Shown piece after piece: positions 1-64,000 of a DNA stretch of 64,000 nucleotides. Made by a program: the position numbers and the translations under genes. The notes under the pieces were generated by a model. That model was not told the origin of the DNA and made no database searches. It saw nothing but the letters and a program-made list of their open reading frames with translations. The stretch covers positions 3,072,001-3,136,000 of the forward strand of contig CBDCJH010000002.1 of assembly GCA_965217775.1 (NCBI GenBank). The letters run 5' to 3'. This DNA comes from Acidobacteriota bacterium. Lineage in GTDB: Bacteria > Acidobacteriota > UBA6911 > RPQK01 > JAJDTT01. Positions within the stretch are counted from its first letter, which is position 1; every line of letters starts with the position of its first letter.

Positions 1-895
1 ACATGCGGCCGAACCCCAACTCCTCCACCTCGTCTCCCACGGGAAACGTCCACCCCGCCTCGGCCTCCGCCTTTTCCGCCACGTAGCCGGCCCCTCCCGT
101 CGAAGAGTAGACCTCGAACCCCGTCCTCAGGAAGTGATTGAGCCAGATGGTCCCCTCGGTTCCCGAGACTTCGTCTCTCAGGTCCATTCCTCCCCGAAAG
201 GTCCAGCTCACCTCGAACTGCCCCAGCGCTCCGCCGTCGAACCGGATGAGCGTCACCGAGTTGTCTTCGCTATCCACCGGATGGGCCAGGGTGTCGGCCC
301 AACACAGGACCTCCCTGGGGTAGACCTCCTTGCCCACGAAACTGCGGATGATCTCGATGCAGTGGCAGCCCAGATCGACGATGGCGCCGCCGCCGGCCTG
401 GGCGCGGTCCCAGAACCAGGCGCTGTGGGGCCCCGAGTGAGCCTCCCGGGAACGGACCCAGAGAATCCGGCCCAGGGCGCCCGACCGCACCGTTTCCACG
501 GCCTTCAACGTCTTGGGGGTGTAGACCAGATCTTCCAGGTATCCGGCAAAGACGCCCGCCTGCTCCACCGCCTCCAGCATACGCCGGGCTTCGGCGCCGG
601 TCCGAGCCAGGGGCTTGGTGCACAGGACCGCTTTTCCGGCACGGGCGGCCAACTCCACCGCTTTCAGGTGCAGGTCATTGGGAAGCCCGACCACCACGAC
701 CTCGGTCTGAGAATCGCCGACGGCTTCCTCCAGGTCCGCGGTCCATCGGGGAATGTCCCACCGGCGCGCGAAGTCCCGCGCCCGCTGCAAAGTTCGGGAA
801 TAGACCGCCAGGACCTGTTCCCGGCCTCTTCGCTGCAGCGCCTGCGTGTAGAACCCGCCGATGAGACCGGTCCCCAGCATCGTGATGCCCCTCAT
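1..895 (-). CDS. Gfo/Idh/MocA family oxidoreductase (3' end outside window)
   Basis: Not in the ORF track; manual translation from ATG at 895: [16 protein letters not shown]...[10 protein letters not shown]...VLCTKPLA...[14 protein letters not shown]. Start overlaps the upstream stop (ATGA). Confidence 0.88.
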
Positions 896-1938
896 GGCTG
901 GGTCTCCCCTTCTGTGGCTTCCCGTTCCCCGCCGCCGGGTGGCACCGGCTTGGCCGCAAGTGCCCGAGCCCGCCGCAGAATGCCTTTCAATCGGTCGGAG
1001 TCCGGCCAATCCGGATGATAGTGGAGGAACTCGGCCAGCTCTCGAGCGGTCGCGGCATACTCCTTCCGGTACCAGTAGATGTCCGCCAGGATCAACTGGG
1101 GGCCGGAATGGTGCCGGGGGGCCAGTTGTTTCGCCCGCTTGAGATGTTTGATCGCATCGCCGTGACGCCCCAGTCGATAATAGGAACTTCCCAACTGGGC
1201 ATGAGCCAGAGGATCCTTTTCCTTCATCCGAACGGCCCGAAGGTTCATGGCCAGCGCCTTGTTCGTCTGGTTCAGCTCCAGTAGTGCCGCGCCCAGATTG
1301 ACCACCGGCGGATAGGATTCCGGAGCGTGTTTGAGGGCTTGGCGGAAACAATACTCCGCCCGGGGAAAATCCCGAGAGACATAGGCGATGGTTCCCAAGC
1401 GGTTCCACGCCTCCGCGTATCTGGAATCGATCTCGACTGCCTTCTCCAATTCTTTGACCGCCTCGGCCGACTCTCCTTTCTCCAGTTTCTTCAACGCCTT
1501 CCGGTACGCCTTCACGGCCTTGGAGTCCACCGACAGGCGCGTCGCCGTAACCGTGGCCATGGGCTCGGCCAACGCGGTGGGTTCGAACACGAAAGTGGCC
1601 TCGATTCGTCCCTTCTTGTCGGCGAAGGCGGGCCCGATGTCCACGGTACGGTTCATCTCGCCCCTACCCGGAACCAGGATCGCCATCTTGTAGGAAGACT
1701 GGGGCAGCTTCTTGATCCGAAACTTTCCATCCCAGCCGGCTTGAACCTTTCGTCTCAAGGGAAACTGGACCGCCTCCAGGATCACCAACGGAGAGTTTCC
1801 ACGAAAGGATCCTCCGTCCGGCAGCACGATTCGGCCCCGGAGCTCGTATTGCCCCTTGCGAGGCACCTTCGGCGATGCGGCCTGGAGGGTAGACGGGACC
1901 AGGCCTGAGAGAATCAACAAAACCAGGACAGGAGTCAT
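892..1938 (-). CDS. Secreted TPR protein with N-terminal carboxypeptidase-regulatory-like beta domain
   Basis: Signal peptide [12 protein letters not shown]..., [13 protein letters not shown] beta domain, several TPR motifs ([17 protein letters not shown]). Start inferred. Confidence 0.85.
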
Positions 1939-1945
1939 GGAACCC

Positions 1946-2482
1946 CTATCGAATGATCCGGGCCATAACCAGAGCCGCCAGAAATCCACCGGCGAGCAAG
2001 TCGAAAAATACCGTCAGGATGTACCCCGTGGAGAAATGCCACCAGTTCCAATTGGGAAGATGACACAGCATGCCGGCGGTCAAGAGCAGGAGGACCACGA
2101 AACCGACCCGTCCCCAGTAGCTGCTGCCTCCGACCCTGGCCAGAAGCAGGGAAATGAGGAACGCAGCCAGGACCTGGATGCCCAATTGAGTCAACAGGGG
2201 CCGGACCATCGACGCCGTTCCCCCGGGCTGGAAGACGACGAAGGCGAAGGGACCCCGCGCCATCTTTTCCACGGCTGCTTCGTCCTGACCGCCTGGATAA
2301 ACGTAGATGCCCGACTGGGGAGCATTCTGCGTCAGGACCGAAGCGACAGCGTCCTCGTCCTGGAATTGTCCGAAGACCGCTTGGTGCCAGGGGAGTGCCA
2401 TCCAGTAGACGACCCCCCAGAGGAACAGCACGCCTCCACCGGCCAGAGCACCTTTGACTATCGCACGATTGATTCGACTCAT
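1946..2482 (-). CDS. Hypothetical integral membrane protein (about 4 TM)
   Basis: Hydrophobic segments, APQSGIYVYP and NWNWWHFS motifs; same strand as the operon. Confidence 0.75.
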   Translation of the reverse strand: MSRINRAIVKGALAGGGVLFLWGVVYWMALPWHQAVFGQFQDEDAVASVLTQNAPQSGIYVYPGGQDEAAVEKMARGPFAFVVFQPGGTASMVRPLLTQLGIQVLAAFLISLLLARVGGSSYWGRVGFVVLLLLTAGMLCHLPNWNWWHFSTGYILTVFFDLLAGGFLAALVMARIIR

Positions 2483-2591
2483 GGTTCGTTCTCCTTGAGA
2501 AAACAACCGACGAGAGTCTCGGGACTCTTGCGCCCTAAGACGAACGCGCCACGGCGTTCGAAACGTGCGAAGCGCAGACTCCTGATCCAGC

Positions 2592-2755
2592 TATCAGCCC
2601 GTGGCAAAAGTCGTCACGGCATTCGACCGTCCCTGCATCCCGGCGGACTGCGTTGCGATTCGGTCACATACTCACGGTATGCTCCCTCATCGCGCCTTGT
2701 CCGGCGGGCGCAGGAACGGTCTCGGTGCTCGCGGGACTTTCACCACGGACTGCTA
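2592..2755. mobile_element. MITE-like 164-bp repeat, TA at both ends, intact copy
   Basis: Imperfect terminal inverted repeats TAtCAGcCCGTGGcaAAAGTC / GACTTTcaCCACGGaCTGcTA; whole element folds as a long hairpin; near-identical partial copy at 62806-62897; right TA is part of the stop codon of the adjacent gene. Confidence 0.85.
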
Positions 2756-3799
2756 TGAGTCCAGCGTCTGGGTCCGTCCCGTTTCCGCCGCCCGGTAGAG
2801 GCCGAAGATGGTCTTGAGAACGCTCAGGCTCTCCTCGGCGCTCTTGCCCGAATCCCCCGGACCCCGGGCACAATCCACCGCAGCCTGGATGATCCCCAGA
2901 TAGAAGTTCGTCCCCCGGCTGTACGAGAAAGTCCGGATCCCCTGAGGCATTCCCTCGATGGTCGAGTGCCATTCCAGCGGCTGTTGAGCGGTCAGATCGA
3001 ATCGAAGCCAGCCCTTCTCGCCCCAAATCGCCACGTGGCTATGGTATCCGCGGTCCAGATAGTAGCCCGAGTGCATGGTGCCCACCATGCCGCTCTTGTA
3101 GAGGAGGCTGAGCACCGCGGCATCTTCGATGTCCACCGGCTGCCCCCCCACGTTGCTGGTGAAGCCTCCCACCTTGTGAACCCGATCCCCGGTGATGTAC
3201 TGGACCAGGTCGAGCCAGTGGATCCCCAACCAGATCAGGTGACCGCCGCCGGAAAGGGCCTTCTTGGAGACCCAAGAATTCTGGGTCCTGGGCCGGGTCA
3301 ATCGGGTCTGATCCGCTACCAGGTAGACGTCGACACTGAAGAGCTTCCCCAGCATTCCGGCCTGGACCAGTTCCCTGGCCTTCCGGGCTGGGGGAGCGAA
3401 CCGATTGGCCATGGCCAGCATCAGGCACAAGTTCTTGGACGTCGCCAGATCCGCCAGCTTCTGGAAGTCCTCGACCCGGACACAGGAAGGCTTCTCGCAC
3501 ACGACGTGGGCGCCCGACTCCAGAGCAGCCTGGATCCGCCGGGGCGCCATGTGCGCCTCCATGGTCACCAGCACCAGTTGCGGCTTCTCGGCCGCCAACA
3601 TCCTCCGGTAGTTCCGGTAGGTCTTGAGGCCGGGATAGCTTTTTCCGAGGATCTCCCCGGCGTCTTCGAAATGACGTCCGGTGGAATCGGCGATGGCCAC
3701 CTGCTTCACTCCCTGGCAAGTGGCGAACGATCTCATGTAGTAGCTCAGGTGGGGTCCCCGGTGCTTGGTGATGATGCCGACGCGGATGTCTTCGGGCAT
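2753..3799 (-). CDS. Gfo/Idh/MocA family oxidoreductase
   Basis: HVVCEKP and GGGHLIWLGIHWLD motifs. Confidence 0.92.
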   Translation of the reverse strand: MPEDIRVGIITKHRGPHLSYYMRSFATCQGVKQVAIADSTGRHFEDAGEILGKSYPGLKTYRNYRRMLAAEKPQLVLVTMEAHMAPRRIQAALESGAHVVCEKPSCVRVEDFQKLADLATSKNLCLMLAMANRFAPPARKARELVQAGMLGKLFSVDVYLVADQTRLTRPRTQNSWVSKKALSGGGHLIWLGIHWLDLVQYITGDRVHKVGGFTSNVGGQPVDIEDAAVLSLLYKSGMVGTMHSGYYLDRGYHSHVAIWGEKGWLRFDLTAQQPLEWHSTIEGMPQGIRTFSYSRGTNFYLGIIQAAVDCARGPGDSGKSAEESLSVLKTIFGLYRAAETGRTQTLDS

Positions 3800-3824
3800 G
3801 ACGAAAATCTCCTCTCGGTGTTCT

Positions 3825-4838
3825 CTAATTCAGCTGGACGGCCCGGCCACTCCGGGACGAGGCATAGACCGACGCCACGACCCGCTGAGCGGCCAGTCCG
3901 TCCTGGATGGTGATGGCCGGGTCGCGGCCTTCGGCCAGAGCCGCCGCGAACTCGCTGAGCACCTGAACGTGGGTACTCTCTTCGAACTCGAAACTCTCTT
4001 CACCCCGGCGGGTGGCCAACAACAATCTGCCCCGGGAAAACTTCTCATGCAGCGGTGAGGTCTGAAGGATTCCCTCCGTTCCCAGGATCTCGATCATGGA
4101 CGTGCGGTCTTCGTCCGGGTCCCCGCCGCTCCAGTGGGAGGTGACGACGGCCTGGGCGCCGTTGCTCATGCGCAGGAGCGAGCTGGCCGTATCCTCCACC
4201 GCATAATCGCCGGCCAGGACGTCGGTGAAGGCGGCGACCTCGGTCACGTCGCCCAGGAAGAAGCGCAGCAGGTCGACGGCATGGGTCCCCATATCCATGT
4301 AGGGACCGCCTCCACCCAACGCCGGGTCCTGGCGCCACGCCTCCCGGTTGACCAGGCTCCGGCCCGAGAAGTTGACCCGCGCCGAGGTGACCTGTCCGAT
4401 GGCGCCCGCGTCCAGCAATTCCTTCAGCTTGCGATGCCGGGCGTTGAAGCGCTGGTAGTAGCAGGTCATGAAGGTGATCCCGGTCCGGCGGCAGGCCGCC
4501 TCCATTTCCTCGCCTTCGGCAACGTTCAATGCCAAGGGCTTCTCGCACAGGACATGCCGCCCCGCGGCGGCGGCGGCCAGCGTATCCGGCAGATGACGGG
4601 CCACGGGAGTCGCCACGTAGACGGCTTGGACCTGGGAGTCGGCCAGCAGATCCTCCAGGTTGTCGTAGCCGCGCCGGGCGCCGTGGGTGCGGGCGAATTC
4701 CCTCGCTCCCTGAAGAGTCGTCCGGGTCACCGCCACCAGCTCGCTGTGAGGACACTCCCGCATGGCCGGCGCCATCACCCGGTGCGCGATATCTCCGGCG
4801 CCTATGATGCCCCACCCGAGTTTGGGGATCTCCGACAT
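3825..4838 (-). CDS. Gfo/Idh/MocA family oxidoreductase
   Basis: C-terminal part of the 1188-aa ORF, from MSEIPKLGWGIIGAGDIA; HVLCEKP, GGGPYMDMGTHAVD; AG-rich RBS upstream. Confidence 0.92.
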   Translation of the reverse strand: MSEIPKLGWGIIGAGDIAHRVMAPAMRECPHSELVAVTRTTLQGAREFARTHGARRGYDNLEDLLADSQVQAVYVATPVARHLPDTLAAAAAGRHVLCEKPLALNVAEGEEMEAACRRTGITFMTCYYQRFNARHRKLKELLDAGAIGQVTSARVNFSGRSLVNREAWRQDPALGGGGPYMDMGTHAVDLLRFFLGDVTEVAAFTDVLAGDYAVEDTASSLLRMSNGAQAVVTSHWSGGDPDEDRTSMIEILGTEGILQTSPLHEKFSRGRLLLATRRGEESFEFEESTHVQVLSEFAAALAEGRDPAITIQDGLAAQRVVASVYASSRSGRAVQLN

Positions 4839-4870
4839 CGTCCTCTTCTCCTGGACCTCTTGGTTCGCCG

Positions 4871-6031
4871 CTATCCGGAAGAGGCTACCGTCTGGCTGGC
4901 CTCTTCCCGAGCCGCATCGTAGGCGGCGAAGACCACCCTCAACGAATTCAAGCTCTCCCGGGTGGTGATGGGAAAGGGACCCAGGCCGCGAGCGGCATTC
5001 ACCGCCTCTTCCATCATCAGAGTGTAGGTGTTCGGTTCCTGGGAGTAATAGAAGGACTGGGCCTTGCCCGGAGCGTCCGGATGCGTCGAGTACCAGGTCA
5101 TGGGAGGACCGCCGGCCAAGTCGAAATGGAGCCAGCCCTGGGATCCCCAGAACTTGACCAGAGTGCTGTATCCCTTGGGCAGATAGTACCCCGTGTTCAG
5201 GGTCCCCACCGTTCCCTGACTCATTCGATAGGCCAGGACGGCCGAATCCTCCAGATCGACCGGCTGGTCGCCGACCTTCTCGGCGAAGCCGGCGACCTCG
5301 GTGATGGTGTCTCCGGCGATGTAATGCACCAGGTCCAGGTAATGGATTCCATGGTAGATGAGCTTGCCGCCTCCGGCCCGCTCCCGGGACGCCACCCATC
5401 GGGTCCGGTACGAGGGCCTGGTCAGACGGGTGTGATCGGCCACCAGATGGACCGAAGTCCCATAGAGCTTCCCCAGCAGTCCCGATTCCACCAGCTCCCG
5501 GGCCTTCCGGGCCGGGGGACTGATCCGGTTCGTGAGGCCCAGCATCAATTCCAGATTCTTGGATTCGGCCAAGCCGGCTACGTGCTCGAAATCGGCCAGG
5601 CGCACACAGCCGGGCTTGTCCGTCAGCACGTGGGCGCCCCCCTGCAGGACGGCCTCCACTACGGACGGGGTGTGCACCGGCTCCAGCGCCAGCAACACCA
5701 GATGGGGACGGACCTCTCCGATCAGCTTGCGATAGTCCTTGAAGGTTTGGAATTCGGAGGCCCGAGGTCCCAGGTACTCGCGGCCCTTTTCGAAGAATCC
5801 GCCCGATTCGTCGGCGGCGGCGACCATCTCGACTCCGTCCAGGACACCCAGAGCCCGGGTGAACCAACTCAGGTGCTGACCTCCCGGCTCCGTAATGATT
5901 CCAACGCGGATGGACTCCGGGGAGGATTCCGCCGCGGCCGTCCCGGATTGGAGGCCTTGAGCGGCTCCCAACCCCAGCAATCCGCCGCTGGTTGAGAAGG
6001 CGGCCTCCTTGAGAAACTGTCTGCGATCCAT
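4871..6031 (-). CDS. Tat-exported Gfo/Idh/MocA family oxidoreductase
   Basis: MDRRQFLK twin-arginine leader; HVLTDKP, GGGKLIYHGIHYLD; paralogue of 2753-3799. Confidence 0.9.
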   Translation of the reverse strand: MDRRQFLKEAAFSTSGGLLGLGAAQGLQSGTAAAESSPESIRVGIITEPGGQHLSWFTRALGVLDGVEMVAAADESGGFFEKGREYLGPRASEFQTFKDYRKLIGEVRPHLVLLALEPVHTPSVVEAVLQGGAHVLTDKPGCVRLADFEHVAGLAESKNLELMLGLTNRISPPARKARELVESGLLGKLYGTSVHLVADHTRLTRPSYRTRWVASRERAGGGKLIYHGIHYLDLVHYIAGDTITEVAGFAEKVGDQPVDLEDSAVLAYRMSQGTVGTLNTGYYLPKGYSTLVKFWGSQGWLHFDLAGGPPMTWYSTHPDAPGKAQSFYYSQEPNTYTLMMEEAVNAARGLGPFPITTRESLNSLRVVFAAYDAAREEASQTVASSG

Positions 6032-6194
6032 GCCTCGATTCCTTTCCGCCGGACCTGCGGATCCGGACGCTGGAACTACAGCCTACCAGCCCCTGGAAAA
6101 AGTCGCCACGGCCCGGAACCGATCCCGGAGGGGTGTTCTCTCGCAAGAGTTTCGGGGAACCGGTCATTTGCCGGTCGTGTCCGGCGGCGACATA

Positions 6195-7355
6195 ATGGCG
6201 CTCGAAATGACGGGGATTCAGGTGGCGACCTATGATGGACCCGGGACTCCTCCCCGTATCCGCACGGTCCCGAGACCGGCGACGCCCCGCAAGGCGGCGC
6301 TGATCCGGATCGAGGCCTGCGGCGTCTGCGGAACCGACCTGCACATATTGAAGGGGCATTGGCCCAGGCCTCTCCCCTGGCCCCTGACTCTGGGCCACGA
6401 ATTGGCGGGCGTGATCGAGGAGATCGGGCCGGAACTCGATTCGGACTTCATGGGCGAGCCGTTGGAAGTGGGCGCCCGGGTCATGCTCCCCCCGTTGATG
6501 CCTTGCGGGGAGTGTTACTACTGCGTTCACTATCCGAACCGGGCCAACAAGTGTCTCCGACCCACCTATTACGGACGCTACATCCCCTTCGAGAAGCCCC
6601 CCCATCTCTGGGGAGGTTGGGCCGAGATGGTCTACGTCGACCTGGAGATGTTCCCGGCCACCAAGATCTACCGTCTGCCCGAGCGGATGCCTTCGTTGCG
6701 GGGCACTCTGTCGGAGCCTCTCGCGTGTTGTGTCCGGGCCCTGAACCGGGCCGTCTCGGCGGGCGGATTTCGATCGGGCGACACGGTGGTCATCCAGGGA
6801 TCGGGGCCCATCGGCCTGCTCTGCCTGGTGGCCGCTCAGGAGATGGGGGCCGGACGGGTGGTGGTGGTCGGCGCCCCCGAGAACCCGCGGCTTGCCCTCT
6901 GCCGACGCTTCGGCGCTGCGGCTACCGTTTCGTTGGAAGATCACCCGGAGCCTCGATCCCGCATCGACGCCGTCCGCGCGCTGGCGGGAAGATTCGGAGC
7001 CGACCTGGTGGTGGAAGCCAGCGGGCACCCGTCGGCAGGTCCGGAGGGCATCGAGATGCTTCGAGACGGGGGCACCTACGTCGAGATGGGCCAGTTCACC
7101 GACGCCGGCTCCATCGAAACCAACTGGCATCGCATTTGCTCTAAGGACATCACCATATTGGGGAGCTGGGCCTTCACTGCCAACGACATTCCACTGGGCA
7201 TCCGAATGCTGGACCGGTGTCCGGACCGGTATCCGTGGGAGGCCATGCAGGTTCTCTTCCCCTTCAGCCGGGAGGGGATCATGGCAGCCACGGAAGCCGC
7301 GATCGGGATGCGCTGTGTCAAAGCCACTATCGTGCCCGGGAGCGAGGCGCCGTAG
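6195..7355 (+). CDS. Zn-dependent alcohol dehydrogenase (MDR superfamily)
   Basis: CGVCGTDLH, GHE, CGECYYC...C structural Zn site, GSGPIG Rossmann motif. Confidence 0.93.
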   Translation: MALEMTGIQVATYDGPGTPPRIRTVPRPATPRKAALIRIEACGVCGTDLHILKGHWPRPLPWPLTLGHELAGVIEEIGPELDSDFMGEPLEVGARVMLPPLMPCGECYYCVHYPNRANKCLRPTYYGRYIPFEKPPHLWGGWAEMVYVDLEMFPATKIYRLPERMPSLRGTLSEPLACCVRALNRAVSAGGFRSGDTVVIQGSGPIGLLCLVAAQEMGAGRVVVVGAPENPRLALCRRFGAAATVSLEDHPEPRSRIDAVRALAGRFGADLVVEASGHPSAGPEGIEMLRDGGTYVEMGQFTDAGSIETNWHRICSKDITILGSWAFTANDIPLGIRMLDRCPDRYPWEAMQVLFPFSREGIMAATEAAIGMRCVKATIVPGSEAP

Positions 7356-7474
7356 GAGCATCTTCTCTTCCGGCTTCCGCCTCCCGTCCAACCCCGCTTG
7401 CCAGAATGCCCGGCGGCGGCGTAATCTCAGTTCAGTGCGATTCCCATGAACCCGCCTTCGAAGGAGACCGGCCC

Positions 7475-8662
7475 ATGTTCAACCGGAGATGGTTCTTGAC
7501 CCTTTTGTCCAGCTCGCCCTTTCTGGCCAACTTCCGGCCGTTGTTCGGCCGGTTGAACAATCGAGACTACTTTGCCGAACTCGGAGTCCGCCCCATCATC
7601 AACGCGGCGGGAACCTCCACGGCCCTGTCCGGCAGCCTGATGCGGCCCGAGGCGATTCACGCCTGGGAATACGCCACCCGGCAGTTCGTCAATCTGGACC
7701 AGCTCCACGACGCCGTGGGCAAGCGGATCGCCTCCCTGGTCGGCTCGGAGGACGCCCTGGTCAGCGCCGGCGCCGCCTCCGCCCTGACACTGGGAACGGC
7801 CGCCTGCATCACCGGATCCGACGAGGAGTTCATTAAGCGTATCCCGGACACGTCCGGAATGCGCGACGAGGTCATCATCCAGAAATCGCATCGATTCAGC
7901 TACGACCACGCCGTGCGAAACTGCGGGGTCCGGATGGTGGAGGTGGAGACGGCGGATGAACTGGCCGCAGCCGCCGGCTCGCAGACCGCCATGATGCTGT
8001 TTCTGAACCTGGCTGACGAGAAGGGCAACATCCAAGCGGCCGAGTTCGCCGGGTGGGGAAAGAAACTCGGGGTCCCCACCTTCATCGATTGCGCGGCCGA
8101 CGTCCCACCCGTCGAGAACCTCACCAAATTCATCCGGATGGGATTCGACCTGGTCACCTTCTCCGGGGGCAAGGCCATGCGCGGTCCTCAGAGCAGCGGG
8201 CTGCTGCTGGGACGCAAGGACCTGATCGCAGCCGCCAGGCTCAACGGTTTGCCGCACGCCAACACCATCGGCCGGGGCATGAAGGTCAACAAGGAAGAGA
8301 TGCTGGCCATGATGGTGGCGGTGGAGACCTACCTCGAGCTCGATCACGAAAAAGACTGGAAAGAGTGGGAGCGTCAGGTCGAAACCATCGCCAAGCGAGT
8401 CGAGAAGATACCGGGAGTCGAGGCCGAAAGGTTCGTCCCTGCCATCGCCAACCGGTCGCCTCAACTGCACATCGGATGGGACCGGTCCCGGGTCCGGATC
8501 CACCGGGATCAGGTCATCGAGCAGCTCCGCGACGGCGAGCCCGCCATCGAAGCTCGTCCCTGGGAGAAGAAGGAACTGGAAGTCATGGTGTGGACCCTGC
8601 AGCCGCGAGAGGCCAAGATCGTGGGCCGGCGAATCGCGGAGATCCTGAAAGCAGCGGTCTGA
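7475..8662 (+). CDS. SelA/DgaE-like PLP-dependent enzyme with Tat-like leader
   Basis: GVRPIINAAGT, FIDCAA, FSGGKAMRGPQSSG, GRGMKVNKEE; N-terminus MFNRRWFL. Confidence 0.88.
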   Translation: MFNRRWFLTLLSSSPFLANFRPLFGRLNNRDYFAELGVRPIINAAGTSTALSGSLMRPEAIHAWEYATRQFVNLDQLHDAVGKRIASLVGSEDALVSAGAASALTLGTAACITGSDEEFIKRIPDTSGMRDEVIIQKSHRFSYDHAVRNCGVRMVEVETADELAAAAGSQTAMMLFLNLADEKGNIQAAEFAGWGKKLGVPTFIDCAADVPPVENLTKFIRMGFDLVTFSGGKAMRGPQSSGLLLGRKDLIAAARLNGLPHANTIGRGMKVNKEEMLAMMVAVETYLELDHEKDWKEWERQVETIAKRVEKIPGVEAERFVPAIANRSPQLHIGWDRSRVRIHRDQVIEQLRDGEPAIEARPWEKKELEVMVWTLQPREAKIVGRRIAEILKAAV

Positions 8663-8765
8663 GAGGGGCCGGTTCGAGAACGAAGGTCCCGCCGCGGCTG
8701 ACCTTCGACCTTCCAGAATTCCAAGCGGCGATCGATCGATAGTCGACCCAAGTGACCCGGGATGG

Positions 8766-9089
8766 CTACGACTTCTCGGCGCGGCGGGTCCCGAACAGGG
8801 CGTCGCGCACTCCTTCCATCAGCCCTTCGAGCTTTGCCAGCCCCCGTTCCACCACCGCCATTCGGCTGTCGAGAGCATCCAGCCGTCCTTCCAACTTTTT
8901 CCCGAGGGCACCGAGCCTGTCTTCCGTCTTCGATTCCACGGCATCCACTCGCCGCTCCAACGAATCGATGCGCGCACCCAGACGCTTTTCGAAGCCGCGA
9001 AGGCCGCTCACAATGAAGCTGGCCAAAGCCACACCGACCCCCAGCAGTGCCACACCGACCCCCAAAATGCCGATCAATTCGCTACTCAT
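8766..9089 (-). CDS. Small membrane-anchored coiled-coil protein
   Basis: Hydrophobic N-terminus with a 21-bp internal duplication (LGVGVAL x2), followed by heptad repeats ending LAKLEGLMEGVR. Confidence 0.7.
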   Translation of the reverse strand: MSSELIGILGVGVALLGVGVALASFIVSGLRGFEKRLGARIDSLERRVDAVESKTEDRLGALGKKLEGRLDALDSRMAVVERGLAKLEGLMEGVRDALFGTRRAEKS

Positions 9090-9205
9090 CACATCGACTC
9101 GCAATTCCTAAAACGCTTCTCTTGAGAAAAACGCGAAAGAAGCCGACGGAACCGTGAGTTTCCGAAAAGCGAGGGCTGGAACCCGACCGTAACGAGCCCG
9201 ATGGA

Positions 9206-10510
9206 TCAGATCTCCGTCAGACGCTGGTCCGAGTCGCCGAAGCGCTCCAGGTGGACGTCGAACTTGTCGAGCAACGACAGGTACAGGCTGCACATCTTCC
9301 GGTTGGGCCGCTCCCGGTAGTCCAGGATCCGTCCCCCCTGAATCCGGCCGCCCCCGCCGCCCAGGAGCACCACCGGCAACTTCGTGGCGTCGTGCCGGCC
9401 CGTGAGCATGCTCGAGCAGTACATGAGCACCGAGTTGTCCAGCGCCGTCCGTTCTCCCTCCCGGATCTGGTCCAGCCTCCGGGCGATGTAGCCGTACTGC
9501 TCCAGAAAAAACTGATTCACGCGGAGCCATTTCTCGTTGTCGCGGTGCGACAGCTCGTGGTGGCCCACGTCGACACCAAGGTGGCGAAACAAGAGGTAGC
9601 TGTGGTCGTTGTTGAGCTTGAGGGTGCAGACCCGGGTGGCGTCGGTCTGGAATCCCAGCACCACGATGTCGCACATGAGCCGCATGTGCTCCTGCAGGTC
9701 CTGTGGGATGCCGTCCGGCGGGCGCGGGACGTTGGGTTTGTCCAGGGTCGGCCGCCAGCCTTGCAACTCGCCATTCTGGCCGGACCGCTCGATGCGCTGC
9801 TCCACCTCCCGAACCGAGTTGAGATACTCGTCCAGTTTGTGCTGGTCCCGCGAGCTGATGGACCGCCGGAAGGAGTGGGCCTCTTCCAGCACGGCATCCA
9901 GCACGCTCCGGTCGCCGCGCTCGGCTTCGTCCTTGAACAATCGATCGAAGGCCAGGGCCGGATAGAGTTCCAGGGGCGTGGGCGCCGTGGGCGAGCTCCA
10001 CGAGATGTGGGAGCTGTAGAGCATGGAGTAGTTCTTGTGGATCCCCGGATTGGACCGCTCGCAACCCAGGACCAGACTCGGCACCTTGGTCGACCGTCCA
10101 TAGCGCTGAGCGATGACCTGATCCACGCTGGTCCCGGATCGGATTCCCCCTCCCGACTCCAGAGGCGCACCCGACAACAGGTTGCCGGTCTGGGAACTGT
10201 GGATGTTCCCCTTGAGGGCCTCTTCGTTGTAGAGGCCCCGGACGAAGGTCAGCTTCTCGCGAAAATCGTTCAGCGGCTCCAGCACCCGGCCCAGCCGCAT
10301 CTGCGATCCTTCACCCTCGGCCCACCATTCCTTGGTGTGAAAGCCATTGCCCGAGAACAGAACTGCGAAACGCAACGGCGCCTGGCTTCCGCCGTTGACG
10401 GCCGCTCTGGTTGCGGCGCCCCAGACGGGAAGCGACTCCATCCAGGGCAAGGCCATGGTGACGCCGACGCCACGCAAGAATGTCCGACGAGAATGCTGCT
10501 TAATCTTCAT
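9206..10510 (-). CDS. DUF1552 domain protein
   Basis: SRRTFLRGVGVTMALPWMES, SVDQVIAQ, DQHKLDEYLNSVREVEQRI, TALDNS; canonical partner of DUF1592. Confidence 0.92.
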   Translation of the reverse strand: MKIKQHSRRTFLRGVGVTMALPWMESLPVWGAATRAAVNGGSQAPLRFAVLFSGNGFHTKEWWAEGEGSQMRLGRVLEPLNDFREKLTFVRGLYNEEALKGNIHSSQTGNLLSGAPLESGGGIRSGTSVDQVIAQRYGRSTKVPSLVLGCERSNPGIHKNYSMLYSSHISWSSPTAPTPLELYPALAFDRLFKDEAERGDRSVLDAVLEEAHSFRRSISSRDQHKLDEYLNSVREVEQRIERSGQNGELQGWRPTLDKPNVPRPPDGIPQDLQEHMRLMCDIVVLGFQTDATRVCTLKLNNDHSYLLFRHLGVDVGHHELSHRDNEKWLRVNQFFLEQYGYIARRLDQIREGERTALDNSVLMYCSSMLTGRHDATKLPVVLLGGGGGRIQGGRILDYRERPNRKMCSLYLSLLDKFDVHLERFGDSDQRLTEI

Positions 10511-10518
10511 GACACGCC

Positions 10519-13500
10519 TCACTGGTCCAGTTCCGAGGGTCTTGCCCGCGATTCTAGCATAGGAACCCGCGGAAAAATGCCGTCACGGAATTCGACTGGC
10601 GTTGACCCTTCATCCAATCCCTTCAGCCCCTCCCGTTCCCCTCTTCCCGCTGCCGCCGACTGCGCCAGTTGCAGCTCCCGGCCCCGGATCTCCCGGAACT
10701 GCCGGCTCCGGACGATCATGTCGACGGCGATCGAGAAGCGGTACCCGTTTTCCGCCAACCGGTCCTGCATCTGGTTCAGGAGCGGCTGGTCCGAGAGTTG
10801 GACCTCGCGCCCAATGGCGTAGCCCAGGAGCTTGCGGTAGAACTGGCGGAAGATGGCGTCCCGCCGCTTCTTGACCAGGTAGTCCCTGAGCCCGGTCAAG
10901 CCGTCGATTTCCGTGCCGTCCGGAAGCGTGGTCCGGGTATCGATGACGCGCCCGCCGAGATCGTGCTGGCGGCGGCGCCCGATGGCGTCATATCCCTCCA
11001 GGGCGAATCCGAAGGGATCGATCTTCAGGTGGCAGCCGGAACACTGGGGGTCGCTGGTGTGCCGCGCCACGAGCTGCCGCACCGTCAGACCGTCGGTGGC
11101 GATCTCATCCGGCGGCAACTGGGGCACCTCCTTGGGCGGACGGGGCAGCTTCTCGCCCAGCAGGACTTCGCTGACCCAGTTGCCCCGCAGAATCGGACTG
11201 GTGCGCGAGGCGCCCGACTGCCGGGCCAGGGTGGTGGCGAAACCCAGGATCCCGCCGCGGCCCAGCGAGCGGACGCCGTCCACCCGCCGCCAGCCGTCCC
11301 CCTCGACTCCCTCGACTCCCTCGACTCCGTAGAAGCGGGCCAGCCGCTGGTTCAAAAAGGTGTGATCCGAATCCAGCAGACTCAGCAGCGAGGCGTCGCG
11401 TCGAAACAGATCGGTGAAGAACCGGATCGACTCCTCGTACATGTCCGACCTCAGATCGGCGAACTCGGGAAAGTGCTTCTCGCTCTTCTCGTCCAGGGTG
11501 TCGAAGTCGTGAATATGCAGCCACTGGCAGGCGAACTCGGTGGCCAGGCGCCGCACTCGAGGGTCTTTGAGCAGGCGCCGGGCCTGTTGGGAAAGGATCT
11601 CGGGGTCCCGCAGGCGCCCGGCGGCAGCCAGGGAGAGGAGTTCCTGATCCGGAAGAGACGACCAGAGGAAATAGCTCAACCGGTTTGCCAACTCCCAATC
11701 GGAGACCGGACCGGCCGGACCGGCGGGCGCCTCTTCCAGCCGATACAGGAAAGGCGCCGAGACCAGCATGCGGGCCAGTGTCAGCCGAAACGCCTCCTCG
11801 TGGTCCATCTCTTCGTCGCGAAGCCGGCGATAGAGTCCACGCAGCCGGTCTTGCTCCCCGTCGCTCAGGGGACGCCGATAGACCCGGGCGGCAAATTCGA
11901 CCAGGGCGTCGAGCTGGATCGGCTCATTCCGGAGCCGACGCTTGCGGAAGGCAGCGGCATCCCCGTCGTAGCGACGGCGTAGCGGAAGTACGGCCTCGTG
12001 CTGAGACCGATCATCCAGGCCGTTCCCCTGAAACGCCTCCATCAGCAGGTCCAGGGCCAGGACCCGCTGAAACGCGCTGTGGCTCACGTAGTGAAGCTGG
12101 TCCCAGAGCCGGTCGAGCCGGGCTCCCTCCTCGGGCTCGAGCATCAGGCGGGCCAGATGGTCATCCTCCCGATAGAAGAGGTTGATGGTGAGAACCTCGT
12201 CCACGGGCACGATCTGGTTGTAGCAGAGGGCGGCCGGGAAGAGTTTCCGGTGCTCGTCGAACGCCGCCTCCATTCTGGCCCTCATGGGAGTCTCGGGAGC
12301 GATGAGGATGGGCCGCAGGAAGGAGACGACCCGGTTCTCCGAGAAGACCTGCGTGACCCGGGAGAAGTTCACCATGACCTTGCTGGGAAGGAGGCCGGGC
12401 TGGGCGGTAACGGCGCCGGGCTTCAGGTCGACCTGGACGCTCCCCTCCCTGCCGGTCTGCGTTTCCAACACGGCAGTGGTGGTGAAGTCGTAGCCGGCAA
12501 AGAGACGGCCCGGAAGACGGATCCGGATCACCGATGGCGCCTGGACACAGAGCGAGTCGGTGTCGATGGCCCGGCCGTCCGGATGCCGGCCGAACAGTTC
12601 CGGGTCCAGCCCCCATTCGGACGCGGTGCCCGCGGCCTCCCCGTCCAACGATCGGGCCAGTCTGCGCACGTCTCGCAGGAGAATGTCGGGACGCCCGTGC
12701 GCCACCAGGCGCGGTTGTTGCCAGACCACGAAATCGCCGCCGTTTCCGTCACCGGCATCCCCCACCACCAGCGAAAAGACGACATCCTTCGGCTCGTAAC
12801 CCTCCACGAATTCCGGAACCGAGATACAGACTGTCTTCTCCGTGACCAGGGGATTCACCGGCTCCATCCACCGGGACGGCCCACCTTTCCGCCCGATGAG
12901 GCCCACGGGTCCGAACGTCCAGAGTCCTTTTTGCCAAGCTCTGATCCGGCTGGCCAGGGAAGCCGCAGCTTCCGGCCCGGCACTTTGCCATTCGGCCCGG
13001 AGATCGTTCAGCAACAGAGTGGTCTCAGGGGTGGACAGATGGGCCCAAAGGGTGTCCAGGTACTTGGCGCTCAAACCCTGTTCCCGGGCGACCGTCCGGA
13101 TGTCCTTACGGCCACTTCGGAGAGCGTCCCGTTCCGACAGAGTGGCGGACAGGTACTTCTCCAGCGGCAACAGTCCGGCCAACCCGATTCGGGTGTCGCC
13201 GTGAACGGCGAGGTTGCCTACAGCCGAACCGACCCCAAAGTCCGCCGTCTCCACGTACCGTCCGTAAAGACCGCGAATCCGGGCCAGGACCTCGTCCGTC
13301 CAGTCGCGCCGTGTGGACTTGGCCGAGAACCGGAACCCGTCCGGCAGCAGCACCACGTGGCCGGCGATCTCCTTGCCGGCGTCCAGGTACTTGCTCAGCA
13401 GCGCCGGCGACATGACCAGGGCGTTCCCGGTGTTGGTGAACCCTTCGCCGGCCGCACTGTCGGTGGGGAACTGCCGGGCCGGGTCCAGAGCGATGCCCGT

Positions 13501-13947
13501 CAGATCGCGGATGGTATAGGTGTACTCAGCGTTGTTGAGCCGCCTCAGGACGACGGGACCGGGATCGCCGGCATTGGCCAATGACTCGGCCTGGAGGTAG
13601 CGATCCACCCAGTCCCTGAGCTGCCGCCGCTGTCCGGGCGCCGGCTGCTGGGCGAAACCGGGCGGCATCTCGCCGTTGTCCAGCATCTCGATGACCTTGA
13701 GCCACGACTTGGACCCGCGCCTCACCTCGGACAGCGTTGCGAATTGCTCCAGATCCAACTCGCCCACCTGTTTCTCGGTGGAGTGGCACTCCAGGCAGAA
13801 CTGCCGGGTCAGTGGCCGGATCCGGTTCCGGTATTCGTCCGCCAGCTCCCGGAACACATCCCCGCCGGTCTCGGCGGCGAGGGGCGCCGCCAAGGAACTC
13901 CAGAGGATCAGCAGAGAAACCCACGCGAAGCGTCGAAAGACCGGCAT
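10519..13947 (-). CDS. DUF1592/DUF1588/DUF1585/DUF1587 protein with c-type heme motifs (planctomycete cytochrome-like)
   Basis: CLECH and CSGCH; RRLNNAEYTYTIRDL, ELANRLSYFLWSSLPD, RTSPILRGNW, IDPFGFALEGYDAIGR. Confidence 0.93.
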   Translation of the reverse strand: MPVFRRFAWVSLLILWSSLAAPLAAETGGDVFRELADEYRNRIRPLTRQFCLECHSTEKQVGELDLEQFATLSEVRRGSKSWLKVIEMLDNGEMPPGFAQQPAPGQRRQLRDWVDRYLQAESLANAGDPGPVVLRRLNNAEYTYTIRDLTGIALDPARQFPTDSAAGEGFTNTGNALVMSPALLSKYLDAGKEIAGHVVLLPDGFRFSAKSTRRDWTDEVLARIRGLYGRYVETADFGVGSAVGNLAVHGDTRIGLAGLLPLEKYLSATLSERDALRSGRKDIRTVAREQGLSAKYLDTLWAHLSTPETTLLLNDLRAEWQSAGPEAAASLASRIRAWQKGLWTFGPVGLIGRKGGPSRWMEPVNPLVTEKTVCISVPEFVEGYEPKDVVFSLVVGDAGDGNGGDFVVWQQPRLVAHGRPDILLRDVRRLARSLDGEAAGTASEWGLDPELFGRHPDGRAIDTDSLCVQAPSVIRIRLPGRLFAGYDFTTTAVLETQTGREGSVQVDLKPGAVTAQPGLLPSKVMVNFSRVTQVFSENRVVSFLRPILIAPETPMRARMEAAFDEHRKLFPAALCYNQIVPVDEVLTINLFYREDDHLARLMLEPEEGARLDRLWDQLHYVSHSAFQRVLALDLLMEAFQGNGLDDRSQHEAVLPLRRRYDGDAAAFRKRRLRNEPIQLDALVEFAARVYRRPLSDGEQDRLRGLYRRLRDEEMDHEEAFRLTLARMLVSAPFLYRLEEAPAGPAGPVSDWELANRLSYFLWSSLPDQELLSLAAAGRLRDPEILSQQARRLLKDPRVRRLATEFACQWLHIHDFDTLDEKSEKHFPEFADLRSDMYEESIRFFTDLFRRDASLLSLLDSDHTFLNQRLARFYGVEGVEGVEGDGWRRVDGVRSLGRGGILGFATTLARQSGASRTSPILRGNWVSEVLLGEKLPRPPKEVPQLPPDEIATDGLTVRQLVARHTSDPQCSGCHLKIDPFGFALEGYDAIGRRRQHDLGGRVIDTRTTLPDGTEIDGLTGLRDYLVKKRRDAIFRQFYRKLLGYAIGREVQLSDQPLLNQMQDRLAENGYRFSIAVDMIVRSRQFREIRGRELQLAQSAAAGRGEREGLKGLDEGSTPVEFRDGIFPRVPMLESRARPSELDQ

Positions 13948-14229
13948 AACTCTCTCACCTTCCCGGAACCCGAGGGTTCCCGGCGTAACGTTCGGACGCC
14001 CGGCTGGGGATGCGTCCCGGCACCAGCGCGTCCGGCAGGGCCCGGGCCCGTAGCCATCGGACTATGGTTGAAAAGTTTACTGCAATGACGGCCGATTGTA
14101 ACCCACCCTTCGAGGTCGCTTCGGGGTGTCAAGTTCCGCATACCGCCAGGACCAAAGATGCGCCGGTCCAACTCCTGCAGGATACAATGGCGTCGCAACG
14201 ATCAGGACCGAGCCGGACGAAAGGGAGCC

Positions 14230-15135
14230 GTGCCCACGACAACGATCGAACAGGTTCGGACCGGCGGCAGCCGCACCGCCGAACTCGCGGCGGTGAGCCG
14301 CGCCCGGCATCTTCTCCGGCACCGGAAACCCCACATTTTCGAAGACCCCTTCGCCATCCATCTGCTGGGAGATCGGTGGCGGAGGATCATCTCGTCGCGT
14401 TGGCTCGACTCGTTGCTCTCGAAGATCGTCATGAAGAAACTCATGCCCATCAGCATCCAGCAACTGACCCGCGCCCGGTTCGCCGAAGACGCTCTCGAAG
14501 CAGCGGCCCGCAACGGCGTAACTCAGTATGTGATCCTGGGCTCCGGCTTCGATTCCTTCGCGTTCCGGCGTCCGGACCTGGACCTGACCGTATTCGAAGT
14601 CGACCAAGCGGCGATGATCCGCCTGAAGAGAGAACGCCTCGCCGCCGCGAACCTGAAACTTCCCGCTCGATTGAACCTCGTCCCCTTCGACTTCGAGAGC
14701 GGCGATCTTCGAAAAGTGCTCACTGCGGCCGGGTTCGTTCCCGGCTCACGATCGTTCTTCAACTGGATGGGAGTCACCTACTATCTCACCCGGGCCTCCA
14801 TCCTCGACAATCTGGCTCGTTTGGCGGAGATCGCAAATCCGGGGTCGGAACTCGTCTTCGACTACCTGATCGCGGCCGAGTGCGTGCCGCCGGAAGATCG
14901 TGATCTCTTCGCCCGGCTGATGGCGTTCGTGGAGAAACGGGGCGAGCCCATGATTTCGCGCTTCGACCCGGCCCGCGTGGGCGCCGTGCTGAATCTTGGC
15001 GATGTCTGGGAAATCGTCCGGAACGACTCACCGGCCGATCACCATCGCAGCTATGTGGCAGGACGAAGCGACCTGCCTCCTCTGGCCCCCATCACCTGGT
15101 GCCTCCACCTGCGGAGGGGAGGCGCCGGTCAGTAG
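14230..15135 (+). CDS. Class I SAM-dependent methyltransferase (LCM/Ppm1-like)
   Basis: SRTAELAAVSRA, FEDPFA, RARFAED, QYVILGSGFDSFAFR, FEVD, WMGVTYYL. GTG start inferred after GGGAG. Confidence 0.88.
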   Translation: MPTTTIEQVRTGGSRTAELAAVSRARHLLRHRKPHIFEDPFAIHLLGDRWRRIISSRWLDSLLSKIVMKKLMPISIQQLTRARFAEDALEAAARNGVTQYVILGSGFDSFAFRRPDLDLTVFEVDQAAMIRLKRERLAAANLKLPARLNLVPFDFESGDLRKVLTAAGFVPGSRSFFNWMGVTYYLTRASILDNLARLAEIANPGSELVFDYLIAAECVPPEDRDLFARLMAFVEKRGEPMISRFDPARVGAVLNLGDVWEIVRNDSPADHHRSYVAGRSDLPPLAPITWCLHLRRGGAGQ

Positions 15136-15171
15136 CCGCCGCCAGAGCGGGCGGACTTTCTCATCGGCCGG

Positions 15172-15507
15172 CTACCTCAAATGGGCGACCTCGATTCCGC
15201 CCCAATGTTTCTTCAGGTACTCTGCGACCAGCCGGCGGTGGCACTGGTGGGGTTGATCCTCGCTGCACAGGAGGCAACCGTCGCTCAGAACCTGCTTCGG
15301 CGTCGTCACTTCGATTCGCCGATGGCGCATCAGTTTGATGAAACGCCGTTCGAATGTTTCCCAGCCAATTGCCTTCTTTCGATATGCGCCCAACAGCTCC
15401 CTCGTAGGAGCCAAGCTGGGCAGATGAACGTAGTCCATCCCGCAAATTTCACCGAGGAAGTAGGCAAGGTCGTCTTTCTTGGCGAAGCCGATGGTGGACA
15501 GCTTCAT
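15172..15507 (-). pseudogene. DUF488 family protein, apparent internal deletion near the N-terminus
   Basis: TIGFAKKDDLAYFL...LAPT...CLLCSEDQPHQCHRRLVAEYL; the usual DVR segment between TIGF and GFAKK is missing. Confidence 0.75.
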
Positions 15508-16142
15508 TGCATCAATTCCACGGAAGCGGCGGCCAGACTCTTGTCCCTGTAGGCAATGCGCTTCGCTTGGCGTTTCACGGCCTCGGCGATCATCAGATCC
15601 GTAGGAGGTTGCGTCTGCCGAATCAGTGGGCCCTCGGAAGGCAATACGAGATCGATCAAACGACTCATCGCTTGGTCATGTGACTCCAGCCTGCCGTCGG
15701 CGTGAATATGCGCAACCTCGACGCCGCGTTTGTCGAGTGCGCAGGCGACGAGGAGCGTCCGGTGGCAGTCGAGAGGCTCCTTCTCCGCGCACATGAGTGC
15801 AATGCGGTGCCTGGCGGCTCCGTCAACGACGCGTGCAAGTCCGTGTTGGAAGGTCTCCGTTGCGGCGACCCGATCGAAAACGATACGCCCCTCATCGTCG
15901 TAACAGTCGAAGTTGCCGGACCGGCCACCCAACTCTCGTCCCAAATACACGTATGCGATACCGCCTGCCTTGAGGGCGGCGGCGAACGATTCTCGATTGA
16001 ACTGGGGATTGAACCGGCTGTATGGCGCCGAGCGGACGTCAGCCAGGGCATCTACTCGATGTTCTCGAAGGAGTTCGACGAAAGCCTCCAGAGTGTGATT
16101 GGAATGGCCGACGGTGAAGACCTTGGATTGGATCTTCTGCAT
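15504..16142 (-). CDS. DUF488 family protein
   Basis: FTVGHSNH, DVRSAPYSRFNPQF, ELGGR, LMCAEKEPLDCHR motifs. Confidence 0.9.
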   Translation of the reverse strand: MQKIQSKVFTVGHSNHTLEAFVELLREHRVDALADVRSAPYSRFNPQFNRESFAAALKAGGIAYVYLGRELGGRSGNFDCYDDEGRIVFDRVAATETFQHGLARVVDGAARHRIALMCAEKEPLDCHRTLLVACALDKRGVEVAHIHADGRLESHDQAMSRLIDLVLPSEGPLIRQTQPPTDLMIAEAVKRQAKRIAYRDKSLAAASVELMQ

Positions 16143-16153
16143 GGGGCTTGGCG

Positions 16154-16818
16154 TCAAACAGCCTTGATGACGGCTGCGATCAACTTGTAGCACGATCCCC
16201 GGAATGGCTCTTCAAGGCTGATCGTGAGATAGCACTCGCCGAGTTGATAGGTGCCGTCCAACTTCGCCAAGTACATTCTTTCGTATGTCGGATCGGTGAC
16301 CCAGAGCCCGTAGGTCGAACCAGCGAAACGGAATCGACCCTGCACCCGCCGCTTGTTGTTCCCGAATGCCTCGCCGGGCCAACACACGACAAGTTCCAAT
16401 CGATCGACCCGAATCAGTCGCAATGAATCGGAGACTGAGTCGATTGCCGCGATCGGGATCGTGTCGTTCCGGCCTTTGTAGGTGCTGAATCCGTCGATCC
16501 AGAGGGGAGCGCCGGCAGATCGAAGGACGACAGCCGGCCCGCTTTTTCCCAATAGCACACGGGATCGAGCAGCCAGTTCTCGGTCTGGTGGTCCCGTGGC
16601 CGAGGTTCCAACAACGGGATATCGATGATGTCCAGAACCTGCGGGTCGCTGCCGTCCTCGTACTGCCGCTCGTATGCGGACACCCCCTGAGTCTCGCGAT
16701 CGCTCACGAGTCGAACCCAGTCGCCGGCTCCGCGACCCTCGATCCACTCCCGGCCGGCTACGCACCGCTCCACCAGCTTCCGAGAATTCGCCAGGCAGAC
16801 GACGCGCTTCACAGGCAT
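16154..16818 (-). pseudogene. Dual OB-fold domain protein (DUF488-associated), frameshifted near 16510
   Basis: Frame 1: VCLANSRK..RCVAGRE...HQTENWLLD. Frame 2: PLWIDG..GRNDTI...SLRLI...LWVTDP...LTISLEEPFRGSCYKLIAAVI. Confidence 0.8.
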
Positions 16819-16838
16819 AGTGGACCCCGTCTCGCCGC

Positions 16839-18068
16839 CTATTGGGCTGCCCAAATCACGAGCCGCAGCTCGCTGTCGTCGATCAGCCCGTACTCCGGGA
16901 GGCGACCGGAGAGTCTCTCACATTTTTGCATGATGATCGGCACTCCGTCGCCCCGCCGGTCCATTAGATTCACACGGCCAAGGCCGGTCGGAGCCGGACA
17001 GCGCGCCAGTAGAGACACGATCAACTGGTTTCGGCTGGCTTGGCGCAAGTGCAGGCTGTCGATAGTGAGGGTGTTTACCAGGGCGCCGGGGACATAGAGT
17101 TCAAGGCGATCCCCGAACAGGTGCAATCGCACGCGCGCCCCCGCCACCGAGTAGTCCCGGTGCGCCACCGCGTTCACCAACGCCTCGAACACCGCTCGTT
17201 CACTGAACTGCGGATGATCGGTGCGCGCGGTCGCCTTCGTCGCACGCACCAGCATGTTACGGCGGACGAAATGCAGCGCCTCGGCGACCTGTTCGTCAAG
17301 CGGCCCGCCGCGATCTCGGGCATCGGTCTGGTAATCAATGTCGGTGCGCTCTCCCGCGTAGCTGACCGCTTGCACGTACGCGTGAGGCAGCCACCGTTGC
17401 GGCTCGCGCGTGCACAGCAGGACGCCGGCGAGCGTGATTCGAGCCACCCCATCATCATCGTCGACCACCAGACGAAGCTTTCGCGCCGCCGCCTCCGAGA
17501 CGCCCTCCCGGCTGGGTTCTTCCCGCAGGAATCGGCGCGTCAGCGCATAGTCCAGATCGCCCGTCGTAGTGCCCGGCACGATGGATTCGTCGAATCGGAT
17601 CATACGACTCTGGCTGCGCTCCTGAAAAAGGCGGGCCAGAACGTCCGGGGCCATTTCATGTTTGGAGCTGCCGATCCGGCGGAAATATCCGCCCGGGCTC
17701 TTGTGTACGAACAGGCTGCGGGCAATATCCAGGCGAACGACTGGAACCAACTGTCCATCCGAGCCCGGCAATTCCAACTTGTGGATGTCGGCATCGAGCG
17801 CCGGCTTTACGGAGTCATTGCAGATTTCTCGCGCCCAGCCTTCGACGGTATCCAGAGCCTGGAGCGGAATACCAAGAATTTCCCGGGACTTGTCGTCTAC
17901 CCCCAGGATCACGGTGCCGCCTCTGGCGTTCGCAAGAGCTGCCAACTCGTCCGCCATGTCGTTCCGCTTCGGGTCCGACACGCGGCGCCCTGCCAGCACG
18001 ATCCGCTTGAGCTCCAGGGTCGAGTCCTCGCCAAGCTGTATCCGCCGAGCGAGTTCGGCGTTGGTCAT
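16839..18068 (-). CDS. AlbA_2/Schlafen-like domain + HATPase_c_4 (RecG-C-like) protein
   Basis: LGEDSTLELK, ALANARGGTVILGVDD, YFRRIGSS, EALVNAVAHRDY, RLELYVPG, SRNQLI. Confidence 0.9.
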   Translation of the reverse strand: MTNAELARRIQLGEDSTLELKRIVLAGRRVSDPKRNDMADELAALANARGGTVILGVDDKSREILGIPLQALDTVEGWAREICNDSVKPALDADIHKLELPGSDGQLVPVVRLDIARSLFVHKSPGGYFRRIGSSKHEMAPDVLARLFQERSQSRMIRFDESIVPGTTTGDLDYALTRRFLREEPSREGVSEAAARKLRLVVDDDDGVARITLAGVLLCTREPQRWLPHAYVQAVSYAGERTDIDYQTDARDRGGPLDEQVAEALHFVRRNMLVRATKATARTDHPQFSERAVFEALVNAVAHRDYSVAGARVRLHLFGDRLELYVPGALVNTLTIDSLHLRQASRNQLIVSLLARCPAPTGLGRVNLMDRRGDGVPIIMQKCERLSGRLPEYGLIDDSELRLVIWAAQ

Positions 18069-18164
18069 TTCATCCTTTAATCTACCAACTACGGGTGGCT
18101 GGCGAGCCCGTGGACATCAGAATCGCCACAGCGTCCAATGTCTTCTTTCGTATTGCCAAGGCGA

Positions 18165-18902
18165 TCAAATCTTCTTCGCCATCCACCTCACTTCTCCGAT
18201 CACGACGGAACCTCGAGACGGCTCCGGCTCACACCCGGGATGATCGCTCTTCAGCATCCAGTTTCCCGTCTCGTCTTTCTCCGCTCTCCGGATGACGATG
18301 CCGTCTTCGGTGCGAATCACGAAGATCCGGCCCGGCTGCAATTGTTTTCGTTTGTGGTCCACCAGGACGACGCAACCCCCCGGCAGGGTGGGTTCCATCG
18401 ACTCGCCCGCCGCCGTTGGCAGCCTCCGGACCCCGACGGCCGGATTGTCGAGGACTTCCGGCTTGCCCGGCGAGACACCGGGCACTTCTGAGGCCTGGCC
18501 GCTCGCATCGGGAACCTCCGTTTACGGCCTCGGCTCCGAATGCGGTCCGATCTGGCGGCGTAGCGCCTCGATCTCCGCTTGCGAAGAGGCCAACTGGGCT
18601 TTCAATTCCAGCAACCCGGCATGGAGCTGGTCCACCCACTGCGGGTTCTCGGTTGACGACTCCGGGGTCCCGCTCACCGCCTGGATCGTCTCGTCGTGAT
18701 GCCCTCTCGGCGGCCCCACGTAGAATTCGAGTTCCAGCGCCCTGCAGATTTCGGCCAGACGTTCGCTTCCGGGCTCTCGGCCCCTGAGAACGGATCGGAT
18801 CGCGTTTTGGGGGAGCCCCGCGTCCACTGCTGCCCGGTAGGCATTGGTCCCACGGCGTTCCAATTCCCGGCGAATGACGGCTACGATCTCCGATATCTGC
18901 AT
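18165..18902 (-). pseudogene. CI/LexA-like XRE-HTH + S24 repressor interrupted by an in-frame TAA (18522-18524)
   Basis: HTH (AYRAAVDAGLPQNAIRSVLRGREP...LAEICRALELEF) and S24 part (GESMEPTL...VLVD...LKSDHP) lie in the same frame, separated by one stop codon. Confidence 0.8.
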
Positions 18903-19165
18903 TCCGTGATGATACTGAGAGACGTTTTCGCTATCAACAGTAAATAAATGTTCCATTTTTTCTATTGATGGAAAATTCCCAACACAACTCACTGGAACGA
19001 GCCGGCGGTTAGGGTTCGAATGGATTCCCTTGGGAACGTTGGCCAGGATGGGGTCGCCAGCACTTTCCGTTCCCGGTTCGAGTCGCTTCAACTATCGTGC
19101 ACCTGCCGGAGACGACCGTGGTCATCCCGTCTTCGGTGTTTCACCGGTTCCCGATATTGATTAGT

Positions 19166-19190
19166 GTAGAACTCTTCTGTATCCATCTAC
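19166..19190 (+). promoter_or_regulatory. Putative vapBC operator (GTAGA-N15-TCTAC inverted repeat)
   Basis: Inverted repeat just upstream of the antitoxin RBS; TTGATT -35-like hexamer at 19157. Confidence 0.45.
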
Positions 19191-19203
19191 CTGGGAGCGG
19201 ACG

Positions 19204-19461
19204 ATGGGCCTCAACATCAAGAACGAACAGACCTGCCGACTCGCCCGCGAGCTCGCCCGGTTGACCGGCGAGACCATGACCGGTGCGATTACCGTCGCCC
19301 TACGCGAACGACTGGAGCGCGAGAAACGCGATCGCAGCGTCGAAGCTCGTGTCCAAGAGTTGCGCGCGATCGCAGAACGCAGTGCCGAGTTGATGGGTCC
19401 GGGTCCCTCAGCGGTGGAGATCGGCGACCTGCTCTACGACGAGCAAGGATTGCCCAATTGA
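19204..19461 (+). CDS. vapB: VapB antitoxin (Rv0623-like)
   Basis: MGLNIKN...RLARELARLTGETMTGAITVALRERL...LLYDEQGLP. Confidence 0.9.
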   Translation: MGLNIKNEQTCRLARELARLTGETMTGAITVALRERLEREKRDRSVEARVQELRAIAERSAELMGPGPSAVEIGDLLYDEQGLPN

Positions 19462-19583
19462 TCGTCGACAGCTCGGCAGTGGTCGCAATTCTGAACCGGG
19501 AGTCGGATGCCGAATACTACGAGATGGCGATCGCCTCGGCTCCGAAGTGCCGCTCCCGCGGTGACGATTGCCGGGACGGGTAG
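19458..19583 (+). pseudogene. vapC: Truncated VapC PIN toxin
   Basis: TTG start overlaps the vapB stop; MIVDSSAVVAILNRESDAE... ends after 41 aa. Confidence 0.8.
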
Positions 19584-20903
19584 TCAGTCCGCAGAGTCCT
19601 CCGCCAAGGTCTGCTCCACGGCTCGACGAAGTCGCACCGCCTCCAGATCGGGATCGATCTCCACGTCGGACCAGCTCAAGAACCGGCCCGCTGGAACATC
19701 CCTTAGTAGTCGGACGCCATGGGCGAGTCCGATGGGAAGCCCGTTCGACGCCACGCTATCGGCAGCGGTCATGAGCTTTCCCCACACGGTGTACCCGCCC
19801 TCGCCGTCCAGGACCTCGCCACGCCGCAGATCCCGCTTGGCCACCGCCACCACGTCTCCCGCGAAACGGATCGGGTAGCCGGTCGGCTCGCCGCGCAACC
19901 CAGCGGACAGTATCGATATGCCCAGCTCAAGGCCGATCAGGTGAAAGGGCTTGTAGTGGGCGGCATAGGCGCCCGCCTGGTTGGGGTTCAGACCATATTG
20001 GCGAAAGCAGGCGGCGGTATATTCGTTGGGTGCCTCGACCACGACGTAGACTCCCCAGCGCAGGTCCCGTTCCACCTGGCTGCCGTCCCCGTGCAATGAC
20101 GAGACCACCTCCACCTGACCGTGGTGGTGCAGTTGGCCGCCGGCTTCCCGGGGACAGAGCACCTGGGCCAACTCTTCCACTCCACAGGGAGGAAAGGTCA
20201 AGCCGCCGGGAGCCGGGGTCAGACCCGTGGCATTGGCCACCGCCGCCATCTCGATGGCCGACTTGGTCCCGTCCAGGAAGGAATTGAACATCCGGGGATT
20301 CATCCGGGCGGCCCGAGCCGCCGCGGCGGTGATGCCGTAGTGGTCCCAGACCGTATCCGGAGTCGACTCGTGGTAGGCGGGCAGATATCGGGTCCCCTTT
20401 CCGGCGGCTGCCACACGGAAACCGCAGGCTCGCGCCCAGTCCACCATTTCGCAGATCAGAGCCGGCTGGTCGCCGTAGGCCATGGAATAGACCACTCCCG
20501 CGGCAGCCGCTTCCCGGGCCAGCACCAGGCCGGCCAGCACGTCGGCCTCGACGTTGACCATCACCACGTGCTTCCCCGCCCGAATGGCGCTTCGGGCGTG
20601 GGCGAGTCCGGCCAGCGGTTGTCCGGTGGCTTCCACCACCACATCGACGTCAGGGGCGGCGACCAGCTCCAGACCGTTGCGGACGATGCGGGTGCGGGCG
20701 ACCCGATCCCGATCCCAGCCCACGGCCAGACAGGTCTGCCGCGCCCGGTCCGGATCCAGATCCGCAATGACCGGAACCACCAGCCCCCGGGTCGACGGCA
20801 CTTGAGACAGGAACATGGATCCGAATTTGCCGGCGCCGATGAGGCCCACTCGGACCGGTCCCTCATTTTCGAGCCGCCGTTGGAGCAGTCGGTGCAGGTT
20901 CAT
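19584..20903 (-). CDS. Homoserine-dehydrogenase-like NAD(P) oxidoreductase with C-terminal SAF domain
   Basis: GLIGAGKFG, MVNVEAD, GDQP, SFLDGTKSAIEM, AKRDLRRGEVLDGEGGYTVWG. Confidence 0.92.
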   Translation of the reverse strand: MNLHRLLQRRLENEGPVRVGLIGAGKFGSMFLSQVPSTRGLVVPVIADLDPDRARQTCLAVGWDRDRVARTRIVRNGLELVAAPDVDVVVEATGQPLAGLAHARSAIRAGKHVVMVNVEADVLAGLVLAREAAAAGVVYSMAYGDQPALICEMVDWARACGFRVAAAGKGTRYLPAYHESTPDTVWDHYGITAAAARAARMNPRMFNSFLDGTKSAIEMAAVANATGLTPAPGGLTFPPCGVEELAQVLCPREAGGQLHHHGQVEVVSSLHGDGSQVERDLRWGVYVVVEAPNEYTAACFRQYGLNPNQAGAYAAHYKPFHLIGLELGISILSAGLRGEPTGYPIRFAGDVVAVAKRDLRRGEVLDGEGGYTVWGKLMTAADSVASNGLPIGLAHGVRLLRDVPAGRFLSWSDVEIDPDLEAVRLRRAVEQTLAEDSAD

Positions 20904-20947
20904 GGTCGCTGCCGTGCCGCCCGGAATCAATCCGGTCTACAAATGGG

Positions 20948-22801
20948 TTATGGGGATCCGGATCCCGTGTGAAAGCTGCGGTCGCCGCCGTAGGAGACCC
21001 CCTCGTCGTTGGCCACCACCAAGCGATAGTGGTAACCGGTTGAGGGTTTCAGGCCCCGGAACTCGTGAAAAACCGTGCGAGGGCTGATCTGCTGCCCAGC
21101 GTACTGCTCGGGCGTCTTGGAACCGTACCCCGGGTTGTTCCCATATTCGAAGTGAAAACGGGAACGGAGCCCCATGGCGTTGAGGCGGCCCTGGACCTTG
21201 GCCTCGCGGACGCCCACTCGCAGGGCCTTCCCGGTTCGGGCACGGGGCTTGCGGCCGTCGGGAACGGTGAAAGTCCGGTCCTCCCCGTAGACGGTTCCTT
21301 CCGCAGTGGAGGCCACCAGCCGGTAGTGAACCGTCGCGCCCGGCGTCAGGCCGTCCAGATCGGTGTTCACGTAATAGAGGTCGTCATCCGGGAGCATCCG
21401 GGCGCCGCTGCCGAAGACCTCGATCTCTCCCAGTCCCCAGTGCTCCGCCCGGTAGCCGGAGAGCAGGCGGAACTTGAGGTAACGGGCCTGGGCCGCGAGG
21501 CCGGTCTCCAGAGCGAAGGCGAAGTTGGGTCCCTGTTCCCCTTTTTTCGGCAGGGTCAGGGCCGCCAACATTTCATACTGACGGTCGTCCGCCGACGCCA
21601 GGACCTCCACCTGCTTCCCGGGCCATTCGGGGTTCTGATGGACCTGGATGGTCTTCACCGTGACCTCGCGGTCCAGTGCGAAGACGAACTCCTGAGGCCG
21701 GTCCGGCCGGCTCCCGCTGCGCCAGGTGCGGCCCGGTCCGTGGCGCCATCCATCGTTGAGCTGGGCCGGAGCCTCGACCGCGCCTTCCGGCCACCGGATC
21801 AACCGGCCGCCGTTGGGCGGATAGACCAGGGAATGATTCCGGTAGACGAGCCGAAAGTCGTCGAAGTCCAGCGATCCCGTGGGCGGATTGTCGATGTCCA
21901 CGGTGGCCGCCAGGTGAAAGAAGTCGCAGTTGACGTGGGCCTGGGCCTGATCGATGGACCAGTAGGCGTAGCGGGCGGCGCTCTCTCCCTGGAGCGTGGG
22001 ATTGTTCCCCCCATAGGTCCATTGCGAGGAATCGTTCAGCAAGCGGTAGTCGACGAGGTTCCAACGGCCGTCCAGCAATTGATCGGTGAGGGTATGCCCG
22101 GTGTAGGCCCAATTGGCGCGCCGCCATCCCGGCTGGTGCCCGAGCTCGATGTTGCTCTGGCTCTGCGTCCACCACAGGACTTCGGAGCCGTTGGGCTGCC
22201 AGTCGTTGCCCCGGGCCCAGAGGCTCACGCGAGCCCCCCGGAGATCCGGATCGCCCCCGCCCAGCCAGGCGCGGTCCGTGTCCTCTCCTGAACCCAAGGA
22301 TCCGGTCCAGAGGTACTTGGTCAGATGGAGCGTGCCGATCCCGTCGTCGTGGTTGCGATCGTGCCCGCTCGGCTCCGAGAACCGGACGAAGCCGCCCTCG
22401 GCGCCGCCCGTGTCGAAGCTCTCGCTCTCCAGCCAACTCGCCCATCCGCCGAGACCCTGGTCCCAGGTCTCGTGATAGACGGCGCCGAGACGCGGGGGCA
22501 AGGGCGTATCCTCGGTTCGCGACCCGTACTCGGTCGAAAGGCCGTATTCGAAGTAGGTGGTGGTGTAACGGCCATGGGGATGAACGCTGCCGTTGACCGT
22601 CATCGCCGTCGTGCCCAGGGCGCTTGCGGACCCCGTGGTCACGTCGGGAAGTGGAGTCGGGGTCTCTCCCGAACCTCCGTACTCCGGGGAACAAGCCCCG
22701 ATCCCCAGGAATACCAACAAGAGCTTGGGAAAAAACTTCCTCCACGGGATCGGGCCGGCGAAGTCGCGCGAGAAATTAGACATCGAGTTGTTCTGGCTCA
22801 T
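20948..22801 (-). CDS. Putative lipoprotein with FN3-like repeats and discoidin (F5/8)-like domain
   Basis: Lipobox-like LGIGAC; repeated FEYG..YGS.T and GL.P...YHYRLV segments; LGEIEVFG. Confidence 0.75.
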   Translation of the reverse strand: MSQNNSMSNFSRDFAGPIPWRKFFPKLLLVFLGIGACSPEYGGSGETPTPLPDVTTGSASALGTTAMTVNGSVHPHGRYTTTYFEYGLSTEYGSRTEDTPLPPRLGAVYHETWDQGLGGWASWLESESFDTGGAEGGFVRFSEPSGHDRNHDDGIGTLHLTKYLWTGSLGSGEDTDRAWLGGGDPDLRGARVSLWARGNDWQPNGSEVLWWTQSQSNIELGHQPGWRRANWAYTGHTLTDQLLDGRWNLVDYRLLNDSSQWTYGGNNPTLQGESAARYAYWSIDQAQAHVNCDFFHLAATVDIDNPPTGSLDFDDFRLVYRNHSLVYPPNGGRLIRWPEGAVEAPAQLNDGWRHGPGRTWRSGSRPDRPQEFVFALDREVTVKTIQVHQNPEWPGKQVEVLASADDRQYEMLAALTLPKKGEQGPNFAFALETGLAAQARYLKFRLLSGYRAEHWGLGEIEVFGSGARMLPDDDLYYVNTDLDGLTPGATVHYRLVASTAEGTVYGEDRTFTVPDGRKPRARTGKALRVGVREAKVQGRLNAMGLRSRFHFEYGNNPGYGSKTPEQYAGQQISPRTVFHEFRGLKPSTGYHYRLVVANDEGVSYGGDRSFHTGSGSP

Positions 22802-22804
22802 GTG

Positions 22805-22853
22805 CCTCCTCTTCTGTCTTCTCTATTTCCTCTTTCCTCTTTCCTCACTTCTC
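22805..22853. repeat. Heptamer tandem repeat tract (TTTCCTC-like)
   Basis: tttcctc tttcctc tttcctc acttctc; ends in the RBS (GAGGAGG on - strand) of the 22801 gene. Confidence 0.7.
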
Positions 22854-22868
22854 CGCCGGCTCCGGACA

Positions 22869-24938
22869 TCACGGCAGCTTGATGGCCCGGATCCGGTTAT
22901 TGTAGTGATCGCTCACCAGCAGGCATCCCTCCAGGAGCGCCAAACCGGTAGGATGGTTGAGACGGCAGCGTGTGGCAAGCCCTCCATCTCCCGATTCCCC
23001 GCCTTCACCGGTTCCGGCCAGCACTTGCACGCCCCGCTCCCGAGTCGCCACCAGCACCCGGTGGTTGCCCGTGTCCGAAATGTAGAGATTGCCGTCCCGG
23101 TCCACGGCCACTCCGCGTGGAGAGTCGAGGGGCGCCTGATCCGCCCGGGCGCCGTCGCCCGCCCGGCCACGGCGTCCCGTCCCCGCCACGGTCCGCATCC
23201 GCCCGTTGACGTCGACGCAACGGACGGCGTGGTTTCCGGTGTCGGCAAAAAAGAGGTTTCCCTCGCTGTCCACGGCCAGAGCCGACGGTCCCGAAATCGA
23301 GGCTTCATGGGCCCGCCCGCCGTCCCCGCCGAATCCAGGCCTCCCGGTGCCGGCCACGGTGGTGATGACCCCGGTGGCGGGGTCGACCCGGCGAATTCGC
23401 CCCACCGAGTCTCCCAGGTAGACGTCGCCCCGGGACGAGGCGGCCACCGAGAGCGGGGCCGTCACCGCGGCGGAGACGGAGGGTCCTCCATCTCCGGAGT
23501 CGTAGCTCATGCCGGTCCCCACATGGGTTGCAATCGAGCCCGAAGGATCGACCCTCCGGATCCGGTTGTAGCGGGTGTCGGCGATGTAGATCTCTCCGTC
23601 CGGCCCCTGCGCCACGTCGTGAGGGTTGCCCAGATAGGCCTCGACGGCCGCTCCGCCGTCCCCGCCGTAGAAGCGGACGCCATTCCCGGCGACGGTCCGG
23701 ATCTGCCAGGTCTCCAGGTCCACGGCCCGGATCCGCTGTCCCCAGAGGTCGGCGAAATAGAGGTTGCCGTCGGATCCCGCCGCGATGCCGTTGGGACCGG
23801 TGATGAAGGCGTTCGTCGCCAGACCGCCGTCTCTCACCGACACCCCCCCCAACACCGTGGAGACGATGCCGGTCCGTCCGTCCACCTTTCTGAGGCGCCC
23901 GCTGCAATCGCTCCAGAACATGGTGCCGTCCGGGTCGGCCCAGAGACCGCACTCGCAGGAATTGATCTGGCTCCTGGGACCGATGTCGCCATCCTCGCCG
24001 AACCCGGGAATCCCGGTGCCCACGACCGTCCGGACGATGCCCGTGGCCGCGTCCTCGCACCGCACCCGGAACCCGTACTTCTCGGCCACGTACAGATTGT
24101 CCCGGGCGTCGATGAAGATGGCGTCGGGCATGATGATGCAGGCGTCGGCGGCCGGGCCTCCGTCACCGATGGAGGATCGGAGGGAGCCGCAGTCCACGCC
24201 CACGGGATAGGGATTGCCCAGGACCGTGGTCAGAATGCCCCGCCGGTCGACCTTGCGGATCCGGTCGTTGCTGTTGTCGCAGATGTAGAGGTTGTCGCGG
24301 GAATCGACCGCCAGATGCTCGCAGTGATAGAGCGCGGCCTCCAGCGCCGGGATCCCGTCTCCGTTGTAGCCCCCCACGCCGATCCCGGCGTAGCGGCGGA
24401 TGATGCCCTGAGTGTCCACCTTCCGGACCGTGGACGAAGGTTCGTCGGCGATGTACAGATTGCCCTTCGAGTCCTTGGCCACGCCGGAGGAGATGTCCAA
24501 CTGCGCCTCCGTCGCCGGGCCTCCATCCCCTTCCCGGCCCCGAACGCCACACCCCGCCACGGTGGTGATGACGCCGGTGGCGGCATCGATGCGCCGGATC
24601 CGGTGGTTGCCCAGATCGCTCAGGTAGAGATTTCCGTCCCGGTCTCTCCAGAAATCATGGGGGGAGTCGAAGCGGGCGTCCCTGGCGGGTCCTCCGTCCC
24701 CGGCAAACCCCTGGACTCCGTCACCGGCGAAGGTGTGCAGAATGCCCTCGCGGTCGATCCTCCAGATGCGCTGGCCGTGGTAATCCACGACCAGGAGATC
24801 CCCTCGCGGGTCGCGCACGACTCCCATGGGCCAACCCGCGTCGGTGGTGGCGGCCTCGGTTCCGGACCGCCAGCCCACTCCGGCGATGGTGGCCACGTGA
24901 CCGCGGGGAAGATTTTGAAGAAACGCCCTCAATGACAT
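22869..24938 (-). CDS. NHL-repeat beta-propeller protein (teneurin-like NHL)
   Basis: About 12 repeats of GDGGPA..A.L..P..VA.D..GNLYIAD..NHRIR; no signal peptide evident. Confidence 0.93.
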   Translation of the reverse strand: MSLRAFLQNLPRGHVATIAGVGWRSGTEAATTDAGWPMGVVRDPRGDLLVVDYHGQRIWRIDREGILHTFAGDGVQGFAGDGGPARDARFDSPHDFWRDRDGNLYLSDLGNHRIRRIDAATGVITTVAGCGVRGREGDGGPATEAQLDISSGVAKDSKGNLYIADEPSSTVRKVDTQGIIRRYAGIGVGGYNGDGIPALEAALYHCEHLAVDSRDNLYICDNSNDRIRKVDRRGILTTVLGNPYPVGVDCGSLRSSIGDGGPAADACIIMPDAIFIDARDNLYVAEKYGFRVRCEDAATGIVRTVVGTGIPGFGEDGDIGPRSQINSCECGLWADPDGTMFWSDCSGRLRKVDGRTGIVSTVLGGVSVRDGGLATNAFITGPNGIAAGSDGNLYFADLWGQRIRAVDLETWQIRTVAGNGVRFYGGDGGAAVEAYLGNPHDVAQGPDGEIYIADTRYNRIRRVDPSGSIATHVGTGMSYDSGDGGPSVSAAVTAPLSVAASSRGDVYLGDSVGRIRRVDPATGVITTVAGTGRPGFGGDGGRAHEASISGPSALAVDSEGNLFFADTGNHAVRCVDVNGRMRTVAGTGRRGRAGDGARADQAPLDSPRGVAVDRDGNLYISDTGNHRVLVATRERGVQVLAGTGEGGESGDGGLATRCRLNHPTGLALLEGCLLVSDHYNNRIRAIKLP

Positions 24939-24981
24939 GCGTCCGCCTAATTCTATGCTTCGTTACAGGGCCGGGGAAGGC

Positions 24982-25010
24982 GAGGAGATGAGGAAAGAGA
25001 AAAGAGGGAA
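24982..25010. repeat. Heptamer tract, inverted relative to 22805-22853
   Basis: gaggaga tgaggaa agagaaa agaggga. Confidence 0.6.
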
Positions 25011-25051
25011 GCGATCCGGTTGAGTGCCGCGGGTGCGTTCGGGGTAAGCTG

Positions 25052-26295
25052 TCACGGACCGGACCCGTTGCGGAGTTGGATGGCACGATCCTCGTGGTGG
25101 CGAGCTTTCTCGGCGTCGCCACGGGCTTGGTAGACCGCCTTCATTAGGAGGTGGTGATTGGGATTTCTGTCGTCGAGTTCCAGGGTCCGCAGACCCAGCT
25201 CTTCGGCCTCCTCCAGGCGCTGCTGGTAAATGCGGCAAAAGGCCAGAAAGAAGAGGCCGGCCGCGAAATCGGCGTCGATCCGGATCATCTTCCGGGAGAA
25301 CTCCTCGGCTCCGGCGACGTTTCCCCGCTGGAGCTCCAGCTCGGCCAGGCTGGCCAGAATCAGAAGCCGGCCGGGACAGAGCTCGAGTCCGCGATTCAGA
25401 TGTTGGCGGGCCAGTCCGAACTTCTTTCCCTGCTTCTCCATCAGGCCCAGCAAGAGATACCCCTGGCAATCTCCGCCCACTTTCTCCAGGTATCTCAGGA
25501 GATGGGTTCGGGCCTCCGTCCAGTCTCCTTGTCCGTAGGCCAGCGTTCCCCGGCCGAGACCGGTCAGGGCCGTTCCGGGCGTGAGCTCCTCCGCTCTCCC
25601 GTAGGCCTTGAGGGCATCCTCTTTCCGGCCCAGCTCCAGAAAGACGTCTCCCAGATCCGCGAAGACGTCGGAAGAGGCCTTGGGAGAATTGGCCATGAGG
25701 CTCAGCGATCTGAGACGTCCCTGCAGATGACCGATCCGCCGATGGTGTTCCAGAACCTTCTTCCCCTCCCGTTCCTTCCCTGGCGAATCAGGGCCGAGCC
25801 CAGGCTGAAGAGAGCCCCCTGATGGTCCGGCTGACGCGCCAGCACTTGCCGGAATCGCTCTGCGGCGCGGTCCGCGTGTCCTGCCTTGAGATCCAGGCGT
25901 CCGAGATGAAAATGAGCGTTCGGATCGCCGGGTTGCAGGGAGAGAGTCCTTTCCAGGTGGTCGCGGGCCTCGGCGTCCTGACCCAGATGGATGTACGCAA
26001 TGCCGAATCCCAACTCCAACTCCCACCCGTGGACTCCCAGTTCCCTGGCCCTTCGAAAACTGTCGAGAGCCTTGGAGTAGTTCCGCAGGATGGTGTGGCA
26101 GACCCCCGCCTGGTAGTGGGCTTGAGGATTGGGATTGGGGCCCCGGAGCGATGCCTCCAGATCGGCCAGAGCCCCCACGTAGTCTTCGCTGACGGCGATC
26201 TTCCGGAGAGCCCGTTCCAACAGCGGATCGGGAGGAGTCGTTATTCCCTGGAGGGAAAAAAGCACCCCCCAGGCGGCCGGGAGGATCAGATTCAC
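25052..26295 (-). pseudogene. Secreted TPR protein, split by a 1-nt frameshift near 25775
   Basis: TPR repeats in ORF 25702-26295 continue in the other frame (KEREGKKVLEHHRR...VFADLGDVFLELG). Confidence 0.8.
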
Positions 26296-26296
26296 G

Positions 26297-28030
26297 CTAC
26301 TCCTGCTCCTTGACCCGAAGCATGCGGTCCACGCCGGAGGGGGGCGGCACCGCCTGCCTCCTTCCGCAGGGCCAGAGGATTTCGATCGATTCGATCCCGG
26401 TGACGGCCCCCAGACCGAAGTGGATCCGCAGATCGCTCTGGCTCAGGTAGCTGCTCCCGGCCCGGACCTCCTGGCTGAACAGGCGGCCTCCAGCCTTGAG
26501 ACGCACCTTGGCGCCCACGCCGTCCCGATTGCAGTGAGTCCCCTCGAGCCGCAGCTGCAGCCAGTGGCGACTCCCTGCCGTCCGATTTTCCAAAAGGTCC
26601 GCCTTCTGGTTGTTGTTGGTCACCAGCAGGTCCGGACGGCCGTCGTTGTTGTAGTCGGCCACGGCCGTACCCCGGGACACGTTCCTGCGGGAGAAATAGG
26701 GCCCCGCCCGGGACGAGACGGCTTCGAACCGGCCCGCACCCCGATTTCGAAAGAGCTGGTTGGGCTGGGCATACTCCAGGCTGGGATTGATGGAGTTGAT
26801 GTTGTCGAACACGTGCCCGTTGGCCACGAAGAGGTCGAGCAGCCCGTCGTTGTCGGCATCCAGGAAGTTGGCGCCGAACCCCAACGGCAGGAAGCTGTCC
26901 TGGGAGAGCCCGGCCTGGAGCGTGTGGTCCGTGAGGATCCCCTGGCCGTTGTTCCAGTACAGGTCGTTGGTCTGGAGCGAGAAGTTGGTCACGAAGATGC
27001 TGTAGAGTCCGTTCCCGGCCAGATCCGCCGCGTCCACGCCCATGCCCGACTGCGCCATCCCCATCCCGTTGAAGGCGCCTCCGGAGAGCAACGAGACGTC
27101 CTCGAAGACTCCGCGGCCGCCGTTCCGGAAGACGTAGTTGGCCGTCGTGTCGTTGGCCACGTAGAGGTCCAGGTCTCCGTCCCCCTCCAGATCCAGCCAG
27201 AGCACCCCGAGACTCTTGGAGTACTGCGCCTCCTCGGTCACACCGGCCTTTTCGTTCGCTCTCTCGAAGGTTCCGTCACCCCGGTTGCGGTAGAGCGTAT
27301 TGGGCACTCCGTCGTAGCTGTGGGGGAAGCAGTAGATGAGAAGCTCCCCCGAATAACAGCGGCGGTGCGTCGCGAAGGTGAACTTCAAGTAGTTGCCGAC
27401 GTAAAGGTCCAGCCATCCGTCCGCGTCGTAGTCGCCGAAGGCGGCGCTGGTGCTCCAGAGGGGATCGGCCACGCCGGCGGCAGCCGAGACATCCGTGAAG
27501 GTGCCGTCGCCGTTGTTGCGATAGAGGACGTTGGGGCCCAGGTTGGTGACGTAGAGGTCGACGTCGCCGTCGTTGTCATAATCGGCGAAGACACAGCCCA
27601 TGCCGTAGGAGGGGTCGCCGACCCCGGCCTGGTCCGTCACGTCGCTGAAGCTGCCGTCACCGTTGTTGCGAAAGAGCCGATTCTTTCCCGGAGGCGCCGC
27701 TGAGGACGAGGGAGTGGGACCGCTGTTGACCAGATAGACGTCCATCCAGCCGTCCCGGTCGTAATCCAGGAAGCCTCCGCCGGAACCCATGGTCTCGACC
27801 AGGTATTTTTCAGAAGAAGCGCCGCTGGCGTGGATGAAGGAGAGGCCCGCCTCACGGCTCACGTCCCGAAAAGAGGGTGCGGAATTCGACGTGCCGGCGG
27901 CGTGCATGACCGACGGGTGCGCCAAGGCGAGAACCAAAAAAAAGAGACTCAACCGGGGCTGAAGGGGACCCTCGATCGTACTCGGGAACACCGGCCGGTG
28001 CCCGGCACGGTTGAGGGATGGATGGAACAA
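26297..28030 (-). CDS. CRTAC1 family (FG-GAP + ASPIC/UnbV) protein
   Basis: DYDRDGWMDVYLVN and DYDNDGDVDLYV repeats, GSSYLSQSDLRIHFGLG. True start may be downstream. Confidence 0.93.
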   Translation of the reverse strand: MFHPSLNRAGHRPVFPSTIEGPLQPRLSLFFLVLALAHPSVMHAAGTSNSAPSFRDVSREAGLSFIHASGASSEKYLVETMGSGGGFLDYDRDGWMDVYLVNSGPTPSSSAAPPGKNRLFRNNGDGSFSDVTDQAGVGDPSYGMGCVFADYDNDGDVDLYVTNLGPNVLYRNNGDGTFTDVSAAAGVADPLWSTSAAFGDYDADGWLDLYVGNYLKFTFATHRRCYSGELLIYCFPHSYDGVPNTLYRNRGDGTFERANEKAGVTEEAQYSKSLGVLWLDLEGDGDLDLYVANDTTANYVFRNGGRGVFEDVSLLSGGAFNGMGMAQSGMGVDAADLAGNGLYSIFVTNFSLQTNDLYWNNGQGILTDHTLQAGLSQDSFLPLGFGANFLDADNDGLLDLFVANGHVFDNINSINPSLEYAQPNQLFRNRGAGRFEAVSSRAGPYFSRRNVSRGTAVADYNNDGRPDLLVTNNNQKADLLENRTAGSRHWLQLRLEGTHCNRDGVGAKVRLKAGGRLFSQEVRAGSSYLSQSDLRIHFGLGAVTGIESIEILWPCGRRQAVPPPSGVDRMLRVKEQE

Positions 28031-28040
28031 ACCGGATCTC

Positions 28041-29696
28041 TCAATCGCCCCGGATCTCGAAGTTGGCGCGCTTGGAGGCCTCCTGGCCGCTGATCCGGTC
28101 CCGGAGCTCGAGTCTGACCTGGTACCGTCCCGGGTCCACCCCCTTCAGGGGAACGGTATGCATCAAGACCACGCGGTCCTCCATCTGCAGCAGTCTGGGT
28201 TCCTCCGTCCGGAGACGTTCGCGGCCCCGCAAGATCACGAACTTGGCGTCCAGTGCCGGTTGGCGCGTCGCCTGATCCAGAGCCACTTCATAGGCTTCCG
28301 TATAGAGGCTGAGAAAGGCCCCGGGAGAGAACTCCTGGGTGACGTTGGGATAGACCTTGATCCCGCTGGGCGTCATGAACGGGTCGGAGAGCGTCTGCTC
28401 CGGAGAGGAGGACGCGAATCCGTCGGCTACCACCAAGGTGCTGGTGGTGAGGGTTCCCACCTCGTTCTTGGACAACTGGACCGACGCCACCTCGGTGGCG
28501 ATCCGCTTGCTCGATTCTTCCTGGAGAATGACGGTCAGCTTGTAGCGGCCGGGCCTGAGGGGTAGCTGCTTCTGGTAGAGAAAGTTGGTGCCTGCCTTCA
28601 TACCAGACGATTTGGAGGTGTCGGCGGCGATCAGATCCTCGAACTCGTACACCACCTTGCCGGTGAGGTTCTGGGCCTTGCCATAGAGCTGGATGGTTGC
28701 CCGGTTCACATTCCGAAGCTTGGCATCGTAGGTCAGCTCGTGGGCCGGCACCCGGATGGTGAGGGGGACCAGAAAGGCGTCCGCACCCACCCGATAGTTC
28801 CCGAGGGCCATTTCCAGGGACATGGGGTTGTAAAGGAGGCGCGTTTCCACGTCGCCCCGGAGATGCTCGAACTCCACCTTGGGCGGTTTGTTGAGAAGGA
28901 AGTAGTTGCGCACCCTGTCGAACGGCTGTGCTCCCCGCATGAAGGACCCGTCGTTGAGTCCGACGTTGCGCATGGCCAGATCCGCCAGCATGGTTCCTGC
29001 CCGGTTGGCCTCCCCGAACATCTCGTTGACGGTCGGGCTGGAGCCTACTTGCCAAAGGGCGTCCTTCTCGGAAGGCCTCAGCGCGATCTTGTACTCACCC
29101 GTCTTGCTGGCGTCGACGAACTCGATCTCGATTCCGCTGCCCACGCCCGGGATGTAGTTGTAGAACCAGCGCTCGAAGGCATAGGTATTGGTCCAGCCGC
29201 CCCCTTCTTCCAGAACCCTCCGCTGGTAGAGCCCGCCATGGTGACTCTCTTTCTGACTGGGGGGACCGTAGGTGATGTAAATGCGCCCCCGATCCGTATA
29301 CCAGCCCTCGACGCCCGAGTAGAAGTGGTCGTTGGCGTAGGCGATCCGGCGGTAGTGCTCCTCCTTGAATTCGTTGAGGCCGGTTCGCGGGTCCGGGTCC
29401 CGGCGGCGCCAGAACTGCTCGATGAAGGCGTCCCGTTCGGCGTCGGCGCTCAGGTTGTTGAAAACCTTTCGCTCTTCGTCCGTGATGATGTAGACTACGT
29501 CCTCCGTCAGCCACTTTTTGAAATAGTCCTGCTGTTCCTCCACCCGCTGCCGCTGGTCGCGCTTCTCGGCCTCCTTTTCCCGTTTCCGTTCCTCCTTGGT
29601 CTTCTTGTCCTTGGATCCCAATACGGGAACGGGAGAAATCGCCACCAACAGGAAGGCGACACACAGAGTCTTGAGTAGTGAAAAAAGGAATCGCAT
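28041..29696 (-). CDS. GWxTD domain protein
   Basis: KWLTEDVVYIIT, EQFWRRRDPDP, EEHYRRIAYAN, GWYTDRGRIYITYGPP. Confidence 0.95.
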   Translation of the reverse strand: MRFLFSLLKTLCVAFLLVAISPVPVLGSKDKKTKEERKREKEAEKRDQRQRVEEQQDYFKKWLTEDVVYIITDEERKVFNNLSADAERDAFIEQFWRRRDPDPRTGLNEFKEEHYRRIAYANDHFYSGVEGWYTDRGRIYITYGPPSQKESHHGGLYQRRVLEEGGGWTNTYAFERWFYNYIPGVGSGIEIEFVDASKTGEYKIALRPSEKDALWQVGSSPTVNEMFGEANRAGTMLADLAMRNVGLNDGSFMRGAQPFDRVRNYFLLNKPPKVEFEHLRGDVETRLLYNPMSLEMALGNYRVGADAFLVPLTIRVPAHELTYDAKLRNVNRATIQLYGKAQNLTGKVVYEFEDLIAADTSKSSGMKAGTNFLYQKQLPLRPGRYKLTVILQEESSKRIATEVASVQLSKNEVGTLTTSTLVVADGFASSSPEQTLSDPFMTPSGIKVYPNVTQEFSPGAFLSLYTEAYEVALDQATRQPALDAKFVILRGRERLRTEEPRLLQMEDRVVLMHTVPLKGVDPGRYQVRLELRDRISGQEASKRANFEIRGD

Positions 29697-29727
29697 AGTC
29701 CCCTGTCCGGTTACTGGAATAAGCGAA

Positions 29728-29736
29728 ATTATAACA
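29728..29736 (-). promoter_or_regulatory. Extended -10 promoter (TGtTATAAT) for the GWxTD operon
   Basis: Perfect TGnTATAAT about 30 nt upstream of the start; divergent TGtTACAAT at 29842-29850 on + before the Kelch gene. Confidence 0.55.
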
Positions 29737-29798
29737 CAGCGAACCCCCGGGATTGCGAATGCCGGGCTGTCGAGGAGCCGGATCCACCTGTCCCCGCG

Positions 29799-29837
29799 CC
29801 ACCTCACTCCTCACTCCTCGTTTCTCACTTCTCCTCC
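29799..29837. repeat. Heptamer tract (CTCACTC/CTCACTT-like)
   Basis: ctcactc ctcactc ctcgttt ctcactt ctc. Confidence 0.6.
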
Positions 29838-29906
29838 CGGCTGTTACAATCGGCCTCCCGCTTGTTCTTGGACCGTTTCAAGACATCCGAAGGAGTGGAT
29901 CCGGTT

Positions 29907-31148
29907 ATGGCTGGTCGGGCGCAGGGACGGTTGCACCACGCTCTTGACCCGACGGGCGGATCTTGGGGGCTCGCCGTCGGGTTGCTGTGCCTGTGGCTCC
30001 CGGTTCAAGCCGCCGGCGCCGGAATCCGCGACATTACCTGGACACCAGGAAAACCGCTGCCCTGGCCCACCAAGGGACAGGCCCAGGCCGTGCTGGGCGA
30101 CCAGATCGTGGCGGCGGGAGCCCCGGGATATCCAGGATGGAACCCCAGAGAGAACACTCGGGAACGCGGCAGGCACAACAGCGTCTGGCTCTTCGACACC
30201 CGTTCCAACCGGTACCGGATTCTGCCTGCTGCCCCTGTGGGTCTGAGCTGGCCTCAAGGCGTGTCGGTGGGCGACGATTTCTACCTGCTGACGGGAACCG
30301 TCCGCTGGCCCCAGGACCGGCTGGACATCACGACCAATCGCGTGTTTCGGCTTTCCCGCAGGGCGGGAGAATGGCGGTGGCGGGAGATGCCGTCGTTGAT
30401 CATCGGACGCTTCCTGGCGGCCGCAGTCTCCTCGGGAACATCCATCGTCGTCCTGGGAGGCCAAGCCTCCTACGGAGCATCCCCTTTCACCGGAGACCAC
30501 CCCGGCGTCTACATCAACGCGGTGGAGATCTTCGATACGACCGATCCCTTCCGCGGGTGGAGGGAGCTTCCTCCCATTCCCGGCTATGGCCGCGAGTCCA
30601 TGGCCGCCGTCTCCATCGGCGAGAAGGTGTACGTATTCGGAGGCTTCTACGTCAACTATGCCGAAGCAGGCGACGATTACCACCCGCATCGCCGGCATGG
30701 GGGCGACGCGTACGTGCTGAACCTCCGCTCCTTGCGCTGGCGGAGGCTTCCCGACCTGCCCTTTCCTGCCGGCGGCTGGGAAGCGGCCGTGCACCGGGAC
30801 CGCTACGTCATCATCGCCGGGGGGATGAGAGACTACCCCGTGGACCATCCCTACGCGTACGCCGATCAGATCCCCGGCCGGCCCGCTCCCAACTTCGAGG
30901 TGCTGGTGTTCGACGCCGAAGAGGAGGCCTACCGGATCTTGCCCACGAAGATTCCTCCCTACCGGCCCCCTCCCGAGATGAGGCACAAGGCCCTGGACGT
31001 CGACTGGATCGATTTCTCCCGGGGTGTCTACCGGCTGGCCGCCGAGTTGAGCCTGGTGCGGGGCAAGCTTTATCTGGCCGGAGGAGAGGTCATCAGTCCG
31101 GCCAACGTTACCGACGAGGTCCTGGTGGGGACCATCATCGAGGATTGA
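29907..31148 (+). CDS. Secreted Kelch-repeat beta-propeller protein (NanM-like fold)
   Basis: KVYVFGG, IVVLGG, WRRLPDLP, WRELPPIP repeats; signal peptide. Start uncertain (29862 or 29907). Confidence 0.85.
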   Translation: MAGRAQGRLHHALDPTGGSWGLAVGLLCLWLPVQAAGAGIRDITWTPGKPLPWPTKGQAQAVLGDQIVAAGAPGYPGWNPRENTRERGRHNSVWLFDTRSNRYRILPAAPVGLSWPQGVSVGDDFYLLTGTVRWPQDRLDITTNRVFRLSRRAGEWRWREMPSLIIGRFLAAAVSSGTSIVVLGGQASYGASPFTGDHPGVYINAVEIFDTTDPFRGWRELPPIPGYGRESMAAVSIGEKVYVFGGFYVNYAEAGDDYHPHRRHGGDAYVLNLRSLRWRRLPDLPFPAGGWEAAVHRDRYVIIAGGMRDYPVDHPYAYADQIPGRPAPNFEVLVFDAEEEAYRILPTKIPPYRPPPEMRHKALDVDWIDFSRGVYRLAAELSLVRGKLYLAGGEVISPANVTDEVLVGTIIED

Positions 31149-31153
31149 GCGCC

Positions 31154-32422
31154 ATGGCCCACCCCGAACGGCTGCCGGGAGCCGACCATAAACGCCGAAC
31201 GGTCCTGACCCTGACTCTGCTGTTGCCGGCACTCTGCCTGGCCTGCGGTGAAGGCGTCGATGAGGTGCCGGAGATCCTCGACATCACCTGGGAAATGGGC
31301 CCCTCCATGCCCTGGCCCACGAAGGGACAGGCGCAAGCGACCATCGGCGATCTGATCCTGGCGGCCGGCGCGCCCGGCTTTCCGGGCTGGGAGCCGTCGA
31401 GCCAGCGCTCCACGGGCAAGGGATGGCAGATCCGGGACCGGGGAAGGCACGTCTCGGGTTGGATCCTGGACACCCGGACCCAGGAGTACGGTTTGTTGCC
31501 CGAGTTGCCGGTGGGCATCAAGTGGCCTCAGGGCGCCACGGTGGGGGAGGACTTCTACGTCTTTACCGGTTGGGTGATCTGGCCCGAGGAGCAGAACGAC
31601 AACACCAGTAATCGAATGTTCCGTCTTTCCGGAGCCGGGGACCGGAAGCAGTGGGAGGAACTTCCGTCCCTCCGAGTCGGCCGTTTTCTGCCCGGCGCCG
31701 CCGTCAGCGGCACCACCATCGTGGTGGTCGGTGGACAGGCGACCTTCGGCGCCCAACCCTTCATGGGCGATCATCCCGGAGCCTACGTCAACTCGGTGGA
31801 AGCCTTCGATACGGCCGATCCCGGCGCCGGATGGCGGGATCTGCCGCCACTCCCGGGCATGGGCCGCGAGTCAGCCGCCACGACCGCCGTCGGTGACGAC
31901 ATCTACGTCTTCGGCGGGGACTACGTCAACTACGCCGAATCCACGAACGGCCGGTTCGAGGGTCACCTGCGCCATTGCGCGGACGGCTACGTCCTCAACC
32001 TCAAGACCCTGCGCTGGCGGAGACTCCCCGACCTTCCCTTTCCGGTTCACGGGATGGAAGCCGTCGCCTACCGGGACCGGTTCATCATCATGGCCGGCGG
32101 CATCAAGGACTATCCGGTGGACCATCCGTACCGCTACAAGGACCGGATCCCCGAGGTGCGCTCCCCCAACTTCGACGTCCTGGTGTTCGACACGGTGGAG
32201 AAAACCTACCGGACCCTTCCCTCCAAAATCCTTCCCTTTCCGGTCCACCCCGAGCGGGAGCAACAGATCCGGGAAGCCACCGGCATCGACCTCTCGAACG
32301 GGGTCTACCGGCTGGCGGCGGAACTGAGCCTGGTCGGAAAGAAGCTGTACCTTTGCGGCGGGGAGGTCATCAGCCCCCACAACGTCACCGAAGAGGTGGT
32401 GGTCGGAACCATCGTCGAGTGA
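31154..32422 (+). CDS. Kelch-repeat lipoprotein, paralogue of the upstream gene
   Basis: Lipobox CLAC; shares PWPTKGQAQA, GDHPG.Y.N.VE.FDT, GVYRLAAELSLV, GGEVISP.NVT.EV.VGTI. Confidence 0.85.
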   Translation: MAHPERLPGADHKRRTVLTLTLLLPALCLACGEGVDEVPEILDITWEMGPSMPWPTKGQAQATIGDLILAAGAPGFPGWEPSSQRSTGKGWQIRDRGRHVSGWILDTRTQEYGLLPELPVGIKWPQGATVGEDFYVFTGWVIWPEEQNDNTSNRMFRLSGAGDRKQWEELPSLRVGRFLPGAAVSGTTIVVVGGQATFGAQPFMGDHPGAYVNSVEAFDTADPGAGWRDLPPLPGMGRESAATTAVGDDIYVFGGDYVNYAESTNGRFEGHLRHCADGYVLNLKTLRWRRLPDLPFPVHGMEAVAYRDRFIIMAGGIKDYPVDHPYRYKDRIPEVRSPNFDVLVFDTVEKTYRTLPSKILPFPVHPEREQQIREATGIDLSNGVYRLAAELSLVGKKLYLCGGEVISPHNVTEEVVVGTIVE

Positions 32423-32449
32423 GGAGCCTCCCATCGCAAAGCGATGGCA

Positions 32450-32516
32450 TGGAGAGGCGACTTTCTTGTCGCCGATTGAGAGCGGCGGCTTTCTTGCCGC
32501 CCACTGGGCGACTGGA
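32450..32516. repeat. GGAG-type REP cluster (BIME-like), left part
   Basis: GGAGAGGCGACTTTCTTGTCGCC, GAGAGCGGCGGCTTTCTTGCCGCC, then a half REP GGGCGACTGGA cut by the intron. Confidence 0.8.
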
Positions 32517-34433
32517 GTCACGGTAGGAACGGCAGTTTCCTGCCGCCCCCCGCACAGATCCGGACGTGCCCGTTAAGGCATCCGGCTCCTACCTTGGGTG
32601 TGGACGGCCAGCGGAACCGCTGCCCCGGCCACGGGTGACGGATCTTCACGGATGGCCAGAGCAATTCCGTCATCCGTCGCAACCGTCCCCAGCTGAAGCG
32701 GTCGCGTTGGGACCGGCGGCGCAAGGCTCGCAGCCACCGCCGTTGCAGCAGATAGCAGAAACCTCGCAGCCAGCGCGTACTCCCCGGAACCGCAATATAG
32801 TTCAGCCAGCCGTTCAGGACCCGGCTCAACCATTTCCCGACCTCCCAGTGATCCGCGTGCCGTTGTCTCCACAGCCTCTCCCCCACCCGTTGCAGGGTCC
32901 GGTTCATCCGTTTCGCGCTTGGCTTCCGCCCCAGCCGGAAGCGTCCCTTCCGGGTCTTCGCACAGTAGTGCGTGAACCCCAGAAAGTCGAACGTCTCCGG
33001 TTTCCGCTCCCCGCGTCGTCGCCGATCCGCTGCCGCAAATCGTCCGAACTCCACCAGTCGCGTCTTTTCCGGGTGCAGTTCCAGCCCGAACTCGGCGCAC
33101 CGTTCCCCCAGGTCTCGGAGAAACCGTTTCGCGTCCGCCCGTCTCTGGAATCCGGCCACGAAGTCGTCCGCATATCGCACCAGGATCGCTTCGCCTTTCG
33201 GGACTCGTGGGCGCCACGTCCGATGGAACCATTGGTCCAGCACGTAGTGCAGGTACACGTTGGCCATGACCGGCGAGACGTTGGCGCCCTGAGGCGTCCC
33301 TCTCCCCGTGTCCGACCAGGTCCCTTCTTCCATCACGCCGGCGTTCAGCCACTTGCGCAGCAGCCGCAGCACCCGCCGGTCTCCGATCCGCCGTTCCACG
33401 AACTGCATCAGGCAGTCCCGGTCGATCGCATCAAAGAACGTCCGAATGTCCGCGTCCACGATCCAATTGACTTTCCGCCGTTCGATCCCGTAGGCCAGTG
33501 CATCCAGCGCGTCATGCGCCTTCCGTCCGGGCCGGAACCCGTAGCTGAGCCCGAGAAACTCCGCCTCGTAAATCGGCGTTAGGAGCTCGTCCACGACTGC
33601 CTTCTGGAGGATCTTGTCCTCCAGCGCGGCCACGCCGAGCGGTCGTGTCCTTCCATCCGGCTTGGGGATGTTCACCCGCCGGACGGGAGGCGCTCGGTAC
33701 GCGCCCCGGTGCACGCGGCGATGCAGGTCCAGCAGTCGCTCTTCCAGCTTCGCCCCGTACTCCTCCCACCGTACCCCGTCGATTCCCGGGGCAGCATCCT
33801 TCCTCAGTCCGAGGTAGGCGCGGCGCAGGGCCTCCACAGTGATATGGTGCAGCAGCGCGGTCAGTCGCTCCTTGGGGTTTCTCGCGATCGCTCGCCGTAT
33901 CCGGTCCACCGCTTGGGACACGCTCCCCCGACTCTGCGTCCGGCGCGTGCTTTGGCTCACCGAATTCCCCTTGGTTCCATCCCTTCGCTCCACCGGCTCC
34001 GCCGAGGGTCGCCCCTCTTTGTTCGCCCGCTTCATCGCTACTATGGATGAATCCGATTGCTTCGTTCCGTCCATCATGAGTTTCGGGTTACTCCTTTCTC
34101 ATGCGACCCCGGGGCGACCCCCCGGGGTGAAATGAAGCCCTCCCAGGTCCCGGAACAAGATTTGCGTACGTGCCTGGGTTCTTTGACACCGCGGAGCCCG
34201 GCCGGCCCTCACCTGGGCGGTCCAGCCGGTGTTGCCTTCGACCGCGACTACAGCCTCGGCACTTCCGATCATGGAGCTTTCGATGCTCAATAGCCTGCCC
34301 ATACGCACCGCTACCGACGCTTCGCCGACACCCTCACGGGTGCCCACGCACGGCTCGCGGAGAAACGTGGATGGTTAGTCCTTCGTTTCGGCGGACTTCC
34401 ACCGCCTATCTTGTGCCAGTTAGCCTGGCGCAC
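32517..34433 (-). mobile_element. Group II intron (IIB-type, probably bacterial class E)
   Basis: 5' GTGCG at 34433; domain V GAGCCGGATGC...GCACGTCCGGATC (about 32556-32589); domain VI ends ...CCTACCGTGAC at 32517; RT ORF inside. Class assignment tentative. Confidence 0.93.
32518..34077 (-). CDS. ltrA: Group II intron reverse transcriptase/maturase, no En domain
   Basis: AAPGIDG, IPKPDGRTRPLG, SYGFRPGR, DADIRTFFD, GTPQG, RYADD, FDFLGF; no HNH motif. Confidence 0.96.
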   Translation of the reverse strand: MMDGTKQSDSSIVAMKRANKEGRPSAEPVERRDGTKGNSVSQSTRRTQSRGSVSQAVDRIRRAIARNPKERLTALLHHITVEALRRAYLGLRKDAAPGIDGVRWEEYGAKLEERLLDLHRRVHRGAYRAPPVRRVNIPKPDGRTRPLGVAALEDKILQKAVVDELLTPIYEAEFLGLSYGFRPGRKAHDALDALAYGIERRKVNWIVDADIRTFFDAIDRDCLMQFVERRIGDRRVLRLLRKWLNAGVMEEGTWSDTGRGTPQGANVSPVMANVYLHYVLDQWFHRTWRPRVPKGEAILVRYADDFVAGFQRRADAKRFLRDLGERCAEFGLELHPEKTRLVEFGRFAAADRRRRGERKPETFDFLGFTHYCAKTRKGRFRLGRKPSAKRMNRTLQRVGERLWRQRHADHWEVGKWLSRVLNGWLNYIAVPGSTRWLRGFCYLLQRRWLRALRRRSQRDRFSWGRLRRMTELLWPSVKIRHPWPGQRFRWPSTPKVGAGCLNGHVRICAGGGRKLPFLP

Positions 34434-34472
34434 AATCGCCCCTCCTGTGGGCGACAGGGATGTCGCCCCTCC
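34434..34472. repeat. GGAG-type REP cluster, right part
   Basis: Half REP AATCGCCCCTCC and full GGGCGACAGGGATGTCGCCCCTCC. Confidence 0.8.
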
Positions 34473-35966
34473 TCAAAGCAGCGCTCGGGCGCTTCGGGGC
34501 GGAATTACCCGAAATCCATAGATCGTGGCCTGCTTCAGATGCAGACGAATGCTGAAGGCCCCCTGGGCCACCACCGGCGCCAGATTCTCCCGCCCCTCCC
34601 AGACCACTTCCTGTTGATGCCCGTTGCCGGTCAAGGGCCGGCAGTTCTCGCGTGAGTAACCCGGGATGATCCTGCCCTGGGCATCCATGAGCTCGGCCCG
34701 GATCTCGCCGCCCTCGGCTTCCGCGTTCAGCAGCAGTCCCGGCTCCCGGTCCTTGGCCAGGAGGAGCCGGGTGGTCAACGTCCCCTCGGTCCCTGCCCTC
34801 CAGCCGGCGAACCCTCCCTGCTGGTACAGCGCCAGACCCACCCCTCTCGTCCCCTCCCAGTCGTGCAGGGAGTGGTCGCTGCCCGCATAGAAGACGGCCA
34901 TCCGGCCGTCGACCACGGCCTCCGCGGGGATCGGCCGAACCGAGCCGGCATCCCATGCTCCCGCGCTGGTGTCTGCAAAATAACCGTCGCGGAATCGCGT
35001 CCAATCGATTCCGTCCCGGCTCAGGCCCAACTGTCCCCGGAAGATCTCGTTCTCCGAGTCGTAGCCCTCCCCGTACATGACGTAGACGTCCCGGGCCCGG
35101 CTGTATTTGAAGATGCCGGGACCATAGATCTGCCATGCCGGAGGATCCCGTTCGTCGAGCGTGTGAACCGTGACCGGCGCCGACCAGTGAAACGCGTCCG
35201 GGCTCGTGGCACGTCCGATGGACCGTTTGCCCCGGACGTGGGTTCGAAAGTAACCGGCGTAGAGGCCGATCCGGTCGTCCCAGAAGAAGAGGTTGTGGGT
35301 GTCGAAGCCCCCCAGACGGTTGACGTACGGGGTGAATTCCCAACGGATTCCGTCGGCGGAGTAACCGATTCCCACGCCCCGGCCCCGGAAGTCCCAGCGA
35401 TTGAGCATCATCTTGTAGCGCCGGCCGGGGTCCGCTTCCGCATAGTCCTTCACCACCCAGTAGACGGGCGTTCCCCGCGGGCGCTCGTTGGGGTCCAGGA
35501 ACAGGATGTTGTTGTCCTTGGAACCCTGGAAGTCCACCAGTCCCAACTCCGGTTTCTCCCACCGGATGCCGTCGGAGGACTGGGCATAGAGGCAATGGCT
35601 GCGGTTGACCCCCTCCTCGGTCCGGCCCAGGATCTGGTACCACATCCGGTAGAGCCCCTCCTCCTCGTCGTGCAGGATGGCCACGTAGTTGAGGATCCCC
35701 TGACGCTCCCAGGGACGGTCGATGACCAGAAGGGGGTTGGCAGGGTGTTTTTCAAGCCGCGCCTGCACCAGCTCCAAGCCCTCCCGGCTCCGGACCAGCC
35801 GGTCGTCATGCAGCAACAGCACCTGCTGGCGGTTCAGCACCAGTGGCTCCGTTGCGGACGGAGGATCGGCAATGGGCCCGCAACCGGAGCCGGCTCCCAT
35901 CAGAAGTACGCCGCAGATCAAGGCGGCGGGACCGGCAGGTCCAAGCTGGAGTGGTTTTCTGGTCAT
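34473..35966 (-). CDS. Five-bladed beta-propeller glycoside-hydrolase-like lipoprotein (GH32/43/130-like)
   Basis: KHPANPLL, YRMWY, Asp-boxes S.DGI.W, FDTHNLFFWD, LLLNAEAEGGEIRAEL. Confidence 0.8.
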   Translation of the reverse strand: MTRKPLQLGPAGPAALICGVLLMGAGSGCGPIADPPSATEPLVLNRQQVLLLHDDRLVRSREGLELVQARLEKHPANPLLVIDRPWERQGILNYVAILHDEEEGLYRMWYQILGRTEEGVNRSHCLYAQSSDGIRWEKPELGLVDFQGSKDNNILFLDPNERPRGTPVYWVVKDYAEADPGRRYKMMLNRWDFRGRGVGIGYSADGIRWEFTPYVNRLGGFDTHNLFFWDDRIGLYAGYFRTHVRGKRSIGRATSPDAFHWSAPVTVHTLDERDPPAWQIYGPGIFKYSRARDVYVMYGEGYDSENEIFRGQLGLSRDGIDWTRFRDGYFADTSAGAWDAGSVRPIPAEAVVDGRMAVFYAGSDHSLHDWEGTRGVGLALYQQGGFAGWRAGTEGTLTTRLLLAKDREPGLLLNAEAEGGEIRAELMDAQGRIIPGYSRENCRPLTGNGHQQEVVWEGRENLAPVVAQGAFSIRLHLKQATIYGFRVIPPRSARALL

Positions 35967-36004
35967 GCGTTTCTCCCGGGTGGCGTCACCGAAAATCGCG
36001 AACT

Positions 36005-36955
36005 ATGATGAGGCTCATGGTGCCACAGCACGAGACCGGCCAGAAGGGATTGACCAAGGAAGAGATTCGCGAAGGCCTGATCCGGATCGGATTGGGGCCG
36101 GGGAACGTGGTATTGGTCCATTCGGCCATGCGGACCTTCGGTCATATTCAGGGTGGGGCCGAAACCGTGGTGGAAGCCTTCCTGGAGATCCTGGGACCGT
36201 CGGGAACTCTGGTGGCGCCCAACTTCACTTTTGTTCACGAAGCCGAGGAGGATCCCCTCATCGATCCGGAAAACGACCCTTCAGAGATGGGAATCATCAG
36301 CGAAACGGTGCGGCGGCACGCCCGGGCGATCCGCAGCACGGGGTTTCGTCACTCCTTCTCGGCCATCGGTCCCAGGGCCGAGGTCATCACCCAGGTGGAC
36401 CCCGCCCTCTCCGTCTTCGATCTGCGCTCCTCCTTCGGCGTCATGCTGGCGCTGGACGCCCAGATCGTGCTGGCGGGAATGACCTACCACGCGTCCACCA
36501 GCCACCACTTCGCCGAATGGTTCTGCGACGTGCCCTACCGCCGCACCATACCGCTGAACGTCCGGGTCCGCCGCCCCGACGGCGCCATCGTCCGCCAGTC
36601 CATGCTCGACTACCAGCCGAAGCCGGGCGAAGCCGGCGCCTATTACGATCGCCACACCGACTTCAACCGCCTCGGCCGCATGCTCGAAGAGCAGGGGTCG
36701 GTGGGGATCACGGCCATCGGAAACGCCGTGGTCCGGCGTTTTGCCATGCGGGACCTCATCGACCTGGCCCGAGTGGAGGCGGCCGCCGACTACAACATCT
36801 TCAGGGTGGCCGATGAGACCGCCCAGGACGATTTCGCGCCCCTGGACTTCGGCCGGACCGTTCTCAGCCCGCCCTTGCCCGACGGCGCCGGCCGCATGAA
36901 CCAGTACCAGTGGTGCGTGGTGGACGAAGCCGCGCTCCAGGCGACCCTGAAGTAG
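36005..36955 (+). CDS. AAC(3)/YokD family N-acetyltransferase
   Basis: VLVHSAMRTFGHIQGG, GTLVAPNFT, SEMGIISE.VR, HSFSAIG, TSHHFAE. Confidence 0.88.
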   Translation: MMRLMVPQHETGQKGLTKEEIREGLIRIGLGPGNVVLVHSAMRTFGHIQGGAETVVEAFLEILGPSGTLVAPNFTFVHEAEEDPLIDPENDPSEMGIISETVRRHARAIRSTGFRHSFSAIGPRAEVITQVDPALSVFDLRSSFGVMLALDAQIVLAGMTYHASTSHHFAEWFCDVPYRRTIPLNVRVRRPDGAIVRQSMLDYQPKPGEAGAYYDRHTDFNRLGRMLEEQGSVGITAIGNAVVRRFAMRDLIDLARVEAAADYNIFRVADETAQDDFAPLDFGRTVLSPPLPDGAGRMNQYQWCVVDEAALQATLK

Positions 36956-36958
36956 TTC

Positions 36959-37474
36959 TCAGAACTCGTCCAGACCCAGGATCCGGAAGCTGTTATCCGC
37001 CGTCTCGTAGAGTCCCAGGCTGGGCGATTTTCCCATCTCCCCCAGCAAACCCGGATTGGCCAGCAGCACCTGCCTTCCCCCGGCCTCCAGAACCTCCTGG
37101 CGGCAAGTGTGGTCATGCCCGAAAAAGACGGCGTCGTACTGCCCCGTCAATGCCAAACCCCGGGCCAGGGTGGGATAATGCTGCAACGCGATCTTCCGGC
37201 CGTCGATCTCGATCTCGCCCAGTTCGGCGCCGTGGTGGTGCAGATGGGGGAACTCGGTGGTCCGGGTGACCATCAAGAAAGGATCCCCGTCCACGTTCCC
37301 GAGCACCAAGTGGATCTGGCCCTGAAACGCCGCCGCCAACCGCCGCAGGGTCAGAGGCGCGCAGACGTCCCCGCAGTGCAGCAGCATGCGGACCCCGAGC
37401 CCGTTCAGGTAGCGGCAGGCTCGATCCAGGTTGGGCCAGTTGTCGTGAGTGTCGGAAATGACGGCGACCTTCAT
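36959..37474 (-). CDS. Metallophosphoesterase (YfcE/MJ0936 family)
   Basis: SDTHDN, HCGD, GNVD, GHDH, ANPG. Confidence 0.92.
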   Translation of the reverse strand: MKVAVISDTHDNWPNLDRACRYLNGLGVRMLLHCGDVCAPLTLRRLAAAFQGQIHLVLGNVDGDPFLMVTRTTEFPHLHHHGAELGEIEIDGRKIALQHYPTLARGLALTGQYDAVFFGHDHTCRQEVLEAGGRQVLLANPGLLGEMGKSPSLGLYETADNSFRILGLDEF

Positions 37475-37585
37475 TGCGTTCCAGCGTAAGAATGGCCGCT
37501 CCCAGTGTCAATCGCCGGAAAGCTCCCCCACTGGCCGTAACCCAGCGCAATCCTGCCCAAAAAAAGAGGGATTCGGGGGAGCAGG

Positions 37586-37644
37586 CTTTCCAGACGCCGG
37601 ATCCGGAGCACTGATGAAGAGGGGGACTGAAAGTCCCTCCTCCC
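37586..37644. repeat. Degenerate GGAG-type REP pair
   Basis: GGAGCAGGCTTTCCAGACGCC and inverted GGGACTGAAAGTCCCTCCTCC. Confidence 0.5.
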
Positions 37645-37780
37645 AGGGTGCCCCGACGCGCCGTGGAAACCGGACCGCACGCATTCCTGATTCCCTTTGG
37701 TTCTTGACAGGAACACCTGATGGGTCCATATCTGAGAGCATGCAAATCGAATCCGACAACGGTCCGTAAGGACCACTGCC

Positions 37781-39109
37781 ATGGAGAGTTCAATGGCCCA
37801 AGCCAACCGTCGTTCGTTCCTCAAGTCGGCCGCACTTTCGAGCGCGGTACTGGCGGTCCCCGCATTCCGAAAGGATTCCCAGAGTCCCAACGAGAAGTTT
37901 CGCGTCGCCTGCATGGGTGTCCGCGGCAGGGGAAAAGGCCTGCTCTACGGATTCGCCGAGCTGAAGGATGTGGAGGTGACCCACGTTTGCGACGTGGACA
38001 CCCGGGTCTTCGAGGAACGACTCAAGAAGACCGAGGATCTGCAGGGAAAACGCCCCAAGGCCGAGACCGACTTCCGGCGCCTTCTGGACGACCCGTCCAT
38101 CGACGCCATCGTGATGGGGACTCCCACCCATTGGCACGCCATCCCTACCATCCTGGCCTGCCAGGCCGGAAAGCACGTCTACGTGGAAAAGCCCGCCTCC
38201 CACAACATGAAGGAGGGCCGGGCCATGGTGGAGGCGGCCCGAAAATACGACCGGATCGTGCAGGTGGGCATCCAGTCCCGCAACGGCCGTTTCTTCCAAC
38301 AGGCCATCGACTACATCCGTTCCGGCGTCCTGGGAAAGGTCCGCTTCGCCAAGGGTTGGGAGAGCGCCCACAACCGGAACCTGGGGTTCCCCGCCGACAC
38401 CGCCACTCCGTCCGGCGTCGACTACGACATGTGGCTGGGACCGGCTCCCAAACGCCCCTTCAATCCACTCCGCTTCCATAGCAACTGGCGTTGGTTCTTC
38501 GATTACGGTTGCGGGGACCTGGGCAACGACGGGGTCCATCGCCTCGACTACGCCCGTCGCGGGTTGGAGGCGGGTCTCGATGCCCAAGGGGAGACCCTTC
38601 CCGAGTGGCCCTCGGCGGTGAGCGCCAGCGGCGGCAAGCTGGTTCTGGATGACTGCCAGGAATGGCCCGACACCCAACTGGTCATGTATGACTACCCCAA
38701 CTGCATCCTCATGTACGAGATGCGCCTCTGGTCCCGGCCTCCCCTGGAGGGCCTGGTGGAAGGCGCCGTCATCTACGGGGAAAACGGCTATGTGATCATC
38801 GGCAACCGCAGTTGGCGAGCCTACGGCCCCAAGGCGGAATTGCTTCACGAAGCCAAGGGCTCGATGAAAGAAGACGACGTCCGGCACAAGCGCGATTTCC
38901 TGAAGTGCATCCGAGACGGCGGCAGACCCGCCTGCGACATCGAAATCGGCCATGTCGCCTCCGGAATCGTCCATCTGGGCAACATCGCCTGGCGCACGAA
39001 CAACAAGCTCAAGTTCGATGCGGCCACCGAGACTTTCACCAACGACGAGGAGGCCAACCGGTTGCTGGGCCGGACCTATCGAGAGCCCTGGACGCTCCCG
39101 AAGGTCTGA
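37781..39109 (+). CDS. Tat-exported Gfo/Idh/MocA oxidoreductase
   Basis: NRRSFLK, HVYVEKPASH, DYDMWLGPAP, WRWFFDYGCGDLGNDGVHRLD. Confidence 0.94.
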   Translation: MESSMAQANRRSFLKSAALSSAVLAVPAFRKDSQSPNEKFRVACMGVRGRGKGLLYGFAELKDVEVTHVCDVDTRVFEERLKKTEDLQGKRPKAETDFRRLLDDPSIDAIVMGTPTHWHAIPTILACQAGKHVYVEKPASHNMKEGRAMVEAARKYDRIVQVGIQSRNGRFFQQAIDYIRSGVLGKVRFAKGWESAHNRNLGFPADTATPSGVDYDMWLGPAPKRPFNPLRFHSNWRWFFDYGCGDLGNDGVHRLDYARRGLEAGLDAQGETLPEWPSAVSASGGKLVLDDCQEWPDTQLVMYDYPNCILMYEMRLWSRPPLEGLVEGAVIYGENGYVIIGNRSWRAYGPKAELLHEAKGSMKEDDVRHKRDFLKCIRDGGRPACDIEIGHVASGIVHLGNIAWRTNNKLKFDAATETFTNDEEANRLLGRTYREPWTLPKV

Positions 39110-39259
39110 GTCCGAGAGACCCGGACGGCACATGGCGAAGCCGAGGCGTGGCTCCTCACCACGGGACGGCATCCACCCACCGTTTGATCCCTGGACGTCA
39201 GGGGCGGGGCGCGGTGTACTCACCCATTCAATCCGAAAAAGCGAAACACGAGGTTGACC

Positions 39260-40507
39260 ATGGCGGACAGCAAACCGAACCGAAACATCATGAGCGTCAG
39301 TTGGGGCGACCATCTGGAAGCCTGGGACGGGGATGACGCGATGGATCAGCCGGACAAGATTCTTCGCTGCGCCGAGCGCTGGCAGTCAGAGTTCGGCGCC
39401 GGCGCCATCTACTGGCGGGAGATGCGGAGCTGGAGCAAGTTCCGGATCGGCTTCACTCCCCCCGGCGCCCCGCCCCGCAAGGTCTTCGACGACTACGAGA
39501 GGAAGGGCTACGACGAGCATGAGTTGATCACCACCCAGGTCAAGGAGATGGGCTACAAGGTCTACATGTACGCCACCATGTTCGACGAAGGGTTCCCTCT
39601 GAGCGAAGGCTGGCAGGGAGGCATCTACGGCTGGCAGAGTCAGTTCACCATGGCCAACCCGGAGTACCTGGCCCGGGACAAGGAGGGCCGGCCCCATTAC
39701 GGCATCATGGAGTACTCCTACCCGGACGTGCGCCGCTACACCATCCGGAGAATCCTGTCGGCCCTGGGAGACTATGACTTCGACGGAGTGTTCGTCTGCA
39801 CCCGCTCCCAGTCCAAGCCGGCCGTCTACGGCGACCAGTTCGGATTCAACGCGCCCGTAGTCGAGGAATACGAACGGCGCTACGGCGTGGACATGATGCG
39901 GCGCAATTTCGAACTGGAGCCTTGGCGGCGGCTGCGGGGGGAGGGCGTGACCCAGTTCCTGAGAGAGTTGCGGTCGGCCCTCAACGCCCGGGGAATGAAG
40001 TTGGGCATCGGAGTCCCCACCGGGAATTACATCGGTCCTCCCTTGGGCAACCTCTACCTGGACTGGAGGACCTGGGTCGAGGAGAAGCTCCTGGACGATC
40101 TGGTCATCAACCAGGTGGCGGTGCGCTGCCCCTCTTTCTGGCACCTCATGTGGCCCAAGAATCCGGGTTACGGATACTTGGTCAATGACGAGGACCACTA
40201 CGGAATCAAGGGGGGAGACGACTACGGCGAGAAGCGCTTCTGGTCCATCCCTCTGGTCAAGGGTTCGCCTGCTTACGAAGGGGCAATGAAGCGCCTGTAC
40301 GGAGCCATCCGGGACGACTACAGCCCCCACTGCGCCCGGCACGGATGCCGGCTTCACGTGGCCCGCATGTGGTCAGTGCACGACCCGGAGGAAGAGGCCC
40401 GGCTTCTCGACACCGAGGGCGTGTCCGGCCTGGCGATCGGCTCGTTCGGAGCCGTCGTGGACCGGCGGGCCGGCGGCGTCCGCCCCGACGTGGCCAATCC
40501 GGCCTGA
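39260..40507 (+). CDS. Glycoside-hydrolase-like TIM-barrel protein (GHL10/DUF187-like), copy 1
   Basis: NPEYLARD, YSYPDVRRY, YDFDGV, WRRLRGEGVTQFLRELR, DWRTWVEEKLLD. Confidence 0.7.
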   Translation: MADSKPNRNIMSVSWGDHLEAWDGDDAMDQPDKILRCAERWQSEFGAGAIYWREMRSWSKFRIGFTPPGAPPRKVFDDYERKGYDEHELITTQVKEMGYKVYMYATMFDEGFPLSEGWQGGIYGWQSQFTMANPEYLARDKEGRPHYGIMEYSYPDVRRYTIRRILSALGDYDFDGVFVCTRSQSKPAVYGDQFGFNAPVVEEYERRYGVDMMRRNFELEPWRRLRGEGVTQFLRELRSALNARGMKLGIGVPTGNYIGPPLGNLYLDWRTWVEEKLLDDLVINQVAVRCPSFWHLMWPKNPGYGYLVNDEDHYGIKGGDDYGEKRFWSIPLVKGSPAYEGAMKRLYGAIRDDYSPHCARHGCRLHVARMWSVHDPEEEARLLDTEGVSGLAIGSFGAVVDRRAGGVRPDVANPA

Positions 40508-40562
40508 GTCCGGTTCGGATCTTTGACGTGTCAGTTTGGAAAGGGATCCTGCTAAGTTGACC

Positions 40563-41810
40563 ATGGCGGACAGCACCACGAACCGGAACATCATGAGCGT
40601 CAGTTGGGGCGACCATCTGGAAGCCTGGGACGGGGACGACGCCCTGGATCGGCCGAACAGGATTCTGCGCTGTGCCGAGCGCTGGCGGCGTGAGTTCGGC
40701 GCCGGCGCCATCTATTGGCGGGAGATGAGGAGTTGGAGCAAATTCCGAATCTGCTTCAGCGCCCCGGGCGCTCCGCCGCGAAGGCTCTTCGACGACTACG
40801 AGAGGAAAGGCTACGACGAGCACGAGCTGATCACCACCCAGCTCAAGGAGATGGGCTACAAGGTCTACATGTACACCACCATGTTCGATGAAGGACTCCC
40901 GTTGAGCGAAAGCTGGCAGGGAGGCGTCTACGGCTGGCAGAGCCAGTTCACCATGGCCAACCCCGAGTACCTGGCCCGGGACCGGGAGGGCCGGCCCCAC
41001 TACGGCGTCATGGAGTACGCCTACCCGGACGTGCGCCGCTACACCATCCGCCGAATCCTGTCGGTGCTGGGGAACTACGACTTCGACGGGGTCTTCGTCT
41101 GCACCCGCTCCCAGTCCAAGCCGGCCGTCCACGGCGACCAGTTCGGATTCAACGCGCCCGTAGTCGAGGAGTACGAGAGGCGCTACGGCGTCGATATTAT
41201 GCGGCGCAATTTCGAGCTGGAGCCCTGGCGGCGCCTGCGGGGAGAAGGAGTAACCCAGTTCCTGAGGGAACTGCGGTCGGCGCTCAATGCCCGGGGAATG
41301 CAGCTGGGGATCGGAGTTCCCACGGGAAACTACATCGGTCCCCCACTGGGCAACCTCTACCTGGACTGGAGGACCTGGGTCCAAGAGAAGCTGCTGGACG
41401 ACCTGGTCATCGACCAGGTGGCGGTGCGCTGCCCCTCTTTCTGGCTCCTCCTGTGGCCCAAGCACCAGGGTTACGGATACCGGGTCAACGACGAGGACCA
41501 TTACGGGATCAAGGGTGTCGACGACCACGGAATCCCGAGCTACTGGTCGATCCCACTGGTCAAGGGCTCGCCTGCGTACCAAGGGGCCATGGACCGCCTG
41601 TACAGTGCGATCCGCGACGACTACGGCCCCCATTGCGCGCGGCACGGTTGCCGGCTCCACGTGGCGCGCATGTGGTCGGCACACGACCCGGAGGAAAACG
41701 CCAGGCTTCTGGACACCGAGGGCGTGTCCGGTCTGGTGATTGGCTCTTTCGGAGCCGCGGTGGACCGGCGGGCCGGCGGGTCGCGTCCGGACGTGGCTAT
41801 TCCGGCCTGA
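40563..41810 (+). CDS. Tandem paralogue of 39260-40507, copy 2
   Basis: Same length (1248 nt), colinear and highly similar. Confidence 0.75.
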   Translation: MADSTTNRNIMSVSWGDHLEAWDGDDALDRPNRILRCAERWRREFGAGAIYWREMRSWSKFRICFSAPGAPPRRLFDDYERKGYDEHELITTQLKEMGYKVYMYTTMFDEGLPLSESWQGGVYGWQSQFTMANPEYLARDREGRPHYGVMEYAYPDVRRYTIRRILSVLGNYDFDGVFVCTRSQSKPAVHGDQFGFNAPVVEEYERRYGVDIMRRNFELEPWRRLRGEGVTQFLRELRSALNARGMQLGIGVPTGNYIGPPLGNLYLDWRTWVQEKLLDDLVIDQVAVRCPSFWLLLWPKHQGYGYRVNDEDHYGIKGVDDHGIPSYWSIPLVKGSPAYQGAMDRLYSAIRDDYGPHCARHGCRLHVARMWSAHDPEENARLLDTEGVSGLVIGSFGAAVDRRAGGSRPDVAIPA

Positions 41811-41863
41811 GATCAGCCTCCCCGGAAGAGTTCGGCCACCCCTCGGCGGAATAGGAGGAATCC

Positions 41864-43846
41864 ATGTCGAACAGGGACACAGCGGTGAGAACGCCTGCAT
41901 TCGGCCTGTCGATCGATTGGGCGGCGCTTCTTTTCGTCTTTCTGTTGGGGGCGAACGCGCTGGCGCATCCCACTACGGAGATGCTGAAGGCCCGCCTGGC
42001 CGTCCACACCTGGGCCAACGGCTTCCTGAACCGGGACCTGGAGACGATGGCTTCGATCCTGGACCCGGAGTTGACCACGGACGGAGGCGAGAACCGGGAG
42101 CAGTACCTGGAGAACCTGCACCGGGGCATGCACAAGATCACCCACGTCTGGCTCCGATTCGCCCACTTCCAAGAGGTGGGCGACACGATCCGGGTCCACC
42201 CGATCCTGGTCTACCGGTCCCATGGCGTCACCAAGCCGGCCCTGACCCTGACGCTACGCCGGAGGGACTCGGGCTGGAAGATCGTCCACATCGGCGGTGA
42301 ACGCCGGCCGGACCTTCCGCCGGAACTCGCGGTGGACCACCCCGAGCAGCAACCCCGGCACCGGGTCCGGGTTCACTTGCGGGATCGGGACAGCGGGCAG
42401 GCCGTGGCGGCTCGAATCCGGGTCCTGGATCAAGCGGGGACCTACTGGCCGCCTCAGGGCCACCAGAGGCGAGTCCCCATCGGCTGGCGCGAGGACGTGG
42501 GGGGAGACGTGGTCGTGGTTGACGAAACCTACGCCTACGTCCACCCCGACTTCATCCTGCCCCTGGCTGCGGGAAGCTACGAGATGGAGATCCTCAAGGG
42601 AATCGAATACGAGCCCCGCAGCATCCGCTTCTCCGTCAAGAAGGGACAGGTCCCGGAACTGGAGGTCCAGTTGCGGCGCTGGTCCGACCTGCGGCAGGAG
42701 GGCTGGTACTCGGGCGACACCCACGTCCACTTCGTGAGCCCCCATGCGGCTCTGCTGGAGGCCAAGGCGGAGGATCTGAACGTCATCAACATCCTGGCCA
42801 CCAAGTGGGACGAACTGATCACCAACGTGGAGCACTTCACCGGCGAACCGGACCGCGTCTCCGAACCGGAGACCGTCATCTACGTGAACGAGGAGAGCCG
42901 GCACGACTTCCTGGGGCACACCGTGCTGCTGAATCTAAAGAACCTGGTCTATCCCCTGACCTGGGGCGGACCCGATGAAGGGGTCCCAGGCGGCATCGAC
43001 TACCCTCCCATGGCCCGGCAGGCGGACATGGCCCACGCCCAGGGCGGGTTCGTGAGCTGGGCCCACTTCCCCGGCGCCCGCGGCGAGCTGGCCATCGACG
43101 TGGCCTTGGGAAAGGTGGACTCCATCGACCTCATGACCTGGGGCGACCCTCTGGCTCCCCGCCGGAATCGTCCTGCGGCCGCCGAGATCTGGTACCGCTT
43201 CCTGAACTGCGGCTTCCGGCTGGCGGCGGCCGGCGGCACCGACAAGATGTCCAACATTCAGGTCGCCGGAATCCCCCGCGTCTACGTCCAGGTCCCCGGG
43301 CCTTTTTCCTATCCGGTCTGGCTGGACGGGATCCGCGCCGGACGGACCTTCGTGACCACGGGTCCCATGCTCCAGTTCACCGCCGGCGGCCGAGAGTTGG
43401 GCGAGACCGTTTCAGCCTCGGCCGACGAGGAGATCGAGGTAACCGCTTCCGTGCGATCCAGGATTCCGGTCGACCGCCTGGAAATCGTCCGGGGAGGCAA
43501 GGTCGTCGCCAAGGTGGAGAACCCGTCCGGGGATCGGGACCTGGCGCTGAAAGACCGGATCCGGGTGAAGGACAGCTCCTGGGTTGCGGCCCGGGCCTAC
43601 GGACCCGAACTGGTCTACCAGGGAGGGATCCCCCTGGTGGCCCACACCAGCCCCGTCTATCTTCAGGTGGGCGACCGGCAGCCGAGATCGCCCGAAGACG
43701 CCGCCTTCTTCCTCACCTGGATCGAAGAGTCTCTGACCTGGTTGGAGAAGACGGCCAATATCCCCGATCCGGAACAGCGCCGCGAAATGCAGGACCTCTT
43801 CGAAGAGGCCAAGGCAATCTACGAGGAGATGCGAGACGGAAGTTGA
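41864..43846 (+). CDS. CehA/McbA family (PHP-like) metallohydrolase with N-terminal NTF2-like domain
   Basis: GWYSGDTHVH, EAKAEDL, WAHFP, WYRFLNCGFRL..GGTD, AGRTFVTTGP, AHTSPVY. Confidence 0.88.
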   Translation: MSNRDTAVRTPAFGLSIDWAALLFVFLLGANALAHPTTEMLKARLAVHTWANGFLNRDLETMASILDPELTTDGGENREQYLENLHRGMHKITHVWLRFAHFQEVGDTIRVHPILVYRSHGVTKPALTLTLRRRDSGWKIVHIGGERRPDLPPELAVDHPEQQPRHRVRVHLRDRDSGQAVAARIRVLDQAGTYWPPQGHQRRVPIGWREDVGGDVVVVDETYAYVHPDFILPLAAGSYEMEILKGIEYEPRSIRFSVKKGQVPELEVQLRRWSDLRQEGWYSGDTHVHFVSPHAALLEAKAEDLNVINILATKWDELITNVEHFTGEPDRVSEPETVIYVNEESRHDFLGHTVLLNLKNLVYPLTWGGPDEGVPGGIDYPPMARQADMAHAQGGFVSWAHFPGARGELAIDVALGKVDSIDLMTWGDPLAPRRNRPAAAEIWYRFLNCGFRLAAAGGTDKMSNIQVAGIPRVYVQVPGPFSYPVWLDGIRAGRTFVTTGPMLQFTAGGRELGETVSASADEEIEVTASVRSRIPVDRLEIVRGGKVVAKVENPSGDRDLALKDRIRVKDSSWVAARAYGPELVYQGGIPLVAHTSPVYLQVGDRQPRSPEDAAFFLTWIEESLTWLEKTANIPDPEQRREMQDLFEEAKAIYEEMRDGS

Positions 43847-43855
43847 ACGGACGGT

Positions 43856-43963
43856 ACCGGAGCGGCGGTTTCCAGCCGCCGAACCGGAGCGGCGGTTTCC
43901 AGCCGCCGAACTCCTGAGTAACGGTGGGCTACAAAGGAATGGGCGACCGGAAGTCGTCCCTTC
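43856..43963. repeat. GGAG-type REP cluster
   Basis: Two exact 27-bp units ACCGGAGCGGCGGTTTCCAGCCGCCGA plus inverted GGGCGACCGGAAGTCGTCCCTTC. Confidence 0.85.
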
Positions 43964-44002
43964 AGACCACCCCCACATGTTTCCAAGGAGGAGTGATCCA
44001 GC

Positions 44003-44770
44003 GTGTCGGGTTGTCTTGAAGACAAGGTGATTCTCATCACCGGCGCCGGCTCCGGCATCGGCCGCGCCACCGCTCTGGCCTGCGCCCGGGAAGGCGCCCG
44101 GGTCGTGGTCTCGGACCTGAATCCGGAATGGAGCGCCGAGACCACGGAGCGAATCCTGGCGGCCGGTGGTTCAGCCAATTCCCTGCCCGCCGACGTGTCG
44201 GATGTGGCTCAGGTCGAAGCCCTGATCCGGGACACCGTGAAGCTGCATGGCCGTTTGGACTGCGCCCACAACAACGCCGGCATCGAGGGAGAGACGACCC
44301 CCTTTCACAACTACTCGGAGGAGATGTTTGATCGAGTGACGGCCATCAACCTGACGGGGGTCTGGTACTGCATGAAGTTCGAGATCAAGCAGATGCTGCG
44401 CCAGGAGGGCGGGGTCATCGTCAACACCTCCTCCGGATCCGGACTCTCGGGCACTGGCAACGGGGTCAGCGCCTACAACGCCAGCAAGCATGGTGTCATG
44501 GGCCTGACCCGAGCGGCCGCCATGGAATACGCCCGGGAGGGGATTCGTGTGAACGCCGTTTGTCCCGGCGCTATCGACACTCCCATGGCCGACCGGCTGC
44601 TGGGGCGGGACCCGGTGAAGATGGCCGCCACCGCAACCCGCACCCCTTCACAGCGTTGGGGAACGGCGGAAGAGGTGGCTGAGGTCGTGGTCTGGATGTG
44701 CTCCGATGCCGCCTCGTACCTCACCGGCCAGCCCGTATCCGTCGACGGCGGCTCCCAGGCCGGAAGATAA
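44003..44770 (+). CDS. SDR family oxidoreductase
   Basis: TGAGSGIG, NNAG, YNASK, NAVCPG. Confidence 0.95.
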   Translation: MSGCLEDKVILITGAGSGIGRATALACAREGARVVVSDLNPEWSAETTERILAAGGSANSLPADVSDVAQVEALIRDTVKLHGRLDCAHNNAGIEGETTPFHNYSEEMFDRVTAINLTGVWYCMKFEIKQMLRQEGGVIVNTSSGSGLSGTGNGVSAYNASKHGVMGLTRAAAMEYAREGIRVNAVCPGAIDTPMADRLLGRDPVKMAATATRTPSQRWGTAEEVAEVVVWMCSDAASYLTGQPVSVDGGSQAGR

Positions 44771-44840
44771 AATGGCTCGACTGAAACGGCGGTAAACCTC
44801 GTCCAAGACCCCTTCGAAGCAGGTTCCGTCGCGCGGCACC

Positions 44841-45434
44841 TCAGGCATGAGGGCCACGCTCCCGGATAATTCTCAAAGCCAGCTCGGGATCGATCTGGAC
44901 GATCATCTCGGGCTCGGTCCGGACTCCCGCGGGCAGATCGAAACCCCCGACGGCACTACGCGCGTGCCAACCTGAAAGAGATTGATCCCTGCCATCTTCT
45001 GCAAACTGAGACAGCGGTCCACCGAAGACATCATGAAAGACCTTGGAGTATCCGTTGACGACCAGGTGCGAGAGGGTCAGGACCCCACCGCCGGCCGAGT
45101 TGACCATGCCGAAACCTTTGACGCAGTACCAGACATCGTTCAGCGTTCCCAGAGGATGGAGTCCCCAGTGCAGAACGCGGATGTGCTGGATGCCCGCCTC
45201 GCGACCCGCTACGGTCCCCTTCTCGACCTCGGCATCCTCGTCGGTGACCGCTCCCATGCCGGCGGTGGTGCCGGAAAGAAATACCAGGCCCGAGGGGGTA
45301 AGGGTGGCCTGGGCAAGATTCTCCGCACCTGGAGGCGGAAGTGCATCTTCCTTCTGCCCCAGATCGATTCCCAGCCGGCTGATCCTGTCGTAGACATCGA
45401 AATTTCTCTTCCAACTCGAGTTCAGTTCTACCAT
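44841..45434 (-). CDS. RidA/YjgF-like family protein
   Basis: LVFLSG, GMVNS, VVNGYS...VFG, HARSAVG..LP....E.E. Confidence 0.75.
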   Translation of the reverse strand: MVELNSSWKRNFDVYDRISRLGIDLGQKEDALPPPGAENLAQATLTPSGLVFLSGTTAGMGAVTDEDAEVEKGTVAGREAGIQHIRVLHWGLHPLGTLNDVWYCVKGFGMVNSAGGGVLTLSHLVVNGYSKVFHDVFGGPLSQFAEDGRDQSLSGWHARSAVGGFDLPAGVRTEPEMIVQIDPELALRIIRERGPHA

Positions 45435-45497
45435 CGGTTTCCTCCGTAAATGATTCTTGAAATGGATAACGAGATAGCGCTGGATCTAATGCCCGAT

Positions 45498-46733
45498 CTA
45501 AGCCCCGGCTGCCTGGTCCCAGACCCGGAGGAAGTTCTCCCCCAGGATCTTTCGGATGTCCCCATCGCTGTATCCCCGTTTCACCAGACCCTTGGTCAGG
45601 TTCGGCCACTTGGATCGGTCTTCCAGGTCCTCGACGGGCTCGTTGTCGGAGGAGACCGCCACCTGGTCGATTCCGGCCACCTTGACGGCATGGTCGATGT
45701 GGTCCAGGAAAGCATCGATGGGAGGCAGATCGATTTTCTCGACGTAGGAATGCGAATCCAGCGTATTCCTCATGGCGGCGGCAATCTCCCAGGGATCCGA
45801 GTGCTGCTGCGCGAGGCGAAGATCCCGGTCCGTGTAGTCGGGAAGGAACCGGGTTTTCATCATGTCGTTCAGGGCTTTGGTATCCAGGTAGGAGGGAACG
45901 GTGAAGATTCCCACCACGCCCCCGTTCTCGGCCAGGGCCCGCAGCATCTCGTCCGTCAGGTTGCGTTGCACCATGCACAGGGCCCGGCAACCGGAATGGG
46001 TGGCGATGATGGGTTTGGAACTGGTTTGGATCGTGTCCCAAAACGCCTGGTCCGAGGCATGGGAGATGTCCACCAGCATCCCGATCTGGTTGCACTCCCG
46101 AACCACCTCCCGGCCGAAGTCGCTCAACCCGGACTTCGGGTTCAGCTCCCCACTGGAATCGACCCAGTCGAAAGCAGCAATATGGGTCAACGCAAAGACC
46201 CGGATCCCCATGCGGTGATACATCCTCAGGACGGCCAGATCGTTGGCGATCCAGCCCGCGTTGAGCATGGGGATCACCGCAATCTTCCCCGCTCGGACGA
46301 TTCGCTTCAGGTCGGAGGACCGTAGTGCCAGCTCCACGGCATCCGGGTGCTGCCGCACGCTTCGCTCCAGTATCTCGTCGACGCGCTGCAGGACCCGCTT
46401 GACCACGTCCGGGCCGTCAAACAGGTTGTCGCAAATGTTCTTGCCCACTTCGGGAGGATCGATGATTCCTTCCCGGGCATCGCTCCGGAAGATTTCTTCG
46501 ACACCGATTCCGTGGACGATGGCGTCGACCTGGCCCTTTTGGAAGTCTTCCAGGTAAAGCGTGCCGTAGGTGTCGATGACGATGGCATCCCGGTGCAACT
46601 GGGCCGGGTCTACGGCTCCGGCAAATCCAGCTGAACGTTCTCCCCGGGTGGATCTGCCCGCCACACCCAAGGCGACGGCCGAAAGAGACTGCTTGAGAAA
46701 GCCACGTCGCTCCATAGAACCGTCATTCCTCAT
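45498..46733 (-). CDS. Tat-exported membrane dipeptidase-like (M19) amidohydrolase
   Basis: RRGFLK; GLSDFGREVV, DISHAS, ATHSG, RNLTDE, HIDH, KILGENFLRV; the N-terminal metal-binding H/D motif looks degenerate. Confidence 0.88.
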   Translation of the reverse strand: MRNDGSMERRGFLKQSLSAVALGVAGRSTRGERSAGFAGAVDPAQLHRDAIVIDTYGTLYLEDFQKGQVDAIVHGIGVEEIFRSDAREGIIDPPEVGKNICDNLFDGPDVVKRVLQRVDEILERSVRQHPDAVELALRSSDLKRIVRAGKIAVIPMLNAGWIANDLAVLRMYHRMGIRVFALTHIAAFDWVDSSGELNPKSGLSDFGREVVRECNQIGMLVDISHASDQAFWDTIQTSSKPIIATHSGCRALCMVQRNLTDEMLRALAENGGVVGIFTVPSYLDTKALNDMMKTRFLPDYTDRDLRLAQQHSDPWEIAAAMRNTLDSHSYVEKIDLPPIDAFLDHIDHAVKVAGIDQVAVSSDNEPVEDLEDRSKWPNLTKGLVKRGYSDGDIRKILGENFLRVWDQAAGA

Positions 46734-46785
46734 AGCAGCTTCGGATCCGGGTTTCTCTGAGATTCGCATCAAGCTGCCCTCCCAA

Positions 46786-47637
46786 CTACTTGCTCTTTCC
46801 TTCTTGTAGCGTGTCGCGTTTCAAAGGAAGCTCTGCCACTCGTTTAAAATCGCTCCAGTGGGATTCCCTCCGGCTGTGCAGCGATTTGAACAGGATCCTC
46901 CCCTTGAGATAGAGCCGGAAGTAACTGGGGAACCAGATCCCGTCTTCGCCTTCCTTGCGATCCATCATCCCGTCAATCCGGGAGATGGAACCGAGTATTC
47001 CCCACCAGATCCGGGTCGGCCTTATGAGCTCGAACTCGACCCGGACGATCTCGTACGACTCCCGATCCAGCCAGATCCGGCCTCGGGAGTTGTTCAGGGC
47101 ACGGTCGATTCTGCGCCTGACGGGGAGCTTTCCGCTTTTGGGCTCGAAGCTCAGCCGGTAGACCTGGCGTCCGTGGAGCTCCCCGGTCCCTTCCACCCGA
47201 AAGCGATACCGGCCCACCAACTCCCGGTTGAATCTGACTTCGTTGTCGTTCGACTTGCGGGCATCCCTGTCCCTCTCAAGGCGACGCCGAAACTTCGCCT
47301 CCTTCCGGCGTTCGGCCTCCTGCTCCTTCTTGCTCAGGGGCTCTCCGTCCTTCTCCAGCAACCTCTCATAGCGCACGTTGCCGATGGGTACGACCTGGTA
47401 GAGGCGCTTTTCGACCTGGGTCGGTTGAGCCTGCTTGTTCAGCTTCTCCGAGATCCGGAGGTGTCGGAAGGAATAGGCTTGCTCCGCTCGCTGCTTATTG
47501 TTGGCCAGGCCTCGTTCCAGGGCCCGGGAGAGGATCTCTTTCTCGGAGGGCTCCGGGGCGGGATTCTGCCCCCACATCAGGTCGGGGGTTCCGGCCCAGG
47601 CCAGCAGAACGATCACTGCGCGAATAAAAAGCCTCAC
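46786..47637 (-). CDS. Hypothetical exported protein (LolA/MucB-like fold suspected)
   Basis: GTG start overlapping the ROK stop; signal peptide; YRLSFEPK, GRIWLD motifs. Confidence 0.7.
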   Translation of the reverse strand: MRLFIRAVIVLLAWAGTPDLMWGQNPAPEPSEKEILSRALERGLANNKQRAEQAYSFRHLRISEKLNKQAQPTQVEKRLYQVVPIGNVRYERLLEKDGEPLSKKEQEAERRKEAKFRRRLERDRDARKSNDNEVRFNRELVGRYRFRVEGTGELHGRQVYRLSFEPKSGKLPVRRRIDRALNNSRGRIWLDRESYEIVRVEFELIRPTRIWWGILGSISRIDGMMDRKEGEDGIWFPSYFRLYLKGRILFKSLHSRRESHWSDFKRVAELPLKRDTLQEGKSK

Positions 47638-48593
47638 GCTCGACTCCACTCGTTTCCGGCCAGGAGCAGGGCTCCTTCCACAACCACGGTCTCTCCCAGT
47701 TTGGCCGATACCACCTGATAGCACCCGACGAGGGGTGGAAAAACGTACCTCTCGATCTCTGTCCGAATCGGGGCGAAGAACAATTCCTCGCCACTCCGGC
47801 TCACACCGCCTCCGATCACGATCAACTCCGGTGACAGCAGGGTCAAGACCTGGGCGATGGCCCATCCGAGCGCCTGGGTGGCCTGGCGGAACGCGGCCCA
47901 GGCCACAGCGTCTCCGGATCGGGCCGCCTCGGCAACCAATTCCGCCGTCAGACCCGCCGGGTTCCCCTGGCATGACGCCAGGAGCCGGCGGCCGTTCCGG
48001 TCCGAATCGGCCCTCTTGCCACCCAGACTCCTGCGGGCGAAATCGGCAATGGACCATCCGCTGGCCAGGCTCTCCACCGTCCGGTCCGGATCCACCGCGT
48101 CCAGTCCCGGGCGCAGATGTCCGATCTCGGAGACTGACGGGCGGCCCTGTCCTTGAAGCCGCCCGTTCACGACATGACCGCCGCCCACGCCCGTTCCCAC
48201 CGTCACGTAGAAGACGGAGTCCTTCCCTCGACCCGCCCCGATACGGCTTTCAGCCAGCGCAGCCAAGTCGCAATCGTTTCCCAGAACGGCCGGCAGACCC
48301 GGATTTCGGCGAAACCAGTCGACCATAGGGAAGTTCTCCCAGCCGATGACATGATGGCTCTTGCGCACCCGGCCCTTCGCCCCGTCCACCGGACCGCCGA
48401 AGCCCACGCCGATTCCCCGGATGGAGTGGACTGTCTTCAGGTTGGAGGTCTCCTCCCGAATCTGCTCCAGGATGCCGGCGGCACCGGCCACGGGATCGAC
48501 GTCCCGGCGCGCCAGGCAGACCAGGGGAGTTCCGTCTCCGGCACCGACTCCCAACTGGAGTTTCGTCCCGCCGATTTCGATGCCCAGAAACAT
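47634..48593 (-). CDS. ROK family sugar kinase
   Basis: GIEIGGTK, GVGFGGPVD, NDCDLAALAE, GTGVGGG, EIGH. Confidence 0.93.
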   Translation of the reverse strand: MFLGIEIGGTKLQLGVGAGDGTPLVCLARRDVDPVAGAAGILEQIREETSNLKTVHSIRGIGVGFGGPVDGAKGRVRKSHHVIGWENFPMVDWFRRNPGLPAVLGNDCDLAALAESRIGAGRGKDSVFYVTVGTGVGGGHVVNGRLQGQGRPSVSEIGHLRPGLDAVDPDRTVESLASGWSIADFARRSLGGKRADSDRNGRRLLASCQGNPAGLTAELVAEAARSGDAVAWAAFRQATQALGWAIAQVLTLLSPELIVIGGGVSRSGEELFFAPIRTEIERYVFPPLVGCYQVVSAKLGETVVVEGALLLAGNEWSRA

Positions 48594-48712
48594 GAGTTCA
48601 CCAACTCTCAGAATGACCCTGCAACCCGCCTGGATTCGGAAGCCGTCTTGTCTCGGAACCGCTTCCGTCGAATGATTCCGGAATTAGGAGGGAAACCTCG
48701 GAGGCTGGGCCG

Positions 48713-49753
<1,041 letters not shown>

Positions 49754-49790
49754 GTCGATCTCTCCTTGAGGGGTCATGCAGCCTGGGTCG

Positions 49791-51239
49791 TCAGCCGTCG
49801 AATTCGGCCGGACGCCTGTGAGCCCAGGGCCGGGCCTGCTCGAAAGCCGCCGAAGCGGCCAGCACCGTCTCTTCGTCTCCCCAACGGCCCACGATCTGCA
49901 GCCCGATGGGCATCCCGTCGCCGGAGAAGCCACACGGGACACTGGCGGCCGGATTCTCCGACAAGTTGAACGGGAAGGTAAAGGGGAAGAAGCGCCAAGA
50001 CGGATTGGAGAGCCGGCGGCCCGCCACCACCTCCGGTGGCCGGCCGATGGGAAACGCCGGCACCGAGGTCACGGGGGTGAGAAGGAGATCGTATCGGCCG
50101 AACAGGCGCGCCGTCTCGGCCCGATAGAATCCGATTCTGTTGAGCGCCCGGTAACAGTCCGCCGCGGACAGGCCGCGGCCGTGCTCCAGCGTGGCCCTGA
50201 AATAGTCGGTGAGTTGTTCCCGGGACCCGGGATCGTCCAGCAACTGACCGAGGCAGGCGTAGCCCTTGGCCGAGAAGTAGTCGAAGAAGAACTGGAACAT
50301 CTCATCGTTGGGTTCGGGGCCGAAGGCGACCTCCTCCACTCGGGAGCCCAACTCCTCGAAGACCCGGGCCGCTTCCGAAACCCGCTCCGTCACCTGGGGA
50401 TCCACGGCGGCTCCCCCCAGATCCAGATTGAGCGCGACCCTCAGGCCGCCGACTCCCCGGCCCAGCGCCGCCTCGAAGTCGGGAGGCTCCTCTTGGATGG
50501 TTCCGTACTCGGCGTCCGGAGCGGGCCCGGCCAATGCAGCCGCCAGGATGGCGGCGTCCCGCACCGTCCGGGTCATGGGACCGACCGACGAGTTGTTGAT
50601 GGGGTTCCAGGAGCTCATGTCCGCGTGGCGGCGCGGGATGCGGCCCTGGGTGGCCTTGAGCCCGAAGATCCCGTTCAGAGCGCAGGGGATGCGGACGCTC
50701 CCGCCCCCGTCGCTGCCCTGGGCCACGGCGGCAAGCCCGGCGGCCACCGCCGCGCCCGCGCCCCCGCTGGAGCCGCCGGACGTCCTTTCGGTGTTCCAGG
50801 GATTGCGGCAGGGACCATAGACCAGATTCTCGGTGGTCCCCGAGAAGCCGAACTCGGGGGTATTGGTCTTTCCGATGATGATCCCGCCGGCGTTCTTTAC
50901 CCGCTCCACGCAGAGGGCGTCACTGGCGGCGATTTCTTCCGCCGGGACCGAGCCGTGGGTGAAACGGACGCCCTTGACGCCTTCCAGATCCTTGATGGGC
51001 ACGGGAATACCGTGCAGCGGTCCCAGAGGGTCCCCTGCCAGGACGGCCGCCTCCGCCTGCCGCGCCTGCTCCAGAGCCAGATCGTCGGTCACGGTGATGA
51101 AGGCGCCCAGCCTGGAGTTGTAACGCTCGATCCGTTCCAGCGTGGCCTCCACCAACTCCACCGGCGACAGTTCCTTGGCCGCGATGAGTTCCCGGAGCCG
51201 ATAGAGGGGCAGATACGCCAGTTCGTGGTCCAAAGCCAT
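49791..51239 (-). CDS. Amidase signature family protein
   Basis: GPLHGIPVPIKDL, GKTNTPEFG, GGSSGG, GSDGGGSVRIP. Confidence 0.95.
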   Translation of the reverse strand: MALDHELAYLPLYRLRELIAAKELSPVELVEATLERIERYNSRLGAFITVTDDLALEQARQAEAAVLAGDPLGPLHGIPVPIKDLEGVKGVRFTHGSVPAEEIAASDALCVERVKNAGGIIIGKTNTPEFGFSGTTENLVYGPCRNPWNTERTSGGSSGGAGAAVAAGLAAVAQGSDGGGSVRIPCALNGIFGLKATQGRIPRRHADMSSWNPINNSSVGPMTRTVRDAAILAAALAGPAPDAEYGTIQEEPPDFEAALGRGVGGLRVALNLDLGGAAVDPQVTERVSEAARVFEELGSRVEEVAFGPEPNDEMFQFFFDYFSAKGYACLGQLLDDPGSREQLTDYFRATLEHGRGLSAADCYRALNRIGFYRAETARLFGRYDLLLTPVTSVPAFPIGRPPEVVAGRRLSNPSWRFFPFTFPFNLSENPAASVPCGFSGDGMPIGLQIVGRWGDEETVLAASAAFEQARPWAHRRPAEFDG

Positions 51240-51314
51240 GGTGCTATGTCTCCGTTCGCATTCCCGATCCCGCCGCTCCAGTAGACCCCGCCGGCTTCAG
51301 CCCGGCAACGGTCA

Positions 51315-52112
51315 TTATCCCATGGCCGCGCCGCCGTCCACGCAGATGGTCTGTCCCGTGATGTTGCGGGCGTCGTCCGAGGCCAGAAAGGCCGCCAACT
51401 GGCCGATGTCCTCCGGAGTCTGCTCCCGCTGCATGGGAATGTTGTCCTTGACATATTTTTCGAACATCGGGCGAGGCTCCAGTCCGGCGTAGTCGGAATG
51501 CGCGGCGATCATGGGAGCCAACCGGTGCCAGAAGGGGGACCAGATCATCCCCGGGCAGATCGCGTTCACGGTGACATTGTAGGGGGCCAGGTCCTTGGCC
51601 GTGACCCGGGTCAGACTCAGCACGGCGTTCTTGGCAGCCGTGTAGTCAGGAAGGATCTGGGCATCCCGCCGGGCGGCAATGGAGGAGATGTTGATGATCT
51701 TGCCGTAACGCCGCTCCATCATGTGCGGCGCCACCGCCTTGGAGAGCAGGAAGGGACCCTTGACGTTGACCCGGTAGCAGTTGTCCCAGTCCTCTTCCTC
51801 CTGATTCGTGAAGGGCAAGCCGAGCCGGCGGCCGAAGAGCCCCGCATTGTTGACCAGGACGTCGATCTTGGAGAACGCCTTCAGGCCGGCTTCCACCAGA
51901 TCGAGACAATCCTGAGCGACGGTGACGTCCGCCCGGACCGTCAGGGATCCCCGCCCCTCATCCCGCACCTGGGAGGCACAGCGTTCCGCCGCCTCCAGGT
52001 CGATGTCCGACACCACCACGTCCGCCCCTTCCCGAGCCAGAGCCAGACAGATGCCGGAGCCGATGCCACCCCCGCCGCCGGTCACCACGGCGACCCGATC
52101 CTGCAAGCGCAT
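51315..52112 (-). CDS. SDR family oxidoreductase
   Basis: TGGGGGIG, NNAG, YTAAK, NAICPG. Confidence 0.95.
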   Translation of the reverse strand: MRLQDRVAVVTGGGGGIGSGICLALAREGADVVVSDIDLEAAERCASQVRDEGRGSLTVRADVTVAQDCLDLVEAGLKAFSKIDVLVNNAGLFGRRLGLPFTNQEEEDWDNCYRVNVKGPFLLSKAVAPHMMERRYGKIINISSIAARRDAQILPDYTAAKNAVLSLTRVTAKDLAPYNVTVNAICPGMIWSPFWHRLAPMIAAHSDYAGLEPRPMFEKYVKDNIPMQREQTPEDIGQLAAFLASDDARNITGQTICVDGGAAMG

Positions 52113-52260
52113 GATTGATCTCCTTACGGGTTCCAGTGAGTGAAAACGGCGGCAGAATACACTTGTGCCGAACTGAAAGACAATGAGTGCGGGTCCTCGG
52201 GGGCGGCGGGTCGAGCCGATTCGATCTGTTAAACTGGCCGCGCGCTTGAGCCGCGCCGCC

Positions 52261-52449
52261 ATGTCATCGACGCTTTCGGATTTTCTCTCCCAGCTTCGTT
52301 TCCCCTACCTGTTTCTCCTCACCGCCGCCGTCTTCTTCCCGGACGTCCTGGTCCCCGATCTCGTTCCGTTTGCGGACGAGATCCTGCTGGGCTTGGGAAC
52401 CCTCCTGCTGTCGAGGCTCAAGAGGAACAGAAGCGATGGGGCAGGTTAA
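52261..52449 (+). CDS. Small membrane protein (DUF6116-like), copy 1
   Basis: LRFPYLFLLT...PDLVPFADEILLGLGTLLL; extended -10 TGtTAAACT upstream; duplicated at 57424. Confidence 0.75.
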   Translation: MSSTLSDFLSQLRFPYLFLLTAAVFFPDVLVPDLVPFADEILLGLGTLLLSRLKRNRSDGAG

Positions 52450-52497
52450 GAGTATGTTGACCGAATCCTCAAGTCTCTACCGAATGGAGATGAGAGC

Positions 52498-52722
52498 ATG
52501 AATTCCGAACTCATTCAATCCGATCCCGCGGTCATGATGGGGAAGCCTGTCGTCGCGGGAACCCGCATTACCGTTGAGTTGATTCTGGAAAAGCTCTCCG
52601 CAGGTGAGACTGTGGATGAAATTCTCGATGCCCATCCTCGTTTGACCAGGGAAGGCGTTCTGGCAGCCTTGAGTTTTGCAGCTCGCGCCCTGCGCGCCGA
52701 TGTCCTTTATCCAACCGCATGA
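52498..52722 (+). CDS. DUF433 family antitoxin
   Basis: DPAVMMGKPVVAGTRITVELILE...ILDAHPRL...AALSFA. Confidence 0.92.
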   Translation: MNSELIQSDPAVMMGKPVVAGTRITVELILEKLSAGETVDEILDAHPRLTREGVLAALSFAARALRADVLYPTA

Positions 52723-52731
52723 ACAGGGTAC

Positions 52732-53106
52732 ATGAACCTTCTGGCGGATGAAGGCGTGGACAAGCCTATCGTTGACCGTTTGCGCCGGGATGGTCACACC
52801 GTACTGTACATTGCGGAGTTGGACCCATGGTCCGAAGAGGCCCAGCGCCAAGTAGGCAGGGCGCCTGGCCTGAGTTACGTTGGCGGCTACGGAGAGGATG
52901 GGAGGATTCTTTTTGATGATCGATGTCCGATTCTCGAGGAAGGGACTGTAGTTTATCGGAAGGACGGGAAGCCTTTTCCTTCGACGGCTTCGACCATCGA
53001 AATGCCACACCGTGTGAGTGCAATAGACCAGTTTGCCGCACCGGAAGACCTCAAAGACCTCAAAGTCAGGCACGACAGCAGACGGAGTAGTTGGGACATT
53101 TCATGA
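52732..53106 (+). pseudogene. DUF5615 PIN-like toxin, only about 32 N-terminal aa recognisable, fused to unrelated sequence
   Basis: MNLLADEGVDKPIVDRLRRDGHTVLYIAELDP; no downstream T.D.DF motif. Confidence 0.7.
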
Positions 53107-53375
53107 AGCACAAATCTGTAACGCTGACCGCACTCGTATTGTTTACGGCGTGGACAACTGCCTCAGGGCCGGCAAAGCAGGCAACCGGCGAAACGGCTTT
53201 GAATAAAAGGCTAGGAACTTGGACGTCCCAAATCGAATTCAAGCCGGCGGCATGGTCGCTCCAGGCCAGAGAATTGTCCGGAACCGTTCAAGCCGAGTGG
53301 ATTCTGAGTGACCGGTACCAGCAGATTTCCCGAAACCCGTCTTCCTGGCTGGGTCACCAGCCAGAACACCGCTAA
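53103..53375 (+). pseudogene. Truncated secreted protein (DUF1579-like)
   Basis: Signal peptide, LGTW...EWILSDRY, early stop; paralogous 5' end at 62766. Confidence 0.5.
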
Positions 53376-53439
53376 CAGAAAGGGAATTCGGTGATCCGGT
53401 CCTCGGTCAATGGAGGGATCGAGGCAATGTGAGGGGTAA

Positions 53440-53474
53440 CGGTGAGGGGATAGAGCGAATCTACCCCCTCACCG
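53440..53474 (-). terminator. Strong stem-loop downstream of the TonB receptor
   Basis: CGGTGAGGGG.TAGA-gcgaa-TCTA.CCCCTCACCG, 14 nt after the stop; weak U-tract. Confidence 0.55.
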
Positions 53475-53488
53475 AGATTGGTATCCAG

Positions 53489-56400
53489 CTAATAGTAGAA
53501 TTTCAGTCCAAACTGGAGGTCCCTGGCCTCCAGAGCCGAGCCGATCGCACCAAAGCTGCTGGACGCAAAGCTGTTCTGCGGGATCAGGAAATTGGTGTGG
53601 TTGGTGAGGTTGAAGGCCTCGAAGCGAAATTCGACCCGGGTGTTCTCGGACGTCCGGAACTGTCGGAGGATAGACAGATCCAGGTTGACGATACCCGGGC
53701 CCTCCAGGCTGCCCCTCCCGGCGTTGCCGTAGGATAAGGGAGGAGGCACCGAGTAAGCCGAGGTGTCAAACCACCTTTCAGGTCTTCTTGTTCCGGAGCC
53801 CAGGTTTGGATTCCCGCTTACCTGGGGCCGCTGGTTGCTGTTGCTGCCGACGTCGAGGCGATCCAGATCAAAGGGCGTGAACCAAAGTCCCTTCTGGAGC
53901 GTCAGCAACCCATACAAACTCCAGCCTCCCAGGATCTTTCCGGCAGCGGTATCCGACCCACGGGCCCAACCGGGACCGAAGGGAATATCGTATCCCATCA
54001 TCAGGGCCAGTCGACCGGGGATGTTCGCCTCGCCCCGTCCTCGATTGTCCCTGAGGGTCCGGTTGCGGGAGACCGTCCTGGGGTCGAAGTTGCCCACGAA
54101 ACGCCCCCCCATGGTGTCGAGACTCTTGGACCAGGTATAGGCCATCAGCGCGGTCAGGCCCTCCGGTCCCGGCCTTTTCTCGACCTTGACCTCCAGTCCG
54201 TTGTAGTTCTTGTCTCCGTTCCCTGCCAGGTAGTGATACCGCTGGATGGCCGGGTAGGGCCGGCGACTCTGGCGGTCTCCAGAGCCCGGCGCCGCGTCGT
54301 TCCACTCCATGATCTGCATCTCATGAACCGAGCGGGAACCCTGGTAACCGATTTCGAACAGAGTGTTCCCGCTGAGACGCCGCTGGACCGAAAGACCCCA
54401 GTTGATCACGTACCATTGGGGCATGGGGTCCTGGAATCCTCCGATGTTGGGCAAGCCTCCCCCGACCACTCGGTTGGCCTCGTTGAAGGGATCCGACAGG
54501 GGAAGGTTGGGCGCCGCCGGATCGGAGGTAAACTCGCGGGACCCGGCATTGGGCCGGGGAGTGCTCAAGAGCGCCCCGTAAATCAATCCTCCCGGCGCCT
54601 CGTTGCCGTAGATTCCAAAGCCACTCCGGATGACCGTGTTGTCGGTAGCCCGGTAGGACAACCCCAGACGTGGCTGAAAGCCCGCCTTGGAATGCCGATA
54701 GATGGCCTTGTTGGCCTCGAAGCGTCCGGTTTCCGGAAAAACAGGGTCGGCGATGGTCAGGGGTATGGCAAAGCAGTTGGGAAAAGGAGTGCTCAGGTTC
54801 TGATCCAGGCACTCGGGCTCGATGTTGGTCAGATAGCCTTTCTTGTCGTTGTAACCCGTGCGCAGCTCGTAGCGGAGGCCCAGATTGAGAGTGAACTTGG
54901 GACTGACTTTCCAGCTGTCCTGGAGGTAGAAGTGATGACCTGCCTCCCCGATGTCCAGAAAGCTCTCGGACCCCAACGCCGCCCTGGTCAGGTGACCCAG
55001 TTGAAAGTTGGCGAACCCGTTGCCCGTGTAGCGGTCGTTGCTGAAGCTGAAGTTGGTGCGGCGCTCGAAGCCAAAGATCAGGTACTGGTAGCGCATGTGG
55101 TAGCCGGCCTTGAAGTAGTGGGACCCCTTGGTCCAGCTGATGTTGTTCTTCACCTCCCAGTTGCCTTCCGGAACCGGGCCCTTGATCGAGTGGTCACCGA
55201 CCAGAAGCATCCCAGTGACGCTGGCCCGCGGGATGCCGTCCTGGTCGATCCCCTTCTGGGGCCAGTTGGCAATGTCAAGGGTCTTTCCGTAGCCCTCGGG
55301 GCCGGCGATGTCGAAGCCGGGATTGTAGGGGCGGCGATAGAAGTGAAAGCCGAACTCGTTGACCACGTTGGCTCCGAAGTTCCGGGTGTTGGTCAGATTC
55401 TGTCCGAAGTTGGTGAGTGTATCGGTCTTGGTGAAGAAATCGATCGGGTTCACCCGCAGGTGAGGCGCGTCGTTGTAGAAGAAACGGCCCGCCCAGCGGC
55501 TGTTCTCTCCCGTCTTGAAGTCTATCCTGGCAATGAACTCGTTTGTGTCCCGGGCCGCGTTGGAGGCGCTGATATAGTTGAAGCCTCGTCCTGGAGGCGT
55601 GTTCGCCTCGGGGTAGAAGGTCACCAGCTCCTTATAGACGGAATCGAAGCGGTTCTGGGGAATCCTGTTGTTGGGGAAGGGCTCGCCGGTCATGGGATCG
55701 ATGATCTCCGACGAGTACTGTCCGGCCTTCTCCTCGGTGGTGGGCACGTTTCCGGTCAGGGACCGAAATCGCCGGATCCGCTCTCCGCTGTAGGAAAAGA
55801 ACCACCAGGCCTTGTCCTTGCCGTTCAGCAGGCGTGGAAGCACGATCGGTCCCCCGGCCACGGCGCCGAACTGGTTGCGTTTGAACTCGGGCCTGGGGCC
55901 GGGATCGAAGAAGTTGCGCGCATCCAGGTTGTCGTTACGGTGAAACCAGAACAGGGTCCCGTGCAGATCATTGGTCCCACTCTTGGTGATCAGGCTGAAC
56001 TGGCCTCCCGGCTTGATCCCGTACTCTGCCCCGTAGAGACCGCTCTTGATCTCGAATTCCTGGACGGCGTCCGGGTTGATGCGAAACTCCAGACCGGCAT
56101 TGGTCTCGCTCACCAGCGACCCGTCGATCATGGCGGTGTTGTCCGAGTTGCGCTGCCCCTTGACCACGAAGCTGACTCTGCCCCCCAGCCCGTTTCTCAC
56201 GCCGGGTGCAACCCCGGGCGTGAGCGAGCCCAGGGTACCGAAGACATCCCGCTCGTTGAGGGGCATCTTGATGATCTTCTGGTTGTCGATGACCTGTGCC
56301 AGCTCGGGTGTCTCCGTCTTCAGGATGGGTGCGATGGCGGCGACCTCCACCGTTTCGGCCACCTCGCCCAAGCTCAGCGGGACGTCGATGCGGTAGGTCT

Positions 56401-56695
56401 GGCCCACGTCCAGCTTCAGTCCCGAGCGCACGTCGGTCTTGAAGCCCGGCATGGAGACTCTCAGCTCATACACGCCCGAGACCAGACCCCGCATGGCATA
56501 ATCGCCGGTGTCGCTGGTCAGAGTCGTGACGACCTCGTTGGTGGCCAACCGAGTCAAGTAGACCTCGGCGCCTGGGATGACGGCTCCCGTGCTATCGGAA
56601 ACGGTACCGACGACTGTCGCCTTGTCCCCTTGGCCGAGAAGAAGGCCAAAGCTGAGACCCGTGAACGCTAGGGCAATGAGTCTTTTCCTCATCAT
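53489..56695 (-). CDS. TonB-dependent receptor, Oar-like (carboxypeptidase-regulatory N-domain)
   Basis: GTVSDSTGAVIPGA, PDAVQEF, TKSGTNDLHG, ARNFF, RNQFG, FEAFNLTNHTNF, terminal LQFGLKFYY. Confidence 0.95.
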   Translation of the reverse strand: MMRKRLIALAFTGLSFGLLLGQGDKATVVGTVSDSTGAVIPGAEVYLTRLATNEVVTTLTSDTGDYAMRGLVSGVYELRVSMPGFKTDVRSGLKLDVGQTYRIDVPLSLGEVAETVEVAAIAPILKTETPELAQVIDNQKIIKMPLNERDVFGTLGSLTPGVAPGVRNGLGGRVSFVVKGQRNSDNTAMIDGSLVSETNAGLEFRINPDAVQEFEIKSGLYGAEYGIKPGGQFSLITKSGTNDLHGTLFWFHRNDNLDARNFFDPGPRPEFKRNQFGAVAGGPIVLPRLLNGKDKAWWFFSYSGERIRRFRSLTGNVPTTEEKAGQYSSEIIDPMTGEPFPNNRIPQNRFDSVYKELVTFYPEANTPPGRGFNYISASNAARDTNEFIARIDFKTGENSRWAGRFFYNDAPHLRVNPIDFFTKTDTLTNFGQNLTNTRNFGANVVNEFGFHFYRRPYNPGFDIAGPEGYGKTLDIANWPQKGIDQDGIPRASVTGMLLVGDHSIKGPVPEGNWEVKNNISWTKGSHYFKAGYHMRYQYLIFGFERRTNFSFSNDRYTGNGFANFQLGHLTRAALGSESFLDIGEAGHHFYLQDSWKVSPKFTLNLGLRYELRTGYNDKKGYLTNIEPECLDQNLSTPFPNCFAIPLTIADPVFPETGRFEANKAIYRHSKAGFQPRLGLSYRATDNTVIRSGFGIYGNEAPGGLIYGALLSTPRPNAGSREFTSDPAAPNLPLSDPFNEANRVVGGGLPNIGGFQDPMPQWYVINWGLSVQRRLSGNTLFEIGYQGSRSVHEMQIMEWNDAAPGSGDRQSRRPYPAIQRYHYLAGNGDKNYNGLEVKVEKRPGPEGLTALMAYTWSKSLDTMGGRFVGNFDPRTVSRNRTLRDNRGRGEANIPGRLALMMGYDIPFGPGWARGSDTAAGKILGGWSLYGLLTLQKGLWFTPFDLDRLDVGSNSNQRPQVSGNPNLGSGTRRPERWFDTSAYSVPPPLSYGNAGRGSLEGPGIVNLDLSILRQFRTSENTRVEFRFEAFNLTNHTNFLIPQNSFASSSFGAIGSALEARDLQFGLKFYY

Positions 56696-56738
56696 TGCCT
56701 CCTTTTGTAGTCTGAAGGTGGTGGGCTAACTTGTGGCA

Positions 56739-56767
56739 ATCATATCATTTACCGAAAATGATGGCAA
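56739..56767 (-). promoter_or_regulatory. Sigma70 promoter TTGCCA-N17-TATGAT with palindromic spacer
   Basis: TTGCCA TCATTTTCGGTAAATGA TATGAT; ATCATTT-N5-AAATGAT inverted repeat. Confidence 0.7.
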
Positions 56768-56929
56768 GCACGCGAGTCCCGAACTTTTCACATTTTTCCG
56801 GAGGTTCATTTCCGGAGGTTCAGCAGAACAGGGTAAGCAGATTCGTGCGAGGATCGCGACGAGGCGGTCCAATACCGGTGGCACGGTCGAACCAGAGCTG
56901 GTTGATCCCATCCGCAATCGCGTAGAAAC

Positions 56930-57330
56930 GGAACTCGGGTCAGAACTCGGATGGCTTCCAACCGATAGCCCTGCTTGATAGACCGGATCGTCTCTTCGAC
57001 CCGCCATATGCTCTTTCGGGACCGGGTCACCTTTCGGTTCGTGAGCAGCATCAGCGGCTTCTGACCCATTCCATCCACCACCAGGGTCAGCGTCTGGTCC
57101 GAACCGGGAAAACGCACCTTCCGAGCCCCGAACTCCAGGTCGTAGACCGTCTCCCCGAACTCGTCTCTTTGATCACCACTTCCCGGTCCCGGCGCCGGCA
57201 GGCGTCGGCCCACTTCCGGACACTCTTGCGTTGGGCACTGGAGCTCGGATGCCGGTCTCCACGAGTCGCGCACGACGAACCGACGGCCTTGATGGAGCCC
57301 GAATCGGGAACTTCCTTGGGCAAGGTCCAC
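56930..57330 (-). pseudogene. IS4-like DDE transposase remnant
   Basis: LTLVVDGMGQKPLMLLTN...WRVEETIRSIKQGYRLEAIRVL; truncated, boundaries approximate. Confidence 0.7.
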
Positions 57331-57423
57331 TTGTGAGGCAACAGGATTGGCGCAGGCGGTTGGGGACGACCGGTCGAGCCGATTCGATCTGTTAAACTGG
57401 CCGCGCTTTCGAGCCGCGACAAC

Positions 57424-57612
57424 ATGCCATCGGCAATTTCGGATTTCCTCTCCCAGCTTCGCTTTCCCTACCTTTTCCTACTCACGGCCGGAGTCTTTTT
57501 TCTGGACCTCCTGGTTCCCGATCTCGTTCCTTTTGCCGACGAAATCCTGTTGGGGTTGGGAACCCTGCTGCTGTCGCGACTCAAGAGGAACAGAAGCGAT
57601 GGGGCGGGTTAA
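57424..57612 (+). CDS. Small membrane protein (DUF6116-like), copy 2
   Basis: Near-identical to 52261-52449, including the upstream region. Confidence 0.78.
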   Translation: MPSAISDFLSQLRFPYLFLLTAGVFFLDLLVPDLVPFADEILLGLGTLLLSRLKRNRSDGAG

Positions 57613-57763
57613 CCCGCATTTCTCACCAGGGGGCGCGATGATCGCGGTGGAATCGAGACAATGTTCCTTTCAAGAGACGCGGCCGCGCTGTCGACACGCG
57701 GACGGGGCATTTCAGATTCTTCAAGATTCTGAAGTTCGTGGGGCTTGAGACTCATCTCCGGGA

Positions 57764-58369
57764 TTGGGAATCTCAGTGAGGTTGGACAGGCGAAAGATCA
57801 TCCGAGTGCTGGCCGGGATCCTCTTTGCGCTGGCAACCATCAAGATTCACTACGAGGTCAAAGTCGAGATGGGGCGGGGTGGGTCCGGAGACACCGGCCG
57901 GCTCGAGAATGTCCAAGTCGGGAGCGAGTCATCCGATTTTTCCGCAACCGACCTCCAGGGACGACAGGTCACGCTCTCGGAATTCCGGGACCACAAGGTG
58001 GTCGTGGTCGATTTCTGGGCGACCTGGTGTGCGCCCTGCGTGATGGCGATGCCGAAGCTGCAAGAACTACACGACGAATTCAAGGGACGGGAGGTGGAAG
58101 TTCTGGCGGTGAACCTGGGCGAAGATCCCGACCTCGTGCGACGCTTTTTGGAACGGAAGAAATACACCTTTCGAGTGGTGGTGGACCGGAAACGGGTCAT
58201 CGGCAACCGGTTCGGCGTCAGGGCAATCCCCGCATTGGTGGTGATCGATACGGATGGCCGAGTCGGGTGGATCCGGGTCGGTTACAACCCGGACAGGGCG
58301 GATGAGTTGCGGCAGGTGTTGGAGCGTCTGAATCAGGAGCGGCGCTCCGACGGGTCGGGTGCAACGTAA
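57764..58369 (+). CDS. TlpA/ResA-like thiol-disulfide oxidoreductase
   Basis: DFWATWCAPC, N-terminal TM, AIPALVVID. Confidence 0.93.
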   Translation: MGISVRLDRRKIIRVLAGILFALATIKIHYEVKVEMGRGGSGDTGRLENVQVGSESSDFSATDLQGRQVTLSEFRDHKVVVVDFWATWCAPCVMAMPKLQELHDEFKGREVEVLAVNLGEDPDLVRRFLERKKYTFRVVVDRKRVIGNRFGVRAIPALVVIDTDGRVGWIRVGYNPDRADELRQVLERLNQERRSDGSGAT

Positions 58370-58379
58370 GAAATTTTAG

Positions 58380-59291
58380 ATGAGCGTCATCCGGACCGAA
58401 AATCTGGGAAAGACCTACTCAGGAGGCACGGTCGCCCTGACCGGGCTCGATATCGAAGTGAACGCGGGCGAGGTGTTCGGCTTCCTCGGTCCCAATGGCG
58501 CCGGCAAGTCCACGACAATTCAGTTGCTCCTGGATTTCATCCGGCCCACCACGGGAAGGGCGTATCTGTTCGATCAACCGGTTGCCTGCACCGAGACCCG
58601 ACGGCGACTCGGTTACCTGCCCGAGTCGGTGAATCTCCACCGCTACTACAGCGGCCGGCGCTTGCTTGAATTCTACGCGGCGCTGCTTGGGGTTGAACCC
58701 GCAGAACGTTCAAAGCGGGCCGTGGATCTGCTGGAACAAGTGGGCCTATCGGACGTCGCGGAACAAGAGATCTCCCGTTACTCCAAGGGCATGCTGCAGC
58801 GGCTGGGGCTGGCGCAAGCTCTGCTCAACAATCCCGAATTGTTGATACTGGACGAACCTACGTCCAATCTCGACCCGGTCGCGCGCCGGGATTTCCGCAC
58901 TATCCTTCTGGAGTTCAAGGCGAGCGGAAAAACGGTCTTCATCTGTTCGCACATACTCTCCGAAGTCGAATCCCTGTGTGACCGAGTGGCCATTCTGCAA
59001 AAGGGACTACTCAGCCAAGTCGGCACACTGGAGGAGTTGTCCGCCGCAGAAGGTTCCCGGATCGTGGTCAGGGACCTGCCGGCGGGAGCCATCGGGGCAC
59101 TGTCCGCGACCTCTGCGCGATTGACCCTCGAAGGGGGAAAGGCTGTCATCGAGTGTGGCGACGAGAGGGTACGCCGTGAGGTGGAGCAGTTGCTGCGAAA
59201 CCGCGGGGTGGATATCGAGCGTGTCGAAACCGAAAGAGAATCTTTGGAGGAGATCTTTTTTGGCGCCATCGACGGAGAGGAGGCGTCATGA
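58380..59291 (+). CDS. ABC transporter ATP-binding protein
   Basis: GPNGAGKST, YSKGM, LILDEP, SH. Confidence 0.95.
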   Translation: MSVIRTENLGKTYSGGTVALTGLDIEVNAGEVFGFLGPNGAGKSTTIQLLLDFIRPTTGRAYLFDQPVACTETRRRLGYLPESVNLHRYYSGRRLLEFYAALLGVEPAERSKRAVDLLEQVGLSDVAEQEISRYSKGMLQRLGLAQALLNNPELLILDEPTSNLDPVARRDFRTILLEFKASGKTVFICSHILSEVESLCDRVAILQKGLLSQVGTLEELSAAEGSRIVVRDLPAGAIGALSATSARLTLEGGKAVIECGDERVRREVEQLLRNRGVDIERVETERESLEEIFFGAIDGEEAS

Positions 59292-60091
59292 GAGTCATTT
59301 TCCTGATCGCGGCCGACAGTATTCGCGCTCTCCTGCATCAACGTCTGCTGGTGGCGCTCATGCTCTTGACGATGATCTTGACCATCCTGTTCTCGGTGTG
59401 GCTGACCGACGTGCAGGAAGAGATGCTCAAGAACGCCGAAGCCGTGGCTGAGATGAACGACAACGAATTGGATGACGCCGACTTGGAAAGTGTGCGTCAA
59501 GACATGGCCATGGCGGGCTCCATGGTCCTGGCGATTTTCTATTGGCTCGCAGGCTTGGCAGGCACAATCGTGGCGCTGTTCGTTTGCGCCAGTGCCGTCA
59601 CGGGCGATATCCGTCGCGGCACGCTCTCCATTGTCCTGGCCAAACCGGTGTCTCGCGCGCAGTTTCTGCTCGGAAAATACTGCGGTGCGGTCGCCGTCGT
59701 GTTCGGGTACTCGGCATTGATCGGCGTCGCTCTCACGATCTTCACCTACGCAAATCAGTTCGACCTGAGTCCGGCAGCCCGGTACGCGCCTTGGCTCATA
59801 TTCTGCCAAAGCATCATGGCAGGATCCGTGGTTCTCTTCCTGTCGCTGCTGATGCACCCGCTCATCGCCGCCATCCTGACCTTTTTCGCCAACGCCGGAT
59901 TCTTCTCGTCCCCCAATCCCGTCTATTTCATTCTGCCGAGCTATGACCGGTTCAACGTCTTCAGCCTGATCGTCAAAGGAAATCTGATCCCTCTGGAAGA
60001 CGTGCTCATGCTCACACTCTACGCTTTCGATGTCGCGGCGATCTTCCTGCTGTTGGCGCTGTGGCGGTTTCGTTTCAAGGAATTGCTATAA
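59288..60091 (+). CDS. ABC-2 type permease
   Basis: DIRRGTLSIVLAKPVSRAQFLLGKY; multiple TM segments. Confidence 0.9.
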   Translation: MRVIFLIAADSIRALLHQRLLVALMLLTMILTILFSVWLTDVQEEMLKNAEAVAEMNDNELDDADLESVRQDMAMAGSMVLAIFYWLAGLAGTIVALFVCASAVTGDIRRGTLSIVLAKPVSRAQFLLGKYCGAVAVVFGYSALIGVALTIFTYANQFDLSPAARYAPWLIFCQSIMAGSVVLFLSLLMHPLIAAILTFFANAGFFSSPNPVYFILPSYDRFNVFSLIVKGNLIPLEDVLMLTLYAFDVAAIFLLLALWRFRFKELL

Positions 60092-60245
60092 ATCCGCACC
60101 TCCCAACAATTGAACAATCAACGGATCTTCCAGTCCCTTTCAGGACAAAGCTTGGCTGGCTGTTCAGGGCAACCTGTCTGCCGGACCCGTTGACCGTGGC
60201 GGTGTCACGCGGGACTGTCACCCCGATCAGCCGTCGGAGGTAGCG

Positions 60246-61051
60246 GTGGCCATGCATCGCTGAAACCACCATCCGATCCCGATTCGACGGTCGCCATTGA
60301 CGGCCTGACGTTCAGCTATGGCGGCAACCGGGTGCTGCACGGGCTGTCGTTCAAGCTGGGAAAAGGCGAGGTGGTGGGACTGCTGGGACCCAACGGCGCC
60401 GGCAAGAGCACGACGATCAAGGTCCTGACCGGGATCCTGCCGCCCGACGGCGGGTCGGTTCGCGTCGCCGGCTATTCCATGCCCGGCGAGGCCGTGGAGG
60501 CCAAGAAGCGGATCGGGTACGTTCCGGAAGCCGCGGCACTCTTCGAAAGCCTGTCGGGTCAGGAATTCCTGGAGCTCATGGGCCGCTTGCAGGAGGTACC
60601 GGAAGAGGTGCTTCAGTCCCGAATCGCCCGATTCCTCGAGCAATTCGACTTGGCGGGAGTCCGTCTCCGGCGTTTGGACGGCTACTCCAAGGGCATGCGC
60701 CAGAAAGTGCTCCTGAGCGCCGCCCTCCTTCACAATCCCGAGGTGTTGATGCTGGACGAGCCCCTCTCCGGGCTGGACGTCAACGCCGGACTCATGGTTC
60801 GGGACCTGATCGCCGCCCTGGCCGCGGAGGGCAAGACCGTACTCTACAGCTCGCACGTGCTGGACGTGGTGGAGCGGGTGTGCGACCGCGCCCTGATCGT
60901 CCATGAAGGCCGCCTCATCGCGGATGGGTCGCTCGAATCGCTGAAGTCTTCCACCCAAAGGGCCCGTCTCGAAGATGTCTTTCGCCAACTGACTCATGCA
61001 GAAGGGACGGTGAGCGGCGTTTCAGAAATCATCGAGGTTCTCCGGTCATGA
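60246..61051 (+). CDS. ABC transporter ATP-binding protein (start region apparently frameshifted)
   Basis: GPNGAGKST, YSKGMRQK, LDEP. Homology extends upstream of 60332 (VAIDGLTFSYG), but the GTG/ATG after RBS GGAGGT is 1 nt out of frame. Confidence 0.85.
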
Positions 61052-62753
61052 AGGCGCTCCTCATGAAGAAGCTTCGTTTGCTGGGCAAACGGCTGTTCCA
61101 CGGCCCGGAGTTCGCCTCGCTGCTTCGACGATGCGGCATCGAGCCCCACCGATACTGGATCCTGGTCGATCTGTTCGAGACGCTTGGCAAGCGGCAGGAA
61201 GTGACTCGGATGGGTTCCGACGCCTACACCATGCGCAGCTTCACTATCTTCTGGGTCTTTCTTTCTGGCGTATTGGGCGTCGTGATGGGAGCTCTCGGCT
61301 CCACCGCCGGAGTCTACCTCCTGGTCTTTCTCGCGCTCACCGCTTTCCAACTCAGCATGCTGCTGATCCCCGAGATCGCCGAGGGACTCGTGAACCCGGT
61401 CGAGGGGCTGATTCTGGCTCATCAGCCGGTCAACGGCGCCACTTGGTTGGCCGCCAAGCTGACCCATCTCATCAGGATCGTCGTCTACGTGGTGGCAGGG
61501 GTCAACGGCCTGCCGGCGCTCGTTCCCTTCTCGGTCCCAGCGGAGAAGGTTTCCGGCCATTCGTTTACCCCATCATGCATCTTCTGACGGCTCTCGGGGT
61601 CGGGCTGGTGGTCGGGTTCCTCTGTTGCAGCCTCTTCGGATGGTTGGTTCGCTTCGTTCCCGTCCGGCGGCTCAAGGCGGCCGCGGCCATGGCCCAAGTC
61701 ATCCCCATGCTCATTGCGCCGGGTATTCAGTTCTTGAGTGCGTCGGGTGCGTTGGTGAACGAGTTGCCGTGTTGGTTCATGTCCATCGAGCCGCCCGAAG
61801 CCTGGCTCGGAATCGGCGGCGCGGTTCCCGGGGGCTTCCCGGTTCTCCTGGCTGTGGTGGCCTTTGCTCTCACGACGGTCGCCGTCGTACCAGGTCTGCG
61901 GGCACTCTCCGTGGATCATCTGATCCGGGTATCGAGTCTGATGCATTCAGGTTCCAGGGTACGCAGGCGGGTACCGAAAGGATGGTCGATCGGGCCACGG
62001 ATCGCCAGGTTCGCCGGCGGTCAGGCCGCCCGCGCCGGTTACGAGTATCTGCGCTCAATGGTTTTGAGAGACTGGCAGTTCCGGAAGAACATGGCCATAA
62101 ATGCGCCGTATCTGTTCATCGGCCTCATCGTCCTGCTCGTTGCGGGCACTGAAACCACTCCATTTGCCACCGACTTCGCCTTCACTCACTTTCTGCCTCA
62201 TCTGATCGGAACGACGATTTTCTTCACTTGCCTCTACCTGGGGTATGGCAACGACTACAAGGCGGTCTGGTCGTTTACTATCGTTCCGGACTCTTCCTTC
62301 CGGCCGTTCGTGAGGGGAATCCATGCCGGACTCTGTTTCCTGCTGGTGGCCGTTCCCAACTTCTTCTGCCTTCTCGTGCTGGCTTGGTCCTGGGGCGTCA
62401 GAGATGCGCTGTGGGTCATCGCTTTCAGCACCGCCGTCGCCTCCCTGTATTTGGCAGTCGGCCTCAGACTGATCGACGGGCTCCCCTTCGGAAAACAGAC
62501 CCCGCCCGCTCGGCAGGTAATAACGTTAGCGATGACGATGATTTACCTCGTGGTCCTAAGTGTGGCCATCGGGATCCATTACCTCGTATTCCGTTCCGTG
62601 GTGGCGGTTGCCGCTGTGACGATCATCGTAAGTGTTGGGGCCTGCTTTCTGACGAGAGCGACGCTGGCCGATTTCGAGTCCCGTATTCGGCGCAGCCTGA
62701 ATCCGGGTGCGGTACGACAGTTTCTTGCCTTCGTCGAACAGAAAACGGAGTAG
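61048..62753 (+). pseudogene. Large ABC permease-like membrane protein, frameshift near 61530
   Basis: ORF 61048-61587 (LAHQPV...AAKL) continues in the frame of ORF 61131-62753 (RPFVYPIMHLL...); many TM segments. Confidence 0.75.
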
Positions 62754-62765
62754 ATGGGAGCACAC

Positions 62766-62807
62766 ATGAGACACGCATCCGTAACGTTGACAGTATTCGT
62801 ATTGTTA
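62766..62807 (+). pseudogene. 5' stub of a secreted-protein gene interrupted by a MITE
   Basis: RBS GGGAG, MRHASVTLTVFVLL, similar to MKHKSVTLTALVLF at 53103. Confidence 0.6.
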
Positions 62808-62897
62808 ACAGCCCGTGGTAAAAGTCCTCACGGCATTCGACCGTCCCTGCATCCCGGCGGACTGCGTTGCGACTCGGTCACATACTCCCGGTATGCT
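62806..62897. mobile_element. Left half of the MITE (copy of 2592-2683), interrupted by IS110
   Basis: Near-identical to 2592-2683; similarity stops exactly after GGTATGCT. Confidence 0.88.
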
Positions 62898-63238
62898 TGT
62901 CTGTTATTTCTTGTCTGTCTTTCTTCTTGGGGGGGTACAGATTGTGGTGTCAGCAAAAAGGGAGCACCCTGTGGGAAATCTTTGATTTTCCACAGGGGGG
63001 TTCCGGGTGACGAGGGGGCCTCGGGGCTCTCGTTTCAGGGATTTCAAGTGGGTATGTGTCTCTTTGCATCCGGGGGGTCTCAGGGGGGGCCGGCCCCCCC
63101 TGCCCCCGTCAACGCCGCCAGTGGCGACAGCAGGCGCAGGGCCGTGACCCAGCCATCGTCCAGGCTTGGCTCGGTGGCGCCGGCATGATTTCTGGTGGGT
63201 TATTCCGATACGGGTTGGGATCTTTTGGGAGGATCCAT

Positions 63239-63395
63239 CCGAGGCGCCTCTGGCCAGAGGCGCCTCGGCGGCGGTGGTCGGGCCGTTATGTATGCCGGCC
63301 GTCAAGGGCCGGGAGGGAGTGGGGCCGCCACCGTCTTTCCCAACGTCCTGAATGGATACGTGAGCGTCAAGGCTCGCACGACAAGCACAGGAGGA
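63239..63395 (+). ncRNA. Putative IS110 bridge RNA
   Basis: 5' 30-nt perfect palindrome, then two stem/internal-loop/hairpin modules, both capped by GTCAAG; loop guides match target and donor junction sequences. Confidence 0.82.
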
Positions 63396-63402
63396 AGGAA
63401 AG

Positions 63403-64000
63403 ATGACTCAGGATACCTCAAAGACGGTGGGTGTGGACATCTCGAAGGCGCATTTGGACGTGCACGAGTGGCCTTCGGGACGGTCGAAGCGGTTCCCCAA
63501 CGACACGGCAGGGTTCCAGGCCCTGGCCCGCTGGATCGGACCGGAGGTCCGGTGCGTGGTGTATGAGTCCACGGGCCCCTGGCACCGGGCGATGGAGGAA
63601 GCTCTGGCCGCTCGGTTGCCGCTGGCTCGGGTCAACGCGATGCGGGCGCGGCGGTTCGCGCAGGCGCTGGGCCAGGAGGCCAAGACCGACGCGGTGGATG
63701 CCCGGATCCTGGCCCGGATGGGGGAGGCGCTCCCGTTGCGGCGTGTGGACGTGTCCTCGCCCACGCAGCGCCAGTTGGAGGAACTGATCTCGGCGCGGGA
63801 CGGGCTGGTGAAGGATCGGACGGCGGCTCGCAACCGGAGCCACCACGCGCGCCACCCGATGGTGAAGCGGCATTTGCGACAGCGGCTGGCTCAGATTGAG
63901 CGCCAGATCCGGGCCCTGGACGGCGAGTTCCGCAAGTTGCTGAAAGCCGATCCGGCGCTGGCGCGCAAAGCCGAAGTGCTGACTTCGATTCCGGGAATGG
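63403..64000 (+). CDS. IS110 family DEDD transposase/recombinase (3' end outside window)
   Basis: Manual translation: MTQDTSKTVGVDISKAHLDV...VVYESTG...RVNAMRARRFA...AKTDAVDARILA...LTSIPG; RBS AGGAGGAAGGA. Confidence 0.95.
   Translation, partial: MTQDTSKTVGVDISKAHLDVHEWPSGRSKRFPNDTAGFQALARWIGPEVRCVVYESTGPWHRAMEEALAARLPLARVNAMRARRFAQALGQEAKTDAVDARILARMGEALPLRRVDVSSPTQRQLEELISARDGLVKDRTAARNRSHHARHPMVKRHLRQRLAQIERQIRALDGEFRKLLKADPALARKAEVLTSIPGM

What the first reader, a model, noticed from the sequence alone, without database searches (positions are those of the whole stretch)
32517..34446. Group II intron whose EBS1/EBS2 read the REP consensus: a REP-homing retroelement
Seen: removing the intron restores a REP palindrome on the - strand, GGAGGGGCGATT|TCCAGTCGCCC, inside a 4-REP cluster between convergent genes. 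The putative EBS1 AGUCGC (34244-34249, in the GCCGA..GAAGGC-bounded hairpin) pairs with IBS1 GCGATT with one G-T wobble and perfectly with GCGACT of a sister REP. The putative EBS2 GCUCCA (34272-34277) is complementary to TGGAGC, the GGAG foot of this REP family. The ideal target TGGAGC-G-GCGACT resembles the REP consensus more than the occupied site does. Established: IIC introns target terminator or attC hairpins, and several IS target REPs. Inference: an En-less IIB intron has specialised on a multicopy, neutral intergenic repeat, which I do not recognise as well described. EBS placement is by analogy, not computed folding.
Basis: partly seen in the sequence, partly recalled or inferred. 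Interest (0 to 1): 0.8.

Follow-up and report, generated by a model that had tools for sequence, protein, structure and literature searches.

The report
Group II intron that homes into REPs
A self-splicing mobile intron in this bacterium copies itself specifically into a short palindromic repeat scattered between genes, by base-pairing with one arm of the repeat, and its relatives in sister genomes have re-tuned that pairing to whichever repeat family is abundant there.

Summary
Window 34433..32517 (- strand) is a complete 1917-nt group II intron (Rfam RF02005, 166 bits; domain V/VI; 519-aa RT/maturase, no endonuclease domain found). It splits the hairpin GGAGGGGCGATT|TCCAGTCGCCC.

The genome holds 10 near-identical full-length copies and 6 derivatives. 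15 of 16 sit at the same point of a GGAG-footed hairpin repeat that is mostly extragenic (about 150 copies) and accompanied by RAYT-like genes. Five congeneric genomes have the window's orthologous intergenic region without the intron.

EBS1, EBS2 and EBS3 are fixed by covariation, not folding. IBS1-EBS1 pairs in 97.7% of cells over 57 sequences. Sister subfamilies carry EBS1 variants that match other REP families, including two families expanded to about 270-300 copies in one congener.

One copy interrupts an ORF at a non-hairpin site that matches IBS2 and IBS1, so recognition is by sequence, not hairpin shape. All 10 full-length copies lie on the leading-strand sequence, which is the lagging-strand template; empty REPs split 46:47.

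Verdict: a REP-homing, En-less IIB-type retroelement. The mechanism is known; the target class and its co-diversification with REPs were not found in eight literature searches. Splicing and mobility remain untested.

The parts
32517..34433 (-). Complete group II intron, 1917 nt (5' GTGCGCC ... CCGTGAC 3')
   Evidence: Rfam RF02005 group-II-D1D4-6, 166.4 bits, model positions 1-225 of 225. RF00029 domain V/VI, 37.5 bits, E 3e-5, below the gathering score of 40. BLAST limits are shared by 10 genomic copies.
32518..34077 (-). Intron-encoded protein, 519 aa: reverse transcriptase/maturase with no endonuclease domain detected. The frame runs on through domains V-VI to the last intron bases.
   Evidence: Pfam RVT_1 only, E 5e-35. 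NCBIfam TIGR04416 group II RT/maturase, 351 bits against a cut-off of 300. The frame is open for 519 codons with YADD in all 10 copies. Relatives end about 20-25 residues earlier.
34273..34277 (-). EBS2 (GCUCC; core CUCC pairs with the GGAG foot of the REP)
   Evidence: Lies in an unpaired stretch of the Rfam consensus structure. Changes to CCUAC and CAUGC in subfamilies whose 5' exons read GTAGG and GCATG. 73% of cells paired over 57 sequences.
34244..34249 (-). EBS1 (AGUCGC), in the loop of the GCCGA...GAAGGC hairpin
   Evidence: Hairpin loop in the Rfam consensus. 97.7% of cells paired with 5' exon positions -6..-1. All 6 pairs show changes on both sides.
34184..34184 (-). EBS3 (A, intron position 250), pairing with the first 3' exon base
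   Evidence: A, G or U in three subfamilies whose 3' exons begin with T, C or A. Complementary to exon +1 in most distant relatives by my reading.
32557..32588 (-). Domain V, followed by domain VI (about 32520-32554) with the likely branch-point A at 32524
   Evidence: RF00029 alignment. The branch A is assigned by position in that alignment; this is inference.
34434..34445 (-). 5' exon, the left half of the split REP: IBS2 GGAGG (34445-34441), spacer G, IBS1 GCGATT (34439-34434)
   Evidence: Sequence. Pairs with EBS2 and EBS1 with one G-U wobble. The same layout is seen at 15 of 16 elements.
32506..32516 (-). 3' exon, the right half of the split REP (TCCAGTCGCCC). IBS3 is the T at 32516.
   Evidence: Sequence. 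An uninterrupted copy of the whole REP lies next to the RAYT-like gene and at the orthologous site of G002.
34449..34472 (-). Neighbouring REP (GGAGGGGCGACATCCCTGTCGCCC), directly after the stop codon of the upstream ORF
   Evidence: Sequence.
32451..32474 (+). REP on the opposite strand (GGAGAGGCGACTTTCTTGTCGCCG). It is a full match to IBS2 and IBS1 but is empty.
   Evidence: Sequence. It lies on the lagging-strand sequence of this replichore, which fits the strand bias.
32478..32502 (+). REP on the opposite strand (GAGAGCGGCGGCTTTCTTGCCGCCC)
   Evidence: Sequence.
34473..35966 (-). Upstream ORF (497 aa, no Pfam family), co-oriented with the intron, which therefore lies in its 3' untranslated region
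   Evidence: GC3 0.82.
29963..32422 (+). Convergent downstream ORF (819 aa, Kelch repeats)

Best explanation
This is an endonuclease-less, IIB-type mobile group II intron whose natural homing site is a REP (repetitive extragenic palindrome).

Inferred mechanism. The spliced intron RNA, bound to its RT/maturase, base-pairs with one strand of the REP. EBS2 (CUCC) pairs with the single-stranded GGAG foot just 5' of the hairpin. EBS1 (AGUCGC) pairs with the 5' arm plus the first loop base (GCGRCT). EBS3 (A) pairs with the next loop base (T). The RNA reverse-splices after the first loop nucleotide.

The protein has no endonuclease. cDNA synthesis is therefore presumably primed at replication forks, with insertion into the strand that templates lagging-strand synthesis.

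Because the target is multicopy and extragenic, the intron reaches 10 or more copies at low cost. Point changes in EBS1 and EBS2 retarget daughter lineages to other REP families.

Shown here: anatomy, insertion sites, empty orthologous sites, EBS/IBS covariation and strand bias.

Inferred, not shown: splicing, reverse splicing, fork priming and present-day activity.
For: 1. Intron identity. RF02005 scores 166 bits, domain V/VI is present, and the protein matches TIGR04416 at 351 bits.

2. Copies. There are 10 full-length copies at 98.7-100% identity, all with an open 519-codon frame and YADD.

3. Sites in this genome. 15 of 16 elements are flanked by GGAG-N-GGCGRCT | TTCTTGYCGCC-type hairpin halves. 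9 of the 10 full-length copies are among them.

4. Sites in congeners. 21 of 25 elements with both junctions defined lie in such hairpins.

5. The target is a REP.
- 152-156 perfect hairpins with consensus GGAGCGGCGRC-TTTCTT-GYCGCC.
- 16% of them lie under a crude coding mask that covers 70% of the genome.
- Two Y1-transposase genes match NCBIfam REP_Tyr_transpos best, at 70 and 78 bits. One of them is followed directly by the window's REP variant.

6. Empty sites. The orthologous intergenic region in 5 of 5 congeners searched lacks the intron.

7. Covariation.
- Main lineage: EBS1 AGUCGC and EBS2 GCUCC against GGAGC-G-GCGACT.
- G005 variants: AACCCC against GGGGTT, AGUCCC against GGGACT, AAUCGC against GCGATT.
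- A further subfamily: GGGUGC and CCUAC against GTAGG-G-GCACCC.
- G004: GGAUGC and CAUGC against GCATG-G-GCATCT.
- EBS3 A, G or U against exon +1 T, C or A.

8. EBS1 variants track REP abundance. The GGGGGTT and GGGGACT REP families have 272 and 299 copies in G005, against 9-31 in four other genomes. Only G005 introns carry the matching EBS1.

9. Sequence, not shape. Copy C2:3931636 sits in frame and in sense inside an ORF at GGAGATGCGGCT|G, with no hairpin.

10. Strand bias.
- All 10 full-length copies lie on the leading-strand sequence, with the origin placed by GC skew and dnaA.
- Occupied GGAGNGGCGRCT sites split 11:1 (leading:lagging) against 46:47 for empty hairpins, Fisher p = 0.006.
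- The same orientation holds for 7 of 7 (G002), 6 of 7 (G005), 7 of 7 (G006) and 4 of 4 (G004) elements, if the terminus lies opposite dnaA.
Against: - No splicing, RNA or mobility data. The sequencing-run tool could not be reached.
- Some copies in different genomes have similar 3' flanks (L133 and own C2:4695235; L135 and L117). Part of the copy number is therefore inherited, not independent insertion, and kin are not independent observations.
- IBS1 lies in the hairpin stem. A folded REP on single-stranded DNA would hide it. How the RNP gains access is unknown.
- The fifth IBS2-EBS2 pair fails in 32 of 57 sequences.
- The RAYT-like proteins score just under the NCBIfam cut-off: 70 and 78 bits against 80.
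- The terminus positions of the congeners are assumed, not measured.
- One ORF-less element (C2:1903834) and one G005 element lie on the other strand.
- Absence of an endonuclease domain rests on Pfam and NCBIfam silence only.
Confidence: 0.85

Rival explanations
1. Structure-directed insertion as in IIC introns. The RNP would recognise the DNA hairpin as such (like a terminator or attC stem-loop), and base pairing would play a minor part.
For: Nearly all sites are hairpins, and the insertion point is constant relative to the stem: after the first loop base. IIC introns use terminator and attC stem-loops according to Zimmerly & Semper 2015 (PMC4424553, passages read). A 2021 paper suggests that attC-like structures lie upstream of IIB/class E intron fragments (PMC7923331, abstract and section 12 read).
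Against: - A full EBS2 and a 6-nt EBS1 covary with the exon. By recall, IIC introns lack EBS2 and use 3-4 nt of IBS1.
- The insertion point is inside the loop, not after the stem.
- Non-hairpin sites that match IBS2 and IBS1 are used: C2:3931636, L122 and the three G004 copies.
- Only one REP orientation is used, the one that presents the GGAG foot and the arm on the targeted strand.
- The RNA matches RF02005, not a IIC model.
Confidence: 0.05
2. Passive spread. One ancestral insertion in a REP was multiplied together with the REP by the RAYT, by recombination or by segmental duplication. The intron would not target REPs itself.
For: REPs are thought to be mobilised by RAYTs, and RAYT-like genes are present. 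L126 and L127 in G005 share long flanks, as do the three G004 copies, and look like duplicated segments.
Against: - In this genome the flanks outside the roughly 25-nt REP are unrelated at the 10 full-length copies.
- The REP variants differ between sites (GGCGAC, GGCGGC and GGGCGA stems; TTTCTT and TCCAG loops), while the introns are 98.7-100% identical.
- A hairpin whose arms lie 1.9 kb apart cannot fold as a RAYT substrate (inference).
- Passive spread does not explain the EBS/IBS covariation, the in-ORF site or the strand bias.
Confidence: 0.03
3. Coincidental overlap. The intron has an ordinary homing site elsewhere, such as a gene or another mobile element. The REP merely happens to contain a similar 12-mer and acts as an ectopic sink.
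For: - Relatives at 52-70% RT identity sit at many unrelated sites, including just after domain V of other introns.
- The G004 variant uses a non-REP repeated site.
- In P. putida KT2440 only 2 of 9 group II intron copies were REP-associated (Tobes & Pareja 2006, PMC1525189, table passage read).
Against: - No alternative non-REP homing site appears among the 16 elements of this genome. The single non-REP site is unique and is a poorer match.
- At least four different EBS1 specificities in one genus each match a different REP family, and they follow that family's abundance. An accident would not repeat in this way.
Confidence: 0.06

Closest known systems
RmInt1 of Sinorhizobium meliloti (En-less IIB-type intron that homes into the multicopy insertion sequence ISRm2011-2)
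   Same: No endonuclease domain. Target recognition through EBS1, EBS2 and EBS3. A multicopy, dispensable homing site. Preference for the lagging-strand template. The RmInt1 properties are partly recalled and partly taken from the abstracts of PMC4615759 and PMC4075523 in the listing.
   Different: The target here is a 25-nt REP hairpin present in 100-300 copies, not an IS gene. The RT is about 500 aa with a long N-terminal extension. Its phylogenetic class was not assigned here.
IIC (class C) introns inserting after intrinsic terminators or into integron attC sites
   Same: En-less introns that exploit abundant palindromic DNA motifs outside genes, which gives a low fitness cost.
   Different: IIC introns read the stem-loop as structure plus a very short IBS1, and insert downstream of it or at attC (PMC4424553). 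This intron has EBS2, a 6-nt EBS1 and EBS3, inserts inside the loop, and also uses non-hairpin sites.
Insertion sequences that target REPs (for example ISPpu9, ISPpu10, ISPa11, ISPsy8, IS1397; IS481 in P. fluorescens SBW25)
   Same: A mobile element specialised on REPs, inserting at a fixed position and in a fixed orientation within the REP (PMC1525189, table passage; PMC11708052, figure-legend passage).
   Different: Those are DNA transposons recognised by a transposase protein. Here recognition is by RNA-DNA base pairing of a retroelement, so a few point mutations can reprogram it, and this has visibly happened.
Group II intron of Pseudomonas putida KT2440
   Same: A bacterial group II intron recorded next to REPs.
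   Different: Only 2 of 9 copies were REP-associated, and no specificity was claimed (PMC1525189, table passage). The additional files of that paper could not be read.

Membership tests
Mobile group II intron (ribozyme plus intron-encoded RT/maturase) | Conserved RNA domains: 5' GUGYG, domain I core, domain V, domain VI with a bulged A, 3' AY | tested here: met
   The intron starts GUGCG and ends AC. RF02005 scores 166 bits over the full model. RF00029 domain V/VI scores 37.5 bits, E 3e-5, just under the gathering score of 40.
Mobile group II intron (ribozyme plus intron-encoded RT/maturase) | ORF in domain IV encoding an RT with YADD and a maturase domain | tested here: met
   RVT_1 E 5e-35. 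TIGR04416 scores 351 bits against a cut-off of 300, covering residues 83-455. YADD is present in all 10 copies.
Mobile group II intron (ribozyme plus intron-encoded RT/maturase) | Self-splicing and retromobility | not testable with these tools
   Indirect support only: near-identical copies, empty orthologous sites in 5 of 5 congeners, and exon pairing maintained.
IIB structural class | EBS1-IBS1 and EBS2-IBS2 pairings with the 5' exon | tested here: met
   IBS1-EBS1 pairs in 97.7% of cells and IBS2-EBS2 in 73%. All 11 pairs show changes on both sides. 0 of 500 shuffles reach the observed score. 57 sequences.
IIB structural class | EBS3-IBS3 pairing with the first 3' exon base (rather than the delta-delta' pairing of IIA) | tested here: met
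   Intron position 250 is A, G or U where exon +1 is T, C or A. It is complementary in most distant relatives (read by eye, not counted formally).
Named IEP phylogenetic class (bacterial D, E, F, g1-g6 and so on) | Placement in a reference RT tree | not tested
   No reference set was at hand. The nearest annotated plasmid-borne RTs are 52-58% identical and carry no class name.
IIC / class C introns | No EBS2, a 3-4 nt IBS1, insertion downstream of a terminator or attC stem-loop | tested here: not met
   EBS2 is present and covaries, EBS1 is 6 nt, and insertion is inside the loop.
En-less introns that retrohome at replication forks | IEP lacks the D/En (HNH) domain | tested here: met
   Pfam gives RVT_1 only. 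NCBIfam reports no nuclease family. This is absence of a hit, not proof of absence.
En-less introns that retrohome at replication forks | Insertion biased to the strand that templates lagging-strand synthesis | tested here: met
   All 10 full-length copies. Occupied sites 11:1 against empty sites 46:47, Fisher p = 0.006. For the congeners the terminus position is assumed.
REP / RAYT system (the target) | Short imperfect palindrome with a conserved 5' tetranucleotide foot, in many copies, extragenic, often clustered | tested here: met
   152-156 perfect hairpins. The GGAG foot is conserved: for example G in 133 of 156 and A in 135 of 156 at two foot positions. 16% lie under a coding mask that covers 70% of the genome. 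Clusters are seen in the window and at C2:6086483. The likeness of the foot to the GTAG of described REPs is recalled, not tested.
REP / RAYT system (the target) | A cognate REP-associated tyrosine transposase gene flanked by the REP | tested here: inconclusive
   Two Y1_Tnp proteins are over the Pfam cut-off. Their best NCBIfam match is REP_Tyr_transpos, at 70 and 78 bits against a cut-off of 80. One has a REP directly downstream only; the other is flanked by a related GGGGGGAC-type REP.

The most novel reading that the evidence does not exclude
A genus-wide lineage of group II introns lives as a hyperparasite of REP/RAYT repeats and radiates with them. Single-base changes in EBS1, EBS2 and EBS3 create daughter specificities that each colonise a different REP family, and they follow whichever family has expanded in a given genome. 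Each insertion splits a REP hairpin and so probably disables it as a RAYT substrate. After insertion the exon may itself be remodelled towards the intron: A/C-mismatched arms occur at 3 of 13 occupied sites and at 0 of 95 empty ones. That would make REP families and intron specificities a co-evolving pair of selfish elements, readable directly from the EBS/IBS code.
Probability: 0.5. Interest if true: 0.75.

Novelty: new variant of a known kind. Interest (0 to 1): 0.6.

Why it matters
Reviews list three target strategies for bacterial group II introns: specific homing sites, sites after terminators, and attC sites (PMC4424553). A IIB-type intron whose homing site is a REP adds a fourth way of spreading at low cost.

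It also gives a natural example of retargeting that can be read from sequence. At least four to five EBS1 specificities occur in one genus, each matched to a REP family.

It links two kinds of selfish DNA that both act on single-stranded DNA at replication forks. It offers a natural test of how an RNP invades a target that can fold on itself.

It suggests that REPs could serve as ready-made multicopy landing pads for engineered introns.

The practical importance is modest. The main value is for mobile-element biology and for genome annotation, where REP-embedded introns and their 640-nt ORF-less derivatives are easily missed.

Tried and rejected
- Thermodynamic folding of domain I gave z = 0.09 and partly paired the EBS1 hexamer. 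I rejected it as a test. Covariation was used instead.
- Transcription context from a crude GC3 ORF caller. The upstream gene is clearly co-oriented and close only at copies C2:3106433, C2:2727491 and C2:5165874. The rest were ambiguous, so no claim is made.
- Intron class. PMC3552965 passages and plasmid hits gave no class.
- Bryobacterales MAG relatives (L027, L031-L033) looked like hairpin insertions, but their flanks are alike for more than 100 nt. This is a longer repeat, not a REP.
- Pfam found nothing in the two halves of the ORF interrupted at C2:3931636.
- The look-up of sequencing runs was unreachable four times, so no reads were laid and expression and splicing could not be examined.
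- No structure or complex prediction was attempted, because no claim needs one.
- Literature. Eight searches found no paper describing REP-specific homing of a group II intron. These include the additional files of PMC1525189 and Fig. S10 of PMC7923331.
Full report
**1. What is at the coordinates**

On the - strand, window 34433..32517 is a complete group II intron of 1917 nt (GTGCGCC...CCGTGAC).
- Rfam's model RF02005 (group-II-D1D4-6) matches intron positions 35-257 end to end at 166 bits.
- With relaxed thresholds the domain V/VI model RF00029 matches the last 74 nt at 37.5 bits, E 3e-5, just under its gathering score of 40.
- The ORF 34077..32518 encodes a 519-aa protein. Pfam finds RVT_1 only. 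NCBIfam's group II RT/maturase equivalog scores 351 bits against a cut-off of 300.
- No nuclease family was reported.
- In relatives the protein ends about 20-25 residues earlier. Here the frame runs on through domains V-VI to the intron's last bases.

**2. The split palindrome**

The 5' exon ends ...GGAGGGGCGATT (34445..34434) and the 3' exon begins TCCAGTCGCCC (32516..32506). Joined, they form a hairpin with arms GGGCGA/TCGCCC.

The intergenic region lies between the co-oriented ORF 34473..35966 (-) and the convergent Kelch-repeat ORF 29963..32422 (+). It holds two such repeats on the - strand, two on the + strand, and one further hairpin.

**3. Copies and their sites**

The window's genome (6.43 Mb in two contigs, 62% G+C) contains:
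- 10 full-length copies at 98.7-100% identity;
- one copy with an internal deletion;
- four ORF-less derivatives of about 643 nt;
- one 67-nt 5' fragment.

All 10 full-length copies keep an open 519-codon frame with YADD. One, C2:2727491, has an unresolved pair of indels near the start codon.

Nine of the 10 full-length copies, and 15 of all 16 elements, are flanked by the two halves of a hairpin of the type GGAG-N-GGCGRCT | TTCTTGYCGCC. Insertion is always after the first loop base and always in the same orientation relative to the repeat. Sequences beyond the repeat are unrelated between sites.

The exception, C2:3931636, sits at CCAGGAGATGCGGCT|GACCG. There it interrupts an ORF in frame and in sense, reading ...LDIQEMR-L-TESGFDLVFTK... 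across the junction. That site keeps GGAG and GCGGCT but has no hairpin.

**4. The target is a REP**

- A strict search for perfect 5-bp arms with a pyrimidine-rich loop finds 152-156 copies. Their consensus is GGAGCGGCGRC-TTTCTT-GYCGCC-GA. The GGAG foot lies outside the stem and is conserved.
- Only 16% of these hairpins fall under a crude coding mask that covers 70% of the chromosome.
- The genome encodes Y1-transposase genes. Two of them (233 and 223 aa) match NCBIfam's REP-associated tyrosine transposase best, at 70 and 78 bits against a cut-off of 80.
- The second gene is followed directly by GGAGGGGCGATTTCCAGTCGCCC, the very variant split in the window. The first is flanked by a related GGGGGGAC-type repeat.
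- A second hairpin family, (GTAG)GGGCACCC-N4-8-GGGTGCCC, has 62 copies.

**5. Empty sites**

The 3' end of the upstream gene finds its orthologue in 5 of 5 congeneric genomes searched, at 86-90% identity. In four of them the downstream convergent gene was also found. Their intergenic regions measure 83-244 nt, are full of REPs, and hold no intron. The fifth (G001) shows no intron in the 260 nt examined. In G002 the first repeat after the stop codon is an intact GGAGGGGCGATTTCCAATCGCCC. The window's intron is therefore an insertion into a pre-existing REP.

**6. Exon-binding sites**

Folding one sequence is uninformative: z = 0.09, and the minimum-energy structure partly pairs the EBS1 hexamer. 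The Rfam consensus places AGUCGC in a hairpin loop and GCUCC in an unpaired stretch.

The decisive evidence is covariation. All 8 other genomes of the genus that were searched contain the intron or pieces of it. That call scored only 7 candidates per genome, so copy numbers there are lower bounds.

I fetched 31 such loci. In 25 both junctions could be defined. 21 of these lie in hairpin repeats and 4 do not: L122 and three G004 copies with identical long flanks.

| Lineage | EBS2 | EBS1 | 5' exon | EBS3 | Exon +1 |
|---|---|---|---|---|---|
| Main (G000, G002, G006) | GCUCC | AGUCGC | GGAGC-G-GCGACT | A | T |
| G005, full-length | GCUCC | AACCCC | GGAGT-G-GGGGTT | A | T |
| G005, ORF-less | GCUCC | AGUCCC | ...GGGACT | A | T |
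| G005, ORF-less | GCUCC | AAUCGC | ...GCGATT | A | T |
| Subfamily in G000, G006, G007 and a Latescibacterota MAG | CCUAC | GGGUGC | GTAGG-G-GCACCC \| CTTGTGGGTGCCC | G | C |
| G004 | CAUGC | GGAUGC | GCATG-G-GCATCT | U | A |

Intron position 250 (window 34184) is the only D1 column with the A/G/U pattern that is complementary to exon +1 T/C/A.

A formal count used 57 distinct sequences: these plus relatives with 52-70% RT identity from many phyla.
- IBS1-EBS1 pairs in 97.7% of cells, and all six pairs change on both sides.
- IBS2-EBS2 pairs in 73% of cells. The pair nearest the spacer fails in 32 of 57 sequences.
- Overall 86.5% of cells are paired, against 51.4% in shuffles (0 of 500 reach it) and 36-47% when the partner is slid.
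- Rows are related, so the shuffle control overstates the result. The slide control does not.

**7. Specificity follows REP abundance**

Pattern counts in five genomes:

| REP family | G000 | G002 | G005 | G006 | G004 |
|---|---|---|---|---|---|
| GGAGNGGCGRCT..GYCGCC | 95 | 65 | 44 | 166 | 66 |
| GGAGNGGGGGTT..ACCCCC | 20 | 21 | 272 | 19 | 11 |
| GGAGNGGGGACT..GTCCCC | 9 | 31 | 299 | 15 | 22 |

The reversed-pattern controls gave 0-1 match. Only G005, where the last two families have expanded, carries introns with EBS1 AACCCC and AGUCCC.

**8. Strand bias**

- Cumulative GC skew puts the origin near 4.95 Mb and the terminus near 1.65 Mb of contig C2. dnaA lies at 5.01 Mb.
- All 10 full-length copies have their sense strand on the leading-strand sequence. 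That is the parental strand that templates lagging-strand synthesis.
- REP hairpins in the target orientation are unbiased, 78:74.
- For the motif GGAGNGGCGRCT, occupied sites split 11:1 and empty hairpins 46:47 (Fisher p = 0.006).
- The window shows this directly. REP 32451..32474 on the + strand is a full IBS match and is empty.
- With dnaA positions and a terminus assumed opposite, the orientation also holds for 7 of 7 (G002), 6 of 7 (G005), 7 of 7 (G006) and 4 of 4 (G004) elements.
- This is the pattern described for endonuclease-less introns that use replication forks (PMC4424553 passage; details recalled).

**9. Mechanism**

Shown: a IIB-type, apparently En-less intron sits at a fixed point of REPs. 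Its EBS code matches the REP foot, the 5' arm and the first loop bases. Empty orthologous sites exist. Orientation follows replication.

Inferred: the RNP pairs EBS2 with the unstructured GGAG foot, invades the 5' arm with EBS1, reverse-splices after the first loop base, and is copied using a nascent strand at the fork.

The use of non-hairpin sites argues that the hairpin is not needed. Whether it hinders is open, since IBS1 is in the stem.

**10. Rivals**

- IIC-like structure recognition is contradicted by EBS2, the 6-nt EBS1, insertion inside the loop, and the non-hairpin sites.
- Passive multiplication with REPs is contradicted by the unrelated flanks, by different REP variants around near-identical introns, and by the covariation.
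- Accidental resemblance to a REP is contradicted by several independent specificities that each match a REP family.
- Some copies in different genomes share 3' flanks (L133 with own C2:4695235; L135 with L117). Part of the distribution is therefore inherited.

**11. Comparison with what is known**

The mechanism is the known one for En-less IIB-type introns such as RmInt1. The strategy resembles IIC introns at terminators and attC, and IS elements that target REPs.

In print I found two relevant items:
- a table entry giving 2 of 9 REP-associated group II intron copies in P. putida KT2440 (PMC1525189);
- a review stating three known target specificities: homing sites, terminators and attC (PMC4424553).

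Eight full-text searches found no description of REP homing. The library omits most subscription journals, and supplements were closed.

The wider RT clade sits at many unrelated sites, several just after domain V of another intron. REP homing is therefore a lineage-specific specialisation. The IEP class was not assigned.

**12. Verdict**

It is a new variant of a known kind: a known mechanism, a new target class, and visible co-diversification with that target. Splicing and mobility remain to be shown.

Noticed in passing
G000 C2:4405417-4407265 (two copies about 1.2 kb apart), C2:3223516-3224157, C2:1903834-1904588; L122-L127 (G005); L132-L138 (G006): There are ORF-less derivatives of about 643 nt (intron positions 1-551 joined to 1825-1917). 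They keep EBS/IBS pairing with their own flanks. This genome has 4, G005 at least 6 and G006 at least 7. G006 has no cognate RT: the best match is 36% identical, from other intron types. These copies are therefore either relics or are mobilised by something else.
   Followed up: partly
G000 C2:5165874, C2:4407265, C2:4406059: At occupied sites the 5' arm has A, which pairs perfectly with EBS1, while the 3' arm still has C. This is an A/C mismatch. It occurs at 3 of 13 occupied sites and at 0 of 95 empty REPs. By my own hand calculation, not run in a call, the Fisher p is about 0.001. Possible causes are post-insertion change of IBS1 towards the intron, exon co-conversion, or recombination between copies.
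   Followed up: partly
G000 C2:3929720-3931636 (locus L145 1221-3137): One full-length copy interrupts an ORF in frame and in sense at a REP-like 12-mer with no hairpin. The host gene would need splicing to be expressed. Pfam finds no family in either half.
   Followed up: partly
L128-L130 (G004): An intron variant 89% identical to the window copy has changed EBS1, EBS2 and EBS3 (GGAUGC, CAUGC, U). It sits three times at ...GGAGGAGATGCATGGGCATCT|ATAAGG... with identical flanks of more than 60 nt. It was probably retargeted to another repeated element. G004's 66 canonical REPs are not known to be occupied.
   Followed up: no
L006, L009, L010, L041 (MAGs of several phyla); L013 and L014: Relatives with 64-71% RT identity are inserted exactly after a domain V-like hairpin ending GGATCTG or GGGTCTG, that is, between domains V and VI of another group II intron (nested introns). 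L011 and L012 use the same GGATCTG in other contexts. L013 and L014 show two intron copies in tandem.
   Followed up: no
G005 chromosome, for example C1:134729-134783 and 341724-341778: The two REP families expanded in G005 (272 and 299 copies) often lie as inverted pairs about 10 nt apart, and in regularly spaced arrays with periods of about 145-195 nt. This looks like REPIN doublets and tandem arrays.
   Followed up: no
window 32518-32590: The RT reading frame has lost the stop used by its relatives. It continues through domains V and VI and ends with the TGA that overlaps the last four intron bases. This adds about 25 residues.
   Followed up: no
G000 C2:3645111-3646257: The copy that BLAST reported as 5'-truncated keeps the first 14 intron bases next to an intact 5' REP half and then jumps to position 771. 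It is an internal deletion, not a truncation.
   Followed up: no
window 32431-32447: A further perfect hairpin, CCATCGC-TTT-GCGATGG, lies just after the stop codon of the Kelch-repeat ORF. It is unlike the REP families and may be that gene's terminator.
   Followed up: no

What the first reader, a model, noticed from the sequence alone, without database searches (positions are those of the whole stretch)
62896..63402. IS110 bridge RNA programmed against a resident MITE; target, donor and handshake guides are readable
Seen: upstream of the IS110 recombinase is a hairpin (63239-63268) followed by two internal-loop modules with identical GTCAAG caps. In loop 1 the left strand ATGTATGC (63288-63295) matches the insertion flank GGTATGC(T) over GTATGC. 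The right strand GAGGGAG (63313-63319) is the exact reverse complement of CTCCCTC, which follows GTATG in the intact MITE at 2682-2688. In loop 2 the right strand GACAAGCA (63380-63387) is the exact reverse complement of the junction TGCTTGTC (62894-62901), i.e. CT core + TGTC plus two target-derived bases. The left strand AATGGATAC (63351-63359) would be the left donor guide. Established: IS110 bridge RNAs have target- and donor-binding loops, a short core (CT in IS621) and handshake bases pairing with the recombined product. Inference: this is a naturally programmed recombinase that uses a multicopy MITE as its landing site, with its own target/donor specificity (target GTATG-CT-CCCTC, donor (A)TGGATA-CT-TGTC).
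Basis: partly seen in the sequence, partly recalled or inferred. Interest (0 to 1): 0.9.

Follow-up and report, generated by a model that had tools for sequence, protein, structure and literature searches.

The report
IS110 bridge RNA aimed at MITE
This is a real RNA-guided IS110-type jumping gene whose guide RNA is readably matched to one spot inside a small repeated element of the host genome; it is a clean natural example of a mechanism described in 2024 rather than a new kind of system.

Summary
The element is a 1516-bp IS110-group insertion sequence with no terminal inverted repeats and a CT core on both sides. Its 317-aa recombinase has the DEDD and Transposase_20 domains. The genome holds four copies, 99.8-100% identical, all at the same position of a 158-bp MITE. 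The left end encodes a canonical bridge RNA: a 5' hairpin, a target-binding loop and a donor-binding loop. Thirty-five of its 42 base pairs show compensatory changes across 54 distinct homologues. The target-loop guides read GTATG-C(T)-CCCTC, the donor-loop guides read ATGGATA-C(T)-TGTC, and both handshake guides fit. In homologues the guides change together with the flanks. Right-target guides match in 28 of 34 distinct pairs, against a mean of 2.4 in permutations. The genome has 89 free perfect targets, all inside MITE copies. The MITE is genus-wide; this IS was found in 2 of 9 genomes of the genus. Verdict: interpretation supported, but this is a new member of a known kind. IS621 and ISPpu9/10 do the same with REP repeats. 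Activity and RNA ends were not shown.

The parts
62809..62897 (+). Left half of the interrupted MITE copy. The terminal inverted repeat starts CAGCCCGTGG. The 4-bp duplication TTAA lies at 62805-62808. The half ends with left target GTATG (62891-62895) and core CT (62896-62897).
62898..63402 (+). Non-coding left end (LE) of the IS, 505 nt. It starts with the right-donor bases TGTC (62898-62901).
   Evidence: the copies diverge from their flanks exactly here
62918..63215 (+). About 300 nt of extra LE sequence, missing in most relatives (LE about 180-230 nt). Its positions 23-177 have about 76-86% paralogues at four other loci. It holds an operator-like palindrome TGTGGGAAATC-TTT-GATTTTCCACA (62970-62994).
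   Evidence: function unknown
63239..63268 (+). 5' stem-loop of the bridge RNA (13 bp).
   Evidence: helix 1, 13 of 13 pairs with compensatory changes
63270..63335 (+). Target-binding loop module. Outer stem GGCGGUGG/CCACCGUC plus GGCC/GGCC. Inner stem CCGGCC/GGCCGG capped GUCAAG.
63290..63295 (+). Left target guide GUAUGC, identical to the top strand of left target GTATG plus core C. It would pair with the bottom strand.
63313..63319 (+). Right target guide GAGGGAG, complementary to the top strand CT-CCCTC.
63320..63321 (+). Handshake guide of the target loop, UG. The U pairs with donor position 7 (A of GGATA).
   Evidence: 46 of 49 distinct loop sets are complementary at this position
63346..63392 (+). 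Donor-binding loop module. Outer stem UCCUG/CAGGA. Inner stem GUGAGC/GCUCGC capped GUCAAG.
63352..63359 (+). Left donor guide AUGGAUAC, identical to the right end ATGGATA plus core C.
63380..63387 (+). Right donor guide GACAAG (complement of CT-TGTC) plus handshake guide CA (complement of target positions 6-7, TG).
63403..64000 (+). IS110 recombinase gene. It runs on to window-equivalent 64356 (317 aa). The IS ends at 64413 with ATGGATA-CT.
2595..2752 (+). Intact MITE copy in the same window (158 bp), flanked by the 4-bp duplication CTAT. It holds an unoccupied target GTATG-CT-CCCTC at 2677-2688, at the 3' foot of the apical hairpin CATAC-TCACG-GTATG.

Best explanation
Window 62898 to window-equivalent 64413 is an IS110-group insertion sequence. 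Its DEDD/serine recombinase is guided by a bridge RNA of about 160 nt, encoded in the left end just upstream of the gene.

Inferred mechanism, by analogy with IS621. The element excises as a circle, so its right end and left end meet at one CT (donor ATGGATA-CT-TGTC). The donor loop of the RNA holds that junction. The target loop holds GTATG-CT-CCCTC, a site at the foot of the apical hairpin of a 158-bp MITE. The recombinase exchanges strands at CT, and the two handshake guides pair with the swapped strands. The result is an insertion flanked by CT on both sides, always in one orientation inside the MITE.

Shown here: the anatomy, the complementarities, the same site for all copies, structural covariation, and guide-flank covariation in relatives.

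Inferred: circle formation, expression and processing of the RNA, and current activity.
For: Protein. PF01548 and PF02371 are both present. The protein aligns to IS621 (8wt6, E 8e-28) and ISCro4 (9t56) transposases. D12, E55, D96, D99 and S235 align with the residues that PMC11208158 calls catalytic, D11/E60/D102/D105/S241.

Copies. Four copies are 99.8-100% identical, all with intact ORFs, all at GGTATG-CT|...|CT-CCCTCAT in a MITE.

Fold. A 5' hairpin plus two internal-loop modules, z = -4.6.

Model R1. It found 63 matches, each just upstream of the IS110-type match that defined its locus. In 54 distinct rows, 88.8% of cells are paired, against 31-52% with slid partners. Thirty-five of 42 pairs show double changes, and 0 of 500 shuffles reach the observed values.

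Guide-flank covariation.
- The Azophilus homologue has target TTGAGG-CT-CGTGC, with guides UUGAGGCU and GCACGAG and handshake CC.
- A gammaproteobacterial homologue has right end ACGGATT-CT, with donor guide ACGGAUU and target-loop handshake A.
- Right-target guides match 4 or more bases beyond CT in 28 of 34 distinct pairs. Permutations give a mean of 2.4 and a maximum of 8 in 2000.
- Left-target guides match in 11 of 34 pairs, against a mean of 0.66 and a maximum of 4.
- Within the genus, three left-guide variants (GUCGCCG, ACCGCCG, ACCGACG) each sit next to their own matching flank.

Targets. There are 89 free perfect 12-mers, and all 89 lie inside MITE copies.
Against: - No circle junction, RNA 5'/3' end or recombination event was observed. 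Contigs of four runs showed no right-end-to-left-end joint.
- The junction would form only a weak sigma-70-like promoter (7 of 12, TTGCAA-17-TATTTC), against 11 of 12 in the Azophilus homologue. No promoter-like site was found in the LE.
- The left guides lack a U opposite the second core base.
- Only 5 bases of the left target are matched, fewer than the 7 of IS621.
- No Rfam family covers the RNA.
- Six of 34 right-flank pairs and 23 of 34 left-flank pairs fall below my strict thresholds. Causes include off-register loops, crude junction calling and possibly chimeric metagenome contigs.
Confidence: 0.93

Rival explanations
1. The structured left end is only a translational or stability leader of the transposase mRNA. 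Site choice would come from the protein recognising the MITE hairpin, and the loop-flank matches would be incidental.
For: The target's left arm is the 3' arm of a small apical hairpin. A preprint reports that such a hairpin adds specificity for ISPpu10. ISPpu9 has a regulatory structured 5' UTR (passages).
Against: Four independent complementarities lie in the expected loops and strands. The loops change together with the flanks in homologues, while the stems are kept by compensatory changes. Left flanks form a hairpin in 9 of 17 cases, not more often than shuffles (mean 7.0).
Confidence: 0.03
2. The element is a recently immobilised relic: the RNA and its guides are readable, but the IS no longer moves in this genome.
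For: Only 4 of 93 perfect sites are occupied. No circle junction was seen. The predicted junction promoter is weak.
Against: The four copies are 99.8-100% identical with 100% identical intact ORFs. A variant with a 72-bp LE duplication sits in two different MITE loci, which implies transposition after the variant arose. Contigs from RNA libraries cover the bridge-RNA region, though DNA carry-over is not excluded.
Confidence: 0.12
3. The co-location with the MITE reflects one ancestral insertion, copied together with the MITE by the MITE's own transposase, rather than repeated RNA-guided insertion.
For: All copies lie in the same repeat family. A MITE carrying the IS would keep its terminal repeats.
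Against: The four host MITE copies differ from one another at several positions and have different 4-bp duplications and flanks. The same site is used in another genome of the genus. This rival does not explain the loop complementarity.
Confidence: 0.03

Closest known systems
IS621 of E. coli (IS110 group): bridge RNA plus recombinase; PMC11208160, PMC11208158
   Same: Same protein domains and aligned catalytic residues. The RNA lies in the LE with a 5' hairpin, a target loop and a donor loop. The left guides copy the top strand and the right guides complement it. The core is CT. Handshake guides follow each right guide. The natural target is a multicopy palindromic repeat.
   Different: The match is distant: phmmer E about 1e-27, identity not computed. 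The left target guide reads 5 bases plus C rather than 7 plus CT. The right target guide reads CT plus 5. The LE is 505 nt. The target is a DDE-type MITE rather than a REP sequence. The host is an Acidobacteriota genome.
ISPpu9 / ISPpu10 of Pseudomonas putida; PMC12288879 (passages), bioRxiv 10.64898/2026.03.19.712850 (abstract and section 7)
   Same: These are IS110 elements whose copies all sit at one site of a multicopy repeat. In ISPpu10 the left target is the 3' arm of a stem-loop with a stem of about 5 bp. Here the equivalent is CATAC-TCNCG-GTATG followed by CT.
   Different: Their target is a 35-bp REP, not a 158-bp MITE with terminal repeats and a 4-bp duplication. A role for the hairpin is not tested here.
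ISCro4 transposase (PDB 9t56)
   Same: Best match among solved structures, E 6e-28.
   Different: Only sequence similarity was examined. Its RNA and target were not compared.
IS1111 group / seekRNA elements
   Same: The same recombinase family and the same RNA-guided logic (section 12 of PMC11208160).
   Different: In those elements the RNA lies downstream, in a long right end, with longer subterminal repeats. Here the RNA is upstream and the right end is only 57 nt.

Membership tests
IS110 family, IS110 group (bridge recombinase elements) | Recombinase with a DEDD RuvC-like domain and a Tnp domain carrying the catalytic serine | tested here: met
   PF01548 (E 1.5e-19) and PF02371 (E 8.1e-21). 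D12, E55, D96, D99 and S235 align with IS621 catalytic positions. The +2 offset of the chain numbering is my inference.
IS110 family, IS110 group (bridge recombinase elements) | No terminal inverted repeats; the same 2-bp core (CT) on both sides; long LE and short RE | tested here: met
   CT|TGTCTG...GGATA|CT; LE 505 nt, RE 57 nt after the stop codon
IS110 family, IS110 group (bridge recombinase elements) | Non-coding RNA in the LE with a 5' stem-loop and two internal-loop modules, conserved by covariation | tested here: met
   63 matches; 35 of 42 pairs with double changes
IS110 family, IS110 group (bridge recombinase elements) | Target-loop guides match the target: the left guide copies the top strand, the right guide complements it, and both include the core | tested here: met
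   GUAUGC and GAGGGAG against GTATG-CT-CCCTC. The left guide covers only the first core base.
IS110 family, IS110 group (bridge recombinase elements) | Donor-loop guides match the right-end/core/left-end junction | tested here: met
   AUGGAUAC and GACAAG against ATGGATA-CT-TGTC
IS110 family, IS110 group (bridge recombinase elements) | Handshake guides complementary to position 7 of the non-cognate DNA | tested here: met
   Here CA pairs with TG, and U with A. Across distinct loop sets, 38 of 43 and 46 of 49 are Watson-Crick.
IS110 family, IS110 group (bridge recombinase elements) | Guides covary with natural flanks across orthologues | tested here: met
   with its permutation controls
IS110 family, IS110 group (bridge recombinase elements) | Circular intermediate with a junction promoter | tested here: inconclusive
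   The junction gives only 7 of 12 promoter positions here, against 11 of 12 and 9 of 12 in two homologues. No junction contig was seen.
IS110 family, IS110 group (bridge recombinase elements) | The RNA is expressed and recombination depends on it | not testable with these tools
   Contigs of RNA libraries cover L098:486-972 and 633-788, but DNA carry-over is not excluded.
MITE (the landing site) | Short, non-coding, multicopy, with terminal inverted repeats and a target-site duplication | tested here: met
   158 bp; 277 BLAST hits, 205 of them end-to-end; 150 of 205 have identical 4-bp flanks (2 of 205 for 3 bp, 0 of 205 for 5 bp). It folds as a long hairpin, z = -4.95. No autonomous partner was identified.

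The most novel reading that the evidence does not exclude
Two selfish elements are layered here. A genus-wide MITE was found in 8 of 8 other genomes of the genus. It offers its apical hairpin as a combined sequence-and-structure landing pad to an IS110 that arrived later and was found in only 2 of 9 genomes. Only the MITE subfamily with a CT core and CCCTC is exposed (89 free plus 4 occupied sites). The subfamily with GTATG-CA-CCCGA (at least 84 copies) is refractory. The IS and the MITE subfamilies may therefore be co-evolving. A second IS110 in the same genome has been retargeted to a different hairpin repeat by a few loop substitutions.
Probability: 0.2. Interest if true: 0.5.

Novelty: new member of a known kind. 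Interest (0 to 1): 0.3.

Why it matters
This element is a fully readable natural bridge-recombinase system from a poorly studied phylum (Acidobacteriota). RNA runs labelled 'sponge metagenome' hold it. The target (12 bp), the donor, both handshake guides and 89 natural landing sites are all known from sequence alone. Close relatives in the same genus show retargeting by one or two loop substitutions.

That makes it a convenient candidate for an orthogonal bridge recombinase. It is also a small natural data set on how target loops evolve. It does not change the concept: the mechanism, the covariation and the preference for multicopy repeats are already in print.

Tried and rejected
- Rfam scan of 62000-64000 at E up to 10: only chance-level hits. 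One (MIR8670, E 5.1) overlaps the 5' hairpin. No bridge-RNA family matched.
- Sigma-70 promoter scan of 62700-63500: 0 sites.
- RNAalifold on 8 seed sequences gave a partly different structure. I replaced it with a structure derived from the single-sequence fold, and covariation then supported that structure.
- Run contigs: no joint from right end to left end, so nothing on circles. Contigs drop rare forms. The joint that skips 1516 bases is simply uninterrupted MITE copies, not excision. RNA-library contig depth is higher over the LE and bridge RNA than over the 3' part of the gene, while the two other runs (library type not on record, presumably DNA) are flat. The tool warns that contig depth is not a measure of expression and that DNA may be present, so I draw no conclusion.
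- A general 'left target lies in a hairpin' test on 17 distinct flanks: 9 of 17 against a shuffled mean of 7.0, not significant. Mean energy was -6.3 against -5.0 kcal/mol. One of the 17 flanks is an internal false junction.
- My first junction caller picked internal CTTGTC sites. It was corrected, but some loci (L020, L031, L036) may still be mis-called. That only lowers the match counts.
- The first handshake count used a faulty pattern and was replaced.
- The right ends of copies B3 and B4 of the second IS110 were not found within 2.2 kb.
- L010 has no recognisable right end.
- I considered sigma-54 and Bacteroidetes-type promoter readings of the LE module by eye and dropped them for lack of a match.
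The lists of predicted IS110 bridge RNAs in the supplements of PMC11208160 may already contain this element or its relatives.
- Searches for print coverage: IS110 + miniature inverted-repeat transposable + target site; 8 papers, and none seemed from its listing to describe an IS110 aimed at a MITE; IS110 + Acidobacteria + bridge RNA; 0 papers.

Full report
OBSERVATION

I read 62500-64000 and the intact repeat at 2500-2900. I then read the genome past the window end; the window is G000:C2:3072001-3136000. Every coordinate in the finding is correct.

- The 13-bp hairpin lies at 63239-63268.
- ATGTATGC lies at 63288-63295.
- GAGGGAG lies at 63313-63319.
- AATGGATAC lies at 63351-63359.
- GACAAGCA lies at 63380-63387.
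- The two GTCAAG caps are present.

The left junction is GGTATG-CT|TGTCTG, with CT at 62896-62897. It reads ...TTTGCAACATGGATA-CT|CCCTCATCGCGCCTTGTCC at window-equivalent 64404-64420. The uninterrupted MITE reads GGTATG-CT-CCCTCATCGCGCC. The element is therefore 1516 bp with one CT, with no terminal inverted repeats, and CT stands on both sides.

In 200,000 shuffles of the 178-nt region the four guide words never co-occurred. The product of their single frequencies is 3.7e-9.

THE ELEMENT

The ORF runs from 63403 to 64356 and encodes 317 aa. It carries PF01548 (DEDD_Tnp_IS110) and PF02371 (Transposase_20). It aligns to the solved IS621 and ISCro4 transposases at E about 1e-27. D12, E55, D96, D99 and S235 lie opposite the residues that Hiraizumi et al. 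give as catalytic.

The genome holds four copies, 99.8-100% identical, with identical intact proteins. All four lie at the same position and in the same orientation in four different copies of the same repeat.

THE LANDING SITE

The repeat is a true MITE.

- It is 158 bp long, with terminal inverted repeats CAGCCCGTGG.../...CCACGGACTG.
- BLAST finds 277 hits, 205 of them end-to-end.
- Identical 4-bp flanks occur in 150 of 205 copies, against 2 of 205 for 3 bp and 0 of 205 for 5 bp.
- It folds into one long hairpin with z = -4.95.

The target sits at the 3' foot of the apical stem-loop CATAC-TCACG-GTATG|CT|CCCTC.

The perfect 12-mer GTATGCTCCCTC occurs 89 times unoccupied, 85 on C2 and 4 on C1. 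All 89 lie inside MITE copies. So 4 of 93 perfect sites are occupied. A large MITE subfamily (84 copies of the commonest form) reads GTATG-CA-CCCGAATC and lacks the CT core. Another 18 copies read CT-CCCGA.

The MITE was found in 8 of 8 other genomes of the genus and in 0 of 6 of the sister genus searched. The A-type bridge RNA was found only in G000 and G007 among the 9 genomes of the genus. The repeat is therefore resident, and the IS looks like a later arrival.

THE RNA

The region 63225-63402 folds into a 5' hairpin followed by two internal-loop modules (-93.7 kcal/mol, z = -4.6).

Homologues came from genome contigs (12 loci) and metagenome contigs (80 loci). Eight seed sequences were aligned. 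From them I built covariance model R1.

R1 found 63 matches in 91 sources. Each match lies just upstream of the IS110-type match that defined its locus. On the 54 distinct rows, 88.8% of cells form pairs, against 31-52% when partners are slid. Thirty-five of 42 pairs show changes on both sides. No shuffle in 500 reaches the observed values.

As in the published family, the first loop is hypervariable and the second is conserved (compare the Extended Data legend quoted). In the own genome R1 finds 10 places:

- the 4 copies of this IS;
- 4 copies of a second IS110 (55% protein identity);
- 1 copy of a third (47%);
- 1 fragment.

READING THE GUIDES

The published rules come from passages of PMC11208160 and PMC11208158.

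- The left guides copy the top strand, so they pair with the bottom strand.
- The right guides complement the top strand.
- All guides include the core.
- The two bases 3' of each right guide are handshake guides. They pair with positions 6-7 of the other DNA after strand exchange.

Here the reading is as follows.

- Left target guide GUAUG+C, against GTATG-C(T).
- Right target guide GAGGGAG, against CT-CCCTC.
- Left donor guide AUGGAUA+C, against ATGGATA-C(T).
- Right donor guide GACAAG, against CT-TGTC.
- Donor-loop handshake CA, against target TG. Both bases pair, while the donor's own position 7 (A) would not.
- Target-loop handshake UG, against donor TA. The pairs are U-A and G-T.

One deviation stands out. 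The left guides have C or G where a U would pair with the second core base, and only five left-target bases are matched.

COVARIATION WITH FLANKS

- **Azophilus homologues (65% identity, 4 copies).** The flanks are GTTGAGG-CT...CT-CGTGC. The guides are UUGAGGCU and GCACGAG, and the donor-loop handshake is CC for target GG.
- **Gammaproteobacterial L007.** The flank is CACGCGTG-CT with guide CACGCGUG. The right end is ACGGATT-CT with donor guide ACGGAUU. The target-loop handshake has switched to A, opposite donor T. The right-target guide has one mismatch.
- **L010.** The target is GT and the handshake is AC.
- **All loci with usable flanks.** The right-target guide matches 4 or more bases beyond CT in 28 of 34 distinct pairs; 2000 permutations give a mean of 2.4 and a maximum of 8. 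A strict left-guide criterion (5 or more contiguous bases plus C) is met in 11 of 34; permutations give a mean of 0.66 and a maximum of 4.
- **Handshake positions.** They are Watson-Crick in 38 of 43 distinct loop sets (donor loop against left-guide position 7) and in 46 of 49 (target loop against donor-guide position 7).
- **Within the genus.** Variants of the second IS110 carry left guides GUCGCCG, ACCGCCG or ACCGACG. Most sit next to a matching flank; copy B2 differs from its guide at one base (GCCGCCG). These flanks are the 3' arm of a GC-rich hairpin repeat.

WHAT IS NOT SHOWN

No circle junction, RNA end or recombination event was seen.

- Contigs of four public runs were laid on the element.
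- Contigs from two RNA libraries of one study, labelled sponge metagenome, cover L098:486-972 and 633-788. That span includes the whole bridge-RNA region (L098:640-796). DNA carry-over cannot be excluded, and contigs show neither ends nor strand.
- The circle junction would give a weak sigma-70-like promoter here (7 of 12). It would give strong ones in two proteobacterial homologues (TTGACA-17-TTTAAT, 11 of 12; and 9 of 12).
- The LE is about 300 nt longer than in most relatives. The bridge RNA may be driven from inside the LE, but that is conjecture.

COMPARISON AND NOVELTY

The mechanism, the loop architecture, the CT core, the handshake guides, guide-target covariation over thousands of elements and the use of multicopy REP repeats are all published.

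- PMC11208160 and PMC11208158: passages.
- PMC12288879: passages on ISPpu9/10 and REP targets.
- bioRxiv 10.64898/2026.03.19.712850: abstract and section 7, on a target stem-loop of about 5 bp whose 3' arm is the left target.

The present element meets every sequence-level criterion of the family that I could test. What is particular to it:

- the host phylum;
- a DDE-type MITE rather than a REP as the landing pad;
- a short left guide with an incomplete core match;
- an expanded LE;
- a mobile variant with a partial LE duplication.

Two literature searches did not reveal an IS110 described as aimed at a MITE or in Acidobacteria. The supplements listing predicted bridge RNAs could not be read. 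I rate this a new member of a known kind, with interest 0.3.

Noticed in passing
G000:C2:5760216-5761803 and C2:6039611-6041198 (minus strand); not in the window: Two of the four IS copies carry, between the MITE's CT and the full IS, an extra 72-bp copy of IS positions 1-73. It has one G fewer in the G-run and ends in ...GCACC-CT. The junction CACC-CT|TGTC looks like recombination at an internal CT of the LE. Its flanks (GAGCACC / GTGGG) match neither target guide. The same variant sits in two different MITE loci, which suggests that it transposed as a 1588-bp unit.
   Followed up: partly
window 62918-63075; paralogues at C2:2787497-2787650 (-), 2789581-2789638 (+), 5717977-5718018 (-), 1886055-1886143 (+): Part of the extra LE sequence is 72-86% identical to four other loci. 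It includes the palindrome TGTGGGAAATC-N3-GATTTTCCACA and a block ...CAGGGATTT...TATGTGTCTCTTTGCATCC. Two of these loci face outward around a 2-kb segment that encodes a NucS_C-like protein. That segment lies among transposase fragments (DDE_Tnp_1_4, DUF772). The module may be borrowed from another mobile element.
   Followed up: partly
G000:C2:2744.7-2745.9 kb, 1161.5-1162.7 kb, 4662.1-4663.3 kb, 2679.0-2680.2 kb: A second IS110 has four copies, 55% protein identity, an LE of only 178 nt and an RE of about 415 nt. It has its own bridge RNA and inserts after a GC-rich hairpin repeat (GGCGNC-loop-GNCGCCG|CT). Two sub-variants differ in both target-loop strands. In one, the right-target guide seems to pair with a one-base bulge.
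   Followed up: partly
G000:C2:4367322-4368403 (minus): A third, single-copy IS110 (47% identity) has a weaker bridge-RNA match (61 bits) and a different donor loop. It lies directly beside, but not inside, a MITE copy (C2:4367010-4367174). Its ends were not determined.
   Followed up: no
genome-wide; e.g. window 2595-2752: The MITE has subfamilies that differ exactly at the IS target: GTATG-CT-CCCTC (89 free sites), GTATG-CA-CCCGAATC (84 copies of the commonest form) and GTATG-CT-CCCGAATC (18). Shorter derivatives of about 97 bp also exist (positions 1-52 plus 107-158). Duplications are mostly NTAN (TTAA 26, CTAG 19, ATAT 13). No autonomous partner transposase was identified.
   Followed up: partly
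G000:C2:5910872-5910962 (minus): A 91-nt partial match to the bridge-RNA model (E 5.9e-5) lies away from any IS110 gene hit. It may be a remnant.
   Followed up: no
L026:1290-1504 (metagenome contig): One homologue's bridge RNA aligns with most of its target loop missing or replaced (215 nt against about 180). It may be a disrupted or rearranged target loop.
   Followed up: no
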